From contig JASMTI010000198.1 of the NCBI GenBank assembly GCA_041694375.1, positions 12,351 through 76,350 on the forward strand: a stretch of 64,000 nucleotides of DNA. Direction: 5' to 3'. Within the stretch, counting starts at the first letter, position 1; each line of letters starts with the position of its first letter. The position numbers were made by a program, and so were the translations under genes. The notes beneath the pieces were generated by a model. That model had not been told where the DNA came from and searched no databases. It saw only the letters and a list, made by a program, of their open reading frames with translations. Origin of the DNA: Bacteroidales bacterium. GTDB taxonomy: Bacteria; Bacteroidota; Bacteroidia; Bacteroidales; Prolixibacteraceae. Shown piece by piece: positions 1 to 64,000 of the stretch.

Positions 1-393
1 TTAGCATCGAACAAAGCAAGTTTAAATTCGAAAAACGATATAACATAATATTTTCATAAAATATATTTTAAAGAAATGGTGTTTTGCAGTTTATTTCATT
101 TCCTCAAATAGCTTAAATACGATTTTAAATGTTTCCCGTACCATTGGGGGTCGCTCAATCGGGCATATAGACCGAGCCGCTCAGTAAATAAAAATAGGAT
201 GGATTTCATGTGATGAAAGTTGCCGGTTGTTTTATTCTGCTTGCACGGACTCTTTTATTGGCTGTTATCAAGAAACCCCCACCTCATCCACCTTTTTCTA
301 CGGTTCATCATTATTCTTTTCGTTGAAAAGTATTAAGACCTCATTTTTGTGAACAGGAACGAATATATTTTTAACCATAAAAACCTGTTCAAA

Positions 394-1029
394 ATGAAGA
401 AAACCGTACTATTATCTGTTATTTTAACTTCGTTTATCATAGCTGCTTTTGCCGGTAATTACGAAAAAACCATGCAAACGAACATCGAAAAAATGAACCA
501 GTGTACCAATGCCGAAGAAATGGTATCGCTGGCCAATGCTTTTGAACGTGTGGCCCAAAAAGAAACCGAAAAATGGTTGCCATACTATTATGCCGCTTAT
601 GCAAATACCAGTGTATTGTTTTTTGACCAAAAGATGGAGGCTGATAAGAAGAAGGAGTATCTGCAAAATGCACAAAATAACCTGGATGAAGCAATTGCCC
701 TTGAACCCGGTGAATCGGAAAATTATGCCCTACAGGCACTGATTTACCAAATTAGCATTATTAACCCTTCCGATGGTCAAAAATATATGGGCAAGGTTAA
801 TGAAGCGTTAGCAAAGGCTGAGGCACTTAATGAAAATAACCCGAGGGTTTATTACATGAAAGGAACCATGTTGTTCCATACACCCGAACAATTTGGTGGC
901 GGTAAAAAAGCGGCTAAGCCAATGTTTAAAAAAGCAGCCGGTTTATTCGAAAACACAAGCAATAACGGGTTAATGCCCTCGTGGGGCATGCAGCATAACA
1001 GCATGTTGCTCGAACAATGCAATAAATAG
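394..1029 (+). CDS. Secreted TPR-like helical hypothetical protein
   Basis: ORF opens at GTG 349, but ATG 394 gives MKKTVLLSVILTSFIIAAFAG, a signal peptide. TPR-like helices (WLPYYYAAY, ALEPGESENYALQA, NPRVYYMKG). This type commonly lies next to LytS kinases in Bacteroidota. Confidence 0.7.
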   Translation: MKKTVLLSVILTSFIIAAFAGNYEKTMQTNIEKMNQCTNAEEMVSLANAFERVAQKETEKWLPYYYAAYANTSVLFFDQKMEADKKKEYLQNAQNNLDEAIALEPGESENYALQALIYQISIINPSDGQKYMGKVNEALAKAEALNENNPRVYYMKGTMLFHTPEQFGGGKKAAKPMFKKAAGLFENTSNNGLMPSWGMQHNSMLLEQCNK

Positions 1030-1048
1030 TGTAGTAATTAGTTGATTG

Positions 1049-1088
1049 GTCATTTGTCATTGGTGGTTATTAGCTAATGACAAATGAC
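1049..1088. repeat. Perfect 13-bp inverted repeat built from 7-mer units
   Basis: GTCATTTGTCATT (1049-1061) and AATGACAAATGAC (1076-1088), 14-bp spacer, in the gap between two + strand genes. Confidence 0.85.
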
Positions 1089-1116
1089 TATTTTGTATTA
1101 TTTTTAGTGCCAGATT

Positions 1117-2175
1117 ATGAGACGACATTATAAACGAAGCATAAACCTGAAATCGATCCTTCTGGCATCATTTTTTTCAGTTGCAATCGGGACGCTGTTT
1201 TTATGGACTGGTGCACAAACAATAAAGCTCCCGTTTTCGCAATACCTGTGGAACTCGGTGTACTCTCTTTGTATTGGTTTGGGGTTGTTCCTGAACGGGA
1301 CAATTTTTAGGAATATTGAGAAACGCTATATTTCATGGGTTAAATGGCCGGTTAAAAGCTTCTTTATTGCCTTAACAGTTCATCTTGTTTATTCCAGCTT
1401 TATTATCATCTTTTTCAACTGGCTTTGGTTTATTAAAATAAGTGGCAACTCAGTTGCTCATTTTCTTTCTTACGGATGGTTTATCATTATTGGAGAGTAT
1501 ATCTCATTCTTCCTGATTTCAGCAATAATTTATGCCCGGTCATTTTTTATTGAATATCGTGAAGAAGCCATCCAGGCTGAAAAACTAAAACAAGAAGCCA
1601 TGGGGCTTCAGTATCAGGTAATGCAAAACCAGGTGAACCCACATTTTTTATTCAATGCACTCAATGTAATTGGTTCGCTTATCGATGTTGATACCGAAAA
1701 AGCAAAATCTTTCATCCGTGAGCTCTCCCTCTTTTATCGCGAACTACTTCTATTGAAGGATACAGAACTTGTTTCGGTCAGGGAAGAACTGAACTTTGTG
1801 AAAAAATATATTTTCTTGCAGAAAATCCGGTTTGGCGATAATTTTAATGTCGATATATTCATTCCTGAAGATATGCCGGGCAAGCTTGTGCCAATGTCGT
1901 TGCAAATGATGCTTGAAAATGCAGTGAAACATAATGTTATCTCTAAAAATGAACCACTTCGTGTGGTGATGGGAAAAACTGATAACGGCGAATTGTTTGT
2001 TGAGAACAACCTTCAGCCCAAAAGCAATGTGAGTGGGAGCAACCGCATTGGCCTGGATAATTTAAGGGCAAGATATCAATACCTTACAAATAAAGAAATG
2101 CAAATTTCGAAGAATGAACATTTCTTCAGGGTGACCATTCCCCTTATTAATATCGGAAGCTACGCAGGGGAATGA
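1117..2175 (+). CDS. LytS/YehU-type sensor histidine kinase (His_kinase domain)
   Basis: About four N-terminal TM segments, H-box QNQVNPHFLFNALN, N-box LENAVKH, and IGLDNLRARY. Confidence 0.9.
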   Translation: MRRHYKRSINLKSILLASFFSVAIGTLFLWTGAQTIKLPFSQYLWNSVYSLCIGLGLFLNGTIFRNIEKRYISWVKWPVKSFFIALTVHLVYSSFIIIFFNWLWFIKISGNSVAHFLSYGWFIIIGEYISFFLISAIIYARSFFIEYREEAIQAEKLKQEAMGLQYQVMQNQVNPHFLFNALNVIGSLIDVDTEKAKSFIRELSLFYRELLLLKDTELVSVREELNFVKKYIFLQKIRFGDNFNVDIFIPEDMPGKLVPMSLQMMLENAVKHNVISKNEPLRVVMGKTDNGELFVENNLQPKSNVSGSNRIGLDNLRARYQYLTNKEMQISKNEHFFRVTIPLINIGSYAGE

Positions 2176-2194
2176 CATGGTATTGAAAAAACTA

Positions 2195-2482
2195 TTATAA
2201 ACCCCTGAACCAATCCTGAAAGTACTCGCCAAACGGGATAATTTTAGCTTCTCCCTGAATGGCATATATCAAACTTAACAACCAAAAGGCGAATAATACG
2301 ATGCTTAGGAGCCACCCAATAATGGGAATAAATTTCAGAATAAAACCAACAATATACAATCCCATTGTTTGTCGTATATAAAAAGATGTATATTCATCCC
2401 TTGGGTTTTGGTTCAATATCAATGCAATTATCCAACCTATCGGTGTAATATGCGCTACAATTGCTTTAACTTTGGCATCCAT
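2195..2482 (-). CDS. DUF4870-like small membrane protein
   Basis: 95 aa with three hydrophobic segments, AHITPIGWIIA...FYIRQTMGL...IPIIGW. Confidence 0.75.
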   Translation of the reverse strand: MDAKVKAIVAHITPIGWIIALILNQNPRDEYTSFYIRQTMGLYIVGFILKFIPIIGWLLSIVLFAFWLLSLIYAIQGEAKIIPFGEYFQDWFRGL

Positions 2483-2507
2483 GACTTTCTGTTTTATTAT
2501 TTCTTTA

Positions 2508-2515
2508 CAAAAATA
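2508..2515 (-). promoter_or_regulatory. Bacteroidota housekeeping -7 box for the DUF4870 gene
   Basis: Minus strand TATTTTTG matches TAnnTTTG, about 25 bp upstream of the ATG. Confidence 0.5.
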
Positions 2516-2699
2516 GTAAAGCTCATTGTTGTTTCTGTTAATGAATAGGGCAGTGACCGAAAAAATCGGTAAACCCCAATTTTATCCGGTTTTTTGTAAT
2601 CTCGAAAAGTTCACTGACAAATCTCATATTATGGTTAAATACCGTTTAAAATTGAACTTTTTCTGCCCTTTTTTTCTCCCTTAACTCATTTAAAACAAC

Positions 2700-2707
2700 T
2701 ACCTTTG
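2700..2707 (+). promoter_or_regulatory. -7 box for mutA
   Basis: TACCTTTG matches TAnnTTTG, 27 bp before ATG 2735. Confidence 0.55.
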
Positions 2708-2734
2708 CCCCCGTTTTAAAAATACAGTTACATT

Positions 2735-4615
2735 ATGGCAGAGAAAAATATAAAGCTTATTGAAGCATTTCCCCCGGTTTCGACCGAAGAGTGGGAGGCC
2801 AAAATCCAGGCCGACCTTAAGGGGAAAGATTATGAAAAGGCGCTGGTTTGGAGAACCATCGAAGGTTTCAGCGTAAGGCCTTACTATCGTGAAGAAGATT
2901 TGGAGCGGGTAAAATACCTCGACAATGTACCCGGGGAGTTTCCGTTCTCTCGTGGAGCCAAGACCAGCGGGAACGACTGGTTTATCCGTCAGGATTTGAA
3001 AGTTGAAGACCTTGAAAAAACCAATAAAAAGGCACTCGACGTTCTTCAGCGTGGTGTTACTTCGCTGGGTTTCATCGTTGAAGGGCGCAATAAATTAACA
3101 GTTTCTGACCTTGAGGTATTGCTTAAGGACATTTGTCTTGAGGCCGTTGAGCTGAACCTGGTGTGTTGCTCAAACAACGCTGAAAATGCAAGGGTATTGG
3201 CTCAATATATCACAAACAAATACGGAAAAGAAAACAACATTAAAGCATCGGTCAATATTGACCCTGTAGGTGCAATGACTCGCAACGGCGCTTATGATGC
3301 TGGTGTAATGCCCGAAATCAAATCGTTGGTTGAAGAAACCGCTCCATTAAAAGGATACTCGGCTATTGCTGTTAACGGGAAAATTTTCCGTGATGCAGGC
3401 TCGTCTATTGCACAGGAAATGGCATTTTCGCTGGCTGCCGGGGCCGAATATCTGACCCAACTTACCGAAGCCGGCCTGGATGCTAAAACCGTGGCACCTA
3501 AAATTAAATTCAACTTAGGAGTAGGCACTAACTATTTTATGGAAATTGCTAAGCTTCGTGCTATCCGCTTCATGTGGGCAAAAATTGTTGATGCATTTAT
3601 GCCCGGATGCAGCACCGACGAGTGTGCATGCGCAGCGGTTATGAATATACATAGCGAAAATACCATCTGGAATAAAACGGTTTACGACCCGTATGTAAAT
3701 ATGTTGCGTACTCAAACTGAAGCAATGAGTGCAGCCCTGGGCGGCACCAATTCAATGACGGTTATCCCGTTCAATTCGGTTTATGAAGATAGCACCCCGT
3801 TCTCGGAACGTATTGCCCGCAACCAACAGATTTTATTAAAAGAGGAGTCTCATTTCGATAAAGTTTCGGACCCGGCTGCCGGTTCATATTATATTGAAAC
3901 CCTTACCGACAGCATTGCCACTTCGGCATGGAACCTTTTTGTTGAGGTACAGGATAAGGGCGGTTATATCGAAGCATTCAAAGCAGGGTTTGTACAGGAT
4001 ACCATTAAAGCAACTTCAGACAAGCTCGATAAAGGCATTGAGCGTCGTCGCGACAGCCTGCTCGGGATTAACCAATTCCCTAATTTTACCGAGTACATGG
4101 AAAAAGAACTCGATGCCGAGGTGTTTCAGCGCCATCAGTGTAAGGCCGAAAACGCCATTGCCGAGCCATTAACCACTTACCGTGGTGCGCAGGCCTTTGA
4201 AGTGTTGCGCTCTACAACCGATGCATATGCATTGAAAAATAAGCGGCCGTTTGTGTTTATGCTTCCTGTTGGAAAACTAAACATGCGCAAAGCCCGTGCC
4301 CAGTTTGCCGCCAACTTTTTTGCCGTGGCCGGTTTCGAAGTAAAAGAAGGCAAAGGCTACGATACGGTTGAGGAAGGCATAGCCGACGCTAAAAAAGAAG
4401 GGGCTGACATCGTGGTAATGTGCAGCTCCGACGATGAATATGCAACGTATGCCCCCGAGGCCGTTAAACAACTCGATAACGAGATTTTTGTAATTGCCGG
4501 TAACCCTGCAAGTAAAGAAGACCTCGAAAAAGAAGGCATCAAAAATTTCATCCATGTACGCAGCAACTTGTTGGAAGAGCTGAAAGGTTATCAAAAAGAG
4601 TTAATTAAATCATAG
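2735..4615 (+). CDS. mutA: Methylmalonyl-CoA mutase small (beta) subunit
   Basis: FPPVSTEEWEAKIQADLKG, YDPYVNMLRTQTEAMSA, RIARNQQ, DPAAGSYYIE. The C-terminal domain lacks the DxH cobalamin motif. Confidence 0.95.
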   Translation: MAEKNIKLIEAFPPVSTEEWEAKIQADLKGKDYEKALVWRTIEGFSVRPYYREEDLERVKYLDNVPGEFPFSRGAKTSGNDWFIRQDLKVEDLEKTNKKALDVLQRGVTSLGFIVEGRNKLTVSDLEVLLKDICLEAVELNLVCCSNNAENARVLAQYITNKYGKENNIKASVNIDPVGAMTRNGAYDAGVMPEIKSLVEETAPLKGYSAIAVNGKIFRDAGSSIAQEMAFSLAAGAEYLTQLTEAGLDAKTVAPKIKFNLGVGTNYFMEIAKLRAIRFMWAKIVDAFMPGCSTDECACAAVMNIHSENTIWNKTVYDPYVNMLRTQTEAMSAALGGTNSMTVIPFNSVYEDSTPFSERIARNQQILLKEESHFDKVSDPAAGSYYIETLTDSIATSAWNLFVEVQDKGGYIEAFKAGFVQDTIKATSDKLDKGIERRRDSLLGINQFPNFTEYMEKELDAEVFQRHQCKAENAIAEPLTTYRGAQAFEVLRSTTDAYALKNKRPFVFMLPVGKLNMRKARAQFAANFFAVAGFEVKEGKGYDTVEEGIADAKKEGADIVVMCSSDDEYATYAPEAVKQLDNEIFVIAGNPASKEDLEKEGIKNFIHVRSNLLEELKGYQKELIKS

Positions 4616-4676
4616 ACACAAGAATCAAGACACAAGAATCAAGACTTAGGAATCAAGACTTAGGAATCAAGATGCA
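4614..4676 (+). repeat. Tandem 7-mer array upstream of the four-helix-bundle gene
   Basis: AGACACA AGAATCA AGACACA AGAATCA AGACTTA GGAATCA AGACTTA GGAATCA AGATGCA. It starts inside the mutA TAG and ends on the next ATG (4672). Confidence 0.9.
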
Positions 4677-5031
4677 TAATTACTTAGAACTGAAAATATG
4701 GCAACAATCGAGAGAATTGGTAAAGCAGATTTATCTGATTACTGAATCATTTCCCAAAAGCCAGATGTATGGTCTTGCTAATCAAATGCAACGTGCAGCT
4801 GTTTCAATTCCATCTAATATTGCAGAAGGAGCGGGGCGTAATACAGAGAAAGAGTTTATCCGGTTCTTAGATATTGCAAATGGCTCTTCTTTTGAATTAG
4901 AAACTCAACTGCTTCTTTCTGTTGACCTGGAGTTTTCAGAACAAATTCAAATTGAACCAATTATTTCTAATTTGAAAGGAATTCAGAAGATGCTCTTTAA
5001 ATTCAGATGTTTATTAGCATCCAAATCTTGA
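4672..5031 (+). CDS. Four helix bundle protein (23S rRNA-IVP / bAvd-like family)
   Basis: Family signature LKIWQQSRELVKQIY...FPKSQMYGLANQMQRAAVSIPSNIAEG...FIRFLDIANGSSFELETQL. Confidence 0.92.
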   Translation: MHNYLELKIWQQSRELVKQIYLITESFPKSQMYGLANQMQRAAVSIPSNIAEGAGRNTEKEFIRFLDIANGSSFELETQLLLSVDLEFSEQIQIEPIISNLKGIQKMLFKFRCLLASKS

Positions 5032-5046
5032 TACCTGATACTTGAA
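5026..5046 (-). repeat. Degenerate 7-mer array downstream of the four-helix-bundle gene, inverted
   Basis: TCTTGAT ACCTGAT ACTTGAA. The reverse complement TTCAAGT ATCAGGT ATCAAGA contains the upstream unit ATCAAGA and overlaps the TGA stop. Confidence 0.7.
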
Positions 5047-5064
5047 TCTAAAAATCTTATAAAT

Positions 5065-7221
5065 ATGAAACCAAATTTCAAAGATATAAATATCAAAAGC
5101 GGCGCTGCTAATGCTGTAGATGAGCAAAAGTGGGCCGAAGAAAACGGGATCAGGAAAGACTGGGTAACCCCGGAGCAGATTCCCGTGAAACCAGTTTACA
5201 CGAAAAGCGACCTCGAAGGTATGGAGCACCTGAACTATGCTGCCGGCCTTCCACCGTTTTTACGCGGACCGTATTCAGCTATGTATGCCATGCGGCCATG
5301 GACCATCCGCCAGTACGCCGGGTTTTCAACTGCCGAGGAAAGTAACGCGTTTTACCGTCGTAACCTCGCTGCCGGGCAAAAAGGTTTGTCGGTAGCATTC
5401 GACCTTGCTACCCACCGTGGGTACGATAGTGACCATCCGCGTGTGGTTGGCGATGTAGGTAAAGCCGGTGTGGCGGTTGATTCCATCCTCGACATGAAGG
5501 TATTGTTCGACCAAATCCCACTCGATGAGATGTCGGTTTCGATGACCATGAACGGGGCTGTGCTCCCGGTGATGGCATTTTACATAGTTACCGGGTTGGA
5601 GCAGGGTGCAACACTCGATCAACTTTCGGGTACCATCCAAAACGATATCCTTAAAGAATTTATGGTGCGTAACACATACATTTACCCGCCAAAATTCTCG
5701 ATGAAAATTATTGCCGACATCTTCGAATACACTTCGAAGAACATGCCGCGATTTAACTCCATTTCAATTTCGGGTTACCACATGCAGGAAGCCGGTGCAA
5801 CTGCCGATATCGAGATGGCTTATACCCTGGCCGACGGGCTGGAGTACCTTCGTGCAGGTATCGATGCCGGAATGGATGTTGACTCATTCGCACCACGCTT
5901 GTCGTTCTTCTGGGCCATTGGCATGAACCACTTTATGGAAATTGCCAAAATGCGTGCCGCGCGTATGTTGTGGGCTCGAATTGTAAAGCAGTTCAACCCT
6001 AAAAACCCAAAATCGATGGCCTTGCGTACACACTCGCAAACATCGGGGTGGTCGCTTACCGAGCAAGATCCTTATAACAATGTTGGCCGTACCTGTATCG
6101 AGGCAATGGCTTCGGCACTTGGACACACGCAATCGTTGCACACCAATGCGCTTGACGAGGCTATAGCGCTGCCAACCGAATTCTCGGCACGTATTGCCCG
6201 TAACACACAGCTGTATATTCAACAGGAAACCGAAATATGCCGTGGTGTTGACCCATGGGCTGGTTCATACTATGTTGAATCACTTACCAGTGAACTTTAC
6301 GATAAGGCCTGGGCCCTCATCGAAGAAGTTGAAAAACTTGGCGGTATGGCCAAGGCCATCGAAACCGGTGTGCCTAAAATGCGTATCGAAGAAGCCGCGG
6401 CACGTGCCCAGGGACGTATCGATGCCGGAACACAAACCATTGTGGGTGTTAACAAATACAAGCTCGATAAGCAGGACCCAATTGATATTCTCGAGATTGA
6501 CAATTCAGCCGTTCGTTTATCACAAATTGAGCGCCTGAAGAAACTCCGTGCCGAGCGTAACGAAGAAGAGTGCCAGGCAGCACTTACCGCATTGTCGAAT
6601 GCCGTTGAAACCGGAAAAGGAAACTTACTGGAGTTGGCTGTCGAGGCCGCTAAAAAACGTGCATCACTGGGTGAAATATCAGATGCCTGCGAAAAACATG
6701 TAGGGCGTTATAAAGCAGTAATCAGAACAATTGAAGGCGTGTATTCATCAGAAGCCAGAAACAACGACGACTTTGCCCAGGCTGTAAAGTTGGTCGAAAA
6801 ATTTGCCGACATGGAAGGTCGTCAGCCCCGTATTATGATTGCCAAAATGGGACAGGACGGACACGACCGTGGCGCGAAAGTAGTAGCAACCGGTTATGCC
6901 GATCTCGGTTTTGACGTGGATATGGGACCATTGTTCCAAACTCCGGAGGAAGCCGCTAAGCAAGCCGTTGAAAACGATGTGCATGTGCTGGGTGTTTCGT
7001 CGCTGGCAGCAGGCCACAAAACGTTGGTGCCTTCAGTAATTGAAGAACTCAAGAAACTTGGTCGTGATGATATCATTGTAATTGCCGGTGGTGTAATCCC
7101 ATCGCAGGACTACCAGTTCTTGTACGACCAGGGTGTTTCTGCAATTTTCGGCCCTGGCAGCAGCGTTGCTACTGCCGGAAAGAAAATCATGGAAATCCTG
7201 ATTGATGTTTACGGAGAATAA
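5065..7221 (+). CDS. mutB: Methylmalonyl-CoA mutase large (alpha) subunit
   Basis: [35 protein letters not shown], and B12-binding [10 protein letters not shown] (DxHxxG). Confidence 0.97.
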
Positions 7222-7235
7222 TTAGAATCTAAGAG

Positions 7236-7264
7236 CTTTTCCAAAGTTTATGACTTTGGAGAAG
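7236..7264. repeat. REP-like 12-bp palindrome after mutB
   Basis: CTTTTCCAAAGT-TTATG-ACTTTGGAGAAG, one G.U pair. Confidence 0.5.
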
Positions 7265-7278
7265 GTTTGATAATATTG

Positions 7279-7313
7279 AAGCCCCACTGTCGGATGATGG
7301 TGGGGCTTTTTTG
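7279..7313 (+). terminator. Intrinsic terminator of the mut operon
   Basis: AAGCCCCAC...GTGGGGCTT followed by a T-tract. Confidence 0.85.
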
Positions 7314-7318
7314 TTTTT

Positions 7319-7337
7319 ATTTAAATCCATTCTAAAT
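7319..7337. promoter_or_regulatory. Candidate Fur-type box upstream of the TonB receptor
   Basis: ATTTAAATCCATTCTAAAT matches 15/19 of the 9-1-9 palindrome ATTTAGAATTATTCTAAAT, recalled as a Flavobacteriales Fur box. Confidence 0.4.
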
Positions 7338-7375
7338 CATAACATCTTAGGATTGCAGCATCCAACCTTGCATTC

Positions 7376-7383
7376 TATTTTTG
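7376..7383 (+). promoter_or_regulatory. -7 box for the iron-uptake operon
   Basis: TATTTTTG matches TAnnTTTG, with TTG about 20 bp upstream and ATG at 7413. Confidence 0.55.
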
Positions 7384-7412
7384 CCCTATCAAAAAAGTAG
7401 GACACAAACAGG

Positions 7413-9764
7413 ATGCATAAAATTTTTCTTAGATACTTTGTTTTTATTCTTTTGCTTACCATCATACAGGTTTCGTTTGGTAAGGAAAATACGACTTCGT
7501 TAAGCGGTAAAATTACAGATACCGGTGGTAACCCCGTTAGCTTTGCCTCGGTGTTAATCAACAAAACCCAGAAAGGGGTTTCAACCAACGTAGAAGGTGA
7601 GTTTGATGTGCCCAATATTGCTTCGGGCAAATACACTATTGAAGTACGGTGCATTGGTTACGAAAATTATTCGGGCCAAATTGTTATTGAAAACACAGGC
7701 ACGAATACCGTTGAAGTCGTGCTCAACCCCGCAGATATTGAAGTTGGCGAAGTATTGGTTACCGGGAAGGGCAAAACAGCACAAACCCGGCAAAAGGCTT
7801 TTACCATCTCGGCAATCGATGCCGAACCCCTACAAAACCTGAACCAGGATATCAACCATGTTTTGGGCAAGGTTACAGGCGTACGAATCCGCGAGGAAGG
7901 TGGATTGGGCTCAGGCTTTAACTTTAGCCTGAATGGTTTTTCGGGCCGGCAAATCAAATTCTTTCTCGATGGCGTGCCCATGGACTACTACGGTTCTTCA
8001 ATGTCACTGAACAACATCCCAATTAACATGGCCGAACAAATTGAGGTTTACAAAGGTGTTGTCCCAGTCAATTTGGGCTCCGATGCCCTTGGCGGGGCTG
8101 TTAATATTGTTACCCGTAACGATGTAAAAAGCTTTGTTGATGCCTCATATAGCATAGGCTCATTTAATACACACCGTTTGTCGTTGCTTAGTAAATACGT
8201 GAATCCTGAAAATGGATTTACCATTGGAATGAACGCATTTGGCAATTATTCTGATAATGACTATTGGGTTGATGTTGAAATTTATGACAGCGAAACCAAA
8301 GCCTACAAAGGTATTGAAACAGTACACCGGTTTAACGATGCTTATAAATCGGGTATGGTACAGTTTGAAACCGGATGGCAAAACCGCAGCTTTGCCGACC
8401 AGCTTTTGGCAGGGATAATTGTTTCAGGAAATTACAAAGAAATACAGACCGGGGTGAACATGAACCAGGTGGCTGGTCAGGTTTACCGGACCAACGACCA
8501 GTTTGTAGCTTCGGTTAAATATAAAAAGGAGGCACTCCTTGCCCCAGGACTTGACGTACGGTTCTATTCATCGTACCTCGACGGGCATTCGTTGGTGGCC
8601 GACAGCAGCTCGCGTCAATATAACTGGCATGGCGGGTATTATGTTGAAAGCATTGGTACTTCGGGCGAGTTAACTCGCGATAAATCACTCTTCTCGTTTG
8701 ATGATAAAAGTGCTACAACAAGTTCAAATGTTAGCTACGAACTTACCCCGCAACATGCTTTTGTGATAAACCACAACTACTCATGGTTTCGCCGCGAAGG
8801 AAACGACCCGCTGAGCCCGTATGTTATCCCGTACGACGAGCCTAATGTGATGAACAAGCATGTATTTGGGACCGGATATCAGAACAAAATGTTTGATGGG
8901 CGCATCTCAACCAATATTTTTTATAAACTCTTCACCATGGATGTTGATGTGGTTTATGCCGAATGGGGCAACTACGAACAGAATAACCAATCGTACACAC
9001 GTAGCAGCTTTGGACTGGCTTCAACGTGGTTTATTATGCCATCAGTCCAGTTGAAGCTTTCATACGAAAATACATACCGGCTCCCCGAGGTTTACGAGCT
9101 GATGGGTGATGGGTACTTGCTTAAAAACAACCCGTACCTGAAGCCTGAACGTAGCCGTAATTTTAACGCGGGTGTCTTATGGGATTATCTAAGTTCAAAC
9201 CATCATTTGCTGGTTGAGGCCAATTACCTTTACCGCTATGCCGAAGATTTAATCAGGCTTGATGTTGCTGCCATTACCAGCCAGTATCAAAACTTGCGCA
9301 GTGCCCGCGTAAACAGTTTCGAGGGAAGTGTGCGTTATCGTTACAAAGATTTGTTGAACATTGAGGTCAATACCACCTATCAGGATATGGTCAACCTTGA
9401 TAAAAAGACAGGCTATTATAGAGTACGTATCCCGAACGTACCCTATCTTTTTTGCAATGTTTCAGCCGGGCTTACTTTTAAAAACGTTGGCATTGAAAAG
9501 TCAAAATTCAGCATGAACTGGGCGGTGGCTTTTGTTGAGGCTTTCTACCTTAAATGGCCCAACCTGGGCTTACCATCTTCAAAATACACCATTCCCCGGC
9601 AGTTGTCGCATAATGCATCGCTCGCTTATTCGATAAATGGGCGTTACAATATCTCTGTTGAATGCCGAAATGTTTTCGACCGGGCTTTGTTTGATAACTA
9701 TGCCTTACAAAAACCCGGAAGGTCATTTAATGTGAAGTTGAGGTACTTTTTTGCTTCAAAATAA
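7413..9764 (+). CDS. TonB-dependent outer-membrane receptor (XusA-like)
   Basis: Signal peptide, carboxypeptidase-regulatory-like N-domain, plug (IRE..GGLGS, IEVYKGVVPV..GSDALGGAVNI), and C-terminal PGRSFNVKLRYFF. Confidence 0.92.
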   Translation: MHKIFLRYFVFILLLTIIQVSFGKENTTSLSGKITDTGGNPVSFASVLINKTQKGVSTNVEGEFDVPNIASGKYTIEVRCIGYENYSGQIVIENTGTNTVEVVLNPADIEVGEVLVTGKGKTAQTRQKAFTISAIDAEPLQNLNQDINHVLGKVTGVRIREEGGLGSGFNFSLNGFSGRQIKFFLDGVPMDYYGSSMSLNNIPINMAEQIEVYKGVVPVNLGSDALGGAVNIVTRNDVKSFVDASYSIGSFNTHRLSLLSKYVNPENGFTIGMNAFGNYSDNDYWVDVEIYDSETKAYKGIETVHRFNDAYKSGMVQFETGWQNRSFADQLLAGIIVSGNYKEIQTGVNMNQVAGQVYRTNDQFVASVKYKKEALLAPGLDVRFYSSYLDGHSLVADSSSRQYNWHGGYYVESIGTSGELTRDKSLFSFDDKSATTSSNVSYELTPQHAFVINHNYSWFRREGNDPLSPYVIPYDEPNVMNKHVFGTGYQNKMFDGRISTNIFYKLFTMDVDVVYAEWGNYEQNNQSYTRSSFGLASTWFIMPSVQLKLSYENTYRLPEVYELMGDGYLLKNNPYLKPERSRNFNAGVLWDYLSSNHHLLVEANYLYRYAEDLIRLDVAAITSQYQNLRSARVNSFEGSVRYRYKDLLNIEVNTTYQDMVNLDKKTGYYRVRIPNVPYLFCNVSAGLTFKNVGIEKSKFSMNWAVAFVEAFYLKWPNLGLPSSKYTIPRQLSHNASLAYSINGRYNISVECRNVFDRALFDNYALQKPGRSFNVKLRYFFASK

Positions 9765-9793
9765 ATTGAGTATAAACATAAAACCAGATAGAA

Positions 9794-11023
9794 ATGAAAA
9801 AATCAATTTTGTTATTTAAGTTAATGATTGTGTTACTGGCCTTTTCGGCGTTATTTGTGGCTTGTGAGGAAGAAGAAGTTGCACCAACAAGCAATGCCGA
9901 TGGCTATGTGCTGGCTTTACGTTCGTTAGGCACAAACAACGAAACAGCCGATTATATTTTAAGTGCCAATGACCTTACCTCGGGTGAAATATCGGCTGAA
10001 GGGCGCGGTGTTGAGCAACAAGGATGGCGGTATTATACAACTGCCGGCGACAGGTTTTTCAGTGTTGGCTATGGCGATAACAACCTAATAGGTTACCAAC
10101 TGAACGAAGAAAATATTTTTGTTGAAGCCGGTAAAATGGTATTTGAACGTATGGACTGTATGAGCCCTGCTTTTGACGATAAGTTTGTAGCCATTGGTGC
10201 CCCCTGGGGCGGTGGCTCATACGATTGTACCATCCAGTTGATTGATACTGAGTCGGTGTCGGTAGAGCATGAGGTAGTTCATCCCCTTTACCGGGTTTCA
10301 GAAAGTGATACGCTGAATAAATGGCCCACATCGGCAATGCTCAAAGACAATAAGGTTTATGTTTCATTTTACCCATTGCACGGGTCAAGCTGGCAAACCC
10401 CACAGGTTGATACGGCTTATATCAGTATTTTTAGCTATCCCGAATTGGAATATGAGAAAACCATCAAGGATACGCGTACCGGCCCAATTGGTTACTACGG
10501 TAACTCACCGGCCATGATGTTGGATGAAGGCGGAAACCTTTACACCGTTTCCCCAAGTTCGTATGCTGCCGGTTATACCTCGGTAAGCAAATCCTCGGGT
10601 ATCTTACGTGTAAATGCCGGCGAAAGTGAATTCGATACAAACTATTTTTTCGATGTTGAAGCTGTAAGTGGTTACAAAGTACTGACTGCAGCCTATGCCG
10701 GAAATGGTATGGCCGTTGCCCGCGTAGCAGCAAATGAAACTGAAGAAGAAATTGGTGGCTGGGGCGCATTTAAAGTAACCGTGCCACGCTTAAAGGTAGC
10801 TGTGCTCGACCTCGTGAACAAAACGGTTACCGATGTGGTTGATATTCCCCGGCATGGAGGGCAGTATGCAACACCATTTTTTATTGAAGACGGAACAGTT
10901 ACAATGTCGATTAACGATGGTGAAAATGTAAACCTATACCAAATCGACCCGCAAACAGCAACTGCAACGAAAGGTGCATCGGTTGATGGTATTGAAGTGC
11001 AGGCAATATATAACGCAAATTAA
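9794..11023 (+). CDS. DUF4374 surface lipoprotein (XusB-like)
   Basis: Lipobox LFVA-C followed by acidic EEEE. ADYILSANDLTSGEIS and GILRVNAGESEFDTNYFF are typical DUF4374 segments. Confidence 0.8.
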   Translation: MKKSILLFKLMIVLLAFSALFVACEEEEVAPTSNADGYVLALRSLGTNNETADYILSANDLTSGEISAEGRGVEQQGWRYYTTAGDRFFSVGYGDNNLIGYQLNEENIFVEAGKMVFERMDCMSPAFDDKFVAIGAPWGGGSYDCTIQLIDTESVSVEHEVVHPLYRVSESDTLNKWPTSAMLKDNKVYVSFYPLHGSSWQTPQVDTAYISIFSYPELEYEKTIKDTRTGPIGYYGNSPAMMLDEGGNLYTVSPSSYAAGYTSVSKSSGILRVNAGESEFDTNYFFDVEAVSGYKVLTAAYAGNGMAVARVAANETEEEIGGWGAFKVTVPRLKVAVLDLVNKTVTDVVDIPRHGGQYATPFFIEDGTVTMSINDGENVNLYQIDPQTATATKGASVDGIEVQAIYNAN

Positions 11024-12177
11024 TGACATACAAACAAATCATAAAAAAGGTACACCTATGGCTCGGGCTTGCGTCCGGGCTATTGGTGTTTCTTATTTCT
11101 ATCAGCGGGGCCATGTATGCCTTCAAAGATGAAATATTCAACAAGGTACATGCCGAACACAGGTATGTTGGTAAGGCTGGAGACGAAACCCTGCCGGTTG
11201 ATTCCCTTTGGCATATTGCTTCCGGTGCCCTGGGTGAAGGGCGCCCTGTCACTTATTTGAATACATATTCAGACCCTCTGCGGGCATGGGAATTCAAGGC
11301 TTACCACTATAACAACGATAAAGTATTGTATTTTAACTGGTGCGAGTACGACTTGGTTGTGTATGTTAATCCTTATAATGGAGAGGTTTTGCATGTATTG
11401 GACCACAAGTACGAATTTTTTCAAATGGTTAAAATGTTCCATTGGAGCTTTTGGCTCAATACTAAATATGGTCAGCCCATTGTAGGGTGGACTGTCGTTC
11501 TGTTTGTTGTTGCCCTTCTTTCAGGTTTAGTATTATGGTGGCCCACGGGCAAACGTTCAAAGCGCCGCAGTTTTGTAATAAAGCGCACCCGCAAATGGAA
11601 GGTACTGAATTACGATTTGCACAATGTACTTGGTTTTTATTCAATCCCCTTTGCTTTGGTGCTCTCGTTTACCGGCATGGTGTGGGCTTTTAAGTGGTTT
11701 ATGGCACTGGTTTACCTGGTGTTTAATTTAAGCAGCGAACCCCCTGTTACCGAACAAGCAAGTTCGGTATCATACAATAAACCTTTTGTTGAGTCGGTTT
11801 ACGAAACCGTTTACCAAAAATCAGTTTCTGAACACCCGGATGCATATTCTATTATGATACGGGCAGCAGAACCTTCGGATAGCGGTGTTGTGAACACATT
11901 TGTGAAAGAGAAAGAGGCGGTATATTATAAAGCCCATCAGGAAACATTTGATAAATACACGGGAGAGAAGCTTACCACAAGGGGGTTCGACGATTTGAAC
12001 CGTGGTGAAAAAGTGCTGAGCATGAATTATGATATTCATGTGGGCGCTATTTTGGGACTGCCCGGTAAAATATTGGTTTTTGTAATTGCATTAATCGCTG
12101 CATCAATGCCAGTAACAGGTTTCATTATTTGGTGGAACCGACGGAAAAAACGTAAAAAAATAACCATCGATATTTAA
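11023..12177 (+). CDS. PepSY-associated TM helix protein (XusC/FoxB-like ferric-siderophore reductase)
   Basis: His motifs KKVHLWLG, MFHWSF, YDLHNVLG and YDIHVG, four TM helices, and translational coupling (TAATG) to the upstream gene. Confidence 0.9.
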   Translation: MTYKQIIKKVHLWLGLASGLLVFLISISGAMYAFKDEIFNKVHAEHRYVGKAGDETLPVDSLWHIASGALGEGRPVTYLNTYSDPLRAWEFKAYHYNNDKVLYFNWCEYDLVVYVNPYNGEVLHVLDHKYEFFQMVKMFHWSFWLNTKYGQPIVGWTVVLFVVALLSGLVLWWPTGKRSKRRSFVIKRTRKWKVLNYDLHNVLGFYSIPFALVLSFTGMVWAFKWFMALVYLVFNLSSEPPVTEQASSVSYNKPFVESVYETVYQKSVSEHPDAYSIMIRAAEPSDSGVVNTFVKEKEAVYYKAHQETFDKYTGEKLTTRGFDDLNRGEKVLSMNYDIHVGAILGLPGKILVFVIALIAASMPVTGFIIWWNRRKKRKKITIDI

Positions 12178-12182
12178 TAGAT

Positions 12183-13733
12183 ATGTTTTCACTGTATAAC
12201 CCTGTAAAAAAAGAAAAGTCCGCATTAACTATTTTATATGGTACACATTCGGGCAATTCAAAATATATTGCAAAAACCGCATCAAAACTATTTAAAAAGA
12301 ATGGTGTTGAGAACACCTGTATTGATGTGGGGCGCTACAATTTTGATGATTTTCATACCGAGGAAAATGTTTTGTTGGTCATGAGCACCCATGGCGACGG
12401 GGTGCCACCTTCGTCTGCCAAAAAGTTTTACAAAAAGTTGATGAAACTTGACATTTCCTTGAGCAATTTGAATTTCTCGGTTTGTGCACTGGGCGATAAA
12501 TCGTACGATAAATTCTGTCAAACCGGTTTGGACATACACGAAAAGCTACAATTAGCGGGGGCAAAACAAATTACCGATGTGGTGAAATGCGATGTCGATT
12601 ATAAGCAGCCTGTACAAACGTGGCTCAAATTTCTGGTGAATCATTTTAAAGGTGGCGAAGCCAAGGTGCTTGATATTGGGCAAGCCCCAAAATCGGAGTT
12701 CAATGCACGTATTGTATCACGAAAAAGGCTCAATGCCCCCTCATCGGGTAAAGAAGTGATTGAACTGAAGTTAAAAATAAAAGACCCCGGTTTTTCATGC
12801 CTTCCCGGTGATACATTGGCTATTCTTCCCAAGAACAATGCAATAATGGTTTATAAAATATGGTCGCTGTTAAATACCAAACATTATACATCGCCAGAGG
12901 CAATCCCTTCGGTCATTAAAAGTTTAATCAACGATTACGAACTATCGTTACTGCCGATAAAATTTTTCAAGCAATACAATGCATTGGCCGGAAGTGAAAA
13001 ACTTGAGAAACTCATATTAAGTAAAGAAGTAAAAGAAAAGTACGGAGGTGAGAATGCCCTGGTGAATTTGATGCATGATTTTCCGGTGAAATTATCACCC
13101 GATGAATTAATTGCGATGTTAAAACCCATCAGGGCACGTTACTATTCAGTTTCATCAGTGTGGGATGTCGAAACCAATACCATTGACCTGTTGTTACGGA
13201 CCCTCAATCGGGGGGTTGCTACCAATTACCTTGGGCACCGCCTCGAAACAGGGAGCCGTATAAGTGTCAGACATGTCCAAAATGAGCAATTCAGACTGCC
13301 TGCCAAAAAAGATGTGCCGGTTATAATGGTCGCCAATGGCGTAGGATTGGCCCCTTTCAGGGCATTTTTGCAACAAATGCAAAACGAAGGGCGTAAGCAT
13401 AAAACATGGCTTCTTTATGGCGACCGCAGCCGCAAAACCGATTTCATTTACGAGAATGAATTTATGCAGTTCCAAACTGAAGGTGTTTTATCAAAATTGT
13501 CGTTGGCATTTTCGCGCGATGAAGAATCAAAATATGTTCAGCATACCGTAGCCGAAAACCAAAAGAAAATTGCAAAATGGCTTAAAAAGGGTGCACACGT
13601 GTATGTTTGCGGTTCAACCGGAATGGGAAAAGAAGTTAAACACGCAATTAAGCAGTCAATGGCGTTGAAAGGGAAAAAGTCCGGCATCGACCAGTTAAAA
13701 AAAGAGGGACGTTATTTTGTAGAACTATTTTAG
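12183..13733 (+). CDS. CysJ-like diflavin (FMN/FAD) NAD(P)H oxidoreductase
   Basis: Flavodoxin motifs LYGTHSGNS, STHGDG and ALGDKSYDKFC. FAD motif RYYSVSS. NAD(P) motifs GVGLAPFRAF, AFSRD..KYVQH and VYVCG. Confidence 0.88.
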   Translation: MFSLYNPVKKEKSALTILYGTHSGNSKYIAKTASKLFKKNGVENTCIDVGRYNFDDFHTEENVLLVMSTHGDGVPPSSAKKFYKKLMKLDISLSNLNFSVCALGDKSYDKFCQTGLDIHEKLQLAGAKQITDVVKCDVDYKQPVQTWLKFLVNHFKGGEAKVLDIGQAPKSEFNARIVSRKRLNAPSSGKEVIELKLKIKDPGFSCLPGDTLAILPKNNAIMVYKIWSLLNTKHYTSPEAIPSVIKSLINDYELSLLPIKFFKQYNALAGSEKLEKLILSKEVKEKYGGENALVNLMHDFPVKLSPDELIAMLKPIRARYYSVSSVWDVETNTIDLLLRTLNRGVATNYLGHRLETGSRISVRHVQNEQFRLPAKKDVPVIMVANGVGLAPFRAFLQQMQNEGRKHKTWLLYGDRSRKTDFIYENEFMQFQTEGVLSKLSLAFSRDEESKYVQHTVAENQKKIAKWLKKGAHVYVCGSTGMGKEVKHAIKQSMALKGKKSGIDQLKKEGRYFVELF

Positions 13734-13924
13734 TTAAAGTATTTCTTCAGGTTGTACTTTTGTGCTACCTGAAGACGTTTATCATCATCAATTGATTTCA
13801 TGTACATTTTCCATCCGGGGCAAAATTTAATATGCCATTTCCAGAACCGGCCGGCAAATGATTTTGGGTTTTTATCGTATTTTGCCCTCATTTTACATTC
13901 ATCGCAAGCTTGTGTTTTTTCCAT
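13730..13924 (-). CDS. Small conserved-looking Cys/Trp-rich hypothetical protein
   Basis: 64 aa, CDEC...RAKYDKNPKS..GRFWKWHIKFCPGWK. It starts 11 bp after the upstream PLP-enzyme gene on the same strand. Confidence 0.7.
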   Translation of the reverse strand: MEKTQACDECKMRAKYDKNPKSFAGRFWKWHIKFCPGWKMYMKSIDDDKRLQVAQKYNLKKYFN

Positions 13925-13935
13925 GATTTAAGAGT

Positions 13936-14886
13936 TTAAAAATAGTTGCTGATTTTATTTAAGTCGACATTACCGCCCGAGAGGATAATGCCTGTTTTTT
14001 TATTTTTTACATTAATTTTCTTCTCAATAATCGCTGCAAATGGAACAGCTGAAGATGGTTCAACAATAATTTTCATCCGTTCCCAAATCATCCGCATCGC
14101 CTTAATAATTGCCTCATCCGAAACCGTAACAATTTGGTCTGTTTTTGATTTTATGATTTCAAAATTAAGAACTCCAAGCGAAGTGAGCAAACCATCGGCT
14201 ATGGTATTGGGGTTAACCGAAGGATGGATTTTTCCATCGTAGAATGAGCGGTATGCATCATCGGCCCCTGAAGGTTCGCAAGCAATAACTTGTGCGCCGG
14301 GCAACATTTTTTTCGTGGTAATTGAGGTGCCTGCCAATAAACCTCCGCCCCCCACTGGGCATAGTATCAAGTCAAACGGGCCCTTGTCTTCAATTAGTTC
14401 TTTTACCGCGGTTCCTTGCCCGCTGATCACATCAAAATTGTTGTATGGGTGTATTTCAGTTGCCCCGGTTTGTTCAATTACACTTGCTAATGTGGTTTCG
14501 CGTGCTTCGAGTGTTGGTTTGCAAAACGTTATTTCAGCCCCGTAACCTTCCACAGCCTTTTTCTTTATTTCGGGTGCATTTTCGGGCATCACCACGTAAG
14601 CTTTAATACCGCGGTTACGTGCTGCCAATGCAAGTGCAGCAGCATGGTTGCCCGATGAGTGTGTTGCCACACCCTTTAAAGCTTTATCTTCGTCTAAACT
14701 CATAACAGCATTGGTTGCCCCACGAAACTTGAAAGCACCCACTTTTTGAAAATTTTCGCATTTGAAAAAAAGGTTACATTGGAAAATCTCATCCAGGCTG
14801 ACTGATGATAAAACAGGAGTACGATGAACAAAAGGCTTAATCCTTTTATGGGCTTTTTGTATGTCAGAAAATACCGGTGCTTGCAT
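13936..14886 (-). CDS. PLP-dependent serine racemase / serine-threonine dehydratase family enzyme
   Basis: KCENFQKVGAFKFRGA (PLP Lys), THSSGNH, PVGGGGL, EPSGADD, LSGGNVD. Minus strand confirmed (CAT at 14884-14886, TTA at 13936-13938). Confidence 0.9.
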   Translation of the reverse strand: MQAPVFSDIQKAHKRIKPFVHRTPVLSSVSLDEIFQCNLFFKCENFQKVGAFKFRGATNAVMSLDEDKALKGVATHSSGNHAAALALAARNRGIKAYVVMPENAPEIKKKAVEGYGAEITFCKPTLEARETTLASVIEQTGATEIHPYNNFDVISGQGTAVKELIEDKGPFDLILCPVGGGGLLAGTSITTKKMLPGAQVIACEPSGADDAYRSFYDGKIHPSVNPNTIADGLLTSLGVLNFEIIKSKTDQIVTVSDEAIIKAMRMIWERMKIIVEPSSAVPFAAIIEKKINVKNKKTGIILSGGNVDLNKISNYF

Positions 14887-14906
14887 TTATGGTTTATTTA
14901 ATAATT

Positions 14907-14914
14907 CAAAGGTA
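14907..14914 (-). promoter_or_regulatory. -7 box for the racemase/dehydratase operon
   Basis: Minus strand TACCTTTG. Confidence 0.55.
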
Positions 14915-15050
14915 ATTATTTACAAGTATTGATTCCACATAAAAATCAGTTTAAAATACATCAGGTATTTACCATCGTGACTTTTCACATGCACCTATGC
15001 ACATCAACCATTTTAAAATTTTATTGTTACTAAGTATAAAAAATTAGCCT

Positions 15051-15647
15051 ATGGATAAAAAGAAAAAACAAGTAAATAAATGGATAAAAGAGCGCAAATC
15101 AACTTTTGTAGGCGGTTTAAAAGAAGGAGGCAAAATTGACGACAAAGTGGTTGAGCAACTGCTTGAAAATGCCAGTTGGGCCCCATCCCATGGTTTGGTT
15201 CAGGCTTGGTATTTTAAAGTGTTTGAGGGTGAAGGCGTGAAACGTTTTTTTAATGTTCAAAAAGAGATTTATAAAAACATAACCCCGGCATCAAAATTTA
15301 AACAGCATAAGTACGATGGTTATGATGAAAAATGGAAATATGTATCGCATGTTATTGCTGTTATTGCCAAGCGCGACCCCGATAAGCGCTTCCCAAAACA
15401 AGAGGATTTGGTATCGGTGGCCTGTGGTGTTGAAAATATTTACCTGAGCCTTGATGCTTATGAAATAGGTGGCTACCTAAGTACAGGCGATGTTTGTTAT
15501 TCGCCCCACATGCGCAAATTTCTTGAACTGGACCGCGAGGATGAGCCCGTTGGTTTCTTCGTGTTGGGCATACCCGATGATTCTGCCCCAAAGCTGCCCC
15601 GTTCGAGGGTTCATTTCGCCGAAAAAACCGAGTGGGTCAGGGAATAA
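15051..15647 (+). CDS. Nitroreductase family protein
   Basis: IKERKS, LLENASWAPSHGLVQAWYF, VACGVENIYL, GGYLSTG. Confidence 0.85.
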   Translation: MDKKKKQVNKWIKERKSTFVGGLKEGGKIDDKVVEQLLENASWAPSHGLVQAWYFKVFEGEGVKRFFNVQKEIYKNITPASKFKQHKYDGYDEKWKYVSHVIAVIAKRDPDKRFPKQEDLVSVACGVENIYLSLDAYEIGGYLSTGDVCYSPHMRKFLELDREDEPVGFFVLGIPDDSAPKLPRSRVHFAEKTEWVRE

Positions 15648-15682
15648 AAAAGGCAGGAAGATAAACTGCTTCCTGCCTTTTG
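15646..15682. terminator. Bidirectional intrinsic terminator
   Basis: AAAAGGCAGGAAG...CTTCCTGCCTTTT between convergent genes. Confidence 0.9.
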
Positions 15683-15700
15683 GATAGTGTATTTCAATTT

Positions 15701-16954
15701 TTATTGTTTGTCAAACCATTCAAGCGAAGCTGCAATAGTAGGGAAGAATGCACCCGTATGATCCAATCCGCTAAAAGGGACCAACTTCACATTAGACGAT
15801 TGGTATGTATTTGAGAAATCTCTGTATAATAATGATGATTGTGTAGCAGGCACCCACTGGTCGTCGTTTCCGTGATATAAGTTAAGTGGTGATTGTACAT
15901 CCCAGGCACTAATGCTATTTTCAACAAACGCTTCACGTACAGGGGCGTATGTTTCAGAAGTCATAAAAACTTCATGGTCTTCAAAGTCATCATTAAACAA
16001 CTCACCAACGTAGTTGCTCATCTGTTCTTCTATTTCATTGGCGTAAGTGTTTCCATCAATTAAACCTACCACATTTTGATCATATGGTTCACTGAAAATG
16101 TCTGAATACTCAACATCCATATTGCTGTATTCTTTGAATGAGTCGATTATGTATAAGATAAATGAAGGTGTTTCGTAAAATCGGGGTTCTTTATTAATTA
16201 CAAATTCCCTGAACTCAAGAAAATCATACGCACCACTTCCGGCTGCAGTTGCTTTTACCTCTATATCGCTGTTTTGGCTATTGTTTTCAATAGCAGATAA
16301 TGCTGATACAGTGGCACTCCCACCCTGTGAGAATCCTAATAAGAATAAGTCGTTGTTTATATTACAATCTTCTTCTTGTTTTGCATATTCTTTAGCAGCC
16401 CTTATCATGTCAAGTACAGCATTATTCGTGTACTCTTTATGCATATATGGGTGCAGGTAGGTTGATGACTCACCAAACCCAATATAATCAGCTAATGCCA
16501 CAACATTTCCGATGCTGGCCATAAAAATTCCGGCAAAAGCTTCGTTTTCAGGGTTTGTCAGGTATCCGGCTTTTTTCATGTATACCGATGGTGAACTTGC
16601 ATTTGTAAAGATTGTACCATGCTGGTAACTAATCATGTCGAACGATTGATCTGCATCGGATGGATAGGTTACGATACCTGACACTTCAATTGTATCGTCT
16701 TCAAATTCAGTTTTGTAAGTCAATTTATAAACATCTACATCATATTTCAATTTTGCTGAGAACTCAGTAAGCCCTGCAGCTCCAACAATGGTTTCGAGGC
16801 TTGTTTTATTGATGGTAATAATCTTTTCCGCCTCAACGAGGTATTGTGGCTTAAACTCTTCTGGATCTTCTTCTTCCTTACAACCAAAAACCAGTAGTAG
16901 TGATGCTAAAACTATCACCAGCGGGAATTTAAATGTTTTCATCATTTTCATCAT
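15701..16954 (-). CDS. Secretory lipase-like alpha/beta hydrolase lipoprotein
   Basis: Lipobox VFG-C-KEEED, YQHGT, nucleophile elbow GFSQGG, HGNDDQWVP and C-terminal His (LDH). Confidence 0.82.
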   Translation of the reverse strand: MMKMMKTFKFPLVIVLASLLLVFGCKEEEDPEEFKPQYLVEAEKIITINKTSLETIVGAAGLTEFSAKLKYDVDVYKLTYKTEFEDDTIEVSGIVTYPSDADQSFDMISYQHGTIFTNASSPSVYMKKAGYLTNPENEAFAGIFMASIGNVVALADYIGFGESSTYLHPYMHKEYTNNAVLDMIRAAKEYAKQEEDCNINNDLFLLGFSQGGSATVSALSAIENNSQNSDIEVKATAAGSGAYDFLEFREFVINKEPRFYETPSFILYIIDSFKEYSNMDVEYSDIFSEPYDQNVVGLIDGNTYANEIEEQMSNYVGELFNDDFEDHEVFMTSETYAPVREAFVENSISAWDVQSPLNLYHGNDDQWVPATQSSLLYRDFSNTYQSSNVKLVPFSGLDHTGAFFPTIAASLEWFDKQ

Positions 16955-16997
16955 TTTTAGTGAATATTATTTTCTCTGTTTCTAACCAACTTAAATT

Positions 16998-17987
16998 TTA
17001 TGATAGAATGTTGTTTATCTCGTTGATTTCTTCACTTGAAAAAGTGAGGTAATCAAGTGAAGCGAGATTATCCTCAAGCTGATTGGTTGAACTGGCACCA
17101 ACAAGGACTGAGGTTACCTTTTTATCTTTTAACAACCAGGCAATGGCCATTTGCGCCAATGATTGTCCACGGGCAACAGCAATTTCATTTAATGCCCTGA
17201 TTTTATCGATTGCCCCCTCAACTTGGTCTTCCTGCAAGAACCCCCATGATTTTGCAGCACGTGAATTATCGGGGATGCCATTAAGGTATTTATCGGTAAG
17301 TAATCCTTGGGCCAAAGGTGAAAACGCGATGATGCCAACACCTAGTTCCTGGGCAGTGTCAAGCAAACTTTCTTCGCTCCAGCGTTCAAACATTGAATAT
17401 TTTATTTGGTTGATCAGGCAAGGGGTGCCTAATTCATTTAAAATACCAACAGCCTCTTTTGTTTCATCTGCATTATAATTTGATATGCCTACGTACAATG
17501 CTTTCCCTTGCCTAACAATTAAATCGAGTGCCGCCATTGTTTCTTCAAGTGGAGTGTCGGGATCGGGCCTGTGGTGGTAAAATATATCAACATAATCGAG
17601 TCCCATCCTTTTCAAACTTTGGTCGAGGCTTGAAACCAGATATTTTTTTGAACCCCAGTCACCATAAGGACCATCCCACATGCCATACCCGGCTTTTGTT
17701 GAAATAATCATCTCATCGCGGTAAGGTTTAAAATCCTTTTTAAATATTTTACCAAAGTTTTCTTCAGCCGAACCTGGTGGCGGCCCGTAATTGTTGGCAA
17801 GGTCGAAATGGGTTATGCCATTATCAAAAGCATATCTAAGGATTTCACGTCCGCTTTCAAAAATGTCTACACCCCCAAAATTGTGCCATAACCCGAGTGA
17901 AATAAGTGGTAATTTCAATCCTGAGTGACCACAACGTTGGTAGTTAATTTTTCCGTAGCGTTTTTCATTTGCATTGTACATGCTCAT
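16998..17987 (-). CDS. mgrA: Aldo/keto reductase, L-glyceraldehyde-3-phosphate reductase type
   Basis: SLGLWHNFG, FDLANNYGPPPGSAEENFG, ISTKAGY, DIFYHHRPD. Confidence 0.92.
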   Translation of the reverse strand: MSMYNANEKRYGKINYQRCGHSGLKLPLISLGLWHNFGGVDIFESGREILRYAFDNGITHFDLANNYGPPPGSAEENFGKIFKKDFKPYRDEMIISTKAGYGMWDGPYGDWGSKKYLVSSLDQSLKRMGLDYVDIFYHHRPDPDTPLEETMAALDLIVRQGKALYVGISNYNADETKEAVGILNELGTPCLINQIKYSMFERWSEESLLDTAQELGVGIIAFSPLAQGLLTDKYLNGIPDNSRAAKSWGFLQEDQVEGAIDKIRALNEIAVARGQSLAQMAIAWLLKDKKVTSVLVGASSTNQLEDNLASLDYLTFSSEEINEINNILS

Positions 17988-18028
17988 AATCTTTGTTTTA
18001 TATTTGTCTATTATATCAGGTTAATAAA

Positions 18029-18036
18029 CAAAAATA
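18029..18036 (-). promoter_or_regulatory. -7 box for the aldo/keto reductase
   Basis: Minus strand TATTTTTG. Confidence 0.45.
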
Positions 18037-18116
18037 CGAAAACATTTGGTTATTTTAAAAGTTAAATAAATTAGTATAAAATAGTTTTTTAGTTATTATC
18101 AAAAATATCGAAAGAG

Positions 18117-18701
18117 ATGCCGAAAATTGACTTTAAACCCGGGACCATGGTTTATCCGTTACCCGCTGCCATGGTAAGTTGTGGAGAGAACGAACAGGAG
18201 TACAATATCATTACCATTGCCTGGACTGGAACTGTAAACAGTAACCCGCCCATGTGTTATATTTCAGTCAGGCCCGAACGTCATTCACACGCAATTATTA
18301 AGCGTACCGGTGAGTTTGTAATTAACCTTACAACCGAAAATATGTCGAAAGAAACCGATTGGTGCGGCTGCCGAAGCGGGCGCAAGTTCAATAAGTGGGA
18401 AGAAATGAACTTAACCCCTTCGCCGGCAAAAGTTGTAAAAGCCCCCATTATTGAAGAAGCTCCTGTGAGCATTGAGTGTATTGTGAAAGACATTATCTCA
18501 TTAGGGTCACACGATATGTTTTTGGCAGAAGTTGTTAATGTTCGTGTTGATGATAAATATATGGATAATGAAACTGGAAAATTTGATTTGGCCGGTGCCA
18601 ATCCATTGGTATTCAATCATGGGGCTTATTTCAAACTCGGACAAAAAATAGGTAAATTTGGATATTCGGTACAAAAGAAAAAGCGGGCAAAAAAGAAATG
18701 A
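18117..18701 (+). CDS. Flavin reductase-like (DIM6/NTAB) protein
   Basis: YPLPAAMVSC, NIITIAWTG, GEFVINL, GSHDMFLAEV. Confidence 0.9.
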   Translation: MPKIDFKPGTMVYPLPAAMVSCGENEQEYNIITIAWTGTVNSNPPMCYISVRPERHSHAIIKRTGEFVINLTTENMSKETDWCGCRSGRKFNKWEEMNLTPSPAKVVKAPIIEEAPVSIECIVKDIISLGSHDMFLAEVVNVRVDDKYMDNETGKFDLAGANPLVFNHGAYFKLGQKIGKFGYSVQKKKRAKKK

Positions 18702-18711
18702 TATGGTTATT

Positions 18712-20052
18712 TTATTCGTATGATTTGCGATCATCCTCTATGGCATTCATAACGCACCTGAATCCTATGTAACTTCGTGCTGTATCCTGATATTCGTAAT
18801 CGCGTGATGATACTTCAAGATAGTATGAAACATCTTTCCATGACCCACCCCTGACAACTTTACGCTTGAGTGCCGGGGCATCTTCTGTTTCAGCCTTGTA
18901 TTGAAGCTCGGGGTTAAGATCATTAACCATGGCATAGCCAAGTTCATCGAAAGTTGTACTGGTCCATTCAGAAACGTTACCGGCCATATCATATAAACCA
19001 TAGTCGTTTGGCGGAAAACTAGCAACTTTCATTGCTTTGGCCGAACCATAACTATCCGATATATAATCTCCCCTTTTGGGTTTAAAATTTGCTTGGTAGC
19101 ATCCCTTTTCATCTGAAGTGTAATAGCTTCCCCACGGATATTTTCCTCCCATACGGCCACCACGGGCAGCATATTCCCATTCGGCCTCGGTAGGTAACCG
19201 GTAGGCATGTAAAGGCTGCAAGTCGTGTTCAGCCAAGAACATTTTTTTATATTCGGTACGCCAATGGCAAAATGCATTTGCCTGTTCCCAGCTTACACCT
19301 ACAACCGGATATTGTTTAAATGCTGGGTGGTGAAAATATTTTAGGGTCCATGGCTCATTGTACGAATATGTAAAGTCCCTGATCCAAACAAGTGTATCGG
19401 GGTACACTGGCACTGATTCTTGTACTAAAAAATCTAGGCGGTTGTTAATGTCGTTATTGTACGACTGTGTTTCGTAATTATAACTATTAGCTCTTTTGGC
19501 CGCCTTTTTAAGGTCGATATATGCATATTTGTAGTGAATATCCCTATAGTCAATTTCTTTTTCACCATAAAATCGTTCTTCTTTCTGGTAGTAAAGTGGT
19601 GATATTGCATCAATTACATCTTGCCGATCGTCGGTCCATATTTGCTTTATCTTTGTCCGGTCAACTTGGGGGGGATCATAAAGCTGATCATTTTTATCGG
19701 TTGCCATATAATACTCAATGCCCGCCTTAAAGGTTAACGATGCAGCAACAGAATCGCGTACCCAGTTTATATATTCACGGTATTCATTATTGGTAATTTC
19801 AGTATCGTCCATCCAGAATGAACCAACTGACACATTTCTTTCAGGTTGAATACGGCTCTCACTTGATTCGTCACCCAGCCCCATTTTAAAAGAACCTTGT
19901 TTTACGTATGACATCCCGTAGGGGATGGGTTCAAACCAATCGGGGCGGGGGCCACCCTGTAATGTGTGGATAGCATTTTCCTTTTTACACCCTGCGAATA
20001 CCATCACAAGCAGAAAAGCAAAAATAATATATTTGGTTTTGATACTGTTCAC
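18712..20052 (-). CDS. porK: Second PorK/GldK paralog, T9SS ring lipoprotein
   Basis: GTG start, lipobox FAG-C, FWMDDTEITNNEYR, YPDTLVWIRDF, YPVVGVSW, RLPTEAEWEYAARGG, YIGFRCV. Confidence 0.88.
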   Translation of the reverse strand: MNSIKTKYIIFAFLLVMVFAGCKKENAIHTLQGGPRPDWFEPIPYGMSYVKQGSFKMGLGDESSESRIQPERNVSVGSFWMDDTEITNNEYREYINWVRDSVAASLTFKAGIEYYMATDKNDQLYDPPQVDRTKIKQIWTDDRQDVIDAISPLYYQKEERFYGEKEIDYRDIHYKYAYIDLKKAAKRANSYNYETQSYNNDINNRLDFLVQESVPVYPDTLVWIRDFTYSYNEPWTLKYFHHPAFKQYPVVGVSWEQANAFCHWRTEYKKMFLAEHDLQPLHAYRLPTEAEWEYAARGGRMGGKYPWGSYYTSDEKGCYQANFKPKRGDYISDSYGSAKAMKVASFPPNDYGLYDMAGNVSEWTSTTFDELGYAMVNDLNPELQYKAETEDAPALKRKVVRGGSWKDVSYYLEVSSRDYEYQDTARSYIGFRCVMNAIEDDRKSYE

Positions 20053-20083
20053 ACAAATGATTTTGTTTGATAACGTACAACTG

Positions 20084-20091
20084 CAAAAATA
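20084..20091 (-). promoter_or_regulatory. -7 box giving the second porK its own promoter
   Basis: Minus strand TATTTTTG about 32 bp upstream of the GTG. No clear -33 box. Confidence 0.5.
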
Positions 20092-20099
20092 ATTGCTTT

Positions 20100-20137
20100 A
20101 AACTGAAAAGCCCTATGGTTTTCTTCCATAAGGCTTT
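20100..20137 (-). terminator. Probable intrinsic terminator after porN
   Basis: Minus strand AAAGCCTTATGG-AAGAAAA-CCATAGGGCTTT forms a 12-bp stem with one G.U pair, followed by TCAGTTT. Confidence 0.65.
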
Positions 20138-20165
20138 ATATTTTTATATTATATGGGATAAAGTC

Positions 20166-21035
20166 TTAATTTTCCCACAAATCTTGTTCAGCATCAAATA
20201 TTTCACGTTTGATACGTTCCGATTCCATTTGGGCTTCACGCCCGGTAAGGTAATCGGTAATCAGACGGTCGTTATATACATTTGACTCCTGAACGAAGTA
20301 TGACCTGAAATAGCGATTGACAAACACATCGTCGAACGAGTTTGAAGGCTTGTCATCCTCAAGGTTGTAATAAGGTACCGTTGCCAGATATGGACGGGCA
20401 TCGGGATAATAAATCCAAAATAAACGCTGCCTGCGTAACATATCGTTGTAGGTATACTCCCTTATAGGACAAAGTCCGATAATTTCACTTCGTAGTTCCG
20501 AGTCAATTTTATCGATGTACCACACTTCTTTAACCAATATTTGTTTGATTTCTTCAGGTTTCCAGCGGATGGTTATGAGAGAATCGCGTGTAACTCCCGG
20601 ACGAATGGTAACCGGTACAATTTCTTCACGTTTGTTGATGTCCCTTACGTCCTCAATAGTCATAATAATATTGTTCGGGTCAAACTCAAATTCATTATTA
20701 TTGATTGGAACGCTAAAAGCATTAAAGTGTCCCATTTCAATGCCATCAATAATTGCATTTATGAAGCTTTTCCGGTTGTGTATTGTATCGGTTGGATAAT
20801 AAAGTGGCAGGTTCATTTTTTCCCGGAGGTCAATAATTTCCCAGGTAACCTTGCTCCACATAATATCTGCTTCCTTAACAAAAGGATATTTTACGTACGA
20901 CCGGTTAGACATATCGTTCTCTTGTTGATAGGTGTCGTGAAATGGACCGAATTTGTCGGTAAAACGAACACCGCTCTGCGCATTTAACAGAACTGGAAAC
21001 AAGAGTAGTAGTGTAATTTTAATTATCGCTTTCAT
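20166..21035 (-). CDS. porN: T9SS PorN/GldN
   Basis: Signal peptide, EADIMWSK..WEIIDLREKMNLPLYYP, KEVWYIDK, IIGLCP, LFWIYYP, SFDDVF. Confidence 0.92.
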   Translation of the reverse strand: MKAIIKITLLLLFPVLLNAQSGVRFTDKFGPFHDTYQQENDMSNRSYVKYPFVKEADIMWSKVTWEIIDLREKMNLPLYYPTDTIHNRKSFINAIIDGIEMGHFNAFSVPINNNEFEFDPNNIIMTIEDVRDINKREEIVPVTIRPGVTRDSLITIRWKPEEIKQILVKEVWYIDKIDSELRSEIIGLCPIREYTYNDMLRRQRLFWIYYPDARPYLATVPYYNLEDDKPSNSFDDVFVNRYFRSYFVQESNVYNDRLITDYLTGREAQMESERIKREIFDAEQDLWEN

Positions 21036-21056
21036 ACCAAAAGGTTTTAGTATTTT

Positions 21057-22697
21057 CTATTGTATTTTTAATATTATAGGTGACAACGGGCGCTCCTGGT
21101 CATCTTTGTCACCTTCAATTCTTGCTTTTATATTTTCAAAGGATACACGGTCACCTGTTCCCAGGCTATTGAGAAGCCTCCGTTGTTCAGCTGTAAATGC
21201 CCATGAGTTTGACTGCAATGTTGTGGTCATACCACCGGATGTTGGCACCGACATATCGAAGCTTACAACTTCAAATGATAAATCAAAGTCAAAGTCTTCG
21301 AGTTCAGCCATAACCCCACCTTGCAGGGCAAGGCGTTCTTGCCCAATAGTGCCTGATGTCATCCCTGCGACTTGTGCAACCGGATCGGGTACCTTCTTAA
21401 CACGGAACACCATTTCGCCCATTTCCTTCATTTCTCCGTTTAATTCGGCATTAACAATTATTCTTGTGTTTTCACCGTTGTAATCCAGTTCATTAGGTTC
21501 TACAATCCAGTTGCCGTCTGCTAATGATTCATCTTTATAAATAGTACCATTGGTACATGTTGGTGTTATATTTCCTAAAGGTACACCCGGTACTGAAATG
21601 CTTACTGGGTTTTGGAGGTTTTTGTACAATACATTCATTTTAGTGGGCGAAACCGTAACTGCCGGGCGGGCCACCTTAAAGTCAAGCGAGAATGGTTTTG
21701 TCCCGAAACCTTCACCATCGGGGTTGCGATAACGTATTTCACCATGGTATGAATATTCACCTGCCTCATTTGGTTTAATACTGAACACTGCATCTCCATT
21801 TTTAACGGGCAATGGTTGGTTTTGTCCGTCCATATAAACCTCCAACTCTTGTGTGGAGTCTTCTGCTGACAAAAAGATACGGGCTTTGTATTCTTGTCCT
21901 TGAAAAATATAGCTTGCTTCAGGTATTACCGTAGCTTTTAAACCCGTAAATTTGAATGACGAGGCATCAATCTGGTTGTATAAATGACGAAGTATTGCCG
22001 ATTCGGCATTACGCACATCAATTTGCAACTTTGATAAAAGCGTAATTGCTGCAATTACAGGTGTGGCTTCAAAATTTTGTTGTGCCCATGTCCTATAAGA
22101 ACTATCACCTTCACCTTCGCCTTTTTCGGGGTCGTCAACATCAAGTGATGAGTGTAAATTTTCAACAAGGGCAGGATAATCACCAATGATTTTAATCAAG
22201 TCTGCTTTATATTGGTTGATCTGGTTTTGTAAATTTTTCCCCTGTTCGCGGGTAAGCATTACTTCCGGGCTGGCATTTAAATCGTCTTGCCGTTCAATTA
22301 TTAAAGTATCATTATCGTTGGTTACGATGTATGGAAAATCCTCGTCTATTTCTTCGTCGGCTTCTTTGGGGGTGGCATTAACGGCTAAAGCCAGCATTTC
22401 TTTTGTGTCAATAATATAATTAATCAAAGAATCGCTTTTGGCATGAACTTCTTGTGCCATGCTACGCCAGTTTTCAACCCTGTCCTGATTCAAATCATAA
22501 GCACGGTTAAAGTCGGCCATTAAAGTTTGATTTTTGTCAGTAAAACTCAGGTATGTCTTCATCAGGCTTGAGTCAACAATTTTGAAGGCATACAGGGTTT
22601 CTGCAGCAACATTTAGTGCTAACATAGCAGTTAACACCAAATACATCATATTAATCATTTTCTGCCGGGGGGTTTCCGGACAATTCTTAGTTCCCAT
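21057..22697 (-). CDS. porM: T9SS motor subunit PorM/GldM
   Basis: TPRQKMINMMYLVLTAMLALNV and KMNVLYKNLQNPVSISVPG. Confidence 0.95.
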   Translation of the reverse strand: MGTKNCPETPRQKMINMMYLVLTAMLALNVAAETLYAFKIVDSSLMKTYLSFTDKNQTLMADFNRAYDLNQDRVENWRSMAQEVHAKSDSLINYIIDTKEMLALAVNATPKEADEEIDEDFPYIVTNDNDTLIIERQDDLNASPEVMLTREQGKNLQNQINQYKADLIKIIGDYPALVENLHSSLDVDDPEKGEGEGDSSYRTWAQQNFEATPVIAAITLLSKLQIDVRNAESAILRHLYNQIDASSFKFTGLKATVIPEASYIFQGQEYKARIFLSAEDSTQELEVYMDGQNQPLPVKNGDAVFSIKPNEAGEYSYHGEIRYRNPDGEGFGTKPFSLDFKVARPAVTVSPTKMNVLYKNLQNPVSISVPGVPLGNITPTCTNGTIYKDESLADGNWIVEPNELDYNGENTRIIVNAELNGEMKEMGEMVFRVKKVPDPVAQVAGMTSGTIGQERLALQGGVMAELEDFDFDLSFEVVSFDMSVPTSGGMTTTLQSNSWAFTAEQRRLLNSLGTGDRVSFENIKARIEGDKDDQERPLSPIILKIQ

Positions 22698-22720
22698 ATG
22701 CTATGTTCCTGCTTTTGCTT

Positions 22721-23767
22721 TTATTTACCATTAAGTGCACCCAGCATTTTTCCGTAAATATTATTCAATGCCTGGATATTCTTATTAATATCTTTCGTGT
22801 TTTGGGCAAATGCATTTGTTTCTTCAACTGATTGGTCAATCATTTTGGAGATGCTTTCAATGCCTTTGGCGTATTTGTTAACCATTTCATCTACTTGGCC
22901 GGCACCTTTAAGGTGTAGTTCGTATGCAGAATTTATGGCTGCCATATTTTTGTTTAATTTATCGAGATTGCTTGTATATTTTCCGGTTTCTTTTTCAAGT
23001 CCCTTAAATCCATGGCTAAGTGAATCGGCAACAGCTTTGTACGAATGATTTAGTTCACCAGAAGATTTCTTGAGATTTTCAGACATTTCTGAAACAGAAC
23101 TTGTCATGTTTTTACTGGCATTCTCAGTTGATTTCCGAAGATCTTCAGCTGTGCTTGTATAAATGTTAGACAAATCACCAATTGTTTTATCAACATTTTC
23201 GGCTGCTTTATTGTATGATTTTGAAATATTATCAACACTTTCTTTCATCGCAGTAGAAACCTGGTTGTTGGCGTTTACCACAGATCCTATTGATTCGGAA
23301 GCATCGTTCAAGTTTTGCACAAATTTATCGGTAGCAACAGTAGAATCAGCAATGTTTTTTAACCCTTTGGCTGTTTCTGATAAACTATGGAAACTTTCAT
23401 TCAGGTTATTTAATTCGTCAGAAGGGATATTGGCAATGCCGGATCCCCCACCTCCGTTACCAACATTCGATTGAGGGTACAATTTATCTTGTGTTTCAAA
23501 TCGTTTTTTGTCTCGTTCGCTTTCTTCACCTGTGCGCAACTGGGGGTATACAACTTTCCAGTCAGGCAATTCCATCATGGGTTCAAATGCAGAGACGAAA
23601 AAGATAATCGCTTCGATTGATAATCCAACTCCTAAAAACACACTGGCACCAGGTAAGTGCTCAAGCTTAAACAGTGCGCCAATCAACACTACCGAAGCTC
23701 CCCAACTATAAATATAGTTTTGCATGAGCTTCCATCGTTTCGAATGCAGAAATTCTCCAATATTCAT
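22721..23767 (-). CDS. porL: T9SS motor subunit PorL/GldL
   Basis: YSWGASVVLIGALFKLEH and GLSIEAIIFFVSAFEP (conserved TM Glu), then a long helical cytoplasmic domain. Confidence 0.95.
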   Translation of the reverse strand: MNIGEFLHSKRWKLMQNYIYSWGASVVLIGALFKLEHLPGASVFLGVGLSIEAIIFFVSAFEPMMELPDWKVVYPQLRTGEESERDKKRFETQDKLYPQSNVGNGGGGSGIANIPSDELNNLNESFHSLSETAKGLKNIADSTVATDKFVQNLNDASESIGSVVNANNQVSTAMKESVDNISKSYNKAAENVDKTIGDLSNIYTSTAEDLRKSTENASKNMTSSVSEMSENLKKSSGELNHSYKAVADSLSHGFKGLEKETGKYTSNLDKLNKNMAAINSAYELHLKGAGQVDEMVNKYAKGIESISKMIDQSVEETNAFAQNTKDINKNIQALNNIYGKMLGALNGK

Positions 23768-23807
23768 TTTATCTGTCTTTTAATCTGTTGCTATATAAAT
23801 TCATTTC

Positions 23808-25109
23808 TTAAAATTCATTTCCGAATGATGAACGTACCGTTCTGAATCCGATATAAGAAGTTGCAGAATCTTGGTATTCAAATGTTCGCGTAGAAACCTG
23901 AGTGTAGAATCCAACATCTTTCCAAGACCCGCCCCTGATAACTTTACGTTTCAATGCAGGAGGGTCGCTATCCTCGGCATTATATTGAAAATCAGGGTTA
24001 AGTTCGTTAACCATTGTTTGTGATAACTCATCGTATGCAGTAATGGTCCACTCGGCTACGTTACCTGCCATATCATAAAGGCCAAAATCATTCGGTGGGT
24101 ATTCTGCAACTTTCATTGTATACATGCCACCATCTTCAGAGTAGTTACCCCGCATAGGTTTATAATTTGCCATAAATTCACCCATTTGGTTGCGTGAATA
24201 ATATCCGCCCCAGGGGTACATGGCATTTTGCAGTCCGCCACGGGCTGCATATTCCCATTGATATTCGGTAGGAAGGCGGTAGTCCATTACGGTTGCTAGT
24301 TTTCGGCCCTGGAGGTAATTATTCTGCATTTGTGTTCTCCATTGACAAAATGCTTTGGCCTGATCCCAGGTTACACCTACAACCGGATAATTATCGAAAC
24401 CTACATGCCAAAAGTATTTACTGGTTCGTGGTTCGTTATATGAATATGTGAAATCCCTGATCCATACAAGCGTATCGGGGTATACATGTGTACGTTCGTG
24501 TACAATAAAATCGGCACGGCTGTCTACATTGTTGCCATATGATTGTTCTTCGTAGTTATATTTGTTTGAGCGCTTTGCTGCTTTCTGATAGTCGATCCAT
24601 GCATAATCGTAGTATAATTTACGTGTATCTATTTCGCGTTTCCCGAAAAATCGTTCTTCTGCGGGAATATATAAATCTTCGAGTGCTAGTGTATCTTTCC
24701 AGTCAATAGGTTCATCCCAGTTAAGGCCAATATAATTACCGTCAATGTCAAGGCGGGCATAATACTGTGCATTTGCATTTGAACTGTTGTATAACATTTT
24801 GCGTGCTATTGAATCGCGTACCCAGTTGGTGAATTGGCGGTATTCGTTGTTTGTAACTTCGGTATCATCCATCCAAAAGGCTTCAATTGTAATACTACGG
24901 GTAGGATTAATGCCGCTTGTTGGGTCTTCGTCGCTAGGGCCTACTCTTATGGCCCCGCGTTTAACAAATGCCATTCCGAAGGGAGTTTGCTCTACCCACG
25001 ATCCACGAGATGAAGTAGCACCTACCAACTCACCGGTTTCGCCTGATTGGGCACAACCGGTTAGTAAAATGACAGCTGCCAGTGCAATAATTAATGTATA
25101 ATTTTTCAT
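23808..25109 (-). CDS. porK: T9SS ring lipoprotein PorK/GldK (canonical position)
   Basis: Start moved to ATG 25109 (MKNYTLIIALAAVILLTG-C lipobox). GELVG, FWMDDTEVTNNEYR, YPDTLVW, YIGFRTV. Confidence 0.92.
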   Translation of the reverse strand: MKNYTLIIALAAVILLTGCAQSGETGELVGATSSRGSWVEQTPFGMAFVKRGAIRVGPSDEDPTSGINPTRSITIEAFWMDDTEVTNNEYRQFTNWVRDSIARKMLYNSSNANAQYYARLDIDGNYIGLNWDEPIDWKDTLALEDLYIPAEERFFGKREIDTRKLYYDYAWIDYQKAAKRSNKYNYEEQSYGNNVDSRADFIVHERTHVYPDTLVWIRDFTYSYNEPRTSKYFWHVGFDNYPVVGVTWDQAKAFCQWRTQMQNNYLQGRKLATVMDYRLPTEYQWEYAARGGLQNAMYPWGGYYSRNQMGEFMANYKPMRGNYSEDGGMYTMKVAEYPPNDFGLYDMAGNVAEWTITAYDELSQTMVNELNPDFQYNAEDSDPPALKRKVIRGGSWKDVGFYTQVSTRTFEYQDSATSYIGFRTVRSSFGNEF

Positions 25110-25133
25110 CAGTAAAGATTTTTTTTCAGAATG

Positions 25134-25207
25134 ATACTCCTGTTGCTTCTCGGAACAGGACACCATAATATTTTGGTTAAGGGTAACAGGCAGCATACTC
25201 CTGTTAC
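25134..25207 (-). promoter_or_regulatory. Double-hairpin element in the porP-porK gap
   Basis: Hairpins TCCTGTT/AACAGGA (25138-25160) and GTAACAGG/CCTGTTAC (25183-25207). Direct repeat ATACTCCTGTT at 25134 and 25195. Confidence 0.55.
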
Positions 25208-25265
25208 TATTCTTATTTACCGTTTGTTTCAAACATGATAATTCCATAGCAATGTTTTTCAAGTC

Positions 25266-26240
25266 CTAAAGGTATCTAATACTTTTATATTTTTGGTCTC
25301 TTTTTGCTTCAATATTAAACGAATATGTTACCAATATCTCGTGTGTAGTTGGAGCCACCAGTAACATGCTTGTATTAATATCGAGCATATAGCTTAACTT
25401 TAATCCGTTAAATAACTCAATTCCGCCTAAAAAATTAAAGGCGGCAAAATTACGGGGCGATGAACGCAAACCAAAACCAGCCCAGTATTTATCTTTAATA
25501 TATAGTGTTCCGTTAACGTCGAGCATATAAGCGCTTAAATCACTTCTCAACATAACGGATGGTTGCAAATCAAATAACGGATTGGGTAGTTCAATATTGT
25601 ATGCTCCTGTTAAATAGTAATGTGGAACATTAAATCCTGAATACCACTCTTCAGCATTAGAGCTTGAAAAAATAACATCAGAACGGTTCAGGTTTGATGC
25701 TGCCAGCCCAATGTAATAATCACTAGTTTCGTAATATAAGCCAGCACCAATACCAAACGTTATAGTCGATAAATCTGAACCGGTTGGGACCAGCGGGTCG
25801 CTTGAGGCATCAATCCAGTAATCTCCGTCAATCGATTCCCACTCAGGATTAATGCTGTAATTGGTAACGTTTAATGTTAACCCTCCACCAATAATCCCGT
25901 TAGTAAGTTGATGATGATATGAATAGGCTGCCTCAACATCAACGTTGTTGTAAAAACCCACTTCATCGCTTACGATGGTAAAACCCAAACCACTATTTGT
26001 ACCCAATATTTCAACGGGGCCTTCAACCCCAAAAACGGATGAAACCGGCTTGCCATCTCCAAAACCTGCAAACATTGTACGGTTTATAAATATGGCATTC
26101 ACCGTGCTATTTGATCCCACAAACCCCGGGTTTGCTACATGCCTGTTAAGCATATAGCTGCTAAACAAGGGTTCGTGTTGTGCATTTGCTGCTAAATTAA
26201 TTAATATTAATAAAATAAAAAAAGAAAAATAGTTTTTCAT
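25266..26240 (-). CDS. porP: T9SS PorP/SprF family outer-membrane beta-barrel
   Basis: AQHEPLFSSYMLN..ANPGFVG, PHYYLTGAY, THEILVTYSF, KSIRYL, directly upstream of porK. Confidence 0.92.
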   Translation of the reverse strand: MKNYFSFFILLILINLAANAQHEPLFSSYMLNRHVANPGFVGSNSTVNAIFINRTMFAGFGDGKPVSSVFGVEGPVEILGTNSGLGFTIVSDEVGFYNNVDVEAAYSYHHQLTNGIIGGGLTLNVTNYSINPEWESIDGDYWIDASSDPLVPTGSDLSTITFGIGAGLYYETSDYYIGLAASNLNRSDVIFSSSNAEEWYSGFNVPHYYLTGAYNIELPNPLFDLQPSVMLRSDLSAYMLDVNGTLYIKDKYWAGFGLRSSPRNFAAFNFLGGIELFNGLKLSYMLDINTSMLLVAPTTHEILVTYSFNIEAKRDQKYKSIRYL

Positions 26241-26278
26241 AAATGCTTCTCCACCTTTTACTAAAGGTATGCTGTGAA

Positions 26279-26286
26279 CAAAAATA
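26279..26286 (-). promoter_or_regulatory. -7 box for the porP-K-L-M-N operon
   Basis: Minus strand TATTTTTG about 40 bp upstream of the porP ATG. Confidence 0.5.
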
Positions 26287-26346
26287 AAACAATATACTGT
26301 TATACATCAATTATTTTAAAATATTTCAAAAAAAATGATGTTGTCC

Positions 26347-27552
26347 TCAATGTGATGGTTTTATTTTTTTGAAATTTATCCACCATCGTTCTGGTATTTC
26401 ATTGTTACATGCTTCTTCATAGTCTTTCACGGTACATGAAACCACAATGCTGTTTTGTGGTTCTTTGTTTTCAAAATCTGATTTTACCTCAAGCCACCAT
26501 CGTCCTGTTTTTTCACTTTTATAGAAAACGATTGGAAAATCAATTTCGTCTATCTGAACCTCATATTTTTTACAATATTCAAGCGAAGATTTTGGGTACT
26601 CATGTTTTCGGTTGTTGTAGCCTTCGATATAATACCAAATGATTTGTGCTGCTAATTTAGCAGTGAGTCTTTGTTTGTATTTGTCAGGGAGTGCGCCTGT
26701 TAGCCGAAATAAGTCAACACTGTCGCTAATTCCGGCGTAGCGGGCCAGCTGGCACGCCTCGTGTGCAAACAAGCCGTTTGGGGAGCCGTATGCTTGCGAA
26801 GGTGCATCTTGGGCCCTTATTGCATTAATGTCAAAATTCACCAAATTAGCATCCCTGAGATAGGGTTCACAATTTTCAAGGTCTTTTCTTATCTCACCCA
26901 GGCGGTAGTGTTCAAAATATAAACGGTTTAAGCGGTTAATTTGCGATGGTGATACAAAATATGATTGATAACCTAAACTTGTAATATTATATATATGCGA
27001 TAAGTCATTATCAATAATATATTCAAAATATGAATTTGGCTGAACATCGTTTTCATTAACATTGATATTTATCAATGAATTAATATCGACAAGATTAATG
27101 TTATTTTCAAATTCTTTATAGGCACCGATAAGTGCTGGTGTGTAATTTTGATTGCCACCAATTATTACGCTGTTAACGTTCATTGAGAAAAGCAATGAAC
27201 ACACGGTTTTAATAGCAAAAAATGTGTCTTTTGGTTCGTTGCCTTTTTTTATGGTACCTAAATCGCAAATCTGGATCCCGAGGTGATAATTTTTCAGGTT
27301 ATATAGCTGTTCCCTGATTTGCCCGGATCCGGTTGATGTTGTATGTTTTTTGTTTTGTTTCCCCGATGATTCAGGTAAGGCAAAAATGGCAATCTCGAAC
27401 TTTGAATTTTCAGGGAGGGGGGCTGCAAAACTGTTTAAAAGGATATTTTTCCCAAGTGATGCTTCACTTGTTACGTATGACATTTCGTCGAAACCTGAAG
27501 TTTCAACGGGGTCAAAATATTGCAACAACTCTTGTAATTTGTCTTTAAACAT
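26347..27552 (-). CDS. Arginase/formimidoylglutamase-fold protein, metal site degenerate
   Basis: IREQLYNL, DLG.IKKG, SPNGLFAHEACQLARYAGISD, AQIIWYYIEG, KSEKTGRWW. Start moved to ATG 27552 because a -7 box (TAGGTTTG) lies at 27589-27596. Confidence 0.8.
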   Translation of the reverse strand: MFKDKLQELLQYFDPVETSGFDEMSYVTSEASLGKNILLNSFAAPLPENSKFEIAIFALPESSGKQNKKHTTSTGSGQIREQLYNLKNYHLGIQICDLGTIKKGNEPKDTFFAIKTVCSLLFSMNVNSVIIGGNQNYTPALIGAYKEFENNINLVDINSLININVNENDVQPNSYFEYIIDNDLSHIYNITSLGYQSYFVSPSQINRLNRLYFEHYRLGEIRKDLENCEPYLRDANLVNFDINAIRAQDAPSQAYGSPNGLFAHEACQLARYAGISDSVDLFRLTGALPDKYKQRLTAKLAAQIIWYYIEGYNNRKHEYPKSSLEYCKKYEVQIDEIDFPIVFYKSEKTGRWWLEVKSDFENKEPQNSIVVSCTVKDYEEACNNEIPERWWINFKKIKPSH

Positions 27553-27625
27553 TTTTGCTTTGAAAATAATACTATTTAATAATAAAGGCAAACCTAATAC
27601 GGAATGCCTTTATTATTGGATGATA

Positions 27626-29965
27626 TTATTTCTTCTTTTTTGTTTTTTTGCGGGGTGCCGGGCCTTTTTCAATTATTTCACGGCAGTCATCAAGCGACAA
27701 TTTTTCAGCATCGGTGTTTTTCGGTATTTTGTAATTTTTCTTTTTGTATGAAATGTAAGGCCCCCAGCGGCCATTTAATAACCTTATCTCCGGCTCCTCA
27801 TCAAATGTTTTGATAACGGCTTTACGATCTTTCTCGCGTTTGGCTTCAATTAACTCAATTGCCTGGTCGAGTGTAATGGTAAATGGGTCGTTGTCTTTTC
27901 CTATCGATACAAATTTATTATCATGGCGCACATAGGGCCCAAAACGGCCTATGGCTGCTGTTACTTTCTTATCTTCGTATTCGCCAAGTTCACGGGGTAG
28001 TTTAAACAGGTCGAGTGCCTGTTCAAGGGTAATGGTTTCGAGCCTCATTCCCGATTGCAGGCTGGCAAATTTTGGTTTTTCAGCGTTTTCATCATCGGCA
28101 TCACCTGTTTCGCCAAGCTGTACCATGGGGCCAAAGCGCCCAATTTTTGCAAACACAGGTTTTCCGGTTTTAGGGTCGGTGCCCAATTTTCTTTCGCCGT
28201 TGGCTTTTTCTGATACTTCAAGTGTTTCTTCAACCTGTTGGTGGAATGGTTTATAAAAATCTTTCAGCATGTTTTCCCATTCTTCTTTGCCCTCGGCAAT
28301 AATATCGAACTGCTCTTCAACCTTTGCGGTAAAGTTATAGTCCATGATGGTATCGAAGTACTTGATAAGGAAATCATTGACCACCATTCCTATATCTGTA
28401 GGGAAGAGCTTATTTTTTTCGTACCCGTAGTTTTCTGTTTCTTTTTGTTCATCAATCTTGCCTGATTTAAGTATCAGGGTTATGAACTCACGCTCAGCCC
28501 CGGTGCGGTCTTCTTTAACCACGTAGCCGCGATTTTGGATTGTTGTAATAATTGGGGCGTATGTCGAAGGGCGTCCAATGCCTTGTTCTTCGAGTTTTTT
28601 CACCAGGCTGGCCTCGGTGTAGCGTGGTGGCCGTTTCGAGAAACGCTGTATGGCATTTATTTTATCAAGCGCCAAAGTGTCGTTTTTTTGAATAGGGGGT
28701 AATAGCACATCGCTATTTTTGTTCTCTTCTTCATCATCGGTTGATTCGAAGTATACCTTCAGAAAACCGTCAAATTTTACAACCTCTCCGGTCGCAACAA
28801 ATTTCTCGTCAGACTTTGAAACCGCAATGTTAACCGTTGTTTTTTCAAGCTGTGCATCGCTCATCTGTGAAGCGATCGTTCTTTTCCAGATGAGTTCGTA
28901 TAATTTTTGCTCCTGGTTGTTTCCTTTTACCGTTTCGTTTTCGATGTAAGTAGGCCTGATTGCTTCGTGTGCCTCCTGTGCTCCTTTCGATGAAGTTTTA
29001 AACTGGCGGGTTTTCGAGTATTTTTCGCCAAACATTTCATTAATTTTCGATTTGGCTGTATTTATGGCCAAACTCGAAAGGTTTACCGAGTCGGTACGCA
29101 TGTATGTTATCTTACCGGCTTCGTATAACCGTTGGGCAACACTCATGGTTTGAGCTACTGAAAAACCTAATTTACGGCTGGCTTCCTGTTGCAGTGTCGA
29201 AGTTGTGAAAGGTGCCGCAGGACTGCGTTTGCCGGGTTTTTTAACCACATCGTCGACCTGATATGTTGCGTCCTTGCATTTTTCAAGGAACCCTAGTGCT
29301 TCGTCACGGGTCTTGAACCGTTTATTGAGCTCAGCTTTTAGTGATGTTGTTTTCCCGTCGTTATCGTTAACCAAAAATATGGCGCTAATCCTGTAGTTTG
29401 AGGTTGGGGTGAAATTCATTATTTCACGTTCGCGCTCAACGATCAAACGTACGGCTACCGATTGCACCCTGCCTGCTGATAGCTGGGGTTTTACCTTTTT
29501 CCATAATACCGGCGATATTTCGAACCCTACAAGCCTGTCGAGTACCCGTCGGGCTTGCTGTGCATCAACAAGGTTTTTATCTATTTTGCGTGGGTGTTTA
29601 ATGGCATCCTGAATGGCATTTTTTGTAATCTCGTGAAACACAATACGTTTTGTTTTGCTTTCATCAAGATCCAATGCTTCGAACAAATGCCATGCAATGG
29701 CTTCTCCTTCACGGTCTTCATCGGATGCTATCCAAACCGTTTTGGCCTCCTTTGATAAACTCTTTAATTCTTTTACAACATTTTTTTTGTCGGATGAAAC
29801 CGTATACTTTGGCTTGAAGTTGTTTTCGATATCAACGCCAAAACCTTTTTTTTCAAGGTCGCGTATATGTCCAAAACTTGATTTCACAAGGTAATCTTTG
29901 CCCAAAAACTTTTCTATTGTTTTTGCTTTTGCAGGTGACTCAACAATCACTAAGTTATCAACCAT
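27626..29965 (-). CDS. topA: DNA topoisomerase I
   Basis: LVIVESPAKAKTI, SDEDREGEAI, SAGRVQS, catalytic ITYMRTD, and C-terminal Toprim_C-type repeats (GRFGPYV). Confidence 0.98.
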   Translation of the reverse strand: MVDNLVIVESPAKAKTIEKFLGKDYLVKSSFGHIRDLEKKGFGVDIENNFKPKYTVSSDKKNVVKELKSLSKEAKTVWIASDEDREGEAIAWHLFEALDLDESKTKRIVFHEITKNAIQDAIKHPRKIDKNLVDAQQARRVLDRLVGFEISPVLWKKVKPQLSAGRVQSVAVRLIVEREREIMNFTPTSNYRISAIFLVNDNDGKTTSLKAELNKRFKTRDEALGFLEKCKDATYQVDDVVKKPGKRSPAAPFTTSTLQQEASRKLGFSVAQTMSVAQRLYEAGKITYMRTDSVNLSSLAINTAKSKINEMFGEKYSKTRQFKTSSKGAQEAHEAIRPTYIENETVKGNNQEQKLYELIWKRTIASQMSDAQLEKTTVNIAVSKSDEKFVATGEVVKFDGFLKVYFESTDDEEENKNSDVLLPPIQKNDTLALDKINAIQRFSKRPPRYTEASLVKKLEEQGIGRPSTYAPIITTIQNRGYVVKEDRTGAEREFITLILKSGKIDEQKETENYGYEKNKLFPTDIGMVVNDFLIKYFDTIMDYNFTAKVEEQFDIIAEGKEEWENMLKDFYKPFHQQVEETLEVSEKANGERKLGTDPKTGKPVFAKIGRFGPMVQLGETGDADDENAEKPKFASLQSGMRLETITLEQALDLFKLPRELGEYEDKKVTAAIGRFGPYVRHDNKFVSIGKDNDPFTITLDQAIELIEAKREKDRKAVIKTFDEEPEIRLLNGRWGPYISYKKKNYKIPKNTDAEKLSLDDCREIIEKGPAPRKKTKKKK

Positions 29966-30251
29966 ATAGTATTATCTATGTTAGTTTTTTGTTTTACAGT
30001 TCTAAAAAAGAACCAGAACGTATGCTTAAATAAATTCCGTGAAATTTATATTTAAGCTTGAAAAATAATTTGCAAATTAAAGCATTTCAAAAGGTAAGTT
30101 CAAAATTTTTATTTGCTTGGCGGCTAAATTCTTCATTATTTTTTAGCATTAAATGCAATATTCCATAGCTTGTAATAGTTTCTGAATATGCTGTTTTTAT
30201 TGCAATTGAGATAAACGTAGTATAGATGAAAAATGTGGCATTTAAAAATAT

Positions 30252-30259
30252 TATATTTG
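30252..30259 (+). promoter_or_regulatory. -7 box for PBP1A
   Basis: TATATTTG, 16 bp before ATG 30276. Confidence 0.5.
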
Positions 30260-30275
30260 TGAAAAATTTAAGATA

Positions 30276-32648
30276 ATGGAAGAGCAAAAGTATTCATTTC
30301 GAAAATATATCAAAATATTATGGATATTAGCCATTAGTGGTGTTTTATTATTGATCCTCTTTTTTTGGGGGGTGGCTGCCGGTAAATTTGGTTTCATGCC
30401 TGCTTTTGAGGAACTGGAAAACCCCAAAAACATGGTCGCTTCTGAAATCATAACAAGCGACGGACAATTACTGGGCAAGTATTATGATGAAGAAAACCGC
30501 ACACTGGTAGAGTACGACGAACTGGGCAAACATGTGGTTCATGCCCTGGTTGCTACCGAAGATGAACGCTATTATCAACACTCAGGGATTGACCTGAGGG
30601 GGTTGTTCCGTGTTGTTAAGGGGGTTGTTACAAATGACACCCGGTCGGGTGGTGGAAGCACAATTTCCCAGCAGTTGGCCAAACTGCTTTTCCCTCGTGA
30701 AAGTAACTCCGGGCTTAAACTTGTGTTGCGGAAGTTCAGGGAATGGGTAATTGCCGTAAAACTCGAACGCAGTTATACCAAAGAAGAAATTATTACCATG
30801 TATTTAAACAAGTTCGAGTTTATTTATGGAGCCTTTGGTATTGATGTTGCAGCACAAACTTACTTTAATACAACGCCCGATTCGCTTGAATTGCACCAGG
30901 CCGCAATGTTGATTGGTATGCTCAAAAGCCCTTACCTTTATAACCCAACCCGTTTTGAAGAGCGGGCCATAAACCGAAGGAACGTAGTGCTGGGGCAAAT
31001 GTTGAAAAATCGGTATATCAATCGCGAACAATACGATGCAGCACGTGTAAAACCTTTAGATACTGATTTTAACCGGAGCGGTTTAAAAAAAGGTATCGCA
31101 CCGTATTTTAGGAAATATCTTGAACGGACATTGGTTGCCAATATTCCCGAAAAGTCATCTTACGGGATCAGTAGCCGGGCGCAACAAAAATATTACGAGG
31201 ACTCTATTGCATGGTATACCGACCCGCTTTATGGATGGTGTAATAAGAATAAAAAACCCGATGGCACAACCTATGACTTATATGGCGACGGACTCAAAAT
31301 ATTTACAACCATCGACTATCGAATGCAGGAATATGCTGAGGAGGCCGTGAAAACACATATACAGAATCTTCAGCCACAACTCGATGCTCATGTTAAAAAT
31401 TTTGATAATGCACCCTTTTCAAACGACCTGAGTGATGAGCAAGCTGAACGTATACTAATGAATGAGGTGTACCGCAGTCATCGATATGGCATGCTTAAAA
31501 AGAAGGGCTTGACAAAGAATCAAATCATGAAAAACTTTAATACGCCCGATACTATTTTGATATATACCTGGGATGGATATAAAGATACCATCATGTCGCC
31601 CCTCGATTCAATTAAATATCGTTTGCGTCAGTTGAGTTCCTCATTTATGGCCATGGAACCTGTTACAGGCGATGTGAAAGTGTGGGTTGGTGGTTCAGCT
31701 TACGGTTTTACTGAAATTGACATGGTGCGTTCATCTACCTACAAGCGACAGGTGGGTTCTACCTGCAAACCATTTTTGTATACTTTGGCGATGCAAAACG
31801 GCCTTTCGCCATGTAAAAGGGTGCCCAATGTTGAACAGACATTTATTCTACCTGATGGTACAACATGGACTGCAAAAAACGCAGGTAGCTCTGAATATGA
31901 TGGTAAAATGGTAACCCTTCGCTGGGGACTGGCAAATTCAGTAAACCAGGTATCGGCTTGGGTTATGAAACGCTATAACCCCGAAGCCATGCGCGATGTA
32001 ATGCGCAACATGGGCATATATAGCGATGTGCCGGCAGTGCCTTCAATGTTCCTGGGAACTGCCGAGGTAACACTTTACGAAATGGTTGCAGCTTATTCCG
32101 TTTTCCCAAACAAGGGAGTTTATACTACGCCAAATATTGTGTCGCACATTGAAGACCGGCACGGGAATGTGTTGGCACGTTTTACACCACGCAGGCATGA
32201 GGCTATTGATGAACAAACCGCCTATTTAATGACGAAATTGCTTCAGAATGTTGTAAACGAAGGAACAGCCTTAAGGTTAAAGTCGAAATATAAACTTTAT
32301 GAAGAATATGGTGGCTTTGATACCCCGTTTGCCGGAAAAACCGGTACCACACAAAACCAGAGTGACGGGTGGTTTATGGGATTCACACCCGACTTGGTGG
32401 CCGGGGTATGGACCGGGGCCAATTACCGGAGTATCCATTTTGAGGATATTACCCGTGGACAAGGCACAAACACTGCTCTTCCTGTTTTTGGACGATTTTT
32501 CAAAAAAGTGTTTGCCGATTCAACACTGAACTATCGCGAACATTTTAAGTATGAAGAACCCGAAGGGTTTAATATTGACATTGATTGTGATGATAACGGG
32601 GTAGAAAAAAACGGTGATAATTTACCTGCATTTGATGGGTTTTGGTAA
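30276..32648 (+). CDS. Class A penicillin-binding protein (PBP1A)
   Basis: TM anchor, transglycosylase motifs EDERY and GGGSTISQQLAK, transpeptidase motifs STCK, SVN and KTG. Confidence 0.95.
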   Translation: MEEQKYSFRKYIKILWILAISGVLLLILFFWGVAAGKFGFMPAFEELENPKNMVASEIITSDGQLLGKYYDEENRTLVEYDELGKHVVHALVATEDERYYQHSGIDLRGLFRVVKGVVTNDTRSGGGSTISQQLAKLLFPRESNSGLKLVLRKFREWVIAVKLERSYTKEEIITMYLNKFEFIYGAFGIDVAAQTYFNTTPDSLELHQAAMLIGMLKSPYLYNPTRFEERAINRRNVVLGQMLKNRYINREQYDAARVKPLDTDFNRSGLKKGIAPYFRKYLERTLVANIPEKSSYGISSRAQQKYYEDSIAWYTDPLYGWCNKNKKPDGTTYDLYGDGLKIFTTIDYRMQEYAEEAVKTHIQNLQPQLDAHVKNFDNAPFSNDLSDEQAERILMNEVYRSHRYGMLKKKGLTKNQIMKNFNTPDTILIYTWDGYKDTIMSPLDSIKYRLRQLSSSFMAMEPVTGDVKVWVGGSAYGFTEIDMVRSSTYKRQVGSTCKPFLYTLAMQNGLSPCKRVPNVEQTFILPDGTTWTAKNAGSSEYDGKMVTLRWGLANSVNQVSAWVMKRYNPEAMRDVMRNMGIYSDVPAVPSMFLGTAEVTLYEMVAAYSVFPNKGVYTTPNIVSHIEDRHGNVLARFTPRRHEAIDEQTAYLMTKLLQNVVNEGTALRLKSKYKLYEEYGGFDTPFAGKTGTTQNQSDGWFMGFTPDLVAGVWTGANYRSIHFEDITRGQGTNTALPVFGRFFKKVFADSTLNYREHFKYEEPEGFNIDIDCDDNGVEKNGDNLPAFDGFW

Positions 32649-32662
32649 AAAAGAAGGTTTTT

Positions 32663-34549
32663 GTGAAGAAGAAAAAAATAATATATCGGTTAATAATGAT
32701 AGGCAATGCTATAGCTCTTATGACACTTGCGCTTTATATGTTTTCATGTGCGAATCCGGGAGCAGGCCCTACTGGCGGTCCGCGCGACAGTATTGCACCA
32801 GTGGTATTATCAACAATCCCCGGGCCACATGCAACTAATTTTAACGAAAGGCAAATTGAAATAAATTTCAATGAATATGTAGTGGCAAACAATCTTGCCT
32901 CAACAATGGTTATATCGCCCCCCCTGGCTGAAAAAACAGATGTGCGGACAAGGGGCAAAAGTATTGTTATTAAAATTGATGAAGACCTGGTGCCGGGGCG
33001 GACTTACTCAGTAGATTTTAAAGATGGAATAAAAGATTATAACGAAGGTAACGTGCTGCAGGGGTTTCGTATGTTGTTTTCAACGTACGACAAAATTGAT
33101 ACACTGCAGGTCAAAGGCTATTTGCTTGATGTTTTTTCACTTGAGCCGGTTGAGGATGCAATTGTAACACTTTACAGCATAAATCACGATTCGGTTTTTC
33201 AAACCATGCGCCCCGATTTTATAGCAAAACCCGATAAAAATGGTTTCTTTTTGTTTGACAACCTCCCGGCAAATGAAAACTATCGTTTGTTCGGCTTAAT
33301 CGATGGTGATAAAGATTTAATGTTCTCGCAGGAAAACGAAAAGGTTGCTTTTATCGATTCAGTTATTGCACCAAAAGCTCATTATGTTGCAAGGGTTGAT
33401 ACATTGTACGAAGAAAATGACACGATAATTTCTGAAGGCTATACCGAATTTTTACCCGGACCGGTTAATGCATACCTGTTCGAGCACGACCAATTTAATC
33501 AGTATATCGATGAGGTTGAAAGGGATAAAAATGACCACATGCTTTTAACGTTTGGGGAGTCGCTAACCGATTCGTTCAGATATGAAATACCGGGGCAGGA
33601 AGACAATAACTGGAGCTACTTGGAATATGGGGCGGACAAAGATTCGGTGGAGCTTTGGATTACAGATACAACACTTGTAAATACCGATTCACTATACCTT
33701 GCTGTCACATATACCTCAACCGATACTGCCAACCAGTTTATAAGCATAACTGATACACTTGACATGTTTTTTCAGGCAGAAAAAGATGCCAAAAGCAAAA
33801 GCAGGGGGCGAAATAAGGAAGAAGAGGATACGCTTGCACAACCCGAGCTGTTTAGTTTGTCAAGCAACCTTACATCGTCAACATTCGACCTGAACAGCAG
33901 GCTTTTGCTTGTGGCGCCATCACCAATTCAATCGTTGCCCGGGCAGGCAGTTAGCCTTCAGGTCCAAGTGAATGATTCAACTTATAATCCTGTTGACTTC
34001 ACATTGCACAAATTGAAGAAATCGGAACGCAAATACAGCGTTGATTTCAAGGTTGAAGAAAACAGTAGTTACAAGCTTGAAGTTGATTCGGCTTCCGCTT
34101 TAACTTTGACCGGTATTCCCAACGAACCTTTCCAAATGAAGTTTAATTCGAGAGAGATGGGATACTACGGGGCAGTAATTCTGGATATCAGTGGTTTTTC
34201 GGGACCTGCCATAATTCAATTACTCGAAGATGGCAAAGATGAAAAACTGGTCATGCAAATGGATACAATCGTATCGGAGGGGAAAGACTTGATGCTATCG
34301 TATTTATCGCCGGGCAATTATCGTGTGAAACTTATTGATGACCGCAATAATAACGGGCAATGGGATACTGGCGATTATGAAGAAAGTATTTTGCCTGAGC
34401 GTGTATATTACCTCCCAAAAGTTTTGGAAATAAAATCGAACTGGGAGATAAAAGAAAGCTGGCAAATTGATCCTGCGAAACCCGGGCCTAAAGAGATATT
34501 TATCAATAAACTCAACGAGCAGGAAGAAAACAAATCGCAGCGTAGATAG
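32663..34549 (+). CDS. Ig-like (Big_5) domain lipoprotein
   Basis: Probable GTG 32663, lipobox MFS-C-ANPG.GP.GGPRD..AP, I.FNEYV, PGRTYSVDF, D.NNNGQWDTG. Confidence 0.8.
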   Translation: MKKKKIIYRLIMIGNAIALMTLALYMFSCANPGAGPTGGPRDSIAPVVLSTIPGPHATNFNERQIEINFNEYVVANNLASTMVISPPLAEKTDVRTRGKSIVIKIDEDLVPGRTYSVDFKDGIKDYNEGNVLQGFRMLFSTYDKIDTLQVKGYLLDVFSLEPVEDAIVTLYSINHDSVFQTMRPDFIAKPDKNGFFLFDNLPANENYRLFGLIDGDKDLMFSQENEKVAFIDSVIAPKAHYVARVDTLYEENDTIISEGYTEFLPGPVNAYLFEHDQFNQYIDEVERDKNDHMLLTFGESLTDSFRYEIPGQEDNNWSYLEYGADKDSVELWITDTTLVNTDSLYLAVTYTSTDTANQFISITDTLDMFFQAEKDAKSKSRGRNKEEEDTLAQPELFSLSSNLTSSTFDLNSRLLLVAPSPIQSLPGQAVSLQVQVNDSTYNPVDFTLHKLKKSERKYSVDFKVEENSSYKLEVDSASALTLTGIPNEPFQMKFNSREMGYYGAVILDISGFSGPAIIQLLEDGKDEKLVMQMDTIVSEGKDLMLSYLSPGNYRVKLIDDRNNNGQWDTGDYEESILPERVYYLPKVLEIKSNWEIKESWQIDPAKPGPKEIFINKLNEQEENKSQRR

Positions 34550-34592
34550 ATTAGCCCAGTAGTATGTCGTTGCTTATATGGTTTAAATAAAC

Positions 34593-34600
34593 TATTTTTG
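34593..34600 (+). promoter_or_regulatory. -7 box for the small lipoprotein
   Basis: TATTTTTG, 29 bp before ATG 34630. Confidence 0.45.
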
Positions 34601-34629
34601 GCAAAGGGGTAATTAAATATTGATTGAGT

Positions 34630-35043
34630 ATGGGATTATTTGCACGAGTGGGGATTTTTGTGTGGTTAATCGTTTTGTTTTTTTCTTGTTCTGATGATTC
34701 GCAGTATACTGAAGCGGGTATCATTGACGGAGAAGTGGTATTACAAAGCGGAACGCCGCAACGTATTAATAACGATTTGATATTGGAGATTACCGGGATT
34801 GATGATTCCCGGTGCCCTATTGGCGAGGTTTGTTCATCTTTGGGGCATGTTAATGTTACTTTTAAAGTATACAATAACGAAACTTCTTTTCAGTACAACA
34901 TGAAATATTGTGAACTGGACAAACAATCAACAGATACTATTGAAGGAACTGTAATTGAAATTGTTGACATCGCTCCGTATCGTTATCCAGGTGATGTTAT
35001 CAAATTGGGGGATTACCGGGTTACGATTGATGTGTTGGAATAA
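34630..35043 (+). CDS. Small hypothetical lipoprotein
   Basis: Lipobox FFS-C-SDD and motif DSRCP.G.VC...G. Confidence 0.7.
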   Translation: MGLFARVGIFVWLIVLFFSCSDDSQYTEAGIIDGEVVLQSGTPQRINNDLILEITGIDDSRCPIGEVCSSLGHVNVTFKVYNNETSFQYNMKYCELDKQSTDTIEGTVIEIVDIAPYRYPGDVIKLGDYRVTIDVLE

Positions 35044-35050
35044 GGTCCCC

Positions 35051-36190
35051 TCAATTTCTGGTGTTTGATTTTACATACATTGATACCGGGTTTAAGAGAG
35101 GTTCTGTGAGCATGATAAAGATTTCCTGTGGTCTTGGAGGGGTTTGTTGGTTGTTGTTTGCAAGCTTTTGGATGTCAGCCGGCAATGCCCGCTTGTCACC
35201 ATTGTAACTTGCCCAACTATTGTTCCATGTGTATTCATTTGCAAATTTTTGGCTGTTTATTGTTTCACCACGAAACTCTTCAATGAATACATTAATTGTG
35301 GTGTTTGATATTATTTCGCGCGAGTAAACCACAGCATCGGCTTGTACAATCCCCATTGCATTATAAGTGTTCCCATCGTCATCGGTATATGTACCAACTG
35401 AAATACTATCGGATGTGAATGTGCGGTTTTGCTCACGTTCCCTAATGGCACCAATAATAAATTTTTCTATTTGTATGCCCACAACCCGGTGGGGGGTAAT
35501 GCCGAGCTCTTCAGCCATCTGGGGCTGGTAGTACTTAATAAATCCATCCGAAGCTTGTTTTACCAGTGAATTGTATATCTGAATATAAAACTCGCGGGTA
35601 TTTATCTCGTAGTTGGTATTTTTGTCAGGTAACTGTTCAACTATAACCTTTAACGTAGCTAAATCTTTTGCAATAACCAGTTGTTCATCGATGTTCTTAT
35701 ATGTTGGGGCCGCATTTTTAACCCATCGTAATTTTTCATAGGCCTCGCGGGCATCGTATATGTTTTTTGAGTTCAAAAGTGATGTGGCAAACCTATATTG
35801 TTCATTGATTGCCATTTCTTCAGCTTTTTGCAATTGTTCGTCAAAGTAAACAACCGGTTTAACTGCATCAAGTGCGGCCGGGCATCGTGAAATTTCATTG
35901 GCCAGAATGTTTAATTTTTTGTACTGGTCTGATATTTTCAGGAATTTGTCTGGAGTATTCGAAGCAGCAATCCCGTCAATTTGCCGACGGTAGTAATCAA
36001 TGGCCATGGGATAACTTTTTTTTACCATTGTGATGGCTTTTTCATTGTCGGGGGCTGTGCGCAGCCTTTTTACAGCTTGGAGTGTGGCTTTGTAATATTC
36101 GCCTCGGTTATATGCCATTCGCCCGGTGCTGCACGATAGTAAAAGAAAAAGAGAAGTGAACAGTAGGAAAATGTTGATGGTTCGGTTCAT
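35051..36190 (-). CDS. Hypothetical lipoprotein with TPR-like N-terminus
   Basis: Lipobox LLS-C-STG, helical GEYYKATLQAVKRLR region, and a -7 box TATATTTG at 36205-36212 (minus). Confidence 0.75.
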   Translation of the reverse strand: MNRTINIFLLFTSLFLLLSCSTGRMAYNRGEYYKATLQAVKRLRTAPDNEKAITMVKKSYPMAIDYYRRQIDGIAASNTPDKFLKISDQYKKLNILANEISRCPAALDAVKPVVYFDEQLQKAEEMAINEQYRFATSLLNSKNIYDAREAYEKLRWVKNAAPTYKNIDEQLVIAKDLATLKVIVEQLPDKNTNYEINTREFYIQIYNSLVKQASDGFIKYYQPQMAEELGITPHRVVGIQIEKFIIGAIREREQNRTFTSDSISVGTYTDDDGNTYNAMGIVQADAVVYSREIISNTTINVFIEEFRGETINSQKFANEYTWNNSWASYNGDKRALPADIQKLANNNQQTPPRPQEIFIMLTEPLLNPVSMYVKSNTRN

Positions 36191-36228
36191 TGTTTGCTTT
36201 TTTACAAATATATAAACATTATGCAGTT

Positions 36229-37521
36229 TTATTTGGGTATTTTAAAATCGAATTCAGAACCTTCTCCAGGGGTTGATTGCACTGTGATATCCCCTCCCAT
36301 ATATTTTGCGATTGACTTGCTTATGCTTAGCCCCAACCCGGCGCCATTTTTAAATGGGTCAACTTTATAAAAACGTTCAAAAATCTTTTCCTGGTTTTCT
36401 TTTGAAATGCCGATGCCGGTATCCGTTACTATAAAATGTAGAAAATGGTTTTGCTCGTTTATTTTTAGGTTAATCTCACCACTGTTGGTGAATTTAACTG
36501 CATTGTCAATAAGATTGGTGATTATTTGCTCGAATCGTTCTTTATCTGTATTTAATTCGTAAGGTATTTTTGAAATGTTTATGGTTATATTTTTATTATT
36601 CAAGCTGAACAGGTATTTTTCTTTTAACTTTTCAAGCACATCCTTTGTATTAAAGCGGATTGGGTGAAGCGTAAATGAGTTGGTTTCTATTTTTGAAAAA
36701 TCAACAATATCGTTGATGAGTTTTAGCATGTTGTCGCTATTTTCCCATATTACCTTATTGTATTGTTGTTGTTCGTCGGGGTCATTTGTTTGCGACAACA
36801 TGTTAGAAAAACCGATAATAATATTGAGCGGGGTCCTGATTTCGTGACTGATATTTTGAAGAAATGATGTTTTAAGTTGGTCAGATTCCTGGGCTTTGTC
36901 ACGGGCTTGAATTAAATCGGCATTGATTTTTTTTATGTCTTCTTTCTGTTGGTTTATGTGCGTAAAAGAGTCAACCAGCATTGAATACATGTTGTTCCAG
37001 AACATCGTCATTGCAATGGATACTAGCGTAATTGTGGTAACCATATTGAACCACATTGGGGTAGATTGCATGAAACCTTTTTCGGGCATAAATTCTAAAA
37101 CCCCCCGGTTAAAAAGATAACCAATAGTAAAAATGACGATAAAAACTGAAATGGTAAAATACCAACCGGTTTTACGGTTAAAATATAAAAAGGAAATGGC
37201 AATTGCCGGTATAAAATAAGCATAGGCAAAACTATAAAGGCCAAAAGTAAGGAGACCGCTTACAGCCATTAAAGATAAAATAAACATGAAGAATATTCCT
37301 TTTACTTTGGTCTTGAGCTTTCTTCTTATTGTATATAAAACAATCATACTTGCTCCAATAAAAAGGTGTATTCCATAATGTATCGTAAACCCCGTTTGAG
37401 ATATACGTGTAAGTGAAACGATAATGGCAAAAGCCATAACCGATAAAATTGCGACTAATACTTTATTGAGCGCGATATCTTTTGTAAGATCGAGCTCTTC
37501 TTTCAGATAAAGGGGTCTCAT
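36229..37521 (-). CDS. Membrane sensor histidine kinase (HisKA + HATPase_c)
   Basis: Start moved to ATG 37521. Several TM helices, H-box SHEIRTPLN, NLIDNAVKF, DTGIG, GAGLGL. No receiver domain. Confidence 0.9.
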   Translation of the reverse strand: MRPLYLKEELDLTKDIALNKVLVAILSVMAFAIIVSLTRISQTGFTIHYGIHLFIGASMIVLYTIRRKLKTKVKGIFFMFILSLMAVSGLLTFGLYSFAYAYFIPAIAISFLYFNRKTGWYFTISVFIVIFTIGYLFNRGVLEFMPEKGFMQSTPMWFNMVTTITLVSIAMTMFWNNMYSMLVDSFTHINQQKEDIKKINADLIQARDKAQESDQLKTSFLQNISHEIRTPLNIIIGFSNMLSQTNDPDEQQQYNKVIWENSDNMLKLINDIVDFSKIETNSFTLHPIRFNTKDVLEKLKEKYLFSLNNKNITINISKIPYELNTDKERFEQIITNLIDNAVKFTNSGEINLKINEQNHFLHFIVTDTGIGISKENQEKIFERFYKVDPFKNGAGLGLSISKSIAKYMGGDITVQSTPGEGSEFDFKIPK

Positions 37522-37680
37522 AGTAGCTGTGTGTGTTGTTATTGATGCACAAGTTACGGTGTATAAATCAGAAATGCACGTTTTTATGATATATACATGC
37601 AAAAAAATACAAAAATGTCTTAAATAAGAGGTGTTACTTTTTAAGGTTTTCAATAAGTTGGTTCAAATTGAAATGGTATT

Positions 37681-38460
37681 TTATTCACCTTCTAACCATT
37701 GTTTAAAATCTTTTACTTTTTCACGGGCCACTAAAAAGTCATTATTGTCAGCCAGTTGGGTTTTCAGTTTTAAACGTGAGTTGCTGTAAACCGATACATC
37801 GTTAATAGCAGATAATGCCACGATGTATTTTCTGTTTATCCTGAAAAATGATGAAGGGTCTATGAGCTGTTCTATATAATCGAGTGTATAATCAATGGTA
37901 TAGGTGTGGTTGTTGTTGCATTTAAAGTAGGTGCCTTTTTCAAAACTGAAAAAATAAAGGATATCGGCAGTATGAATGGTTTTTAAGTGTGTGCCTACTT
38001 TTACCAAAAAACGTTTCTTGTAAGTGGGTTTATCAACCGATTGTATGAGCACTTGTAGCTGTTCGTTTGTAAAAGAGGCTTTATGCAAGTGGTTGGTTTC
38101 AAATTTGATAATGGCTTTTTCGAGTTCGCTGTTATCGATGGGTTTAAGTAAATAATCGATACTGTTCACCTTAAATGCCTGTAATGTATATTGGTTAAAT
38201 GCCCTTGTAAAAATAACAGGGGTGTTAAATTTCGCTTGTTTAAAAACTTCAAAGCTAAGCCCGTCGCCTAATTGAATATCGAAAAAAGCCAGGTCGGGTG
38301 CCGGGTTGTTGTTTATCCATTGTACAGCCGACTTTATGGTGTCGCAAATGCCAATGCATTCTGTTTTGGGGCGTATGCGTTTTATCAAAGTCAATAGTTG
38401 ATTAGCAGCTATGGGTTCGTCTTCTACAATAAGAATTTTAAAAGGGATATCCATGTTCAT
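37681..38460 (-). CDS. LytTR-family response regulator
   Basis: IVEDE, FFDIQLGDGLSF, DYLLKP, and LytTR domain FFRINRKYIV. Confidence 0.93.
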   Translation of the reverse strand: MNMDIPFKILIVEDEPIAANQLLTLIKRIRPKTECIGICDTIKSAVQWINNNPAPDLAFFDIQLGDGLSFEVFKQAKFNTPVIFTRAFNQYTLQAFKVNSIDYLLKPIDNSELEKAIIKFETNHLHKASFTNEQLQVLIQSVDKPTYKKRFLVKVGTHLKTIHTADILYFFSFEKGTYFKCNNNHTYTIDYTLDYIEQLIDPSSFFRINRKYIVALSAINDVSVYSNSRLKLKTQLADNNDFLVAREKVKDFKQWLEGE

Positions 38461-38486
38461 TCAGAAAATATCTAAGTTGATGTGCT

Positions 38487-39704
38487 TTAAAATGCTGCTA
38501 GGAGCAAATCAATGTCTTTGGTTGGCAGCATAAATTTATTGCCTAAATCAGTATTGGTAAGGATACCGTTATACAGGTAAACACCTTCGCGATATCCTTT
38601 TTGGTTAATAATGTAGCTAGTTATGCCACCGTAATCGGCAATATCGAGCAAGGTAGAAGCAAAAATATTGCTAAGTGCAATTGTGGTTGTTCGTGATACA
38701 CGTGCCGATATGTTGGGCACACAATAATGAATTACACCATTTTCGGTGTAAGTTGGTTCTTTCATCGATGTGCAGCGGGTTGTTTCAAAACATCCGCCCT
38801 GCGAGGTGTTTAAATCGATTATAACCGAGCCATTTTTCATGTTTTCGACCAGTTCGCGGGGTACAACGTAGCATGGCACCGAATTAAATGGCTGTGCACC
38901 AAGAACCACATCGGCCGAAATGATAGCTTTTTCAATAACGCGTGGATAATATAGCGAGGTGAATATTTTTTGGTTAAACTTACGCTCAAAAGCACGCAGC
39001 TTGCTAACCGAATTATCGAATATTTTTACCTCGGCACCCAAGCCTATGGCTGCCTTGGCAGCCGACTCGGCAGCAGTTTCGGCACCCAGTATCATTACCG
39101 ATGCAGGCGATATCCCGGTAACGCCGCCCAGCAGTACACCTTTGCCGTTTGAGCTCATACTCAGTAATTCACTGGCAACCGTCATTGACACTATTCCTGA
39201 AATTTCACTTAACGATTGCACAACCGGCAGGTTGCCGGTTTCGTCTTTCTGGTATTCAAAAGCGATGGCTGTAATCTTTTTTTGCATCATTTTTTTGATG
39301 CATTCTTTATTCTGCGAGTCGATTTGTAACATCGAGAAAATAATTTGATGGCCACGCATCAGTTCAATCTCGCTAAGGATGTATGGTGAAACTTTAAAGA
39401 TATAATCGCATTGAAAAACATCGGCTTTATCACGTGATATAATGGCCCCGGCTTCAGAATATTCAAGGTCGGTGTAATGGGCTTTTTCACCTGCTTTTGT
39501 TTCAATAAGTACCTCGTGCCCGGCATCAACCAGTATTTCAATGGCTTGTGGGGTGAAAGGCAGGCACTGCTCGTTTTCGCTGGTATTGGCAGGAACACCT
39601 ATCCTGATTTTCTTGCCCTTGCGTTTAACTTCCAACATTTCTTCGGCAGGCATCAACTGCTGTTCTTCGAAGTGATAAAGGTTCGACTTGGGATTGTTGG
39701 CCAT
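38487..39704 (-). CDS. ald: Alanine dehydrogenase
   Basis: IGVP, PFTPQAI, HEVLIETKAG, AIAFEY, HYCVPNISARV.RT.T.ALSN. Confidence 0.9.
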   Translation of the reverse strand: MANNPKSNLYHFEEQQLMPAEEMLEVKRKGKKIRIGVPANTSENEQCLPFTPQAIEILVDAGHEVLIETKAGEKAHYTDLEYSEAGAIISRDKADVFQCDYIFKVSPYILSEIELMRGHQIIFSMLQIDSQNKECIKKMMQKKITAIAFEYQKDETGNLPVVQSLSEISGIVSMTVASELLSMSSNGKGVLLGGVTGISPASVMILGAETAAESAAKAAIGLGAEVKIFDNSVSKLRAFERKFNQKIFTSLYYPRVIEKAIISADVVLGAQPFNSVPCYVVPRELVENMKNGSVIIDLNTSQGGCFETTRCTSMKEPTYTENGVIHYCVPNISARVSRTTTIALSNIFASTLLDIADYGGITSYIINQKGYREGVYLYNGILTNTDLGNKFMLPTKDIDLLLAAF

Positions 39705-39759
39705 AATAACTTATTAATTTGAGCCGATTAAGTTAGTGTATTCATTACAATTAAACAAC

Positions 39760-40173
39760 TCATTGTATGGTTACCGTGCGTGCTTCATTATAAACTGTAA
39801 TATTAACTTCAACGGTATCGGCAGGCAGCAGTTCTTCAATTCGTTCGGGCCATTCTATAAAACAAAGGTTGCCCGAGTAGAAATACTCTTCGGCACCAAT
39901 ATCAAAAGCCTCTTCGGTGTTTTTTAAACGGTAGCAGTCAAAATGGTATATCACTTCGCCATGTTTGGTGATATATTCATTTACAAGGGAAAAGCTTGGG
40001 CTGGTAATGTTCTCCTCAACCCCTAATTGACGGCATATTTCTTTTATAAATGTTGTTTTCCCGGCTCCCATTTCACCATAAAAAGCAAATACCGGATGCT
40101 GACCCATTTTCGCAATAAATGACTTTGCTGCTCCGGGAAGTTCTGATAATTGACTAATTTTTATTGTTTCCAT
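39760..40173 (-). CDS. tsaE: tRNA threonylcarbamoyladenosine biosynthesis ATPase TsaE
   Basis: GEMGAGKTT, SPSFSLVNEY, YHFDCYRL, FIEWPE. Start at ATG 40173. Confidence 0.95.
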   Translation of the reverse strand: METIKISQLSELPGAAKSFIAKMGQHPVFAFYGEMGAGKTTFIKEICRQLGVEENITSPSFSLVNEYITKHGEVIYHFDCYRLKNTEEAFDIGAEEYFYSGNLCFIEWPERIEELLPADTVEVNITVYNEARTVTIQ

Positions 40174-40354
40174 TTTTATGTTGTTCCAGGTTGTAAAGAT
40201 ATTGCAAAGCCTGTGTATAATCAAAAAGAATGATAAACATCTTTTAAACCATGATTTTTAATCCTTACATTGGTGCTGATTTTTTATGGCAATATTTATA
40301 GTACAATCATATTTCTTTTTACTTTTGAGCTTAAAATATTTAAAATCAAATATC

Positions 40355-40735
40355 ATGAATATACCTGAAAATTTAAAGTACACCAAAGAGCACGAATGGG
40401 TTAAAGTTGATGGCGATGTGGCAACAGTTGGTATTACCGATTATGCTCAAACCGAACTTGGCGACATTGTATTTGTTGAAATAGAAACCGAAGGTGAAAC
40501 CCTTGAGCAGGATGAAACATTCGGGACAGTTGAGGCCGTAAAAACTGTTTCAGATTTATTTATGCCTGTTGCCGGCGAAATTGTTGAAAGAAATGAGTCG
40601 CTTGACGATGAGCCCGAGCTTGTTAACAAAGATCCATACGGAAAAGGGTGGATGATAAAAATTAAAATGAGCGATGCATCACAGGCTAAAGGTTTACTCG
40701 GTGCTGATGATTATAAAGAAGCTATTGATGAGTAA
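40355..40735 (+). CDS. gcvH: Glycine cleavage system H protein
   Basis: YTKEHEWV, GITDYAQTELGD, lipoyl-Lys motif EAVKTVSD, DPYGKGW. Start at ATG 40355. Confidence 0.97.
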   Translation: MNIPENLKYTKEHEWVKVDGDVATVGITDYAQTELGDIVFVEIETEGETLEQDETFGTVEAVKTVSDLFMPVAGEIVERNESLDDEPELVNKDPYGKGWMIKIKMSDASQAKGLLGADDYKEAIDE

Positions 40736-40761
40736 TTGCAACATTTAATTAACGGATATGT

Positions 40762-40789
40762 AAAAGGGGTATTGATGCCCCTTTTTTTT
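40762..40789 (+). terminator. Intrinsic terminator after gcvH
   Basis: AAAAGGGGTA-TTGA-TGCCCC followed by a T-tract. Confidence 0.85.
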
Positions 40790-40829
40790 GACTAAAAATT
40801 GTTGTTTCATAAAATTACTAAAAATCACT

Positions 40830-40837
40830 TATATTTG
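40830..40837 (+). promoter_or_regulatory. -7 box for the ECF sigma gene
   Basis: TATATTTG, 24 bp before ATG 40862. Confidence 0.5.
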
Positions 40838-40861
40838 ATAGGCTAAACCTTAATTCCTGAA

Positions 40862-41446
40862 ATGAACGAAAACAACGAAAAATTTTTAGTAAAACAATTA
40901 CGAAAAGGAAACCATTTAGCGTTTGATTCTCTTTTTGAAATTTATTTTGACCGTTTGTTTCGTTTTGCCCTTAGCATTGTAAAAAATAAAGATGATGCCG
41001 AAGAGCTTGTGCAAGATGTATTTGTTAAGGTTTGGCAAAAAAGGTCTACCATTAACCATCATTATTCTTTCAAATCTTTTCTTTTCTCAGTAGCTTATCA
41101 CACTATAATTTCATTTCTCCGTATAAAAAAGCAACAAATTTGTGATTTGAACGACATAAATATCGATTTCTCAGATAGCGAATCAAATAATGCCGACTAC
41201 ACTATTATTTATAAAGAACAGCTGCAAATAATTGATGACATTATTGGTAGTATGCCATATATGCGCCAGAAAATATTCAGGCTAAGTCGTTATGAAGGCT
41301 TGTCCTATGCCGAAATTGCATCAAAAATGGGGATATCAAAAAATACAGTTGAGAATCACATCTCTTCAGCCTTGAAGTACATAAGGGAGAAAGCAAACGG
41401 AAAAGGATTTATGTTTTCATTGGCCCTTTTAATATTCCTGGCCTAA
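40862..41446 (+). CDS. ECF sigma factor (Bacteroidota PUL type)
   Basis: AFDSLFEIY, DAEELVQDVFVKVW, SRYEGLSYAEIA, TVENHISSALK. Confidence 0.95.
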   Translation: MNENNEKFLVKQLRKGNHLAFDSLFEIYFDRLFRFALSIVKNKDDAEELVQDVFVKVWQKRSTINHHYSFKSFLFSVAYHTIISFLRIKKQQICDLNDINIDFSDSESNNADYTIIYKEQLQIIDDIIGSMPYMRQKIFRLSRYEGLSYAEIASKMGISKNTVENHISSALKYIREKANGKGFMFSLALLIFLA

Positions 41447-41539
41447 ATATTTTTAAAATATTTTCAAATCTGAATAGTGGTCGTATGCATAAATTGCGTA
41501 TTACAAATATAACTATTAACAACGACTGGAGATTAGAGA

Positions 41540-42604
41540 ATGTTAGAACAGGAGAAGATACTGATATTGAAATATCTGAAAGGAAAGTATAGCCGCGATG
41601 AAGCAGAGACTGTAATAAACCACCTGATTAAAGGAGAGCACGGTAGCCGCGAGATTCTGGGTAAAATTTGGCAGCACGATATGATTAACGCCGAAATTGG
41701 TGCATTACCCGACCGAAAAGCGATTATCAATAATGTTCACCATCGTATAAATATTGAAGAAGGGGCAGATACAAAAAAAGGCCGGAAGTCAAATGTATAT
41801 TTACAGTTGGTGAGTTCAATAGCTGCAATACTGTTTATCCCACTATTGTTATATTTTTTGATTGACGCTAATGAGAAAAACTGGTTTGGTAAAGAATCGA
41901 GGGTTGAATACGTTGAAGTTTTTTCACAACGAGGGGTGCGTAGCCGTGTCGAATTGCCCGATGGGACAAATGTGTGGCTGAATAATTCAAGTAAACTGCA
42001 TTATCCTGTTAAGTATGGGAAACAGCGGGAAGTTAAGTTAGAGGGCGAAGGATATTTTGAAGTTGCCAAAAACCCTGACAAACCATTCATTGTAAATGCC
42101 GGGGATATTGATGTTAAAGTATTGGGCACAAAATTTAACGTAATGTCTTACCACGATGATGAGCGTATTGAAGTGGCATTGCTTACCGGTAGTGTTGAAT
42201 TATACAAAGTTCAACAGGATGGTGAGAGTGAATTTATGGCTAATTTAACACCCGGTTCGTTAGCACAATATAGTAAATCAGGCAGGAATATGTCGATTTA
42301 CGTAACTGATGTAAAGCGGCATGTTGCCTGGAAAGACGGAAAACTATGCTTTTACGAAACGCCTTTAAAAGATGTAGCTTTAGAAATGGAACGTTGGTAT
42401 AACTGTGAAATAGAAATTGCCGGCGAAGAGTTGTCGGATATTCACCTTACAGCAACCTTCGAAGGCGAAAATCTCGAACAAGCATTAAAATTAATGTCAC
42501 TTGCAGCTCCTACTAAATATGAAATTATCCCAGCCCGGAAAATGAGCAACAACACATTTACAAAACAGCATGTATTAATTAAACCTGAAAGTCTAACCAA
42601 ATAA
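41540..42604 (+). CDS. FecR-family anti-sigma factor
   Basis: Single TM, LPDGTNVWLN..S.L.YP, LEGEGYFEV, PFIV, VLGTKFNV, WKDG. Confidence 0.95.
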   Translation: MLEQEKILILKYLKGKYSRDEAETVINHLIKGEHGSREILGKIWQHDMINAEIGALPDRKAIINNVHHRINIEEGADTKKGRKSNVYLQLVSSIAAILFIPLLLYFLIDANEKNWFGKESRVEYVEVFSQRGVRSRVELPDGTNVWLNNSSKLHYPVKYGKQREVKLEGEGYFEVAKNPDKPFIVNAGDIDVKVLGTKFNVMSYHDDERIEVALLTGSVELYKVQQDGESEFMANLTPGSLAQYSKSGRNMSIYVTDVKRHVAWKDGKLCFYETPLKDVALEMERWYNCEIEIAGEELSDIHLTATFEGENLEQALKLMSLAAPTKYEIIPARKMSNNTFTKQHVLIKPESLTK

Positions 42605-42637
42605 AAATAAAGCTTATGACCTAACAATTAAGGAGTT

Positions 42638-42679
42638 AAAAAAAGAGCGGAGGAAAACCATCACATTTCCCTCCGGCTC
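42638..42679 (-). terminator. Minus-strand intrinsic terminator in the fecR-susC gap
   Basis: GAGCGGAGGAAA...TTTCCCTCCGGCTC with an A7 tract on its 5' side, which is a U-tract on the minus strand. Confidence 0.75.
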
Positions 42680-42722
42680 AAGTGTGCATAAATGCATTAA
42701 ATGCAATTATTTATTACTAAAC
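42638..42722 (-). ncRNA. Putative cis-antisense PUL sRNA of about 85 nt
   Basis: Minus-strand -7 box TAGTTTTG at 42729-42736 plus the minus-strand terminator at 42638-42679. Same layout as the antisense sRNAs at ECF-regulated Bacteroides PULs. Confidence 0.5.
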
Positions 42723-42735
42723 TCATTACAAAACT

Positions 42736-45700
42736 ATGAAAAAATCTAACATTTTTAAGTTTTTTGGGAAGAGGTATGCCCAAAAATCAAAAATTTGCCT
42801 CGCTATGAAACTAACCGTTATCCTATCTTTAGTTTTTATCTCGCAGGCGTTTGCCGTTCAAACGTACTCACAAGCCACAACACTATCGTTTGAGATGCGT
42901 TCGGCAACGGTACGCGAAGTGCTCGACGAAATTGAATCGGGTACTGAGTTTTACTTTTTGTATAGCAGCAATGTGGTTGATGTTGAAAGGGTTGTTGATA
43001 TTACTTGTGAAAACCAGACCATACAGACTGTCCTGGGTGATTTGTTTGATGACTCTGATGTGCGCTTCGATGTTTACGACCGCCAGATTGTTTTATCAAA
43101 AAAACCAGCGGAAGAAGCTTCAGCTCAAAGTGAGTTTGATGTTTCGGGTGTTGTGAAAAATGCTATGGGCGAGCCCATGCCGGGTGTAACTGTTGTGCTA
43201 AAAGGTACTTCAAAAGGTGTAATAACCAACAATGATGGAACGTACAGATTAACCGATGTGCCCGAAGACGGAACACTGGTATTCTCATTTATAGGAATGC
43301 GCAAACAAGAGGTGAACATTAATAGCAATGCAAATATAAATGTCACCATGGAAGAAGACATAATCGGACTCGACGAAATTGTTGCCGTTGGTTATGGGGT
43401 GCAAAAAAAGAGCGATGTTACCGGTGCAATGGTAAGTGTTAGTTCTGAAGAATTGACTTCACGCCCAGTTAGCAATGCATTGGAAGCCTTGCAGGGCAAA
43501 GCAGCTGGTGTTGACATTACTTCGAACGAACGACCCGGCGAAGTTGGTACAATACGTATCCGTGGTGTACGTTCGTTAACTGCTACCAGCGAACCATTGT
43601 ATGTAGTAGATGGTGTGCCGCTTATGTCGGCCAGTTCTATTGAAACCATGAACCCGCGCGATTTCGAGTCAATTGATATCCTTAAGGATGCCTCGGCTAC
43701 TGCAATTTATGGTTCGAGAGGTGCAAACGGGGTAATATTAATTACTACCAAAAAAGGGAAAAGTGGTACCATTTCGTTCAACTACTCAGGAACGATGACC
43801 ATGGAAAATATTGTTGATAAGGCACCAATGATGAATGCCGGTGAATATTTGACTTGGCGCAGGTGGGCCTGGTATAATGCTGATCCCGGATCTTATCCAC
43901 GTGGCGATCAGCCTGATATTGAAAATGACCGTAAGATTTTTTATGCCGATGCTGATCCGGCTACCTGGAACAATATTGCCAAAGGATGGTCAGGAAATAG
44001 CTGGGATGGTTCAAAAGTTGAATCAACCGACTGGACCGATTATGTTACACAAACAGCGATTATTAATGATCACACAATTAGTGCCAGTGGAGGTACCGAT
44101 AAAATTAATGCATATGCTTCTTTCGGGTTTCTCGATCAAGAGGGCACACAAGTTGGTCAGTGGTACGATCGTTATACAACAAAACTGAGCCTGAACATTA
44201 ACCCTGTTAGTTGGTTCGAAATGGGGGCAACCGTAAATGCTTCATGGAGTGAACAGGATTATGGATTTTCAACCCTTGGTGCTTCTTCTTCTTCGGGACC
44301 AAATAGTATTTATGGTGCTGCCTCACGTATCTATCAGTATGCGGTTCCTTATAACGAAGATGGATCGTTAAATGAAACACCAGGAGGTGATGGAAATGTA
44401 CTTACCATTATCAACGAATGGGATTATTCAACCCAGCAACGCCAAACTCTACGGGCATTGGGAAGTTTTCATGCCTCTGTTGATTTTGGTGAAATGATTC
44501 CGGCTCTGAATGGCTTGAAATACCGTGTAAATTTTGGTCCTGATTTTCGCCACTGGCGCGAAGGTGTTTATATCGATGGTGAATCTGTTAACCGTTTAGG
44601 CGGTGATTCATATGCACGCTTAAGAAACCGTAGGGACTTTTCATATACAATTGATAATATGCTGACTTACGACCGTGAGTTTGGCGATCATGTGGTTGGG
44701 GTAACGCTTTTGCAAACAGCCTCTAAGTGGAATTACGAAGAAAGCTCAATGTCTGCAAAAAATATAGCTAAAGCCAGTTATATGTGGAATGCAATGGGCA
44801 CGGTTGACGTTACAAACGCAGATAATGCTGCAAGCATGGGATCGTATGTTTCCGATCGTCAGCTGGCTTCATATATGGCACGTGTAAATTATGCTTTTCA
44901 AAACAAATACCTTATTACCTTATCCGGGCGTTACGATGGTGCTTCACAGCTGGCTGAAGGCCATAAATGGTCATTCTTCCCTTCGGCAGCCCTGGGGTGG
45001 CGTATCGACCAGGAAAGTTTTATGGGTGATGTTGATGCCGTTGACCAGTTGAAGTTAAGGTTTGGTATGGGTACAACCGGCAACGCAGGTGTTGAACCTT
45101 ATGCAACCAAAGGTGGCGTGCAATCGTTTATGGTACCGTTTGGGGGAACAAACCTACAGGCATATGCCACCAACGAACCTAATTACACTAGTACGCAAAT
45201 TGAAATGGCCAATCCATATTTGGGTTGGGAGATGACTACGCAGTACAACCTCGGTGTTGATTTTAGTTTTTTTAACGGCCGGCTTGGTGGCGCCGTTGAT
45301 GTTTATCGCTCTAATACAACCGATTTGTTAATGGACATGTCTATTTCTCCTATAACCGGGTATGAATCAACATATGCTAATGTAGGTGAAACTAAAAACC
45401 GCGGTGTTGACCTTACTTTGAATTCATTAAACATTAAAACGAATAATTTTAGTTGGTCTACAAATCTTAATGCTGCTTGGCAAAAAGATGAAATTATTAC
45501 CTTGGCTTATGGTGAGCAGGATATGGTTGACAACAACTGGTTTATTGGTAAATCGATTGGCGTGTTTTACAACGTTCAGAGCGATGGTTTATGGCAAGAA
45601 TCGGATGCTGGCGAAATGGAAAAATTCAATGCCAACGGGCACAATTTCGAAGCCGGAAAAGTAAGGCCGGTCGATACCAACAACGATTACATCATTGATG

Positions 45701-46176
45701 CCGAAGACCGTGTTATCCTTGGAAATACCATGCCCCGGTGGACGTTGGGGATGACCAACACTTTCAATATTAGCGATTTTGAATTGTCATTTATGGTGTA
45801 TGGGCGCTTTGGTTACATGATTAGCACAGGTGGCGAAGGTCAAATTGGGCGTTATAACCAACGTTCGATCGACTACTGGACCCCTGAAAATACCGATGCC
45901 GAGTGGCAAAAACCAATTTATAACGAAGCAGGTGGCGACGCTTATTCAAGTTTATTGGGTTATCGTGATGCTTCGTTCCTGAAACTTCGTAATATTTCAT
46001 TGGGCTACAATGTGCCTAAATCATTTACAAACCGGTACAACATTAAAAATCTTAAGGTTTATGTACAGGCCAAGAATATAGGAACACTCTACTCAACAGT
46101 CGACTGGCTTGATCTCGACCTTGGTGGTTCAACCTTTAACAGGGGGGTTGTTTTTGGTGTAAATATTGGTTTTTAA
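42736..46176 (+). CDS. susC: SusC-like TonB-dependent transporter with N-terminal STN signalling domain
   Basis: STN segment (VREVLDEIE...FYFLY), IVAVGYGVQKK, PLYVVDG, LKDASATAIYGSRGANGVILITTK, and C-terminal GVNIGF. Confidence 0.97.
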   Translation: MKKSNIFKFFGKRYAQKSKICLAMKLTVILSLVFISQAFAVQTYSQATTLSFEMRSATVREVLDEIESGTEFYFLYSSNVVDVERVVDITCENQTIQTVLGDLFDDSDVRFDVYDRQIVLSKKPAEEASAQSEFDVSGVVKNAMGEPMPGVTVVLKGTSKGVITNNDGTYRLTDVPEDGTLVFSFIGMRKQEVNINSNANINVTMEEDIIGLDEIVAVGYGVQKKSDVTGAMVSVSSEELTSRPVSNALEALQGKAAGVDITSNERPGEVGTIRIRGVRSLTATSEPLYVVDGVPLMSASSIETMNPRDFESIDILKDASATAIYGSRGANGVILITTKKGKSGTISFNYSGTMTMENIVDKAPMMNAGEYLTWRRWAWYNADPGSYPRGDQPDIENDRKIFYADADPATWNNIAKGWSGNSWDGSKVESTDWTDYVTQTAIINDHTISASGGTDKINAYASFGFLDQEGTQVGQWYDRYTTKLSLNINPVSWFEMGATVNASWSEQDYGFSTLGASSSSGPNSIYGAASRIYQYAVPYNEDGSLNETPGGDGNVLTIINEWDYSTQQRQTLRALGSFHASVDFGEMIPALNGLKYRVNFGPDFRHWREGVYIDGESVNRLGGDSYARLRNRRDFSYTIDNMLTYDREFGDHVVGVTLLQTASKWNYEESSMSAKNIAKASYMWNAMGTVDVTNADNAASMGSYVSDRQLASYMARVNYAFQNKYLITLSGRYDGASQLAEGHKWSFFPSAALGWRIDQESFMGDVDAVDQLKLRFGMGTTGNAGVEPYATKGGVQSFMVPFGGTNLQAYATNEPNYTSTQIEMANPYLGWEMTTQYNLGVDFSFFNGRLGGAVDVYRSNTTDLLMDMSISPITGYESTYANVGETKNRGVDLTLNSLNIKTNNFSWSTNLNAAWQKDEIITLAYGEQDMVDNNWFIGKSIGVFYNVQSDGLWQESDAGEMEKFNANGHNFEAGKVRPVDTNNDYIIDAEDRVILGNTMPRWTLGMTNTFNISDFELSFMVYGRFGYMISTGGEGQIGRYNQRSIDYWTPENTDAEWQKPIYNEAGGDAYSSLLGYRDASFLKLRNISLGYNVPKSFTNRYNIKNLKVYVQAKNIGTLYSTVDWLDLDLGGSTFNRGVVFGVNIGF

Positions 46177-46210
46177 AACTCAGTCACATTAACTATTTAA
46201 TTTATAATTT

Positions 46211-48178
46211 ATGAATACGATAAAAAACACGATATATACATTGCTTGCAACTTTATTAATTGCAGGCTTTACATCATGCGGCGAAGAATTCTTAACTGAA
46301 GAATATACCACCGCGTACAGTACTGAACATTTCGAAACTGAAGAGGGCTTAAACAACCTTGCTGTTGCCCTCTATGCTAATATTCGTTACCATTTTGGTT
46401 ACGAATGGGCTTATGGGACAACTAACTACGGAACTGATGAATTTTCGATGGGAACTGATTTTACCAGCGAAATGTGGAATACTTACGATTCTCGGCTGGC
46501 TCCTTATGTTACAAATTCAGCCAACAAAAATTTTCCTTCACCCGATCATCTTTGGAATCAGATGTATTATGGTATCAATTCGGCCAATATCATCATCCAG
46601 AACCAGGATGTATTTACCGATCAGGATTTAAAAGAAAAATGTCTGGGTGAAGCTTATTATCTGCGTGGATATAATTATCTGCGATTGGTTTCACAGTATG
46701 GGGGCGTAGTATTGCAACTTGAACCAGCCGATGGTGTTGTTCGTAATTTTACACGCGCCACAGCTGAAGAATGTGTTGCCAGTATTGTTTCTGATCTTGA
46801 AAAAGCATACGAATTGCTCCCCGAAGACGAATGGCGTGGTGAAGGAACATGGACAAAGCCGGCAGCTGCTCATTTTCTGGCAAAGACATTGTTGTTTAGG
46901 GCTTCTGAGCGTAATAATGACTGGAATTCATCATACAAGGATGCTGACCTGGACCGTATTATTGAACTGGCTGATTATGTTATTGCAGAACGCCCGCTTG
47001 CCGATACTTATCAGGCTGTTTTTGCCGAATGGGACGGTATTGATTGTGCTACTGAATCGAACCCTGAAATTTTAATGGCAGCCCAGTTTAACCAAAATGC
47101 AACCGGTGGTGCCAATGGCCGCTTTGGCAACCGTACTTATTGCTACTTCCCGGCCCAGTATTCAAACATGGGATACATGACCCGTAAAGGTGCTGTTAGC
47201 CTCGATTTTCAGCGTTGTCGTACTACTGAGTACGGCGTAAATGTATTTGACCGTGTAAACGATTCACGTTTTTGGAAATCTTTTAAAACCATTTATAACG
47301 TAAATAAAGCACCTGCCGACAACGAATATGGAATTGTAAATGGCGACATGTGCATCATTTATATTGTTAATAACAAGGATGATGATCGGTTTAGTGTTGA
47401 TGGCTTTGGACCTTCATCGTTTTCGTTTGTCGATGAAAGAGGATCGGGCAAAGTGGTGCCACATGCTTTTATAACCTACGACAAAAATGGGGAATGGGTA
47501 CAGCAGAACTGGGGTAACAACCGTTATCTGCCCCTCTCAAAATATGAAGACGGAACCATTATACCAAAGAGCACACAAAGTGCCCGGGACGGTGTATTGG
47601 CACGTACGGCCGAAACATACCTGATAAAAGCCGAGGCGTTGGTACGTCAGGGCAACTATCAGCAGGCCATAGATGTAGTTAATGTTCTGCGTCGGCGCGC
47701 CGAATGGACCGAAGGTGAAGACCGTTCGTTCCATCAGGACGGATGTCAGGCTGCTGCCGATTCTGACGACCCGGCATCGGGATACAGTAAACGGAATTCA
47801 TACTATGAGTCTACCAACATTGAGGAAACTACCACAGCTTCTGAATTGGAAATTGGAAGTTATACCAATTTACCCGAAGTAGATGAAAAAATATTTGAAG
47901 CCCTTAACGTAAGTGGTGAGTATGAGCGTATGTTGCACTTCATCTTGAATGAACGCTCCCGTGAATTATATGGCGAGTTTTTACGATGGGAAGATCTTTC
48001 ACGCACTAAAACTTTGGTTGTGCGCGCTAAAGCATTTAATGCCGAAGCCGCTGGCAACATTGATGAACACCATGAACTTCGTCCAATCCCGCAATCGTTT
48101 ATTGACGGATTACTGAACGAAGATGGTTCGAACCTTTCTCAAGAAGAGTTGGAGGCAATACAAAACCCCGGCTATTAA
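46211..48178 (+). CDS. susD: SusD/RagB lipoprotein
   Basis: Lipobox FTS-C, GEAYYLRGYNY, AAAHFLAK, RTAETYLIKAEA, ILNERSREL.GE..RW.DL.R. Confidence 0.96.
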   Translation: MNTIKNTIYTLLATLLIAGFTSCGEEFLTEEYTTAYSTEHFETEEGLNNLAVALYANIRYHFGYEWAYGTTNYGTDEFSMGTDFTSEMWNTYDSRLAPYVTNSANKNFPSPDHLWNQMYYGINSANIIIQNQDVFTDQDLKEKCLGEAYYLRGYNYLRLVSQYGGVVLQLEPADGVVRNFTRATAEECVASIVSDLEKAYELLPEDEWRGEGTWTKPAAAHFLAKTLLFRASERNNDWNSSYKDADLDRIIELADYVIAERPLADTYQAVFAEWDGIDCATESNPEILMAAQFNQNATGGANGRFGNRTYCYFPAQYSNMGYMTRKGAVSLDFQRCRTTEYGVNVFDRVNDSRFWKSFKTIYNVNKAPADNEYGIVNGDMCIIYIVNNKDDDRFSVDGFGPSSFSFVDERGSGKVVPHAFITYDKNGEWVQQNWGNNRYLPLSKYEDGTIIPKSTQSARDGVLARTAETYLIKAEALVRQGNYQQAIDVVNVLRRRAEWTEGEDRSFHQDGCQAAADSDDPASGYSKRNSYYESTNIEETTTASELEIGSYTNLPEVDEKIFEALNVSGEYERMLHFILNERSRELYGEFLRWEDLSRTKTLVVRAKAFNAEAAGNIDEHHELRPIPQSFIDGLLNEDGSNLSQEELEAIQNPGY

Positions 48179-48205
48179 AGTTTAATTGGATTGTTTAATT
48201 ATGTA

Positions 48206-48235
48206 AAAGGTGGCTTGGTTTTTCCAGCCACCTTT
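48206..48235 (+). terminator. Hairpin after susD (terminator or stabiliser)
   Basis: AAAGGTGGCT...AGCCACCTTT. Confidence 0.75.
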
Positions 48236-48345
48236 CACATAAAATCTTTATTAATATCCATGCGTATTGGTGTTCAAATAATTTGTAACCCATAATAAGA
48301 TAATTTGTCTGTGGTGATACTCTTCAGCGCTTACACCAAATAACC

Positions 48346-48353
48346 TATATTTG
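48346..48353 (+). promoter_or_regulatory. -7 box for the pectin enzyme genes
   Basis: TATATTTG in the susD-GH28 gap. Confidence 0.5.
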
Positions 48354-48434
48354 AAAGTGTCATTTTAGCCATTTATTATACGGCTTGTCGTTTTACATAA
48401 AGTATAATTATTGTAAACAAAATATTCATCAATC

Positions 48435-50027
48435 ATGAAGACAAATCAACACAGATTATTTATCAATGTGGTTTTATTTTTTATTGGGATAATGTTTGTA
48501 CCCATCACGGCAAATACGTCTTTTGCACAAAATAGCCCGTATTCCAATGCACCGTACGAAATTGCTCCACTGGATGCACCCTTCGAAATGCCTGATCTAA
48601 AGCGCCCTGTTTTTCCTGACAATACTTTTAATATCAAGGAATTTGGGGCTATAGAGCGCGATGGCGATAAAGTAAAATGTACCGGTGCCATTCACCGTGC
48701 CATCGATGCGGCTGAAGAAGCAGGTGGTGGCAAAGTGCTAATTCCTGAAGGCGAATGGCTTACAGGTCCTATTCACCTTAAAAGCAATATCAACCTTCAT
48801 GTTGAAGAAGGTGCAACGGTATATTTCAGCGAAGATAAAGAAGATTACCTGCCGGTGGTGCATTATCGTCATGAAGGAGTTGAAACCTACAATTATTCTC
48901 CGCTCATTTATGCTTTTGAGCTCGAAAATATTGCCATAACCGGCAAGGGGGTATTCGACGGACAGGCTAAACACTGGCTCGAATTCGGAACTTCTCAACC
49001 TCGCTCAATTGCAACCAAGTTGCCACTTTCACGTCGTAAAAACTTTGGTAAGGGTGCCGGAGCCGAGGGTATGCGCCCTAACTTTATTGTCTTCTGGAAA
49101 TGCAAAAACATTTTGGTTGAAGACGTAACTGTAAGCAATGGGCCAATGTGGAATGTACACCTTATTTATTCCGAGCGGGCCATAATCCGCGGAATTACTG
49201 TGAAGAGTGTAGAATCACACAATGGCGACGGGGTAATCCTCGATTCATCGAAAGACATCCTTGTTGAATACGTTAACCTGAGTACCGGTGATGATGCCGT
49301 GGTAATAAAATCAGGATTTAATGAGGAAGGCCTCAAGATTAATATTCCTACCGAAAATGTTGTGGTACGCAATTATTATGCACACGATGTGGTTACCGGA
49401 AGTGGGGGCGTGGTTTTTGGCAGCGAAACATCTGGCGGTATTCGTAATGTGTATGTTCACGATGCTTTGTTTGAAAATTGCGACCGTGGTATCCGTTTTA
49501 AAACTGCGCGGGGCCGTGGGAATATTACCGAAAATATTTATGTGCGCGATATCGAATTAAGAAACTGCACCTACGAAGCACTGAATTTTAATACTTTTTA
49601 TACCGGTGCAGGCGTGGGCCCTTCTCCTTTGGTGCGTAATATTGATATCCGTAATATTAAGATTGATGGTGTCCCCAATGCAATTGTACTGGTTGGTTTG
49701 CCCGAAAAATGGCTTGAAAACATTCACCTTGAAAACATTGATGTGAAAAACACCGAAGAGGCCATTCGTATCGATAGGGTGAAAAACCTGACCATGAAAA
49801 ACATAAAAGCTATATCTGAGAAAAGGGCAATGGTTGCTGATGATGTGTACGAACTAACACTCGAAAATGTTAATTTAACAGATAATAATGAAGGAGCACC
49901 CATTCAGCTTAAAGGTGAATATACCGGAGTAGTAATCATGCCTGGATATACTGAGGGCATCATTGATTTTGGGAAAGATGTCAGTGATGATGTTATTCTT
50001 GATGAATACCCTTCGGCTGATTGGTAG
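48435..50027 (+). CDS. GH28 polygalacturonase-type glycoside hydrolase
   Basis: Signal peptide, WLTGPIHLKSNINL, catalytic NGDG and GDDAV, GSETSGG, RFK. Confidence 0.92.
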   Translation: MKTNQHRLFINVVLFFIGIMFVPITANTSFAQNSPYSNAPYEIAPLDAPFEMPDLKRPVFPDNTFNIKEFGAIERDGDKVKCTGAIHRAIDAAEEAGGGKVLIPEGEWLTGPIHLKSNINLHVEEGATVYFSEDKEDYLPVVHYRHEGVETYNYSPLIYAFELENIAITGKGVFDGQAKHWLEFGTSQPRSIATKLPLSRRKNFGKGAGAEGMRPNFIVFWKCKNILVEDVTVSNGPMWNVHLIYSERAIIRGITVKSVESHNGDGVILDSSKDILVEYVNLSTGDDAVVIKSGFNEEGLKINIPTENVVVRNYYAHDVVTGSGGVVFGSETSGGIRNVYVHDALFENCDRGIRFKTARGRGNITENIYVRDIELRNCTYEALNFNTFYTGAGVGPSPLVRNIDIRNIKIDGVPNAIVLVGLPEKWLENIHLENIDVKNTEEAIRIDRVKNLTMKNIKAISEKRAMVADDVYELTLENVNLTDNNEGAPIQLKGEYTGVVIMPGYTEGIIDFGKDVSDDVILDEYPSADW

Positions 50028-50076
50028 GTTTTCTTTTTTAGAATAATTTGCCGGGAATCAACTCGAAATAAAAGAT

Positions 50077-50105
50077 AAAAAGCCGGAAATATTTCGGCTT
50101 TTTTT
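50077..50105 (+). terminator. Intrinsic terminator-like hairpin after the first GH28
   Basis: AAAAAGCCG-GAAATATTT-CGGCTTTTTTT. Confidence 0.75.
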
Positions 50106-50126
50106 AATTACTAAACTCAAAAACGT

Positions 50127-51518
50127 ATGAAAACAATTATATCATGTGCCATCGTTGTTGTTTTTTTTGTGTCGTGTACAAACAAAACACAACAACCACA
50201 GGCTGTAACCGATGCCAATGCACCATTGCACCTGTTACAACCCGATTATGACACCCCGTATCAAATTCCTTCGAAGGATGAAATTACCCGTTCGCTGATG
50301 CGAATATTGGATTATTTAGAAGAAACCACACCGGTGGGGCTTATTGATAAAGAAAGCGGTGAAAAAATATATGATTATAAAAATATTAACCTGAACACCA
50401 TAATAGAACCCGGCGATTTTCGCCTTAACAGTTATGAGTGGGGTGTTACATATGCGGGTATGCTTTTGGCAGGGCAGATTTCGGGCAATGATGGTTTCAC
50501 AAAATATACAGCCAGCCGCTTATCTTTTCTTTCTGAAGTTCGACCTTATTTTCAAAAAGCAGAAAAAGAAAATCCAGTCCAGCGTCATGCCTTCACCCAA
50601 ATGTTACATCCACATGCGCTTGATGATGCCGGGGCCATGTGTGCTGCTTTTATTAAAGCCCGCGAGGCCGGACTCATTGATAAAAATGCCGACCCCGTTA
50701 TCAGAAACTATATTGATTACATTAGTAACAAACAATACCGGCTGGATGACGGAACCTTGGCACGCAACCGCCCCTTGCATAATTCGCTATGGCTCGATGA
50801 TTTATTTATGAGTGTTCCTGCTTTGGCACAAATGGGGCGTTATACCGGCGACACAAAATATTTCGACGACGCTGTAAAACAGGTCTTGCAATTCTCGGAG
50901 CGTATGTTCAACCACGAAAAAGGTATTTTTATGCATGCCTGGATCGAAGGTATGGAACAACACCCGCAATATCATTGGGGGCGTGCCAACGGCTGGGCAA
51001 TTATGACCATGGTCGAGCTGCTCGAAGTCCTTCCTGTCGAACATTCCGGATATTCACCCATTGTGGGATTGTTGCAAAAGCACATCGAAGGGCTTGCCCG
51101 TTTACAGTCGCCCGAAGGTTTGTGGCACCAGTTGATCGACCGCAAAGATTCGTACCTCGAAACTTCGGCAACGGCCATTTATGTGTATGCCATTGCACGG
51201 GCCATTAATCGCGGTTATGTCGATGCACAAGCTTATGGCCCCATGCTTTGCTTGGCCTGGAATGCAGTCGATTCAAAAATCAATGCTGCCGGACAGGTTG
51301 AGGGTACATGTGTGGGTACCGGCATGGGTTTTGACCCCGCCTTTTATTATTACCGGCCTGTTAGCCCATATGCCGCTCATGGTTATGGTCCCGTACTTTT
51401 GGCCGGTGCCGAGATGATGAGGCTTCTTAATAATTTTCATCCTAAGATGAATGATAGCGCAATAATGTTTTATCGCGAAAAAATTGATACCGAATCACCT
51501 ATTTTCTCTGTGGACTAA
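50127..51518 (+). CDS. GH105 unsaturated (rhamno)galacturonyl hydrolase, lipoprotein
   Basis: Lipobox FVS-C, SYEWGV, WLDDLFM, WGRANGW, GLWHQL.D, YLETSATA. Confidence 0.92.
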   Translation: MKTIISCAIVVVFFVSCTNKTQQPQAVTDANAPLHLLQPDYDTPYQIPSKDEITRSLMRILDYLEETTPVGLIDKESGEKIYDYKNINLNTIIEPGDFRLNSYEWGVTYAGMLLAGQISGNDGFTKYTASRLSFLSEVRPYFQKAEKENPVQRHAFTQMLHPHALDDAGAMCAAFIKAREAGLIDKNADPVIRNYIDYISNKQYRLDDGTLARNRPLHNSLWLDDLFMSVPALAQMGRYTGDTKYFDDAVKQVLQFSERMFNHEKGIFMHAWIEGMEQHPQYHWGRANGWAIMTMVELLEVLPVEHSGYSPIVGLLQKHIEGLARLQSPEGLWHQLIDRKDSYLETSATAIYVYAIARAINRGYVDAQAYGPMLCLAWNAVDSKINAAGQVEGTCVGTGMGFDPAFYYYRPVSPYAAHGYGPVLLAGAEMMRLLNNFHPKMNDSAIMFYREKIDTESPIFSVD

Positions 51519-51542
51519 TTTGATTATAAAAAAAAATCACCG

Positions 51543-52904
51543 ATGGTACATTTACGCTTTTTATTGTTTTTTTCCCTTTTGGCACTCATGGCCTGCACGG
51601 CTCATTCGCAAATCGGCGTCCGGTTCCCGTCTGAACGAAAGGTGGTTACTGACCCGGTAACCGGGGCAAAGCTGGTTTTTTTGACCAGTACCCCGGCTGG
51701 CGACCACAAAATCTATCAAACCCACAACCAGTGGACTTCCGACGGTGAGTGGCTTATTTTCCGGTCGGGGCGGGTGAAAGGTGAAGCCATGGCTGTTAAC
51801 GAAAAAAAAGGAACAATGGTTCAAGTTACCGAAGGTGGCTACACGGGTATGCTGAATATTGCCCGTAAATCGATGAAGCTTTACTTTATGCGCAGGGCTG
51901 AAAATGAAAAAGATGCCATACATATTGTGGAGGTAAATCTGGAAAAGCTTTTTGCGGATAGTAAAGCCGGAACTTTGAAAGGGGTGGGTGCTTACGAGCG
52001 GATTTGTGGTACGATTCCAGCCGAATGGGGTGCTGGTGGTGATCTGGCACTTGATGGCGATGAAGATTGGGCCTGGTTTAGGACAGGCCGCGATATGGCC
52101 ATGAAACACCTGCCTGACGGTATTGAACCTGAAAAAGATTTTGGTCCGCGTAATATGGGTGCTGGGCCCGGAGGAATCGGTGGCATCAACGTTCATACCG
52201 GAGCGTTGAAATATGTGGTTTCTGTGCCTTTTCAGGTTGGTCATATACAGAGCAACCCATGGGTGCCGGGCCAAATTGTTTTTTGCTGGGAAACCGGTGG
52301 AAAATCACCACAACGTACCTGGATCGTAAAATCTGACGGAACAGGACTGCGGCCATTGTACCCCGAAGCTGAATACGAATGGGTAACCCATGAAGCCGTT
52401 ATCAGCAAAGATGAAGTTGCTTTTGCCATAATGGGCCACCGTCCCATTCCTGAAACCGAAGCCGATACCATAAAAGGCACCGGGGTGAAAGGTGCAAACC
52501 CAGGGCAGGAAGCTTCCTGGGGACCATCGGGAACACGCGAAAAACCTACCGGGCTGGGCATTGTAAACATTGATACACGCGAAATGTATATCGCCGGTCA
52601 GATACCCTATGGAAGTGGATTTTGGCACGTTACAGGTTCGCCCGGCAAACGTTTTGTTGCAGGTGATAACTTTAACCGCGATATATACCTGATTGATCGG
52701 TGGAACAACGAAATGATGTTACTCTCAACAGGGCATAAACGCACTGCTGCTGACCATCCGCATCCCACGTTCAGCCCCGATGGAACCCGCATACAAATTC
52801 AGTTTGCCATGCTGTCGGACGACGATAGGTCGATGAACATCTGCATCATTCATGTGCCTGACGAATGGCTCAAACGTAAATCAGAAAGTTTCAACAACCA
52901 ATAA
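51543..52904 (+). CDS. Oligogalacturonate lyase (PL22)-like beta-propeller
   Basis: D.VTGA.LVFLT, YQTHNQWT.DG, GHIQ.NP, WVTHE, HPHPTFSPDG, and an N-terminal signal peptide. Confidence 0.75.
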   Translation: MVHLRFLLFFSLLALMACTAHSQIGVRFPSERKVVTDPVTGAKLVFLTSTPAGDHKIYQTHNQWTSDGEWLIFRSGRVKGEAMAVNEKKGTMVQVTEGGYTGMLNIARKSMKLYFMRRAENEKDAIHIVEVNLEKLFADSKAGTLKGVGAYERICGTIPAEWGAGGDLALDGDEDWAWFRTGRDMAMKHLPDGIEPEKDFGPRNMGAGPGGIGGINVHTGALKYVVSVPFQVGHIQSNPWVPGQIVFCWETGGKSPQRTWIVKSDGTGLRPLYPEAEYEWVTHEAVISKDEVAFAIMGHRPIPETEADTIKGTGVKGANPGQEASWGPSGTREKPTGLGIVNIDTREMYIAGQIPYGSGFWHVTGSPGKRFVAGDNFNRDIYLIDRWNNEMMLLSTGHKRTAADHPHPTFSPDGTRIQIQFAMLSDDDRSMNICIIHVPDEWLKRKSESFNNQ

Positions 52905-52913
52905 AAATTAGTT

Positions 52914-54473
52914 ATGCTTAAAACTTACCCATTTATCATACTGGCTTTTTTTTTCATTGCAAATGGCGTTTTTGCCAGGCAATATAATATTACAGATTTT
53001 GGTGCCGTGGGCGATGGCTCAACATTAGACACCGAGGCTATAAACAAAGCCATAATAGCGGCTTCAAAAAACGGTGGTGGTACAGTTTATTTTCCGGCAG
53101 GGATTTATGCCTCGTTTTCAATTCATATAAAAAGTAATATCACCTTACATCTTGAAAATGGTTGCACTTTGCTGGCTGCTTCGCCTGACGATTATCCGGG
53201 AGAAGGTTATGATGTTGCAGAGCCAAACTTTTGGGGCGATTCATTGAAGTATCAGGATTTTGGTCACAGCCACTGGCAAAATAGCTTGATTTGGGGCATT
53301 GGTCTTGAGAATATTGTGATTGAAGGTCACGGCGTAATTGATGGGGAAGGGCTTGTTAAACACGGCAGGCGTGAGCCCGGGCTTGGTAATAAGGCCATTG
53401 CTTTAAAGCTTTGCCGCAATGTTACCATAAAAGACATAACCATTTTCAGGGGAGGGCATTTTGGAATTTTACCCACGGGTGTTGAGAATTTTACCATCGA
53501 AAATGTAAAAATCGATTCGAACCGCGATGGCATCAACATCGATTGTTGCCGCAACGTAAACATATCGAATTGCAGGGTAAATACACCCAACGACGATGCC
53601 ATTGTACTAAAAAGCAGCTATGCACTGGGCTATGCACAGGCAACTGATAATGTGGCCATTAGTAACTGCCATGTTTCGGGATACGATTTAGGAACGATGC
53701 TCGATGGTACCTTTCAAACCACGCAGGAACATGCACCCGATAAGGGAGCCGTAACCGGCCGTATAAAATTTGGCACTGAATCAAATGGGGGATTCAAAAA
53801 TATTACCATAAGCAATGTCACTTTCTCGCACTGTAGGGGTTTGGCAATCGAGTCGGTCGATGGTGGTCATATCGAAGATGTAAGTATAAGCAACATTACC
53901 ATGCGCAACATACTCGACTCGGGCTTTTTTATCCGGGTTGGCAGTCGTTTGCGCGGACCTGATGGAATTGTGCCCGGCAAAACCGCCCGAATCAATATTT
54001 CAGATGTCACTATCGAAGGTATTCCGCCCAGCTATTGTGCCATGGTAATGGGCATACCCGGACATCCGGTAAGTGGCGTAAGCTTTAACAACATCAAAAT
54101 AAAAGTAAATGGAGGGGCAACATATGAACAGTCGTTAACTGAAGTGCCCGAAAACGAAGAAGGATACCCTGACCCCATGTATTTTGGCAAATTACCGGCT
54201 CACGGATTCTATGTGAGACATGCCGATAAATTAAAGTTTACAAACATCGACATTACTTTTAATAACGATGATTACCGTCCTGCCTTTATTTTTGAAGACG
54301 TACATGGCGGTTTAATCGAAAATGTTAGCACAATTGAGGTTGAAGGTTATCCTACTGCCATTTTCAAAAAGGTAGGAGATATTGATGTAGTGCGTTTCAA
54401 TAAATTTGAAGATGAGAGGTTGGGGCGTGTTGAGGAGAAGAAATTTGGAGGTAATTCTATGTTATTTGAATGA
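52914..54473 (+). CDS. GH28 glycoside hydrolase, second subtype
   Basis: YNITDFGAVGDG, NRDGINID, NDDAIVLKSS, KFGTES. The RIK motif is replaced by LAIES. Confidence 0.9.
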   Translation: MLKTYPFIILAFFFIANGVFARQYNITDFGAVGDGSTLDTEAINKAIIAASKNGGGTVYFPAGIYASFSIHIKSNITLHLENGCTLLAASPDDYPGEGYDVAEPNFWGDSLKYQDFGHSHWQNSLIWGIGLENIVIEGHGVIDGEGLVKHGRREPGLGNKAIALKLCRNVTIKDITIFRGGHFGILPTGVENFTIENVKIDSNRDGINIDCCRNVNISNCRVNTPNDDAIVLKSSYALGYAQATDNVAISNCHVSGYDLGTMLDGTFQTTQEHAPDKGAVTGRIKFGTESNGGFKNITISNVTFSHCRGLAIESVDGGHIEDVSISNITMRNILDSGFFIRVGSRLRGPDGIVPGKTARINISDVTIEGIPPSYCAMVMGIPGHPVSGVSFNNIKIKVNGGATYEQSLTEVPENEEGYPDPMYFGKLPAHGFYVRHADKLKFTNIDITFNNDDYRPAFIFEDVHGGLIENVSTIEVEGYPTAIFKKVGDIDVVRFNKFEDERLGRVEEKKFGGNSMLFE

Positions 54474-54515
54474 TGTTTATAGCGTAATTTTCAACCGTAT
54501 GTGCAGTCAAAACGT

Positions 54516-54579
54516 TCAATAACCAATAACTCAATTGACCAATGACTCAATGACTCAATTGACTCAATTGACCAATAAA
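54516..54579. repeat. Imperfect 7-9 bp tandem array
   Basis: TCAATAAC CAATAAC TCAATTGAC CAATGAC TCAATGAC TCAATTGAC TCAATTGAC CAATAAA. Confidence 0.85.
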
Positions 54580-54610
54580 AAAAGGCCACCTTCACAGGCA
54601 GCCTTTTTTG
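54577..54610 (-). terminator. Intrinsic terminator of rimP-nusA-infB, possibly bidirectional
   Basis: Minus strand AAAAAAGGCTGCC-TGTGAA-GGTGGCCTTTTTTT. Confidence 0.85.
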
Positions 54611-54631
54611 TATAGTAGTTTTCGCTAATTA

Positions 54632-57600
54632 TTATAATTTTTTGGCAACTTCAACAGTGGTGAACGATTCGATGGTATCACCAACTTTGACGTCGTTAAA
54701 GTTTGCCACGTTTATACCACATTCGTATCCACTCCTAACTTCCTTGGCATCATCTTTAAATCGTTTCAGTGAGCCGAGGTCGCCTGTGTAAATTACAATA
54801 CCGTCGCGGATTACACGAGCTTTATTGTTACGGATTATTTTTCCGTCGCGTACAATACATCCGGCAATGGTACCAACTTTGGTAATTTTATATACCTCCT
54901 GTACTTCTGCCGTACCGGTAATTTCTTCTTTAATTTCAGGCGACAGCATGCCTTCCATTGCCGATTTCAGCTCTTCAATGGCATCGTATATAATTGAATA
55001 CAATCTGATGTCAATTTGTTCCTGTTCTGCCAGTTTGCGTGCTGCAAGAGACGGACGGACCTGGAAACCAATAATGATACCATCGGATGCGGAAGCCAGC
55101 ATAACATCTGATTCAGAAATCTGGCCTACGGCTTTGTGCTTCACATTCACCTGAATTTCTTCAGTTGAGAGTTTAATCAATGAATCGGCAAGGGCTTCGA
55201 TAGAACCATCCACGTCACCTTTGATAATCACATTAAGTTCTTGGAAGTTTCCAATTGCAATGCGTCGTCCAATTTCATCGAGGGTAATGTGTTTTTGGGT
55301 ACGCATACCCTGTTCGCGTTGTAATTGTTCGCGTTTATTGGCAATTTGCCTTGCCTCACGCTCACTGTCCATCACATTAAACTTATCACCAGCCTGTGGT
55401 GCACCATTTAACCCGAGGATCAAGGCTGGTTCGGCCGGGCCGGCTGTTTTAATGCGTTGGTTACGTTCGTTGAACATGGCTTTAACGTGCCCCATGAATT
55501 GTCCGGCAAGAAGGATGTCACCTTCGTTTAATGTACCATTTTCAACCAAAATGGTAGCAACATAACCACGTCCACGGTCAAGGGTAGATTCAATAATTGA
55601 GCCTGTAGCTTTCTTTTTAGGATTAGCCCTAAGCTCAAGAAGTTCGGCTTCAAGCAATACTTTTTCCATCAAATCTTCGATACCAATACCATTTTTGGCA
55701 GATATATCGTGCGATTGATATTTGCCACCCCATTCTTCGACCATATAATTCATATTGGCCAGTTTTTCCTTAATTACATCGGGGTTGGCTCCGGGTTTAT
55801 CAATTTTATTAATTGCAAACACAATAGGCACACCAGCAGCCGTTGCGTGGTTAATGGCCTCAACGGTTTGAGGCATCACACTGTCGTCGGCAGCTACAAT
55901 AATAATGGCAATGTCGGTTACCTGTGCACCACGTGCACGCATGGCGGTAAACGCTTCGTGACCTGGTGTATCGAGAAATGTTATCTGTCGTCCGTCGGGC
56001 ATTTCAACGTTGTATGCACCAATATGCTGTGTGATACCACCGGCCTCGCCTGCAATAACATTTGTTTTGCGTATGTGGTCGAGCAACGAAGTTTTACCGT
56101 GGTCAACGTGTCCCATAACGGTAACAATTGGCGGGCGTGCCTGCATGTCTTCGGGCGAATCTTCCTCTTCTTCGATGGCTTCCATTACCTCGGCACTAAT
56201 AAACTCAACTTTATAGCCAAATTCTTCAGCAACAAGAGATAACGTTTCAGCATCGAGGCGTTGGTTAATTGAAACAAACATACCCAGGGTCATGCAAGTA
56301 GCAATTACCTTGGTAACGTCAACTTCCATCATGTTGGCCAGTTCGTTTACCGAAACAAATTCGGTAACTTGTAATGTTTTTTGTTGTTGTTCGGCTTTTT
56401 CCTGTTCTGTGGCCAATTTTTCACTTGCAGCAGCACGTTTGTCACGGCGATACTTTGCACCTTTTGATTTTGACTTATTGGTTAACCTGGCAAGTGTGTC
56501 CTTAACTTGTTTTTGAACATCTTCCTCCGATATTTCTTTATGTACAGGGCGCTTGCGCTTATTAATGTTGCTACGGTTGCCTTTTCCTTTAGGTGCATTT
56601 CCGCTTTTGTTTTGATCGTTACCCTTGGTTACGTCAACTCGTTCTTTTTTAATCCTTTTACGTTTACGGCGTTTTTGTTCCGAAGTTTTATTTTCGCCGT
56701 TTGCATCTTTCTTTTCGTTTTTCTGATTTTGATCCGACGGTTTATTTTGATTCTGGCGTGCTTTTCTTTCTTCTTCGCGTTGTTTTTTTGTTTTCTTCGG
56801 GGGCCTGGTAAGTTGATTGATGTTACTTAGGTCAATTTTTCCAATAACTTTAACTTCGCGATCTGATTTTGGGATGTTGGTTTTTATTTCATCCTTATTT
56901 TCAGTGCCTTTTTCTTTTTTGGCACTTTCCTCATCATGTTTTTTAGATGCCGGTTTTTCAGGTTTCTTTTCCCCTTTTGGCTTTTCAGGACTCTTTTCCC
57001 CTTTGGGTTTTTCAGGCTTTACCTCTTGTTTTTTAGGGGCTTGTTCTTCTTTTTTTGTATGATCTTCTTTTACAGTTTCTTTTTCGGGTTTTGGGGCTGC
57101 TTTTTCAGCTTTAGGTGCTGCTTTTTCTTCAGCTTCTGGCTTCTCGGGTTTATGATCATTCTTTTCAGGCGAAGATGATTCATTTTTAGGTTCTTCTTTA
57201 CCGGCCGACTTTTTAGAAGGAGCTTTTTTGTCGTCGATATCAATTTTGCCTAATATTTTTACACTTTGCTTTGGCGTTTCTGTTTTAATCTCTTCAACTT
57301 TTTTTGTAGAAGGTTCTTTGGGTGCCGCATTTGATTTTTTTGCACTAAGATCTTTGATGATTACAATATTGTCGTCATCATCTTTATCTTCATCTGAAGC
57401 ATCTTCCAAATCCTGCTTTTCTTCTTCAGATAGATCATCTAGCGTAACCGATTCATTTTTCTGGTGACGGTGAGTTCTGATGTTTAATTTCTCCGATTCC
57501 TTTTTCAAATCGATATCGCTGCTGTATTCTTTTTGCAGGAGAGAGTACTTTTCCTCATCGATTTTTGCATTTGGATTCGGTTCGACTTGATGCCCCTTCT

Positions 57601-57688
57601 TGTTCAGGAACTCAACCATAGTAGCAATTCCTACGTTGAATTCCCTTGCAACTTTACCTAGTCGTTTTGTTCCTTTGCCTGATGTCAT
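54632..57688 (-). CDS. infB: Translation initiation factor IF-2
   Basis: [35 protein letters not shown], and a long K/E-rich N-terminal region. Confidence 0.99.
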
Positions 57689-57733
57689 ATATTAACCTTT
57701 CGAATTTTATTCTTTAAAAATTAAAACCTGTTA

Positions 57734-58969
57734 TTACTCAAATTCAGATTTTAAAACCCTAATTACATTATCAACTGTTTCTTCTTCAAGATCCGACCGT
57801 TTTATAAGGTCTTCACGCGATAGGTTCAATACGTTTTTAGCCGTATCACAACCTATCCCTTTTAATGTGTCGATAATCCAATCTTCTATTTCATCGGTAA
57901 ACTCATCGAGGGTTACATCCTCATCGTCTACCTCTGTTTCGCGGAATACGTCAATTTCGTATCCGGTAAGCTGTCCGGCCAGTTTAATGTTGAGTCCGCC
58001 TTTACCAATAGCCAATGAAACTTCATCGGGTTTAAGGTAAACTTCAGCCCTTTTTTCTTCTTCCTTGATTTTTATACTTGAGACCTTTGCAGGGTTTAAT
58101 GCACGCTGTATGTAAAGTGTAAGGTTTGTTGTGTAATTTATAACGTCGATGTTTTCATTACGCAATTCGCGAACAATTCCGTGAATTCGCGACCCTTTCA
58201 TTCCAACACATGCGCCAACAGGGTCGATACGTTCGTCGTATGATTCAACGGCTACCTTGGCACGTTGCCCGGGTTGGCGTACAATTTTTTTGATGGTGAT
58301 AAGTCCATCAAAAATTTCGGGAACTTCAAGCTCGAACAGGCGCTCGAGAAATGCCGGCTGTGTACGTGATAAGATAATTAATGGATTGTTGTTTTTCAGT
58401 TCTACTTTGTAAACAACAGCCCTTACGTTATCACCTTTGCGAAAGAAATCTGAAGGTATTTGTTCAGTTTTAGGCAAAATAAGCTCGTTACCTTCATCGT
58501 CAAGTACAAGCATTTCTTTTTTCCAAATCTGGTAAACTTCTCCGGTTACGATATCGCCTATCTTATCTTTATATTTATTGTAGATACTGTCTTTTTCGAG
58601 CTCAAGAATACGGCTGGCCAGGTTTTGGCGAAGGTTTAATATAGCCCTTCTGCCAAAGTCATGCAACTTAACCTCATCGCTCACTTCTTCGCCAACTTCA
58701 TAGTCCTCATCAATTTTTTTGGCTTCCGAAAGTGGTATTTCTTTATTGGGGTCGGTAAAATCTTCATCGGCAACGACTTCGCGATAATGCCAAATTTCGA
58801 AGTCACCTTTATCAATATTGATAATGATGTCAAAATTTTCGTCACTCTCGTATTTTTTTTGCAGCATGCTGCGAAAAACGTCTTCGAGAACGCTCATCAT
58901 GGTTGCCCGGTCTATATTTTTTAGTTCCTTAAACTCGGAAAACGTATCAATAAGGCTAAGGTTGTCCAT
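57734..58969 (-). CDS. nusA: Transcription factor NusA
   Basis: S1 and KH domains, FELEVPEIFDG, PGQRAKVAV, DPVGACVG, AIGKGGLNIKLA. Confidence 0.98.
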   Translation of the reverse strand: MDNLSLIDTFSEFKELKNIDRATMMSVLEDVFRSMLQKKYESDENFDIIINIDKGDFEIWHYREVVADEDFTDPNKEIPLSEAKKIDEDYEVGEEVSDEVKLHDFGRRAILNLRQNLASRILELEKDSIYNKYKDKIGDIVTGEVYQIWKKEMLVLDDEGNELILPKTEQIPSDFFRKGDNVRAVVYKVELKNNNPLIILSRTQPAFLERLFELEVPEIFDGLITIKKIVRQPGQRAKVAVESYDERIDPVGACVGMKGSRIHGIVRELRNENIDVINYTTNLTLYIQRALNPAKVSSIKIKEEEKRAEVYLKPDEVSLAIGKGGLNIKLAGQLTGYEIDVFRETEVDDEDVTLDEFTDEIEDWIIDTLKGIGCDTAKNVLNLSREDLIKRSDLEEETVDNVIRVLKSEFE

Positions 58970-58988
58970 TTTTATTCTATTTTATTTT

Positions 58989-59447
58989 TTATTTAAACGA
59001 AATTATATTTTTCACCCTGGGGTTATCGGCAAAGTTAAAACGAAGTGTTTTTACCACTTCAATTTTTTTCTTTTTCTCTTTCTCAATTGTTTTTACCTCA
59101 AGGTCAAATCCATCGTCATCAACACTTTTAATAACGCCCGAAACTTGTTTGTCATTGGCAGGTGTTACTTCAACCTCTTTTCCAATGTTCTTTTCGTATT
59201 GCCGGCGGACCGTAAAAGGTTTTCCCAGTCCGGCAGATGAAACATTAAGTTCAAAATCTTCAATGTCGCGATCGAGTTCTCCTTCTACAGAACGGCTTAC
59301 ATCAATGCATTTTTGAATGCTGACACCGTGGTCCCCATCAATGATTATATCAATAATGTTGCCTTTTTTTACCTGTATGCTTACGATGAAATATTCATCT
59401 GATAATGCTTCCAAGGCATATTTCTCAATCTGTTCTTTCTTTATCAT
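58989..59447 (-). CDS. rimP: Ribosome maturation factor RimP
   Basis: DGDHGVSIQKC, FELNVSSAGL, RQYEKNIG, first gene of the operon. Confidence 0.95.
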   Translation of the reverse strand: MIKKEQIEKYALEALSDEYFIVSIQVKKGNIIDIIIDGDHGVSIQKCIDVSRSVEGELDRDIEDFELNVSSAGLGKPFTVRRQYEKNIGKEVEVTPANDKQVSGVIKSVDDDGFDLEVKTIEKEKKKKIEVVKTLRFNFADNPRVKNIISFK

Positions 59448-59464
59448 GTTGCAAGGCTAATAAA

Positions 59465-59487
59465 ATAGGGGACCAACAGTCCCCTAT
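59465..59487 (-). promoter_or_regulatory. rimP leader hairpin
   Basis: Perfect 9-bp stem ATAGGGGAC/GTCCCCTAT between a -7 box (TATTTTTG, 59510-59517, minus) and the rimP ATG. Confidence 0.65.
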
Positions 59488-59642
59488 AATGTTACTTACA
59501 GAATCGGCTCAAAAATACAAATAATAATGAATACAACAAAATCAGGGAGTTAAATATCACATGGCTCAAGTAATTTGATAATACTATGTTCATTTATTGG
59601 CATTTGTTGTTCAATTATCATTATTAAATTGTAAAACTTATC

Positions 59643-59650
59643 TATTTTTG
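59643..59650 (+). promoter_or_regulatory. -7 box for the HD-lpx operon
   Basis: TATTTTTG upstream of TTG 59708. Confidence 0.5.
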
Positions 59651-59707
59651 TGAAAACATTTAATAGAATTGTAAGTTGCACTTATTTTGAAAGGATAATA
59701 ATCTAAT

Positions 59708-60946
59708 TTGCAAACCAATAAGCGAAAAATATTAAACGATCCGGTGTTTGGCTTTATCAGCCTGCATTCCGATATTATATTCGATCTGATTGAACACCCA
59801 TACATCCAGCGGCTTAGGCGCATTAAACAGCTTGGTTTGTCGGCGCTTGTTTACCCGGGGGCAAACCATACAAGGTTTGAGCATGCACTGGGCGCGTTGC
59901 ACCTGATGTATTCTGCCATTCAGGTATTGCGTTCAAAAAGTGTAAAAATAACTGATGAAGAGGCTGAAGCAGCCATGATTGCCATTTTGTTACACGATAT
60001 TGGACATGGACCATTTTCTCATGCACTGGAACATACCATTGTTAAGGGGGTTACACACGAACAGCTTTCGTTGTTGATGATGCAACAACTAAATGTTGAA
60101 TTTGACCATAAGTTGCAAACTGCAATCCTGATTTTTACAAATAATTATCCCAAAAAATTTTTACATCAGTTGGTTTCAAGCCAACTCGATATGGACCGTA
60201 TGGATTACCTGAGGCGCGATAGTTTTTTTAGCGGTGTGGTTGAGGGCACAATTGGTTCCGACAGGATTATAAAAATGCTGGATGTTCGCAATGGCTATTT
60301 AGTTGTCGAGAAAAAAGGGATTTATTCGGTCGAAAAATTTTTAATCGCACGCCGGCTTATGTATTGGCAGGTATATTTGCATAAAACTGTAATTGCTGCC
60401 GAACATGTATTAATTAACGTGTTGAGAAGGGCTAAACAGCTTACCCGCCAGGGTGTTGAGTTGTTTGCTGCCCCACAGTTGAGATGGTTCCTGAAAAACA
60501 ACCTCGATCCTGAGTGTTTTGAAGATGAATTGTTGAGGAAGGAGCTGATCGGTAATTTTATTGAGCTCGATGATAGCGATTTAATCAGTTCAATAAAAGT
60601 TTGGTGTAATGAACCGGATTTTATTTTATCATATTTATCGAAAGCAATTATAAACCGACAGTTATTGCGCATTAAAATTAGCGACAAAAAAATATCTAAA
60701 AACAAAATTGAAAAATTAAGCGATAAGGCATTAATGCAAATGAAGATCAATCCTGATGTATTAGAGTATCTTGTTTTTACAGGTGATATATCAAATAGTA
60801 TCTACGAAAAAAATTCGGATGATATTATGGTTTTGACAAAGAATGGAAAGACCAAAACACTAGAAGATGCATCGGACATCGATTTGAAGGCATTGACCCG
60901 AAAAGTAACCAAGCATTATGTCTGTTATCCAAAGGAATTAGATTAG
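59708..60946 (+). CDS. HD-domain phosphohydrolase (dNTP triphosphohydrolase-like)
   Basis: TTG start, NDPVFGFI, QRLRRIKQLG, HTRFEHALG, LLHDIGHGPFSH, DMDRMDYL.RD. Confidence 0.92.
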   Translation: MQTNKRKILNDPVFGFISLHSDIIFDLIEHPYIQRLRRIKQLGLSALVYPGANHTRFEHALGALHLMYSAIQVLRSKSVKITDEEAEAAMIAILLHDIGHGPFSHALEHTIVKGVTHEQLSLLMMQQLNVEFDHKLQTAILIFTNNYPKKFLHQLVSSQLDMDRMDYLRRDSFFSGVVEGTIGSDRIIKMLDVRNGYLVVEKKGIYSVEKFLIARRLMYWQVYLHKTVIAAEHVLINVLRRAKQLTRQGVELFAAPQLRWFLKNNLDPECFEDELLRKELIGNFIELDDSDLISSIKVWCNEPDFILSYLSKAIINRQLLRIKISDKKISKNKIEKLSDKALMQMKINPDVLEYLVFTGDISNSIYEKNSDDIMVLTKNGKTKTLEDASDIDLKALTRKVTKHYVCYPKELD

Positions 60947-60992
60947 AATTAAAATTTTTATTTATTTCGCAGATTAAACTTATTTAAAATAT

Positions 60993-62021
60993 ATGGAATT
61001 CACTGCACGTGAGATTGCAACTTTTCTGGGAGGAGAAGTTGAGGGCGATCAGAATGTTACAATAAATAATGTATCAAAAATTGAAGAGGGGAAGCCAGGT
61101 ACTTTAACCTTTTTGGCTAACCCAAAGTATCAGGCATTTATTTATGAAACAAATGCCGATGTTGTGTTGGTCAACCGTACATTTAAACCCGAGAAGCCTG
61201 TAAAGGCAACCATGATAAAAGTACAAAATGCTTATGATGCGCTGGCTAAGTTAATGGATTTGTATGTTCAATCCCTTCCCCGGAAAACAGGCTTAGAGGT
61301 TCCATCATACGTGTCGTCAAAATCAAAATACGGTACCGATACGTACATTGGTGCATTTGCATATATCGACGAAGATGTAACAATAGGCAATAACGTGCAG
61401 ATATATCCACAAGCCTGGATTGGACGTGGAACCGTAATTGAAGATAACTCGATAATTTATGCCGGGGCCAAAATATATCCCGAAACAAAAATTGGGAAAA
61501 ATTGTATCATTCACGCCGGGGCAGTAATTGGCTCCGATGGTTTTGGTTTTGCCCCCCAGGACGATGGTTCGTACCGTAAGTTGCATCAGATTGGGAATGT
61601 TATTCTTGAAGATAACGTAGAAATTGGGGCCAATACAACCATCGATTGTGCAACCATGGGCTCAACCATTATCCGCCATGGTGTTAAACTCGATAATTTG
61701 GTGCAAATAGCGCATAATGTTGAGATTAAAGAGAATACGGTAATGGCTTCTCAATCGGGTATTGCCGGTTCATCAACCATTGGTAAAAACTGTGTATTGG
61801 GTGGCCAGGTTGGCGTTGCCGGGCACATTAAAGTGGGCGATAAAGTACAGTTGGGCGCTAAAACCGGCGTTAAGAACAATGTAAAAGATGGAACAACCAT
61901 GATGGGCGAATGGGCCATGGATGCCCGGAAATTCAGAAGGGTATATGCAGTATTTAAAAACCTGCCCGAGTTATACCACGATTTTTATACGTTGAAAAGA
62001 AACCTGGAAAAGAAATTATAA
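60993..62021 (+). CDS. lpxD: UDP-3-O-acylglucosamine N-acyltransferase
   Basis: LTFLANPKY, hexapeptide repeats, GSDGFGF, KLDNLVQIAHNV. Confidence 0.97.
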   Translation: MEFTAREIATFLGGEVEGDQNVTINNVSKIEEGKPGTLTFLANPKYQAFIYETNADVVLVNRTFKPEKPVKATMIKVQNAYDALAKLMDLYVQSLPRKTGLEVPSYVSSKSKYGTDTYIGAFAYIDEDVTIGNNVQIYPQAWIGRGTVIEDNSIIYAGAKIYPETKIGKNCIIHAGAVIGSDGFGFAPQDDGSYRKLHQIGNVILEDNVEIGANTTIDCATMGSTIIRHGVKLDNLVQIAHNVEIKENTVMASQSGIAGSSTIGKNCVLGGQVGVAGHIKVGDKVQLGAKTGVKNNVKDGTTMMGEWAMDARKFRRVYAVFKNLPELYHDFYTLKRNLEKKL

Positions 62022-62076
62022 AAACGCGCATAACCACCCTCTTTTTATGGGTTATAGCGAATAAAAAATAGTAATT

Positions 62077-63474
62077 ATGGTGGATAAACAAAAAACCATA
62101 CTGAATGAAGTAACCCTTACCGGAAAGGGATTGCATACCGGTTTGCCAGTAGAGATGACCATTAAAACGGCTTCTGCAAATACCGGTATTGTGTTTGTTC
62201 GTATTGATTTAGATGAGCCGGTTGAAATTGAAGCCGATGTAAAAAATGTTGTTGACACATCACGTGGAACAGTGATTGAAAAAGACGGTGCGCGTGTTTC
62301 AACCATCGAGCACACAATGGCAGCCCTGGCAGCCCTTCATATCGATAATGCCCGCATTGAAATAAATGCCCCTGAAACACCAATCCTCGACGGGAGTTCA
62401 AAGCTGATACTCGAAGGTATTGGCGAAACAAATATAAAGGAACTCGATGTTGAACGTGAGTATTTTGAGATTAGGGAGAAGGTTACCATTAAAGATGAAG
62501 AAAGTGGTGCCGAATTAATAGCACTGCCCGACAACGACTATAGCATTGACGTGATGATATCGTTTAACTCACCGGTATTAAACAATCAATATGCAAAGCT
62601 CGATTCGCTGGACAATTTTAAAACCGAAATTGCCCCTTGCCGAACTTTTGTGTTTTTGCATGAGCTTGAGTTTCTGTTGAATAATAACCTGGTGAAAGGT
62701 GGCGATTTGGACAACGCAATTGTTATTATGGACCGTGATGTGAACCAGCAGGAACTTGACCGTATTGCCGATTTATTTCATCACGAGCACATTAAGCTAA
62801 ACGGTAAAAAGGGTATTTTGAATAACCTTAAACTCCATTTTGACAATGAACCGGCAAGGCATAAACTACTTGACATTGTAGGCGACCTCTCGCTGGTTGG
62901 TCGGCCGCTAAAGGGTAAAATAATTGCTACACGCCCGGGGCACTCGGCTAATGTGCAGTTTGCCCGCTTATTGCAAAAAGAAATGCATAAGCAGTTTTCA
63001 AAAACTGCGCCCCCGGTTTATAATTGCGCTGAAGAACCGGTAATGGATATTCTGAAAATAAGGGAGCTTTTGCCACACCGCTATCCGTTTTTAATGGTTG
63101 ATAAGGTTGTTGAAATAAAAGGTAAGCATATTGTAGGTGTTAAAAACATCACATCAAATGAACCTATTTTTACCGGGCATTTCCCATCTGAACCAGTATT
63201 TCCCGGTGTGTTGCAGGTTGAGGCTATGGCCCAGGTGGGCGGATTATATGTTCTGAACCAAATGGACCCGACCAAAAAGTATTCAACCTATTTTATGAAA
63301 ATCGATGCCATAAAATTCAGGAAAAAAATTGTTCCGGGTGACACTATGGTTATTAAAGTTGAGTTGGTATCACCAATACGGAGGGGCATTGCCACCATGA
63401 AAGGATATGTATTTGTTGGTAACCAGTTGGCTTCCGAGGGTGAGTTTATGGCCCAGATTGTAGAAGAAAAATAG
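62077..63474 (+). CDS. lpxC: Bifunctional LpxC/FabZ
   Basis: GKGLHTG, TIEHTMAAL, RHKLLDIVGD, followed by the FabZ domain LPHRYPFLMVD, GHFP..PVFPGVLQVEAMAQ. Confidence 0.97.
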   Translation: MVDKQKTILNEVTLTGKGLHTGLPVEMTIKTASANTGIVFVRIDLDEPVEIEADVKNVVDTSRGTVIEKDGARVSTIEHTMAALAALHIDNARIEINAPETPILDGSSKLILEGIGETNIKELDVEREYFEIREKVTIKDEESGAELIALPDNDYSIDVMISFNSPVLNNQYAKLDSLDNFKTEIAPCRTFVFLHELEFLLNNNLVKGGDLDNAIVIMDRDVNQQELDRIADLFHHEHIKLNGKKGILNNLKLHFDNEPARHKLLDIVGDLSLVGRPLKGKIIATRPGHSANVQFARLLQKEMHKQFSKTAPPVYNCAEEPVMDILKIRELLPHRYPFLMVDKVVEIKGKHIVGVKNITSNEPIFTGHFPSEPVFPGVLQVEAMAQVGGLYVLNQMDPTKKYSTYFMKIDAIKFRKKIVPGDTMVIKVELVSPIRRGIATMKGYVFVGNQLASEGEFMAQIVEEK

Positions 63475-63495
63475 TTGAGATAAAATAATATAGAG

Positions 63496-64000
63496 ATGAA
63501 GGATATAATTGCGAATATACACCCCAATGCAACCATAGGAAAGAATGTTGTAATTGATTCATTTGTAACCATCGAAGAGGATGTGGTTATAGGAGATAAT
63601 ACCTGGATTGGACCCAATGCTGTTATTATGAACGGTACCCGCATTGGTGAAAATTGTAAAATTTTTCCTGGTGCTGTTTTAGGGGGGTTACCACAGGATT
63701 TGAAATATAAAGGTGAAGAAACATTTGTGTTTATTGGTGACAATACCACCATCAGGGAATATGTAACAGTGAACAAAGGTACCGCCGCGAAAGAAAAAAC
63801 TGTTATTGGCAACCATTGCCTGTTGCAATCATATGGACATGTAGCACACGATTGTAAACTAAATAACAATGTAATATTAGGCAGTCATGCCGGCCTTGCA
63901 GGTGAGGTTGTGGTTGACGATTTTGCGATTATTAGCCCATATTCTGCTGTTCATCAATTCTGCCGCATCGGGAAACATTCGTTTATTGCCGGTGGCAGCC
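63496..64000 (+). CDS. lpxA: UDP-N-acetylglucosamine acyltransferase, truncated by the window end
   Basis: ATG 63496, MKDIIANIHPNATIGKNV, PQDLKYKGEET, HVAHDC, VHQFCRIG. Open to 64000. Confidence 0.95.
   Translation, partial: MKDIIANIHPNATIGKNVVIDSFVTIEEDVVIGDNTWIGPNAVIMNGTRIGENCKIFPGAVLGGLPQDLKYKGEETFVFIGDNTTIREYVTVNKGTAAKEKTVIGNHCLLQSYGHVAHDCKLNNNVILGSHAGLAGEVVVDDFAIISPYSAVHQFCRIGKHSFIAGGS

Follow-up and report, generated by a model that had tools for sequence, protein, structure and literature searches.

How does a periplasmic ferric-siderophore reductase of the PepSY_TM family obtain its electrons? The question is raised by a four-gene operon in the window, the whole 64,000-nucleotide stretch of DNA analysed here, which belongs to a genome assembly that is 97.3% complete and to an organism from subsurface and oil-field samples. 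All four genes are read from the + strand, their successive gaps measure 29, -1 and 5 bp, and the open reading frame coordinates derived from the sequence (7413-9764, 9794-11023, 11023-12177 and 12183-13733) agree exactly with the co-oriented arrangement originally predicted. Profile searches for DUF4374, PepSY_TM, Flavodoxin_1, FAD_binding_1 and NAD_binding_1 return matches in each of the genes where they were expected. Judged from sequence, the operon is probably a Xus-type iron-starvation cassette with its own electron supply, in which a diflavin reductase (DFR) feeds the PepSY_TM protein.

The first gene (7413..9764, + strand) encodes an XusA-like TonB-dependent transporter (TBDT) of 783 aa, carrying the Pfam domains CarbopepD_reg_2, Plug and TonB_dep_Rec_b-barrel. 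It aligns over its full length (residues 3-781 versus 4-794; 426.6 bits, E 1.9e-126) with chain A of PDB entry 9GBC, identified as XusA of B. thetaiotaomicron (PMC13142918). The second gene (9794..11023, + strand) encodes an XusB-like DUF4374 surface lipoprotein of 409 aa (Pfam PF14298, 68.6 bits) of the hookless BfXusB type, matching BfXusB (9HQE/9HQK) over its full length with 198.8 bits, versus only about 25 bits for BtXusB. Its signal peptide contains ..FVAC, with the lipobox cysteine, followed by EEEE, an acidic export signal. At the positions that contact ferrichrome in BfXusB, the window lipoprotein retains W323, carries the aromatics W, Y and Y in place of Y77, W235 and L93, respectively, and has D instead of Y52. 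With a PepSY_TM gene in third place, these full-length matches bear out the original assignment of the first three genes to XusABC, and the order TBDT, DUF4374 lipoprotein, PepSY_TM is that of Bacteroides BT2065-BT2063 and of the B. fragilis BfXusB variant. Low-iron induction would be anticipated for a system of this kind. The window operon differs in adding a DFR gene 5 bp after the xusC-like gene. No electron donor for XusC is given in the published XusABC model, and B. thetaiotaomicron, searched as a profile control, has no FAD_binding_1 protein.

The third gene (11023..12177, + strand), whose start codon overlaps the xusB-like stop codon by 1 nt, is the sole PepSY_TM gene in the host genome and encodes a XusC/FoxB-type inner-membrane protein of 384 aa, a putative di-haem ferric-siderophore reductase. 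The Pfam model (PF03929, 217.4 bits) is covered over positions 2-295 of 295, and hydropathy delimits four transmembrane (TM) regions at approximately 6-34, 149-177, 202-234 and 337-372. The four histidine motifs noted originally correspond to H11, H140, H200 and H339, one close to each TM helix and together the sole invariant histidines in 48/48 Bacteroidia PepSY_TM proteins, which align with the haem histidines H9, H136, H198 and H339 of FoxB (PDB 7ABW). Direct similarity to FoxB is low, with 45 bits distributed over three segments, and the alignment extends over TM1, TM2-3 and TM4; haem binding and ferric-siderophore reductase activity are putative properties of the window protein. FoxB of Pseudomonas aeruginosa, FpvG, FhuB of Burkholderia and HiuB of Caulobacter are stand-alone PepSY_TM periplasmic ferric-siderophore reductases, and FoxB-type systems share with the window operon the Pfam family, the four TM helices, the four haem-ligand histidines and a TBDT neighbour. 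In the case of FoxB, a di-haem periplasmic ferrioxamine reductase, the in vitro assay used DTT as reductant, and term searches of the paper yield no physiological electron donor. HiuB acts together with the small membrane protein HiuC, and the papers searched on the FoxB, FpvG, FhuB and HiuB systems name neither a cytoplasmic electron donor nor an adjacent reductase gene.

The fourth gene (12183..13733, + strand) encodes a soluble FMN/FAD/NAD(P)H DFR of 516 aa (Flavodoxin_1 93.9, FAD_binding_1 61.8 and NAD_binding_1 57.9 bits, each above cutoff), which would supply the PepSY_TM protein with electrons; hydropathy detects no TM segment in the DFR. It is the sole FAD_binding_1 gene in the host genome and adjoins the sole PepSY_TM gene. 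Domain order and cofactor motifs are those of CysJ and NADPH-cytochrome P450 reductase (CPR); the match to E. coli CysJ (6EFV) scores 234 bits and that to CPR 174 bits, and the protein keeps the STHGxGxPP, CALGD, RxYS, GxGxxP, SR and CG motifs together with the C-terminal acidic-aromatic pair. In CysJ/CPR the FMN domain passes single electrons to a haem protein, as is proposed for the DFR.

These likenesses raise the alternative that the enzyme is CysJ itself: cysJ is its best named NCBIfam match, and homologs are publicly annotated as 'sulfite reductase'. Identity with CysJ was rejected on the following grounds. The TIGR01931 cysJ model scores 381.7 bits against a cutoff of 668.15 (NF008197: 286.8 versus 838), and the alignment to the cysJ model begins only at position 56 of 597, so that about 55 N-terminal residues of CysJ, its oligomerisation (octamerisation) segment, are absent; the protein measures 516 aa versus about 590-620 aa in CysI-linked homologs. 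The original observation that no CysI lies nearby extends to the whole 97.3%-complete assembly, in which no NIR_SIR (PF01077) match is found, leaving no CysI elsewhere in the genome for the enzyme to pair with as sulfite reductase; the same PF01077 search is positive in 11/14 reference genomes. The DFR also falls in a clade separate from the CysI-linked one and has a different conserved neighbour, and no P450 is present in the host genome. A related possibility is that the enzyme serves the B12-dependent methylmalonyl-CoA mutase encoded by mutA and mutB directly 5' of the cassette, for example in cobalamin reduction. An intrinsic terminator of mutB (7278..7309, + strand; a 14-bp stem with 7 GC pairs, then a T-run) nevertheless stands between mutB and the cassette, mutB occurs in related strains that lack the cassette, and the flanks of the Roseimarinus operon are wholly unlike those of the window operon. 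As far as sequence allows, both proposals are refuted, and we give them almost no credence.

The original prediction had also cited VANGVG and the terminal RYFVELF as deviations from CysJ. Both are present, but they are conservative and lineage-specific and do not serve as diagnostic features: GxGxxP is kept as GVGLAP, the acidic and terminal aromatic residues are kept as E-L-F, and the two variants are confined to the window, Roseimarinus and a relative that is 90% identical. The remaining PepSY_TM-linked reductases carry the usual AGTGIAP and D/E-L/V-Y.

The mutB terminator forms the left border of a presence/absence cassette of 6.4 kb (7312..13742), which is delimited by the empty-site contigs of a relative and contains nothing beyond the four genes with their promoter and operator. 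A related strain has contigs that depart from the window sequence at 7311, and in runs X2 and X4 the contigs of a more abundant, approximately 89%-identical relative connect 7311 to 13743 via 16 unmatched letters; both runs also hold contigs identical to the window over the operon, at lower depth than the relative. The four operon genes are thus gained or lost together as one cassette. In the terminator scan, the strong candidate lies 5' of the cassette, and matches inside the cassette fall within coding sequence only; the four genes are presumably co-transcribed.

Membership of a cassette would also be compatible with the DFR being a decaying or idle passenger, a former CysJ or fusion fragment. 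Its branch is long, and identity to the Roseimarinus ortholog is 44.7%, versus 66-74% for the other three operon proteins; this fast evolution relative to its partners could reflect relaxed constraint. A further locus, G036, has TBDT, DUF4374 and PepSY_TM genes followed by a CysJ-type flavodoxin only (38% identity with the FMN domain of the window DFR), as if the FMN domain alone had been kept. Decay is nonetheless very improbable: the frame is open in 16/16 clade members with all cofactor-binding motifs kept, dN/dS is 0.127 over a dS of 0.37 in the comparison with the 90%-identical relative, and the operon is near-identical across many independent metagenomes.

Expression of the cassette may be tied to iron. 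A putative Fur-box-like operator, AAATCATAACATCTTAGGATTG (7334..7355, + strand), is identical at 20/22 positions to a perfect 9-4-9 palindrome located 64 nt 5' of a FeoA-FeoB gene on contig C275, and only 3 sites genome-wide match that palindrome with <=2 mismatches. The operator is identical in locus L121 and partly conserved 5' of the Roseimarinus and G036 operons. The label of candidate Fur box derives from this resemblance and from the position of the palindrome at feoAB, and regulation of the operon by iron is likewise suggested by sequence comparison. Twenty nucleotides after the operator and 30 nt before the ATG lies a Bacteroidota-type -7 promoter box, TATTTTTG (7376..7383, + strand), which fits TAnnTTTG, the established -7 consensus of Bacteroides promoters. 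A sigma-70 scan yields 12 promoter-like sites, fewer than the mean of 16.6 in shuffled sequence, and none in the intergenic region 5' of the TBDT gene.

Shared iron control alone might account for the position of the DFR gene if the product were an iron-starvation-induced soluble cytoplasmic enzyme acting alone, either as a ferric-chelate/flavin reductase or as a flavodoxin-like general carrier, and sharing the promoter only for timing. The E. coli sulfite reductase flavoprotein has been reported to reduce ferrisiderophores in vitro, which counts in favour of such a role. So does the response of Bacteroidota to low iron, in which flavodoxin ranks with the most strongly induced genes (PMC10434189). 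At L121/L122 the same operator and promoter are joined straight to an intact DFR gene, the TBDT, XusB and PepSY_TM genes having been lost, although the intact gene in L121 may be a recent leftover. Two further members of the DFR clade are also unlinked: L009 (Sunxiuqinia rutila) has no PepSY_TM gene at the syntenic position, with another copy elsewhere in its genome, and in L071 the DFR homolog adjoins a chemoreceptor gene. The operon itself contains no inner-membrane siderophore importer that would supply a cytoplasmic enzyme with ferric chelate.

An enzyme acting alone also leaves the genomic linkage unexplained. A PepSY_TM gene lies immediately 5' of a DFR homolog in Roseimarinus sediminis (44%) and at L005, L007, L010, L013, L014, L082, L123, L125, L168, L169 and L170; the linkage recurs at 13 loci with 34-45% identity, in accordance with what the original prediction anticipated for relatives. 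In the DFR tree, a branch with SH-aLRT 100 divides the 13 PepSY_TM-linked members and the 3 unlinked ones from 26 CysI-linked and 7 radical-SAM-linked homologs, support values for the PepSY_TM-linked clade being 98-100; in 13/16 members of the clade the DFR gene immediately follows a PepSY_TM gene. The DFR paralog and a true cysJ-cysI pair coexist in Roseimarinus, MAG OY781040 and Thermophagus. The linked PepSY_TM proteins, by comparison, split into 3-4 separate clades: constraining them into one group costs 190.6 lnL (p-AU 1.8e-69), and the two trees conflict at L125, where the DFR groups with L170/L010 and the PepSY_TM protein with L014. Because one DFR clade is found on at least three unrelated PepSY_TM lineages, the linkage has been re-made or kept by selection. 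It persists even in L014 and L168, where the PepSY_TM-DFR pair has no adjacent TBDT gene. Independent action of the DFR, which explains neither this pattern nor the existence of natural PepSY_TM fusions to the same module, is therefore unlikely, and a partnership of the DFR with the PepSY_TM protein is the preferred reading. The additional gene is rare, which counts against the partnership. In a class-wide survey, 0/43 PepSY_TM genes in 40 loci had a flavodoxin or diflavin gene alongside, and among 251 sampled genomes adjacency of PepSY_TM and FAD_binding_1 is found in the host genome only; most Xus/FoxB-type systems must therefore obtain electrons in another way.

Fused versions of the same modules place these observations in context. 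Fusions of COG3182 (PepSY_TM) with 'sulfite reductases' were noted by Josts et al. 2021, and cytosolic NAD(P)H was proposed as donor for 1077 PepSY-like genes carrying an NAD-binding domain by Meheust et al. 2021. The fused PepSY-like systems (Meheust et al. 2021; Josts et al. 2021) contain the same NAD(P)H/FAD, FMN and PepSY_TM haem modules, and the proposed direction of electron flow is the same as for the window. In Bacteroidia, single-chain fusions of PepSY_TM, Flavodoxin_1, FAD_binding_6 and NAD_binding_1 (e.g., L108, 727 aa) occur as open reading frames of 729-753 aa in 7/251 sampled genomes, their reductase half being 26-27% identical to the window DFR. Such fusions support a functional link between the two proteins of the window, as does G036, where a flavodoxin gene alone follows PepSY_TM. 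The differences lie in layout, domain type and context. The window modules are encoded by two open reading frames, the first closed by its own stop codon and the second starting after a 5-bp gap, whereas the fused systems form one polypeptide; the window DFR is of the CysJ/CPR type with a FAD_binding_1 connecting domain, whereas the fusion carries FAD_binding_6; and the window pair belongs to a TBDT/XusB siderophore operon, whereas the fused systems belong to a DUF2271/ApbE flavinylation cluster. The fusion L108 is flanked by both DUF2271 and ApbE genes, and neither occurs among the ten Pfam-scanned window genes (those of the operon plus six flanking ones). The window operon thus encodes, as separate proteins, modules that were previously known joined in one chain. 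The original claim of a complete reductive chain not described before would hold for the split form in a Xus operon, while the fusions and the donation of electrons from NAD(P)H were already in the literature. The view of the DFR as a dedicated PepSY_TM partner distinct from CysJ is partly supported. It withstood each computational check originally named as able to refute it, through the recurrent linkage, the absence of CysI, the cassette and the operator in common with feoAB; it is weakened by the three clade members with no PepSY_TM gene alongside, and the partnership is not new in kind.

In the proposed mechanism, the XusB-like lipoprotein would capture a foreign siderophore, probably a hydroxamate, and the XusA-like TBDT would import it into the periplasm. 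On the cytoplasmic side, NAD(P)H (NADPH being the likeliest form) would donate hydride to the FAD of the DFR, which would pass single electrons to the FMN domain, which would dock on the cytoplasmic face of the PepSY_TM protein and reduce the inner haem. The PepSY_TM protein, with two b-haems on the four invariant histidines, would then reduce the bound Fe(III), freeing Fe(II) that would enter via FeoAB; we infer both the FMN-to-haem transfer step and the Feo route. More broadly, and tentatively, with some doubt on our part, the distinct DFR clade may represent the physiological NADPH-driven donor of FoxB/XusC-type siderophore reductases, repeatedly recruited to unrelated PepSY_TM lineages and travelling with them in a cassette under iron control. 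If so, PepSY_TM proteins in general may dock with an FMN (flavodoxin) module as their universal partner, a role that low-iron-induced FldA would fill in Bacteroides, which lack a DFR gene.

The operon comprises four co-oriented genes on the forward strand, encoding a TonB-dependent transporter (TBDT; 7413-9764; Pfam CarbopepD_reg_2, Plug and TonB barrel), a lipoprotein (9794-11023; DUF4374), an inner-membrane protein (11023-12177; PepSY_TM, 217 bits) and a diflavin reductase (12183-13733; Flavodoxin_1, FAD_binding_1 and NAD_binding_1), with gaps of 29, -1 and 5 bp; ORF coordinates and a Pfam search confirm the gene order, spacing and domain content of the original prediction. The transporter matches Bacteroides thetaiotaomicron XusA (PDB 9GBC chain A) over its full length (427 bits). 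The lipoprotein matches B. fragilis XusB (BfXusB; 9HQE, apo; 9HQK, with ferrichrome) over its full length at 199 bits and B. thetaiotaomicron XusB at only about 25 bits, and is therefore of the short, hookless type, which has been tied to hydroxamate siderophores (PMC13142918). Among the ferrichrome contacts of BfXusB, W323 is retained, Y77, W235 and L93 give way to other aromatics (W, Y and Y), and Y52 to Asp. The lipoprotein signal (..FVAC followed by EEEE) resembles the surface-export signal described for XusB homologs. The PepSY_TM protein has four hydrophobic regions and aligns with FoxB (7ABW) at three membrane segments. Across 48 aligned Bacteroidia PepSY_TM homologs, four and only four histidines never vary (H11, H140, H200 and H339); they correspond to H9, H136, H198 and H339 of FoxB, of which H198 is named as a haem ligand in the FoxB paper. 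The genome carries a single PepSY_TM gene and a single DUF4374 gene, both in this operon.

Upstream lie mutA, a 23S-IVP four-helix gene and mutB, whose strong terminator occupies 7278-7309; downstream, on the opposite strand, are a 64-aa ORF and a gene for a PLP-dependent dehydratase. The 64-aa ORF (13730-13924, reverse strand) has Cys-rich motifs (CDEC ... FCPGW), runs in the same direction as the dehydratase gene, and its stop codon overlaps that of the reductase. Its DNA is 93% conserved in L121, a contig from a relative whose reductase is 90% identical, and it is part of the backbone, outside the cassette described below. Genes of the 23S-rRNA-IVP/Avd-like four-helix-bundle type are found repeatedly as small insertions between genes that are unrelated, here at 4672-5031 between mutA and mutB, and next to polysaccharide-export genes in two other Prolixibacteraceae loci (L009:2762-3289 and L168:813-1196).

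Identical contigs cover the operon at a depth of about 5-6 in two oil-field metagenomes (X2 and X4). A commoner relative, about 89% identical, is also present across the flanks, and its contigs run from 7311 to 13743 with 16 letters in between. This junction is an empty site, in which the mutB terminator is followed almost immediately by the 3′ end of the small convergent ORF. The unit gained or lost is the promoter plus four genes, 6.4 kb in all, ending just past the reductase stop codon; neither repeats nor an integrase or other mobility gene could be seen at its borders. A role for the reductase in serving the mutAB/B12 genes is rejected by the intervening terminator, the empty site in related strains and the different flanks in Roseimarinus.

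A -7 box (TATTTTTG, 7376-7383) lies upstream of the TBDT gene; a sigma-70 promoter scan, a method ill-suited to Bacteroidota, gave no enrichment. A genome-wide scan with a motif common to three orthologous upstream regions led to feoAB: the 22-mer at 7334-7355 agrees at 20 of 22 positions with a perfect 9-4-9 palindrome, which lies 64 nt upstream of the FeoA-FeoB gene in the same genome, where only three sites fall within two mismatches of the palindrome. Related motifs precede the operons of Roseimarinus and of the relative G036, and the window's own genome encodes three Fur-family proteins (contigs C290, C285 and C77). From the near-palindrome shared with feoAB, the related motifs and the Fur-family proteins we infer, on good grounds, that the operon is under iron control; none of the sequencing runs listed for the locus is an RNA run containing it. 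The perfect palindrome itself (G000:C275:24491-24512, in locus L126) lies between divergent feoAB and Fe/Mn superoxide dismutase genes and is a candidate Fur operator of this organism. The third site, with two mismatches, is on contig C65, 30 nt upstream of a 112-aa ORF without a Pfam match.

On sequence grounds, the fourth gene encodes a diflavin reductase that is not CysJ. The protein scores 381.7 bits against the CysJ model TIGR01931 (cutoff 668), and its alignment starts at model position 56, so the CysJ N-terminal segment is absent; it has no transmembrane segments. Compared with E. coli CysJ (6EFV), it keeps the FMN loops, the RxYS FAD motif, GxGxxP, the SR pair and the CG motif. Two features previously read as deviations from CysJ, VANGVG and the C-terminal ELF, prove to be conservative changes, ANGVGLAP retaining GxGxxP and E-L-F retaining the acidic residue and stacking aromatic. 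Both forms are limited to the window, its 90% relative and Roseimarinus, and as a signature of PepSY_TM-linked reductases they are rejected, being confined to this sublineage. The previously noted lack of a CysI near the operon extends to the whole genome: the 97.3%-complete assembly lacks any NIR_SIR match, P450 or further FAD_binding_1 protein. Identity with CysJ is rejected by the cutoff, the N-terminus, the absence of CysI and the position in the reductase tree, and a P450 partner is rejected by the absence of any P450 in the genome.

The linkage to PepSY_TM recurs in relatives. Neighbouring genes were clustered for 80 fetched genomic loci encoding reductase homologs. About 60 of these homologs are 590-620 aa long and adjoin CysI, seven adjoin a radical-SAM gene, and seven shorter ones (about 520-560 aa by longest ORF; the 602-aa ORF of L082 is probably over-extended upstream) lie directly 3′ of a PepSY_TM gene, in Roseimarinus sediminis, Thermophagus and several Prolixibacteraceae MAGs. 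For eight additional metagenomic homologs the surrounding genes were looked up, and all eight proved to be behind PepSY_TM, with a TBDT in front in six and an intervening DUF4374 gene in three (P0006, P0007 and P0036). In the reductase tree, a branch with SH-aLRT 100 separates 13 PepSY_TM-linked and three unlinked members from 26 CysI-linked and seven radical-SAM-linked members; Roseimarinus, MAG OY781040 and Thermophagus possess both a PepSY_TM-side paralog and a canonical cysJ-cysI pair. A subclade of XusB-operon reductases (support 97) groups the window, Roseimarinus and loci L123 and L169 with L121, which keeps only the promoter, and L071, which is unlinked and adjoins a chemoreceptor gene. 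A third clade, of short diflavin reductases (L015, L023, L044, L052, L057, L062 and L080; SH-aLRT 99-100) from Marinilabiliaceae, Prolixibacteraceae and one Spirochaeta MAG, invariably adjoins a radical-SAM gene of about 430 aa and may serve that enzyme as its own NADPH-driven reducing system.

The association also goes beyond inherited synteny. When 55 PepSY_TM proteins are placed in one tree, reductase-linked members split into three or four separate clades, and constraining them together cost 190.6 log-likelihood units (p-AU 1.8e-69), for a group set by neighbourhood and in a test done after the tree had been seen. The two trees conflict in that the L125 reductase groups with those of L170/L010 and its PepSY_TM protein with that of L014. 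One reductase clade has therefore become attached to, or stayed with, more than one PepSY_TM lineage.

Exceptions occur among relatives. Comparison of L121:1-230 and L122 (Logan SRR15526462/61) with window 7316-7425 and 12183-12230 places the same operator and promoter directly against about codon 8 of the reductase, with about 4.8 kb containing TBDT, XusB and PepSY_TM missing and the reductase gene intact (90% amino acid identity). By its sequence this is a natural deletion allele; an assembly artefact is unlikely because the junction appears in two separately assembled runs, with no visible 31-mer in common at the join. Sunxiuqinia rutila lacks the syntenic PepSY_TM gene and has another copy elsewhere in its genome. 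Between the window and Roseimarinus, the reductase is only 44.7% identical and the other three operon proteins 66-74%; the reductase dN/dS of the window against L121 is nevertheless 0.127. The relative G022 has TBDT-PepSY_TM and no flavin gene, and none of 40 PepSY_TM loci sampled across the class has one nearby; other downstream genes encode DUF6607, an M28 peptidase and an esterase. The reductase extension is thus a rare, lineage-restricted option, not general to Xus systems; a general rule of a flavodoxin behind xusC in Bacteroidia is rejected by the same 40 loci and by a Jackhmmer search with the FMN domain (0 hits).

Across a class-wide sample of 251 Bacteroidia genomes, PepSY_TM occurs in 52 and FAD_binding_1 in only six, and the two are adjacent only in the window's own genome. 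Seven ORFs of 729-753 aa from this sample, one per genome, match PepSY_TM more weakly; among these, L108 combines PepSY_TM, Flavodoxin_1, FAD_binding_6 and NAD_binding_1, and neighbours DUF2271 and ApbE. It corresponds to what Meheust et al. 2021 called a 'PepSY-like system', for which cytosolic NAD(P)H was put forward as donor, and fits the 'fusions with sulfite reductases' remarked on by Josts et al. 2021. The reductase half of L108 shares 26-27% identity with the window reductase. In another genome (L160; G278:C13, 2208-11494, reverse strand), a three-gene Xus-type operon is followed by three same-strand ORFs of 504, 159 and 738 aa. The last, which matches both PepSY_TM and the window reductase's FNR half, is a putative fusion, and the first two are likened, by size alone, to the L108 ankyrin-repeat and DUF2271 genes. 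In the relative G036, TBDT-DUF4374-PepSY_TM is followed by a 168-aa CysJ-type flavodoxin (L111; G036:C101, 1345-1851, reverse strand), 38% identical to the FMN domain of the window reductase and with no FAD/NADPH part or nearby gene for one; it may represent a donor reduced to the minimum, or else what is left after truncation. The same wire is thus laid out in three ways, as one fused protein, as two proteins of which one is a complete diflavin enzyme, and as two proteins of which one is a flavodoxin only; the three layouts point to the FMN domain as the piece that would contact the membrane PepSY_TM protein.

A functional link of the reductase to PepSY_TM has good support from these comparisons. 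The most likely mechanism, which we consider fairly probable, is that electrons would pass from NAD(P)H through FAD and FMN to one haem, then a second haem, and finally Fe(III). The earlier suggestion that such a complete reductive chain is undescribed for Xus holds in part: the concept is already known for fused proteins (Josts et al. 2021; Meheust et al. 2021), but a split, soluble, full CysJ-type partner within a Xus-type siderophore operon is new, as are the reductase's own clade and the evidence of repeated association. No paper describing the split arrangement in a Xus-type operon came up when the literature was searched for PepSY together with diflavin or CysJ.

The periplasmic PepSY_TM reductases (FoxB, FpvG, XusC, HiuB) raise the question of their electron source in the cell; in the FoxB structural paper DTT serves as the reductant, and the published Xus model names no electron donor. 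The window locus and roughly a dozen relatives offer a cleanly separable two-protein system, including one from a cultured organism, Roseimarinus sediminis DSM 28824, and the donor question is therefore directly testable with purified parts. If confirmed, the finding would round off the reductive route of iron release in one class of siderophore piracy systems and would indicate which protein merits testing in gut Bacteroides.

Follow-up and report, generated by a model that had tools for sequence, protein, structure and literature searches.

A new variant of the known type IX secretion system (T9SS) is encoded in the window analysed here, a 64,000-nucleotide stretch from a Prolixibacteraceae genome near Roseimarinus. 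Two paralogs of PorK/GldK, termed K1 and K2, bracket porL, porM and porN, and only K2 carries the cysteine through which PorK is coupled to PorG in P. gingivalis. K1, in the canonical position, is a member of the PorK family by sequence and fold, yet it fails the coupling-cysteine hallmark. It is fairly probable that K1 builds the ring, whilst K2 acts as the subunit that couples it to PorG.

Two PorK/GldK paralogs around porLMN

The cluster lies on the minus strand and its order, porP-K1-porL-porM-porN-K2, is the one proposed in the initial annotation, as open reading frames and profile matches confirm.

25266..26240, minus strand: porP, operon gene 1, a PorP/SprF-family outer-membrane protein (TIGR03519, 188 bits; PF11751)
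23808..25109, minus strand: K1, PorK/GldK paralog in the canonical position, 433 aa, lipobox LLTGC (TIGR03525, 553 bits)
22721..23767, minus strand: porL/gldL, motor protein (TIGR03513, 170 bits)
21057..22697, minus strand: porM/gldM, motor protein with four GldM domains (TIGR03517, 351 bits; PF12081, PF21601, PF21602, PF12080)
20166..21035, minus strand: porN/gldN, ring subunit, single copy (TIGR03523, 178 bits)
18712..20052, minus strand: K2, derived PorK/GldK paralog, last gene of the cluster, 446 aa, GTG start, lipobox VFAGC (TIGR03525, 528 bits)

The core porP-K-L-M-N is the same as in P. gingivalis, for which structures of the PorKN ring are available (PDB 9MZU, 9OTS, 9P6H/9MYJ). K1 sits between porP and porL; its reading frame is open to 25262, but the lipoprotein itself (MKNYTL...) starts from the ATG at 25109. 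K2 begins 113 nt past porN on the same strand.

TIGR03525 is the equivalog model for PorK/GldK, with a curated cut-off of 350 bits. K1 scores 553.2 bits and K2 527.8 bits against it. Unlike GldJ, the two proteins score no more than 143-162 bits with TIGR03524 and TIGR03530, the models for GldJ (143 and 158 bits for K1, 155 and 162 bits for K2), far under the respective cut-offs of 458 and 383 bits. The identification of K2 as GldJ is thus rejected, as a separate GldJ-like gene is also present in the genome, and the earlier view of K2 as a close K paralog rather than a distant GldJ is upheld.

Aligned end to end, K1 and K2 share 51% identity. Both contain the block YPDTLVWIRDFTYSYNEP unchanged, although 8 of its 54 nucleotides differ, and the same codon is used at 103 of 211 identical residues. 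Since synonymous sites have diverged along the whole gene, the shared blocks reflect constraint at the protein level, and recent gene conversion is rejected as their source.

Both proteins could be aligned over their full length to the PorK chains of P. gingivalis. Like PorK, they are lipoproteins with an FGE-like fold, including the PorK-specific insertion, in which the two catalytic cysteines of FGE are absent (alignment and Foldseek). The lipobox cysteines read off the translations are Cys19 in K1 (...LLTGC) and Cys22 in K2 (...VFAGC). AlphaFold2 monomer models of K1 and K2 have pLDDT values of 62-63 and are good for fold assignment only. With these low-confidence models, the best Foldseek match is P. 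gingivalis PorK for K1 (TM 0.65-0.67) and PorK for K2 (TM 0.57-0.60), while TM values against FGEs are ~0.3.

The coupling cysteine and its partner

The first reports of a disulfide between outer-membrane proteins and the moving ring or track of PorKN/GldKN date from 2025 (PMC12365241, PMC12635249). In P. gingivalis, PorK Cys356 forms an essential disulfide with PorG Cys232 (PMC12365241), while F. johnsoniae GldK Cys343 bonds to both SprF and PorG (PMC12635249). In the ring this residue faces the outer membrane and bonds the C-terminal tail of PorG, and in gliders SprF too; it has been termed "completely invariant" (PMC12365241, PMC12635249). The following positions of K1 and K2 bear on this coupling and on how the subunits may sit in the ring:

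25029..25034, minus strand: K1 Gly26-Glu27 of the N-terminal arm motif GEL-x-G (ortholog alignment; codon check)
24177..24179, minus strand: K1 codon 311, GAA, Glu at the site of PorK Cys356 / GldK Cys343 (ungapped alignment to 9mzu/9ots PorK)
23838..23840, minus strand: K1 codon 424, ACG, Thr in place of the GFRC cysteine (alignment of K1 orthologs)
19099..19101, minus strand: K2 codon 318, TGC, Cys equivalent to PorK Cys356 / GldK Cys343 (alignment of KGCYQANFKP with RGCFLGNFKP)
19045..19053, minus strand: K2 Ser334-Tyr335-Gly336, where Gly is replaced by Ser and two residues are inserted just past the cysteine loop (ortholog alignment)

The translations agree with the initial annotation in that, lipid cysteines aside, K1 has one cysteine, Cys255 (AFCQW), reading MGEFMANYKP and GFRTV elsewhere, and K2 has three, Cys262 (AFCHW), Cys318 (KGCYQANFKP) and Cys433 (GFRCV). 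The single cysteine described for PorN (IIGLCP) is likewise found, at residue 189; it is conserved and aligns with the cysteine of P. gingivalis PorN (9mzu_B). The porP product has none. K2 matches P. gingivalis PorK at all three non-lipid positions (AFC, GC-x-x-NFKP, GFRC). Mapping onto the PorK structures is ungapped and places both Cys318 of K2 and Glu311 of K1 at PorK Cys356. Judged by sequence, the odd copy at the coupling site is therefore K1, in the canonical position, and not K2, which also keeps the coupling cysteine of F. johnsoniae GldK (Cys343).

Of the three K2 cysteines, only the middle one, Cys318, matters for coupling, and it is predicted to anchor the PorG tail by a disulfide. 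The AFC and GFRC cysteines most likely form the structural disulfide of the FGE fold, a pairing suggested by the human FGE structure and by the statement that PorK retains the 'canonical disulfide bond' (PMC12635249). GFRT is found only in K1 of the window and its two closest relatives (L008 and L013), all other K1 proteins keeping the cysteine; on this alignment, the change from GFRC is a recent one, confined to the lineage of the window. The AFC cysteine left unpaired in K1 corresponds to Cys285 of F. johnsoniae GldK, which is likewise without a partner and whose mutation gives no phenotype (PMC12635249).

The initial annotation implied a disulfide between K and PorN. This is not borne out, because the cysteines map away from the K-N interface, the outcome set beforehand as counting against the idea: the Cys318 site maps to the outer-membrane face, where the partner is PorG or SprF. 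Disulfides between PorK and PorN are known only as engineered ones, none having been found naturally (PMC12421860), and a natural K-N disulfide is rejected on the literature together with the position of the cysteine. The broader proposal that the paralogs have divided the function, with only one able to be covalently linked, is nevertheless supported by Cys318 in K2 and Glu311 in K1, the likely partner being PorG rather than PorN.

PorG is encoded elsewhere in the same genome. A scan for small exported open reading frames with a C-terminal cysteine, followed by confirmation with NF052316 and DUF6089, identified a gene scoring 150 bits on NF052316 (cut-off 130), in the order ppnK-porG-uppS. 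Its product has a single cysteine in the C-terminal tail, as in P. gingivalis. The 12 matches of the genome to Pfam PF13568 were rejected as PorG, all being without a cysteine tail. None of the five PorP/SprF paralogs of the genome has a tail cysteine, and twin-cysteine tails of the SprF type are absent from them; thus, nothing in this genome points to SprF-type coupling of adhesins.

Distribution and evolution in the Prolixibacteraceae

The family sample comprises 32 genera with a T9SS, ~26 of which are two-copy. The K-LMN-K layout, with K2 adjacent to porN and both K genes intact, occurs in 44 of 56 sampled T9SS-bearing Prolixibacteraceae genomes, and was not seen in ~205 other GldK-bearing Bacteroidota genomes. 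A single GldK is present in ~144 other families of the order and in 60 other genomes of the class, with one exception, of a different kind. The K duplication is confined to the Prolixibacteraceae.

The cysteine split is a family-wide sequence pattern. The coupling cysteine is found in 0 of 48 K1 orthologs and 45 of 47 K2 orthologs, and in every single-copy PorK, whether from the family (12/12) or from outgroups (21/21). It is also absent from all 120 top-ranking homologs of K1 in a set of 5.8 billion proteins. The residue that replaces it in K1 may be E, V, K, T, R, I, A, Y or S, a wide variation of the kind seen at a site freed from constraint, and one might suppose that one K copy is redundant or decaying and that the cysteine difference is functionless drift. 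This is highly improbable. Both genes are intact in all 44 genomes, across ~26 genera, and both copies are under strong purifying selection, with dN/dS values against the closest relative of 0.017 for K1, the most conserved and slowest-evolving gene of the operon, and 0.053 for K2. The split also persists in lineages where K1 and K2 otherwise look homogenised, and the PorG tail cysteine has been lost in the same genus as the K cysteine.

The last observation comes from the family-wide survey of PorG, in which 50 of 53 genomes have the tail cysteine. Two of the three exceptions are both genomes of the sole genus in which both K copies are without Cys318; the K and PorG cysteines have been lost jointly. 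This genus keeps an intact operon, and its cysteine-free PorG tail is lengthened. As one genus has the coupling cysteine in neither K nor PorG, the disulfide is not indispensable in the Prolixibacteraceae.

A simple two-clade tree of K1 and K2 was not obtained, the monophyly of K2 being disfavoured for the whole gene (AU p = 0.025). In the gene tree, K1 branches as the sister of K2 within the Roseimarinus group (support 88) and again within one other genus (support 100). Because the whole-gene tree splits K2, one has to assume either repeated duplication or old gene conversion. A site-pattern count for converted segments yielded too few informative columns.

K2 is remodelled at further sites. 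The GEL-x-G arm motif is present in 48/48 K1 and 12/12 single-copy proteins, and in outgroups the Gly is kept in 21/21 and the Glu in 19/21, but the motif is lost in K2, as is a conserved C-terminal Gly. The 2-residue insertion is found in 47/47 K2 proteins and in no K1, single-copy or outgroup PorK. The N-terminal arm of PorK clasps, or lies over, the neighbouring subunit (PMC12635249), and with its motif lost K2 may sit in the ring otherwise than PorK does.

A proposed division of labour between K1 and K2

The ancestral PorK would have had two jobs, forming the ring (or track), anchored in the outer membrane, with PorN and coupling it covalently to PorG, itself an outer-membrane protein. In P. 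gingivalis a single PorK still does both, whereas in the window the PorK slot holds a copy with Glu at position 356; the coupling cysteine belongs to a further gene downstream of porN, whose product has a diverged arm and the loop insertion. It is proposed that one duplication in an early Prolixibacteraceae lineage led to a split of the two jobs. K1, in the canonical slot behind porP, would be the structural subunit, since it has lost the coupling cysteine while keeping the arm and evolving very slowly. K2, behind porN and a hairpin, with Cys318 kept, the nearby loop remodelled and the arm diverged, would be the coupling subunit, its Cys318 presumably pairing with the single cysteine of the PorG tail. 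K1, K2 and the single PorN may co-assemble in one mixed ring driven by PorLM, in which K2 would be the minority.

The hairpin lies in the gap between porN and K2:

20107..20137, minus strand: terminator-like hairpin with a 12-bp stem, a 7-nt loop and a weak U tract behind it (fold z-score -3.0)

Most two-copy relatives have a hairpin with a U tract downstream of porN, and many genera share the stem letters GCCTTATG...CATAAGGC. With one occurrence in its own genome, it was rejected as a dispersed repeat. An Rfam search of 18000-26800 gave no credible match, and a conserved internal Bacteroidota promoter box (TAnnTTTG) upstream of K2 was discarded, being present in few loci only. The hairpin is consistent with a lower dose of K2, and so is the PorG:PorK ratio of P. 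gingivalis, in which there are only 6-7 PorG per 32-33 PorK (PMC12365241). It could equally be read as the mark of a separately regulated K2 unit.

The latter would suit two separate assemblies with different tasks, a K1-PorN ring or track and a second one of K2, with or without PorN; a cysteine-free track with GldJ might, for example, exist beside a PorG-coupled secretion hub. The loss of the arm motif and C-terminal Gly from K2 is in keeping with this, as are a second porN after K2 in one relative (L020) and a GldJ-like gene in all 56 T9SS-bearing genomes of the family. It is nonetheless unlikely, as the two K genes are accompanied by a single porN and a single porLM set in nearly all genomes, a ring of K1 only has no known route for force to PorG, and the genome's PorP/SprF paralogs offer no tail cysteine for coupling of the SprF type.

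K1 might instead play a role like that of GldJ, as a cysteine-free lane alongside K2 on a layer of PorN. GldJ, related to GldK and sharing its FGE fold, is free of cysteine and forms no bond with SprF, and in an AlphaFold3 model of the F. johnsoniae GldJ-GldK-GldN track, GldJ and GldK form antiparallel lanes that both touch GldN (PMC12635249). K1 is likewise a lipoprotein of this fold without the coupling cysteine, beside a coupling-competent subunit, and the GldJ-like protein of the genome itself, encoded on another contig (C302; 453 bits, narrowly below the cut-off), carries Gln at the corresponding position. However, K1 is PorK-like in all features but the cysteine: it scores above K2 on the GldK model, has the arm motif and is without the insertion. 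Unlike the F. johnsoniae partner, it is a true member of the GldK family, and the GldJ-like gene is present in addition. As that gene occurs in single-copy and two-copy genomes alike, K1 is not a substitute for a missing GldJ, and such a role seems quite improbable.

The division into a ring-building K1 and a coupling K2 can be extended, tentatively and with more doubt than belief, to the whole family. Most Prolixibacteraceae genera might run a hub of cysteine-free structural PorK and low-dose coupling PorK, the amount of the latter being set by the conserved hairpin acting as an attenuator, and one genus might have swapped the PorK-PorG disulfide, held to be essential, for a cysteine-free, lengthened PorG tail. 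If this were true, covalent coupling between the rotating ring and the outer membrane would be tunable, and even dispensable.

Current annotation names both paralogs PorK/GldK, or generically as SUMF1-family proteins, and so hides the probable functional difference. Approximately 26 genera offer what would be natural separation-of-function forms, a cysteine-free PorK of the ring type alongside a cysteine-bearing PorK with altered arm and loop. These variants bear on the number of coupling sites per ring, on whether ring building and force transmission are separable, and on the non-covalent replacement of the disulfide.

Organisation of the operon and identity of its two K proteins

Profile matches delineate a T9SS operon of six co-oriented genes, in which one PorK/GldK paralog (K1) precedes porL and another (K2) follows porN.

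Genes of the T9SS operon, in operon order
18712-26240, minus strand: the whole set of six genes
First gene, minus strand: porP (TIGR03519)
23808-25109, minus strand: K1 (TIGR03525, 553 bits, cut-off 350; lipobox LLTGC)
Between K1 and porM, minus strand: porL (TIGR03513)
Between porL and porN, minus strand: porM (TIGR03517; four GldM domains)
Between porM and K2, minus strand: porN (TIGR03523)
18712-20052, minus strand: K2 (TIGR03525, 528 bits, cut-off 350; lipobox VFAGC)

Both K proteins begin with a lipoprotein signal peptide and score far below cut-off on GldJ models. Their predicted monomers, which are of low confidence (pLDDT 62-63), have PorK chains as top structural matches, with TM scores of 0.57-0.67 versus about 0.3 for FGEs; the solved relatives are all Porphyromonas gingivalis PorK chains (9MZU, 9OTS, 9P6H, 9MYJ). 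The K1 reading frame reaches 51 codons further upstream on the minus strand, to a TTG at 25262; the ATG at 25109 is where the lipoprotein signal starts. The extra stretch (25110-25262) is probably an untranslated leader, which would leave a porP-K1 gap of 156 nt.

Full-length identity between K1 and K2 is 51%. Peptide blocks that they share, such as YPDTLVWIRDFTYSYNEP, have diverged at synonymous sites, the same codon being used at 103 of 211 identical residues. It follows that the paralogs are old and that selection at the protein level has held the blocks. Purifying selection clearly acts on both: of all genes in the operon K1 is the best conserved (94% amino acid identity to its closest relative, dN/dS 0.017), and K2 shows 84% identity and a dN/dS of 0.053. 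Simple redundancy of the two is contradicted by this selection and by the conservation of both copies, and is very improbable.

The coupling cysteine and its predicted PorG partner

The initial annotation had counted, besides the lipid-bearing residue, one cysteine in K1 (AFC) and three in K2 (AFC, KGC and GFRC), an inventory that proved exact on recount. The three cysteine positions of K2 recur in P. gingivalis PorK, and KGC(318)YQANFKP of K2 aligns without gaps to RGC(356)FLGNFKP of PorK, where K1 has Glu311. PorK Cys356 is disulfide-bonded to Cys232, which lies in the C-terminal tail of PorG, an outer-membrane protein; secretion requires this bond (PMC12365241, 2025). In Flavobacterium johnsoniae the equivalent residue, GldK Cys343, bonds to the tails of both SprF and PorG, and gliding and secretion both require it (PMC12635249, 2025). 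The disulfide-linked K/N ring envisaged at first does not stand, since the relevant cysteine pairs with PorG (PMC12365241) and K-N disulfides have been engineered only, natural ones being unreported (PMC12421860). K2 is very probably the only copy that can form a PorG disulfide, K1 being unable to do so.

PorK retains a "canonical disulfide bond" (PMC12635249). K1 lacks the GFRC cysteine in three cases only, the window and the two relatives nearest to it; in this, K1 resembles F. johnsoniae GldK, in which the single AFC-type cysteine, Cys285, is dispensable. Given the bond retained in PorK and the human FGE structure, we think that the AFC and GFRC cysteines pair in a structural disulfide inherited from the FGE fold.

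Occupancy of the site of K2 Cys318
First-position K (K1) of two-copy genomes: Cys in 0/48; E, V, K, T, R, I, A, Y or S in its place
Second-position K (K2): Cys in 45/47
Single-copy K of the same family: Cys in 12/12
Outgroup PorK: Cys in 21/21
GldJ-like protein of the window's own genome: Gln at the aligned site

In a set of 5.8 billion proteins, the top 120 homologs of K1 all lack a cysteine at this site; they are named at source as "T9SS ring complex lipoprotein PorK/GldK" or as generic SUMF1-family proteins.

The partner was located elsewhere in the window's own genome:
L092:1595-2266 (contig C225), plus strand: PorG (NF052316, 150 bits, cut-off 130)

It is flanked by ppnK (NAD kinase) and uppS (undecaprenyl-diphosphate synthase), and its C-terminal tail has one cysteine (...YWGARPCATYER). 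The P. gingivalis gene, porG (PG0189), presumably also lies directly upstream of uppS. The five PorP/SprF paralogs of the own genome all lack a cysteine in the tail.

Across the family, PorG carries a tail cysteine in 50 of 53 genomes. Of the three exceptions, two are the only genomes of the sole genus in which neither K copy carries Cys318; the third is a partial match whose congener has the cysteine. The cysteine-less genus (G026 and G056, operon loci L035 and L054) has porP-K-L-M-N-K intact, with Ala/Ser and Ser/Asn at the K sites, and its PorG proteins (L093, L094) score above cut-off and end in a longer, Cys-free tail that is alike in both species. The adjoining genus in the K tree has kept both the K and the PorG cysteines. 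The genus appears to have a natural type IX system free of the disulfide, and the joint loss independently supports a shared function of the cysteines of K and of the PorG tail in Prolixibacteraceae.

Distribution and origin of the second copy

GldK is present in 56 of 61 genomes sampled from the GTDB family of the window, Prolixibacteraceae. Two copies, about 5 kb apart if on one contig, are found in 44 of these 56 and a single copy in 12, from six genera. The remaining five (G007, G018, G027, G028 and G057; 84-100% complete) lack GldK, PorG and GldJ, and their lineages appear to have lost the entire type IX and gliding apparatus. A GldJ-like gene in all T9SS-bearing family genomes weakens the proposal that K1 has taken a GldJ-like lane role, which we regard as distinctly improbable. 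Among named species the closest is Roseimarinus sediminis, with a K1 75% identical to that of the window. The gene order noted in the initial annotation recurred in every two-copy family locus fetched (porP-K-L-M-N-K).

Outside the family, a survey of the order (one genome each from about 148 other families; 151 searched, 144 with GldK) yielded no second GldK above cut-off, and of 60 further class genomes carrying GldK a single one, G290 from another family, had a second copy above cut-off, in a different architecture. It has two complete gldK-L-M-N operons (L146:1540-5695 and L148:2912-7720, both minus strand); one K has the coupling cysteine (KKGCYLANFKP), and the second, more divergent (365 bits on TIGR03525), has Glu at the site. 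This cysteine-less paralog breaks the reported invariance of the coupling cysteine a second time, independently of the first case.

The copies also differ away from the cysteine. The G-E-L-x-G motif at the start of the ordered N-terminal arm, which in P. gingivalis lies over the adjacent PorK (PMC12635249), is kept in every K1 and every single-copy PorK of the family (of 21 outgroup PorK, 21 have the Gly and 19 the Glu) and is lost in K2. A 2-residue insertion immediately past the cysteine loop is present in 47/47 K2 and in no other PorK examined, a Gly-to-Ser/Asn change next to it (Ser in 37/47 K2) is nearly K2-specific, and a conserved C-terminal Gly is lost in K2. In all respects but the cysteine, K1 is ancestral and K2 derived. 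In G051, a third K gene away from the operon (L068, C1:1664137-1665417) is K1-type, with no insertion, an FGEL arm motif and Asp at the cysteine site; in G003, an additional porN-like ORF follows K2 (porP-K1-L-M-N-K2-N2), at this locus (L020) only.

All K proteins of the Prolixibacteraceae fall in a single clade (support 95), within which the single-copy genera form a clade (99) sister to all K from two-copy genomes (86). The whole-gene tree of the two-copy set gives no clean K1/K2 split: the copies are sisters in the Roseimarinus group (88) and in one other genus (100), and constraining all K2 to monophyly is 36 log-likelihood units worse (AU p = 0.025). Three convergent duplications are conceivable and, if true, would be even more striking. 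Against them stand rare changes common to every K2, the insertion and the arm-motif loss, and a homologous porN-K2 junction; because of these, a single duplication seems to us the better explanation, after which the copies were partly homogenised in some lineages but never lost their cysteine difference.

Predicted expression of K2 and proposed roles

The K1-L, L-M and M-N gaps measure 21-40 nt and the porN-K2 gap 113 nt, the last containing:
20107-20137, minus strand: terminator-like hairpin with a 12-bp stem, followed by a weak U tract (fold z = -3.0)

Most two-copy relatives have a canonical hairpin and U tract at the equivalent site (median z = -3.3), and the stem letters GCCTTATG...CATAAGGC plus a T run recur in many genera (gaps of L008-L071) despite saturated synonymous sites. 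A dispersed repeat is excluded by the single occurrence of the element in the own genome. Single-copy genomes also show termination after porN, with unrelated stems. A Bacteroidota -7 box before K2 is not conserved. In the Roseimarinus group K2 starts with GTG or TTG, which, together with the hairpin, fits reduced, read-through expression of K2.

Assembly of K1 and K2 into separate structures seems unlikely. We consider it most likely that the two would assemble together with PorN in a single PorLM-driven ring, K1 serving as the bulk structural subunit and K2 as a minority coupler. Such a role for K2 would match the low PorG:PorK ratio of P. gingivalis, in which there are 6-7 PorG per 32-33 PorK (PMC12365241).
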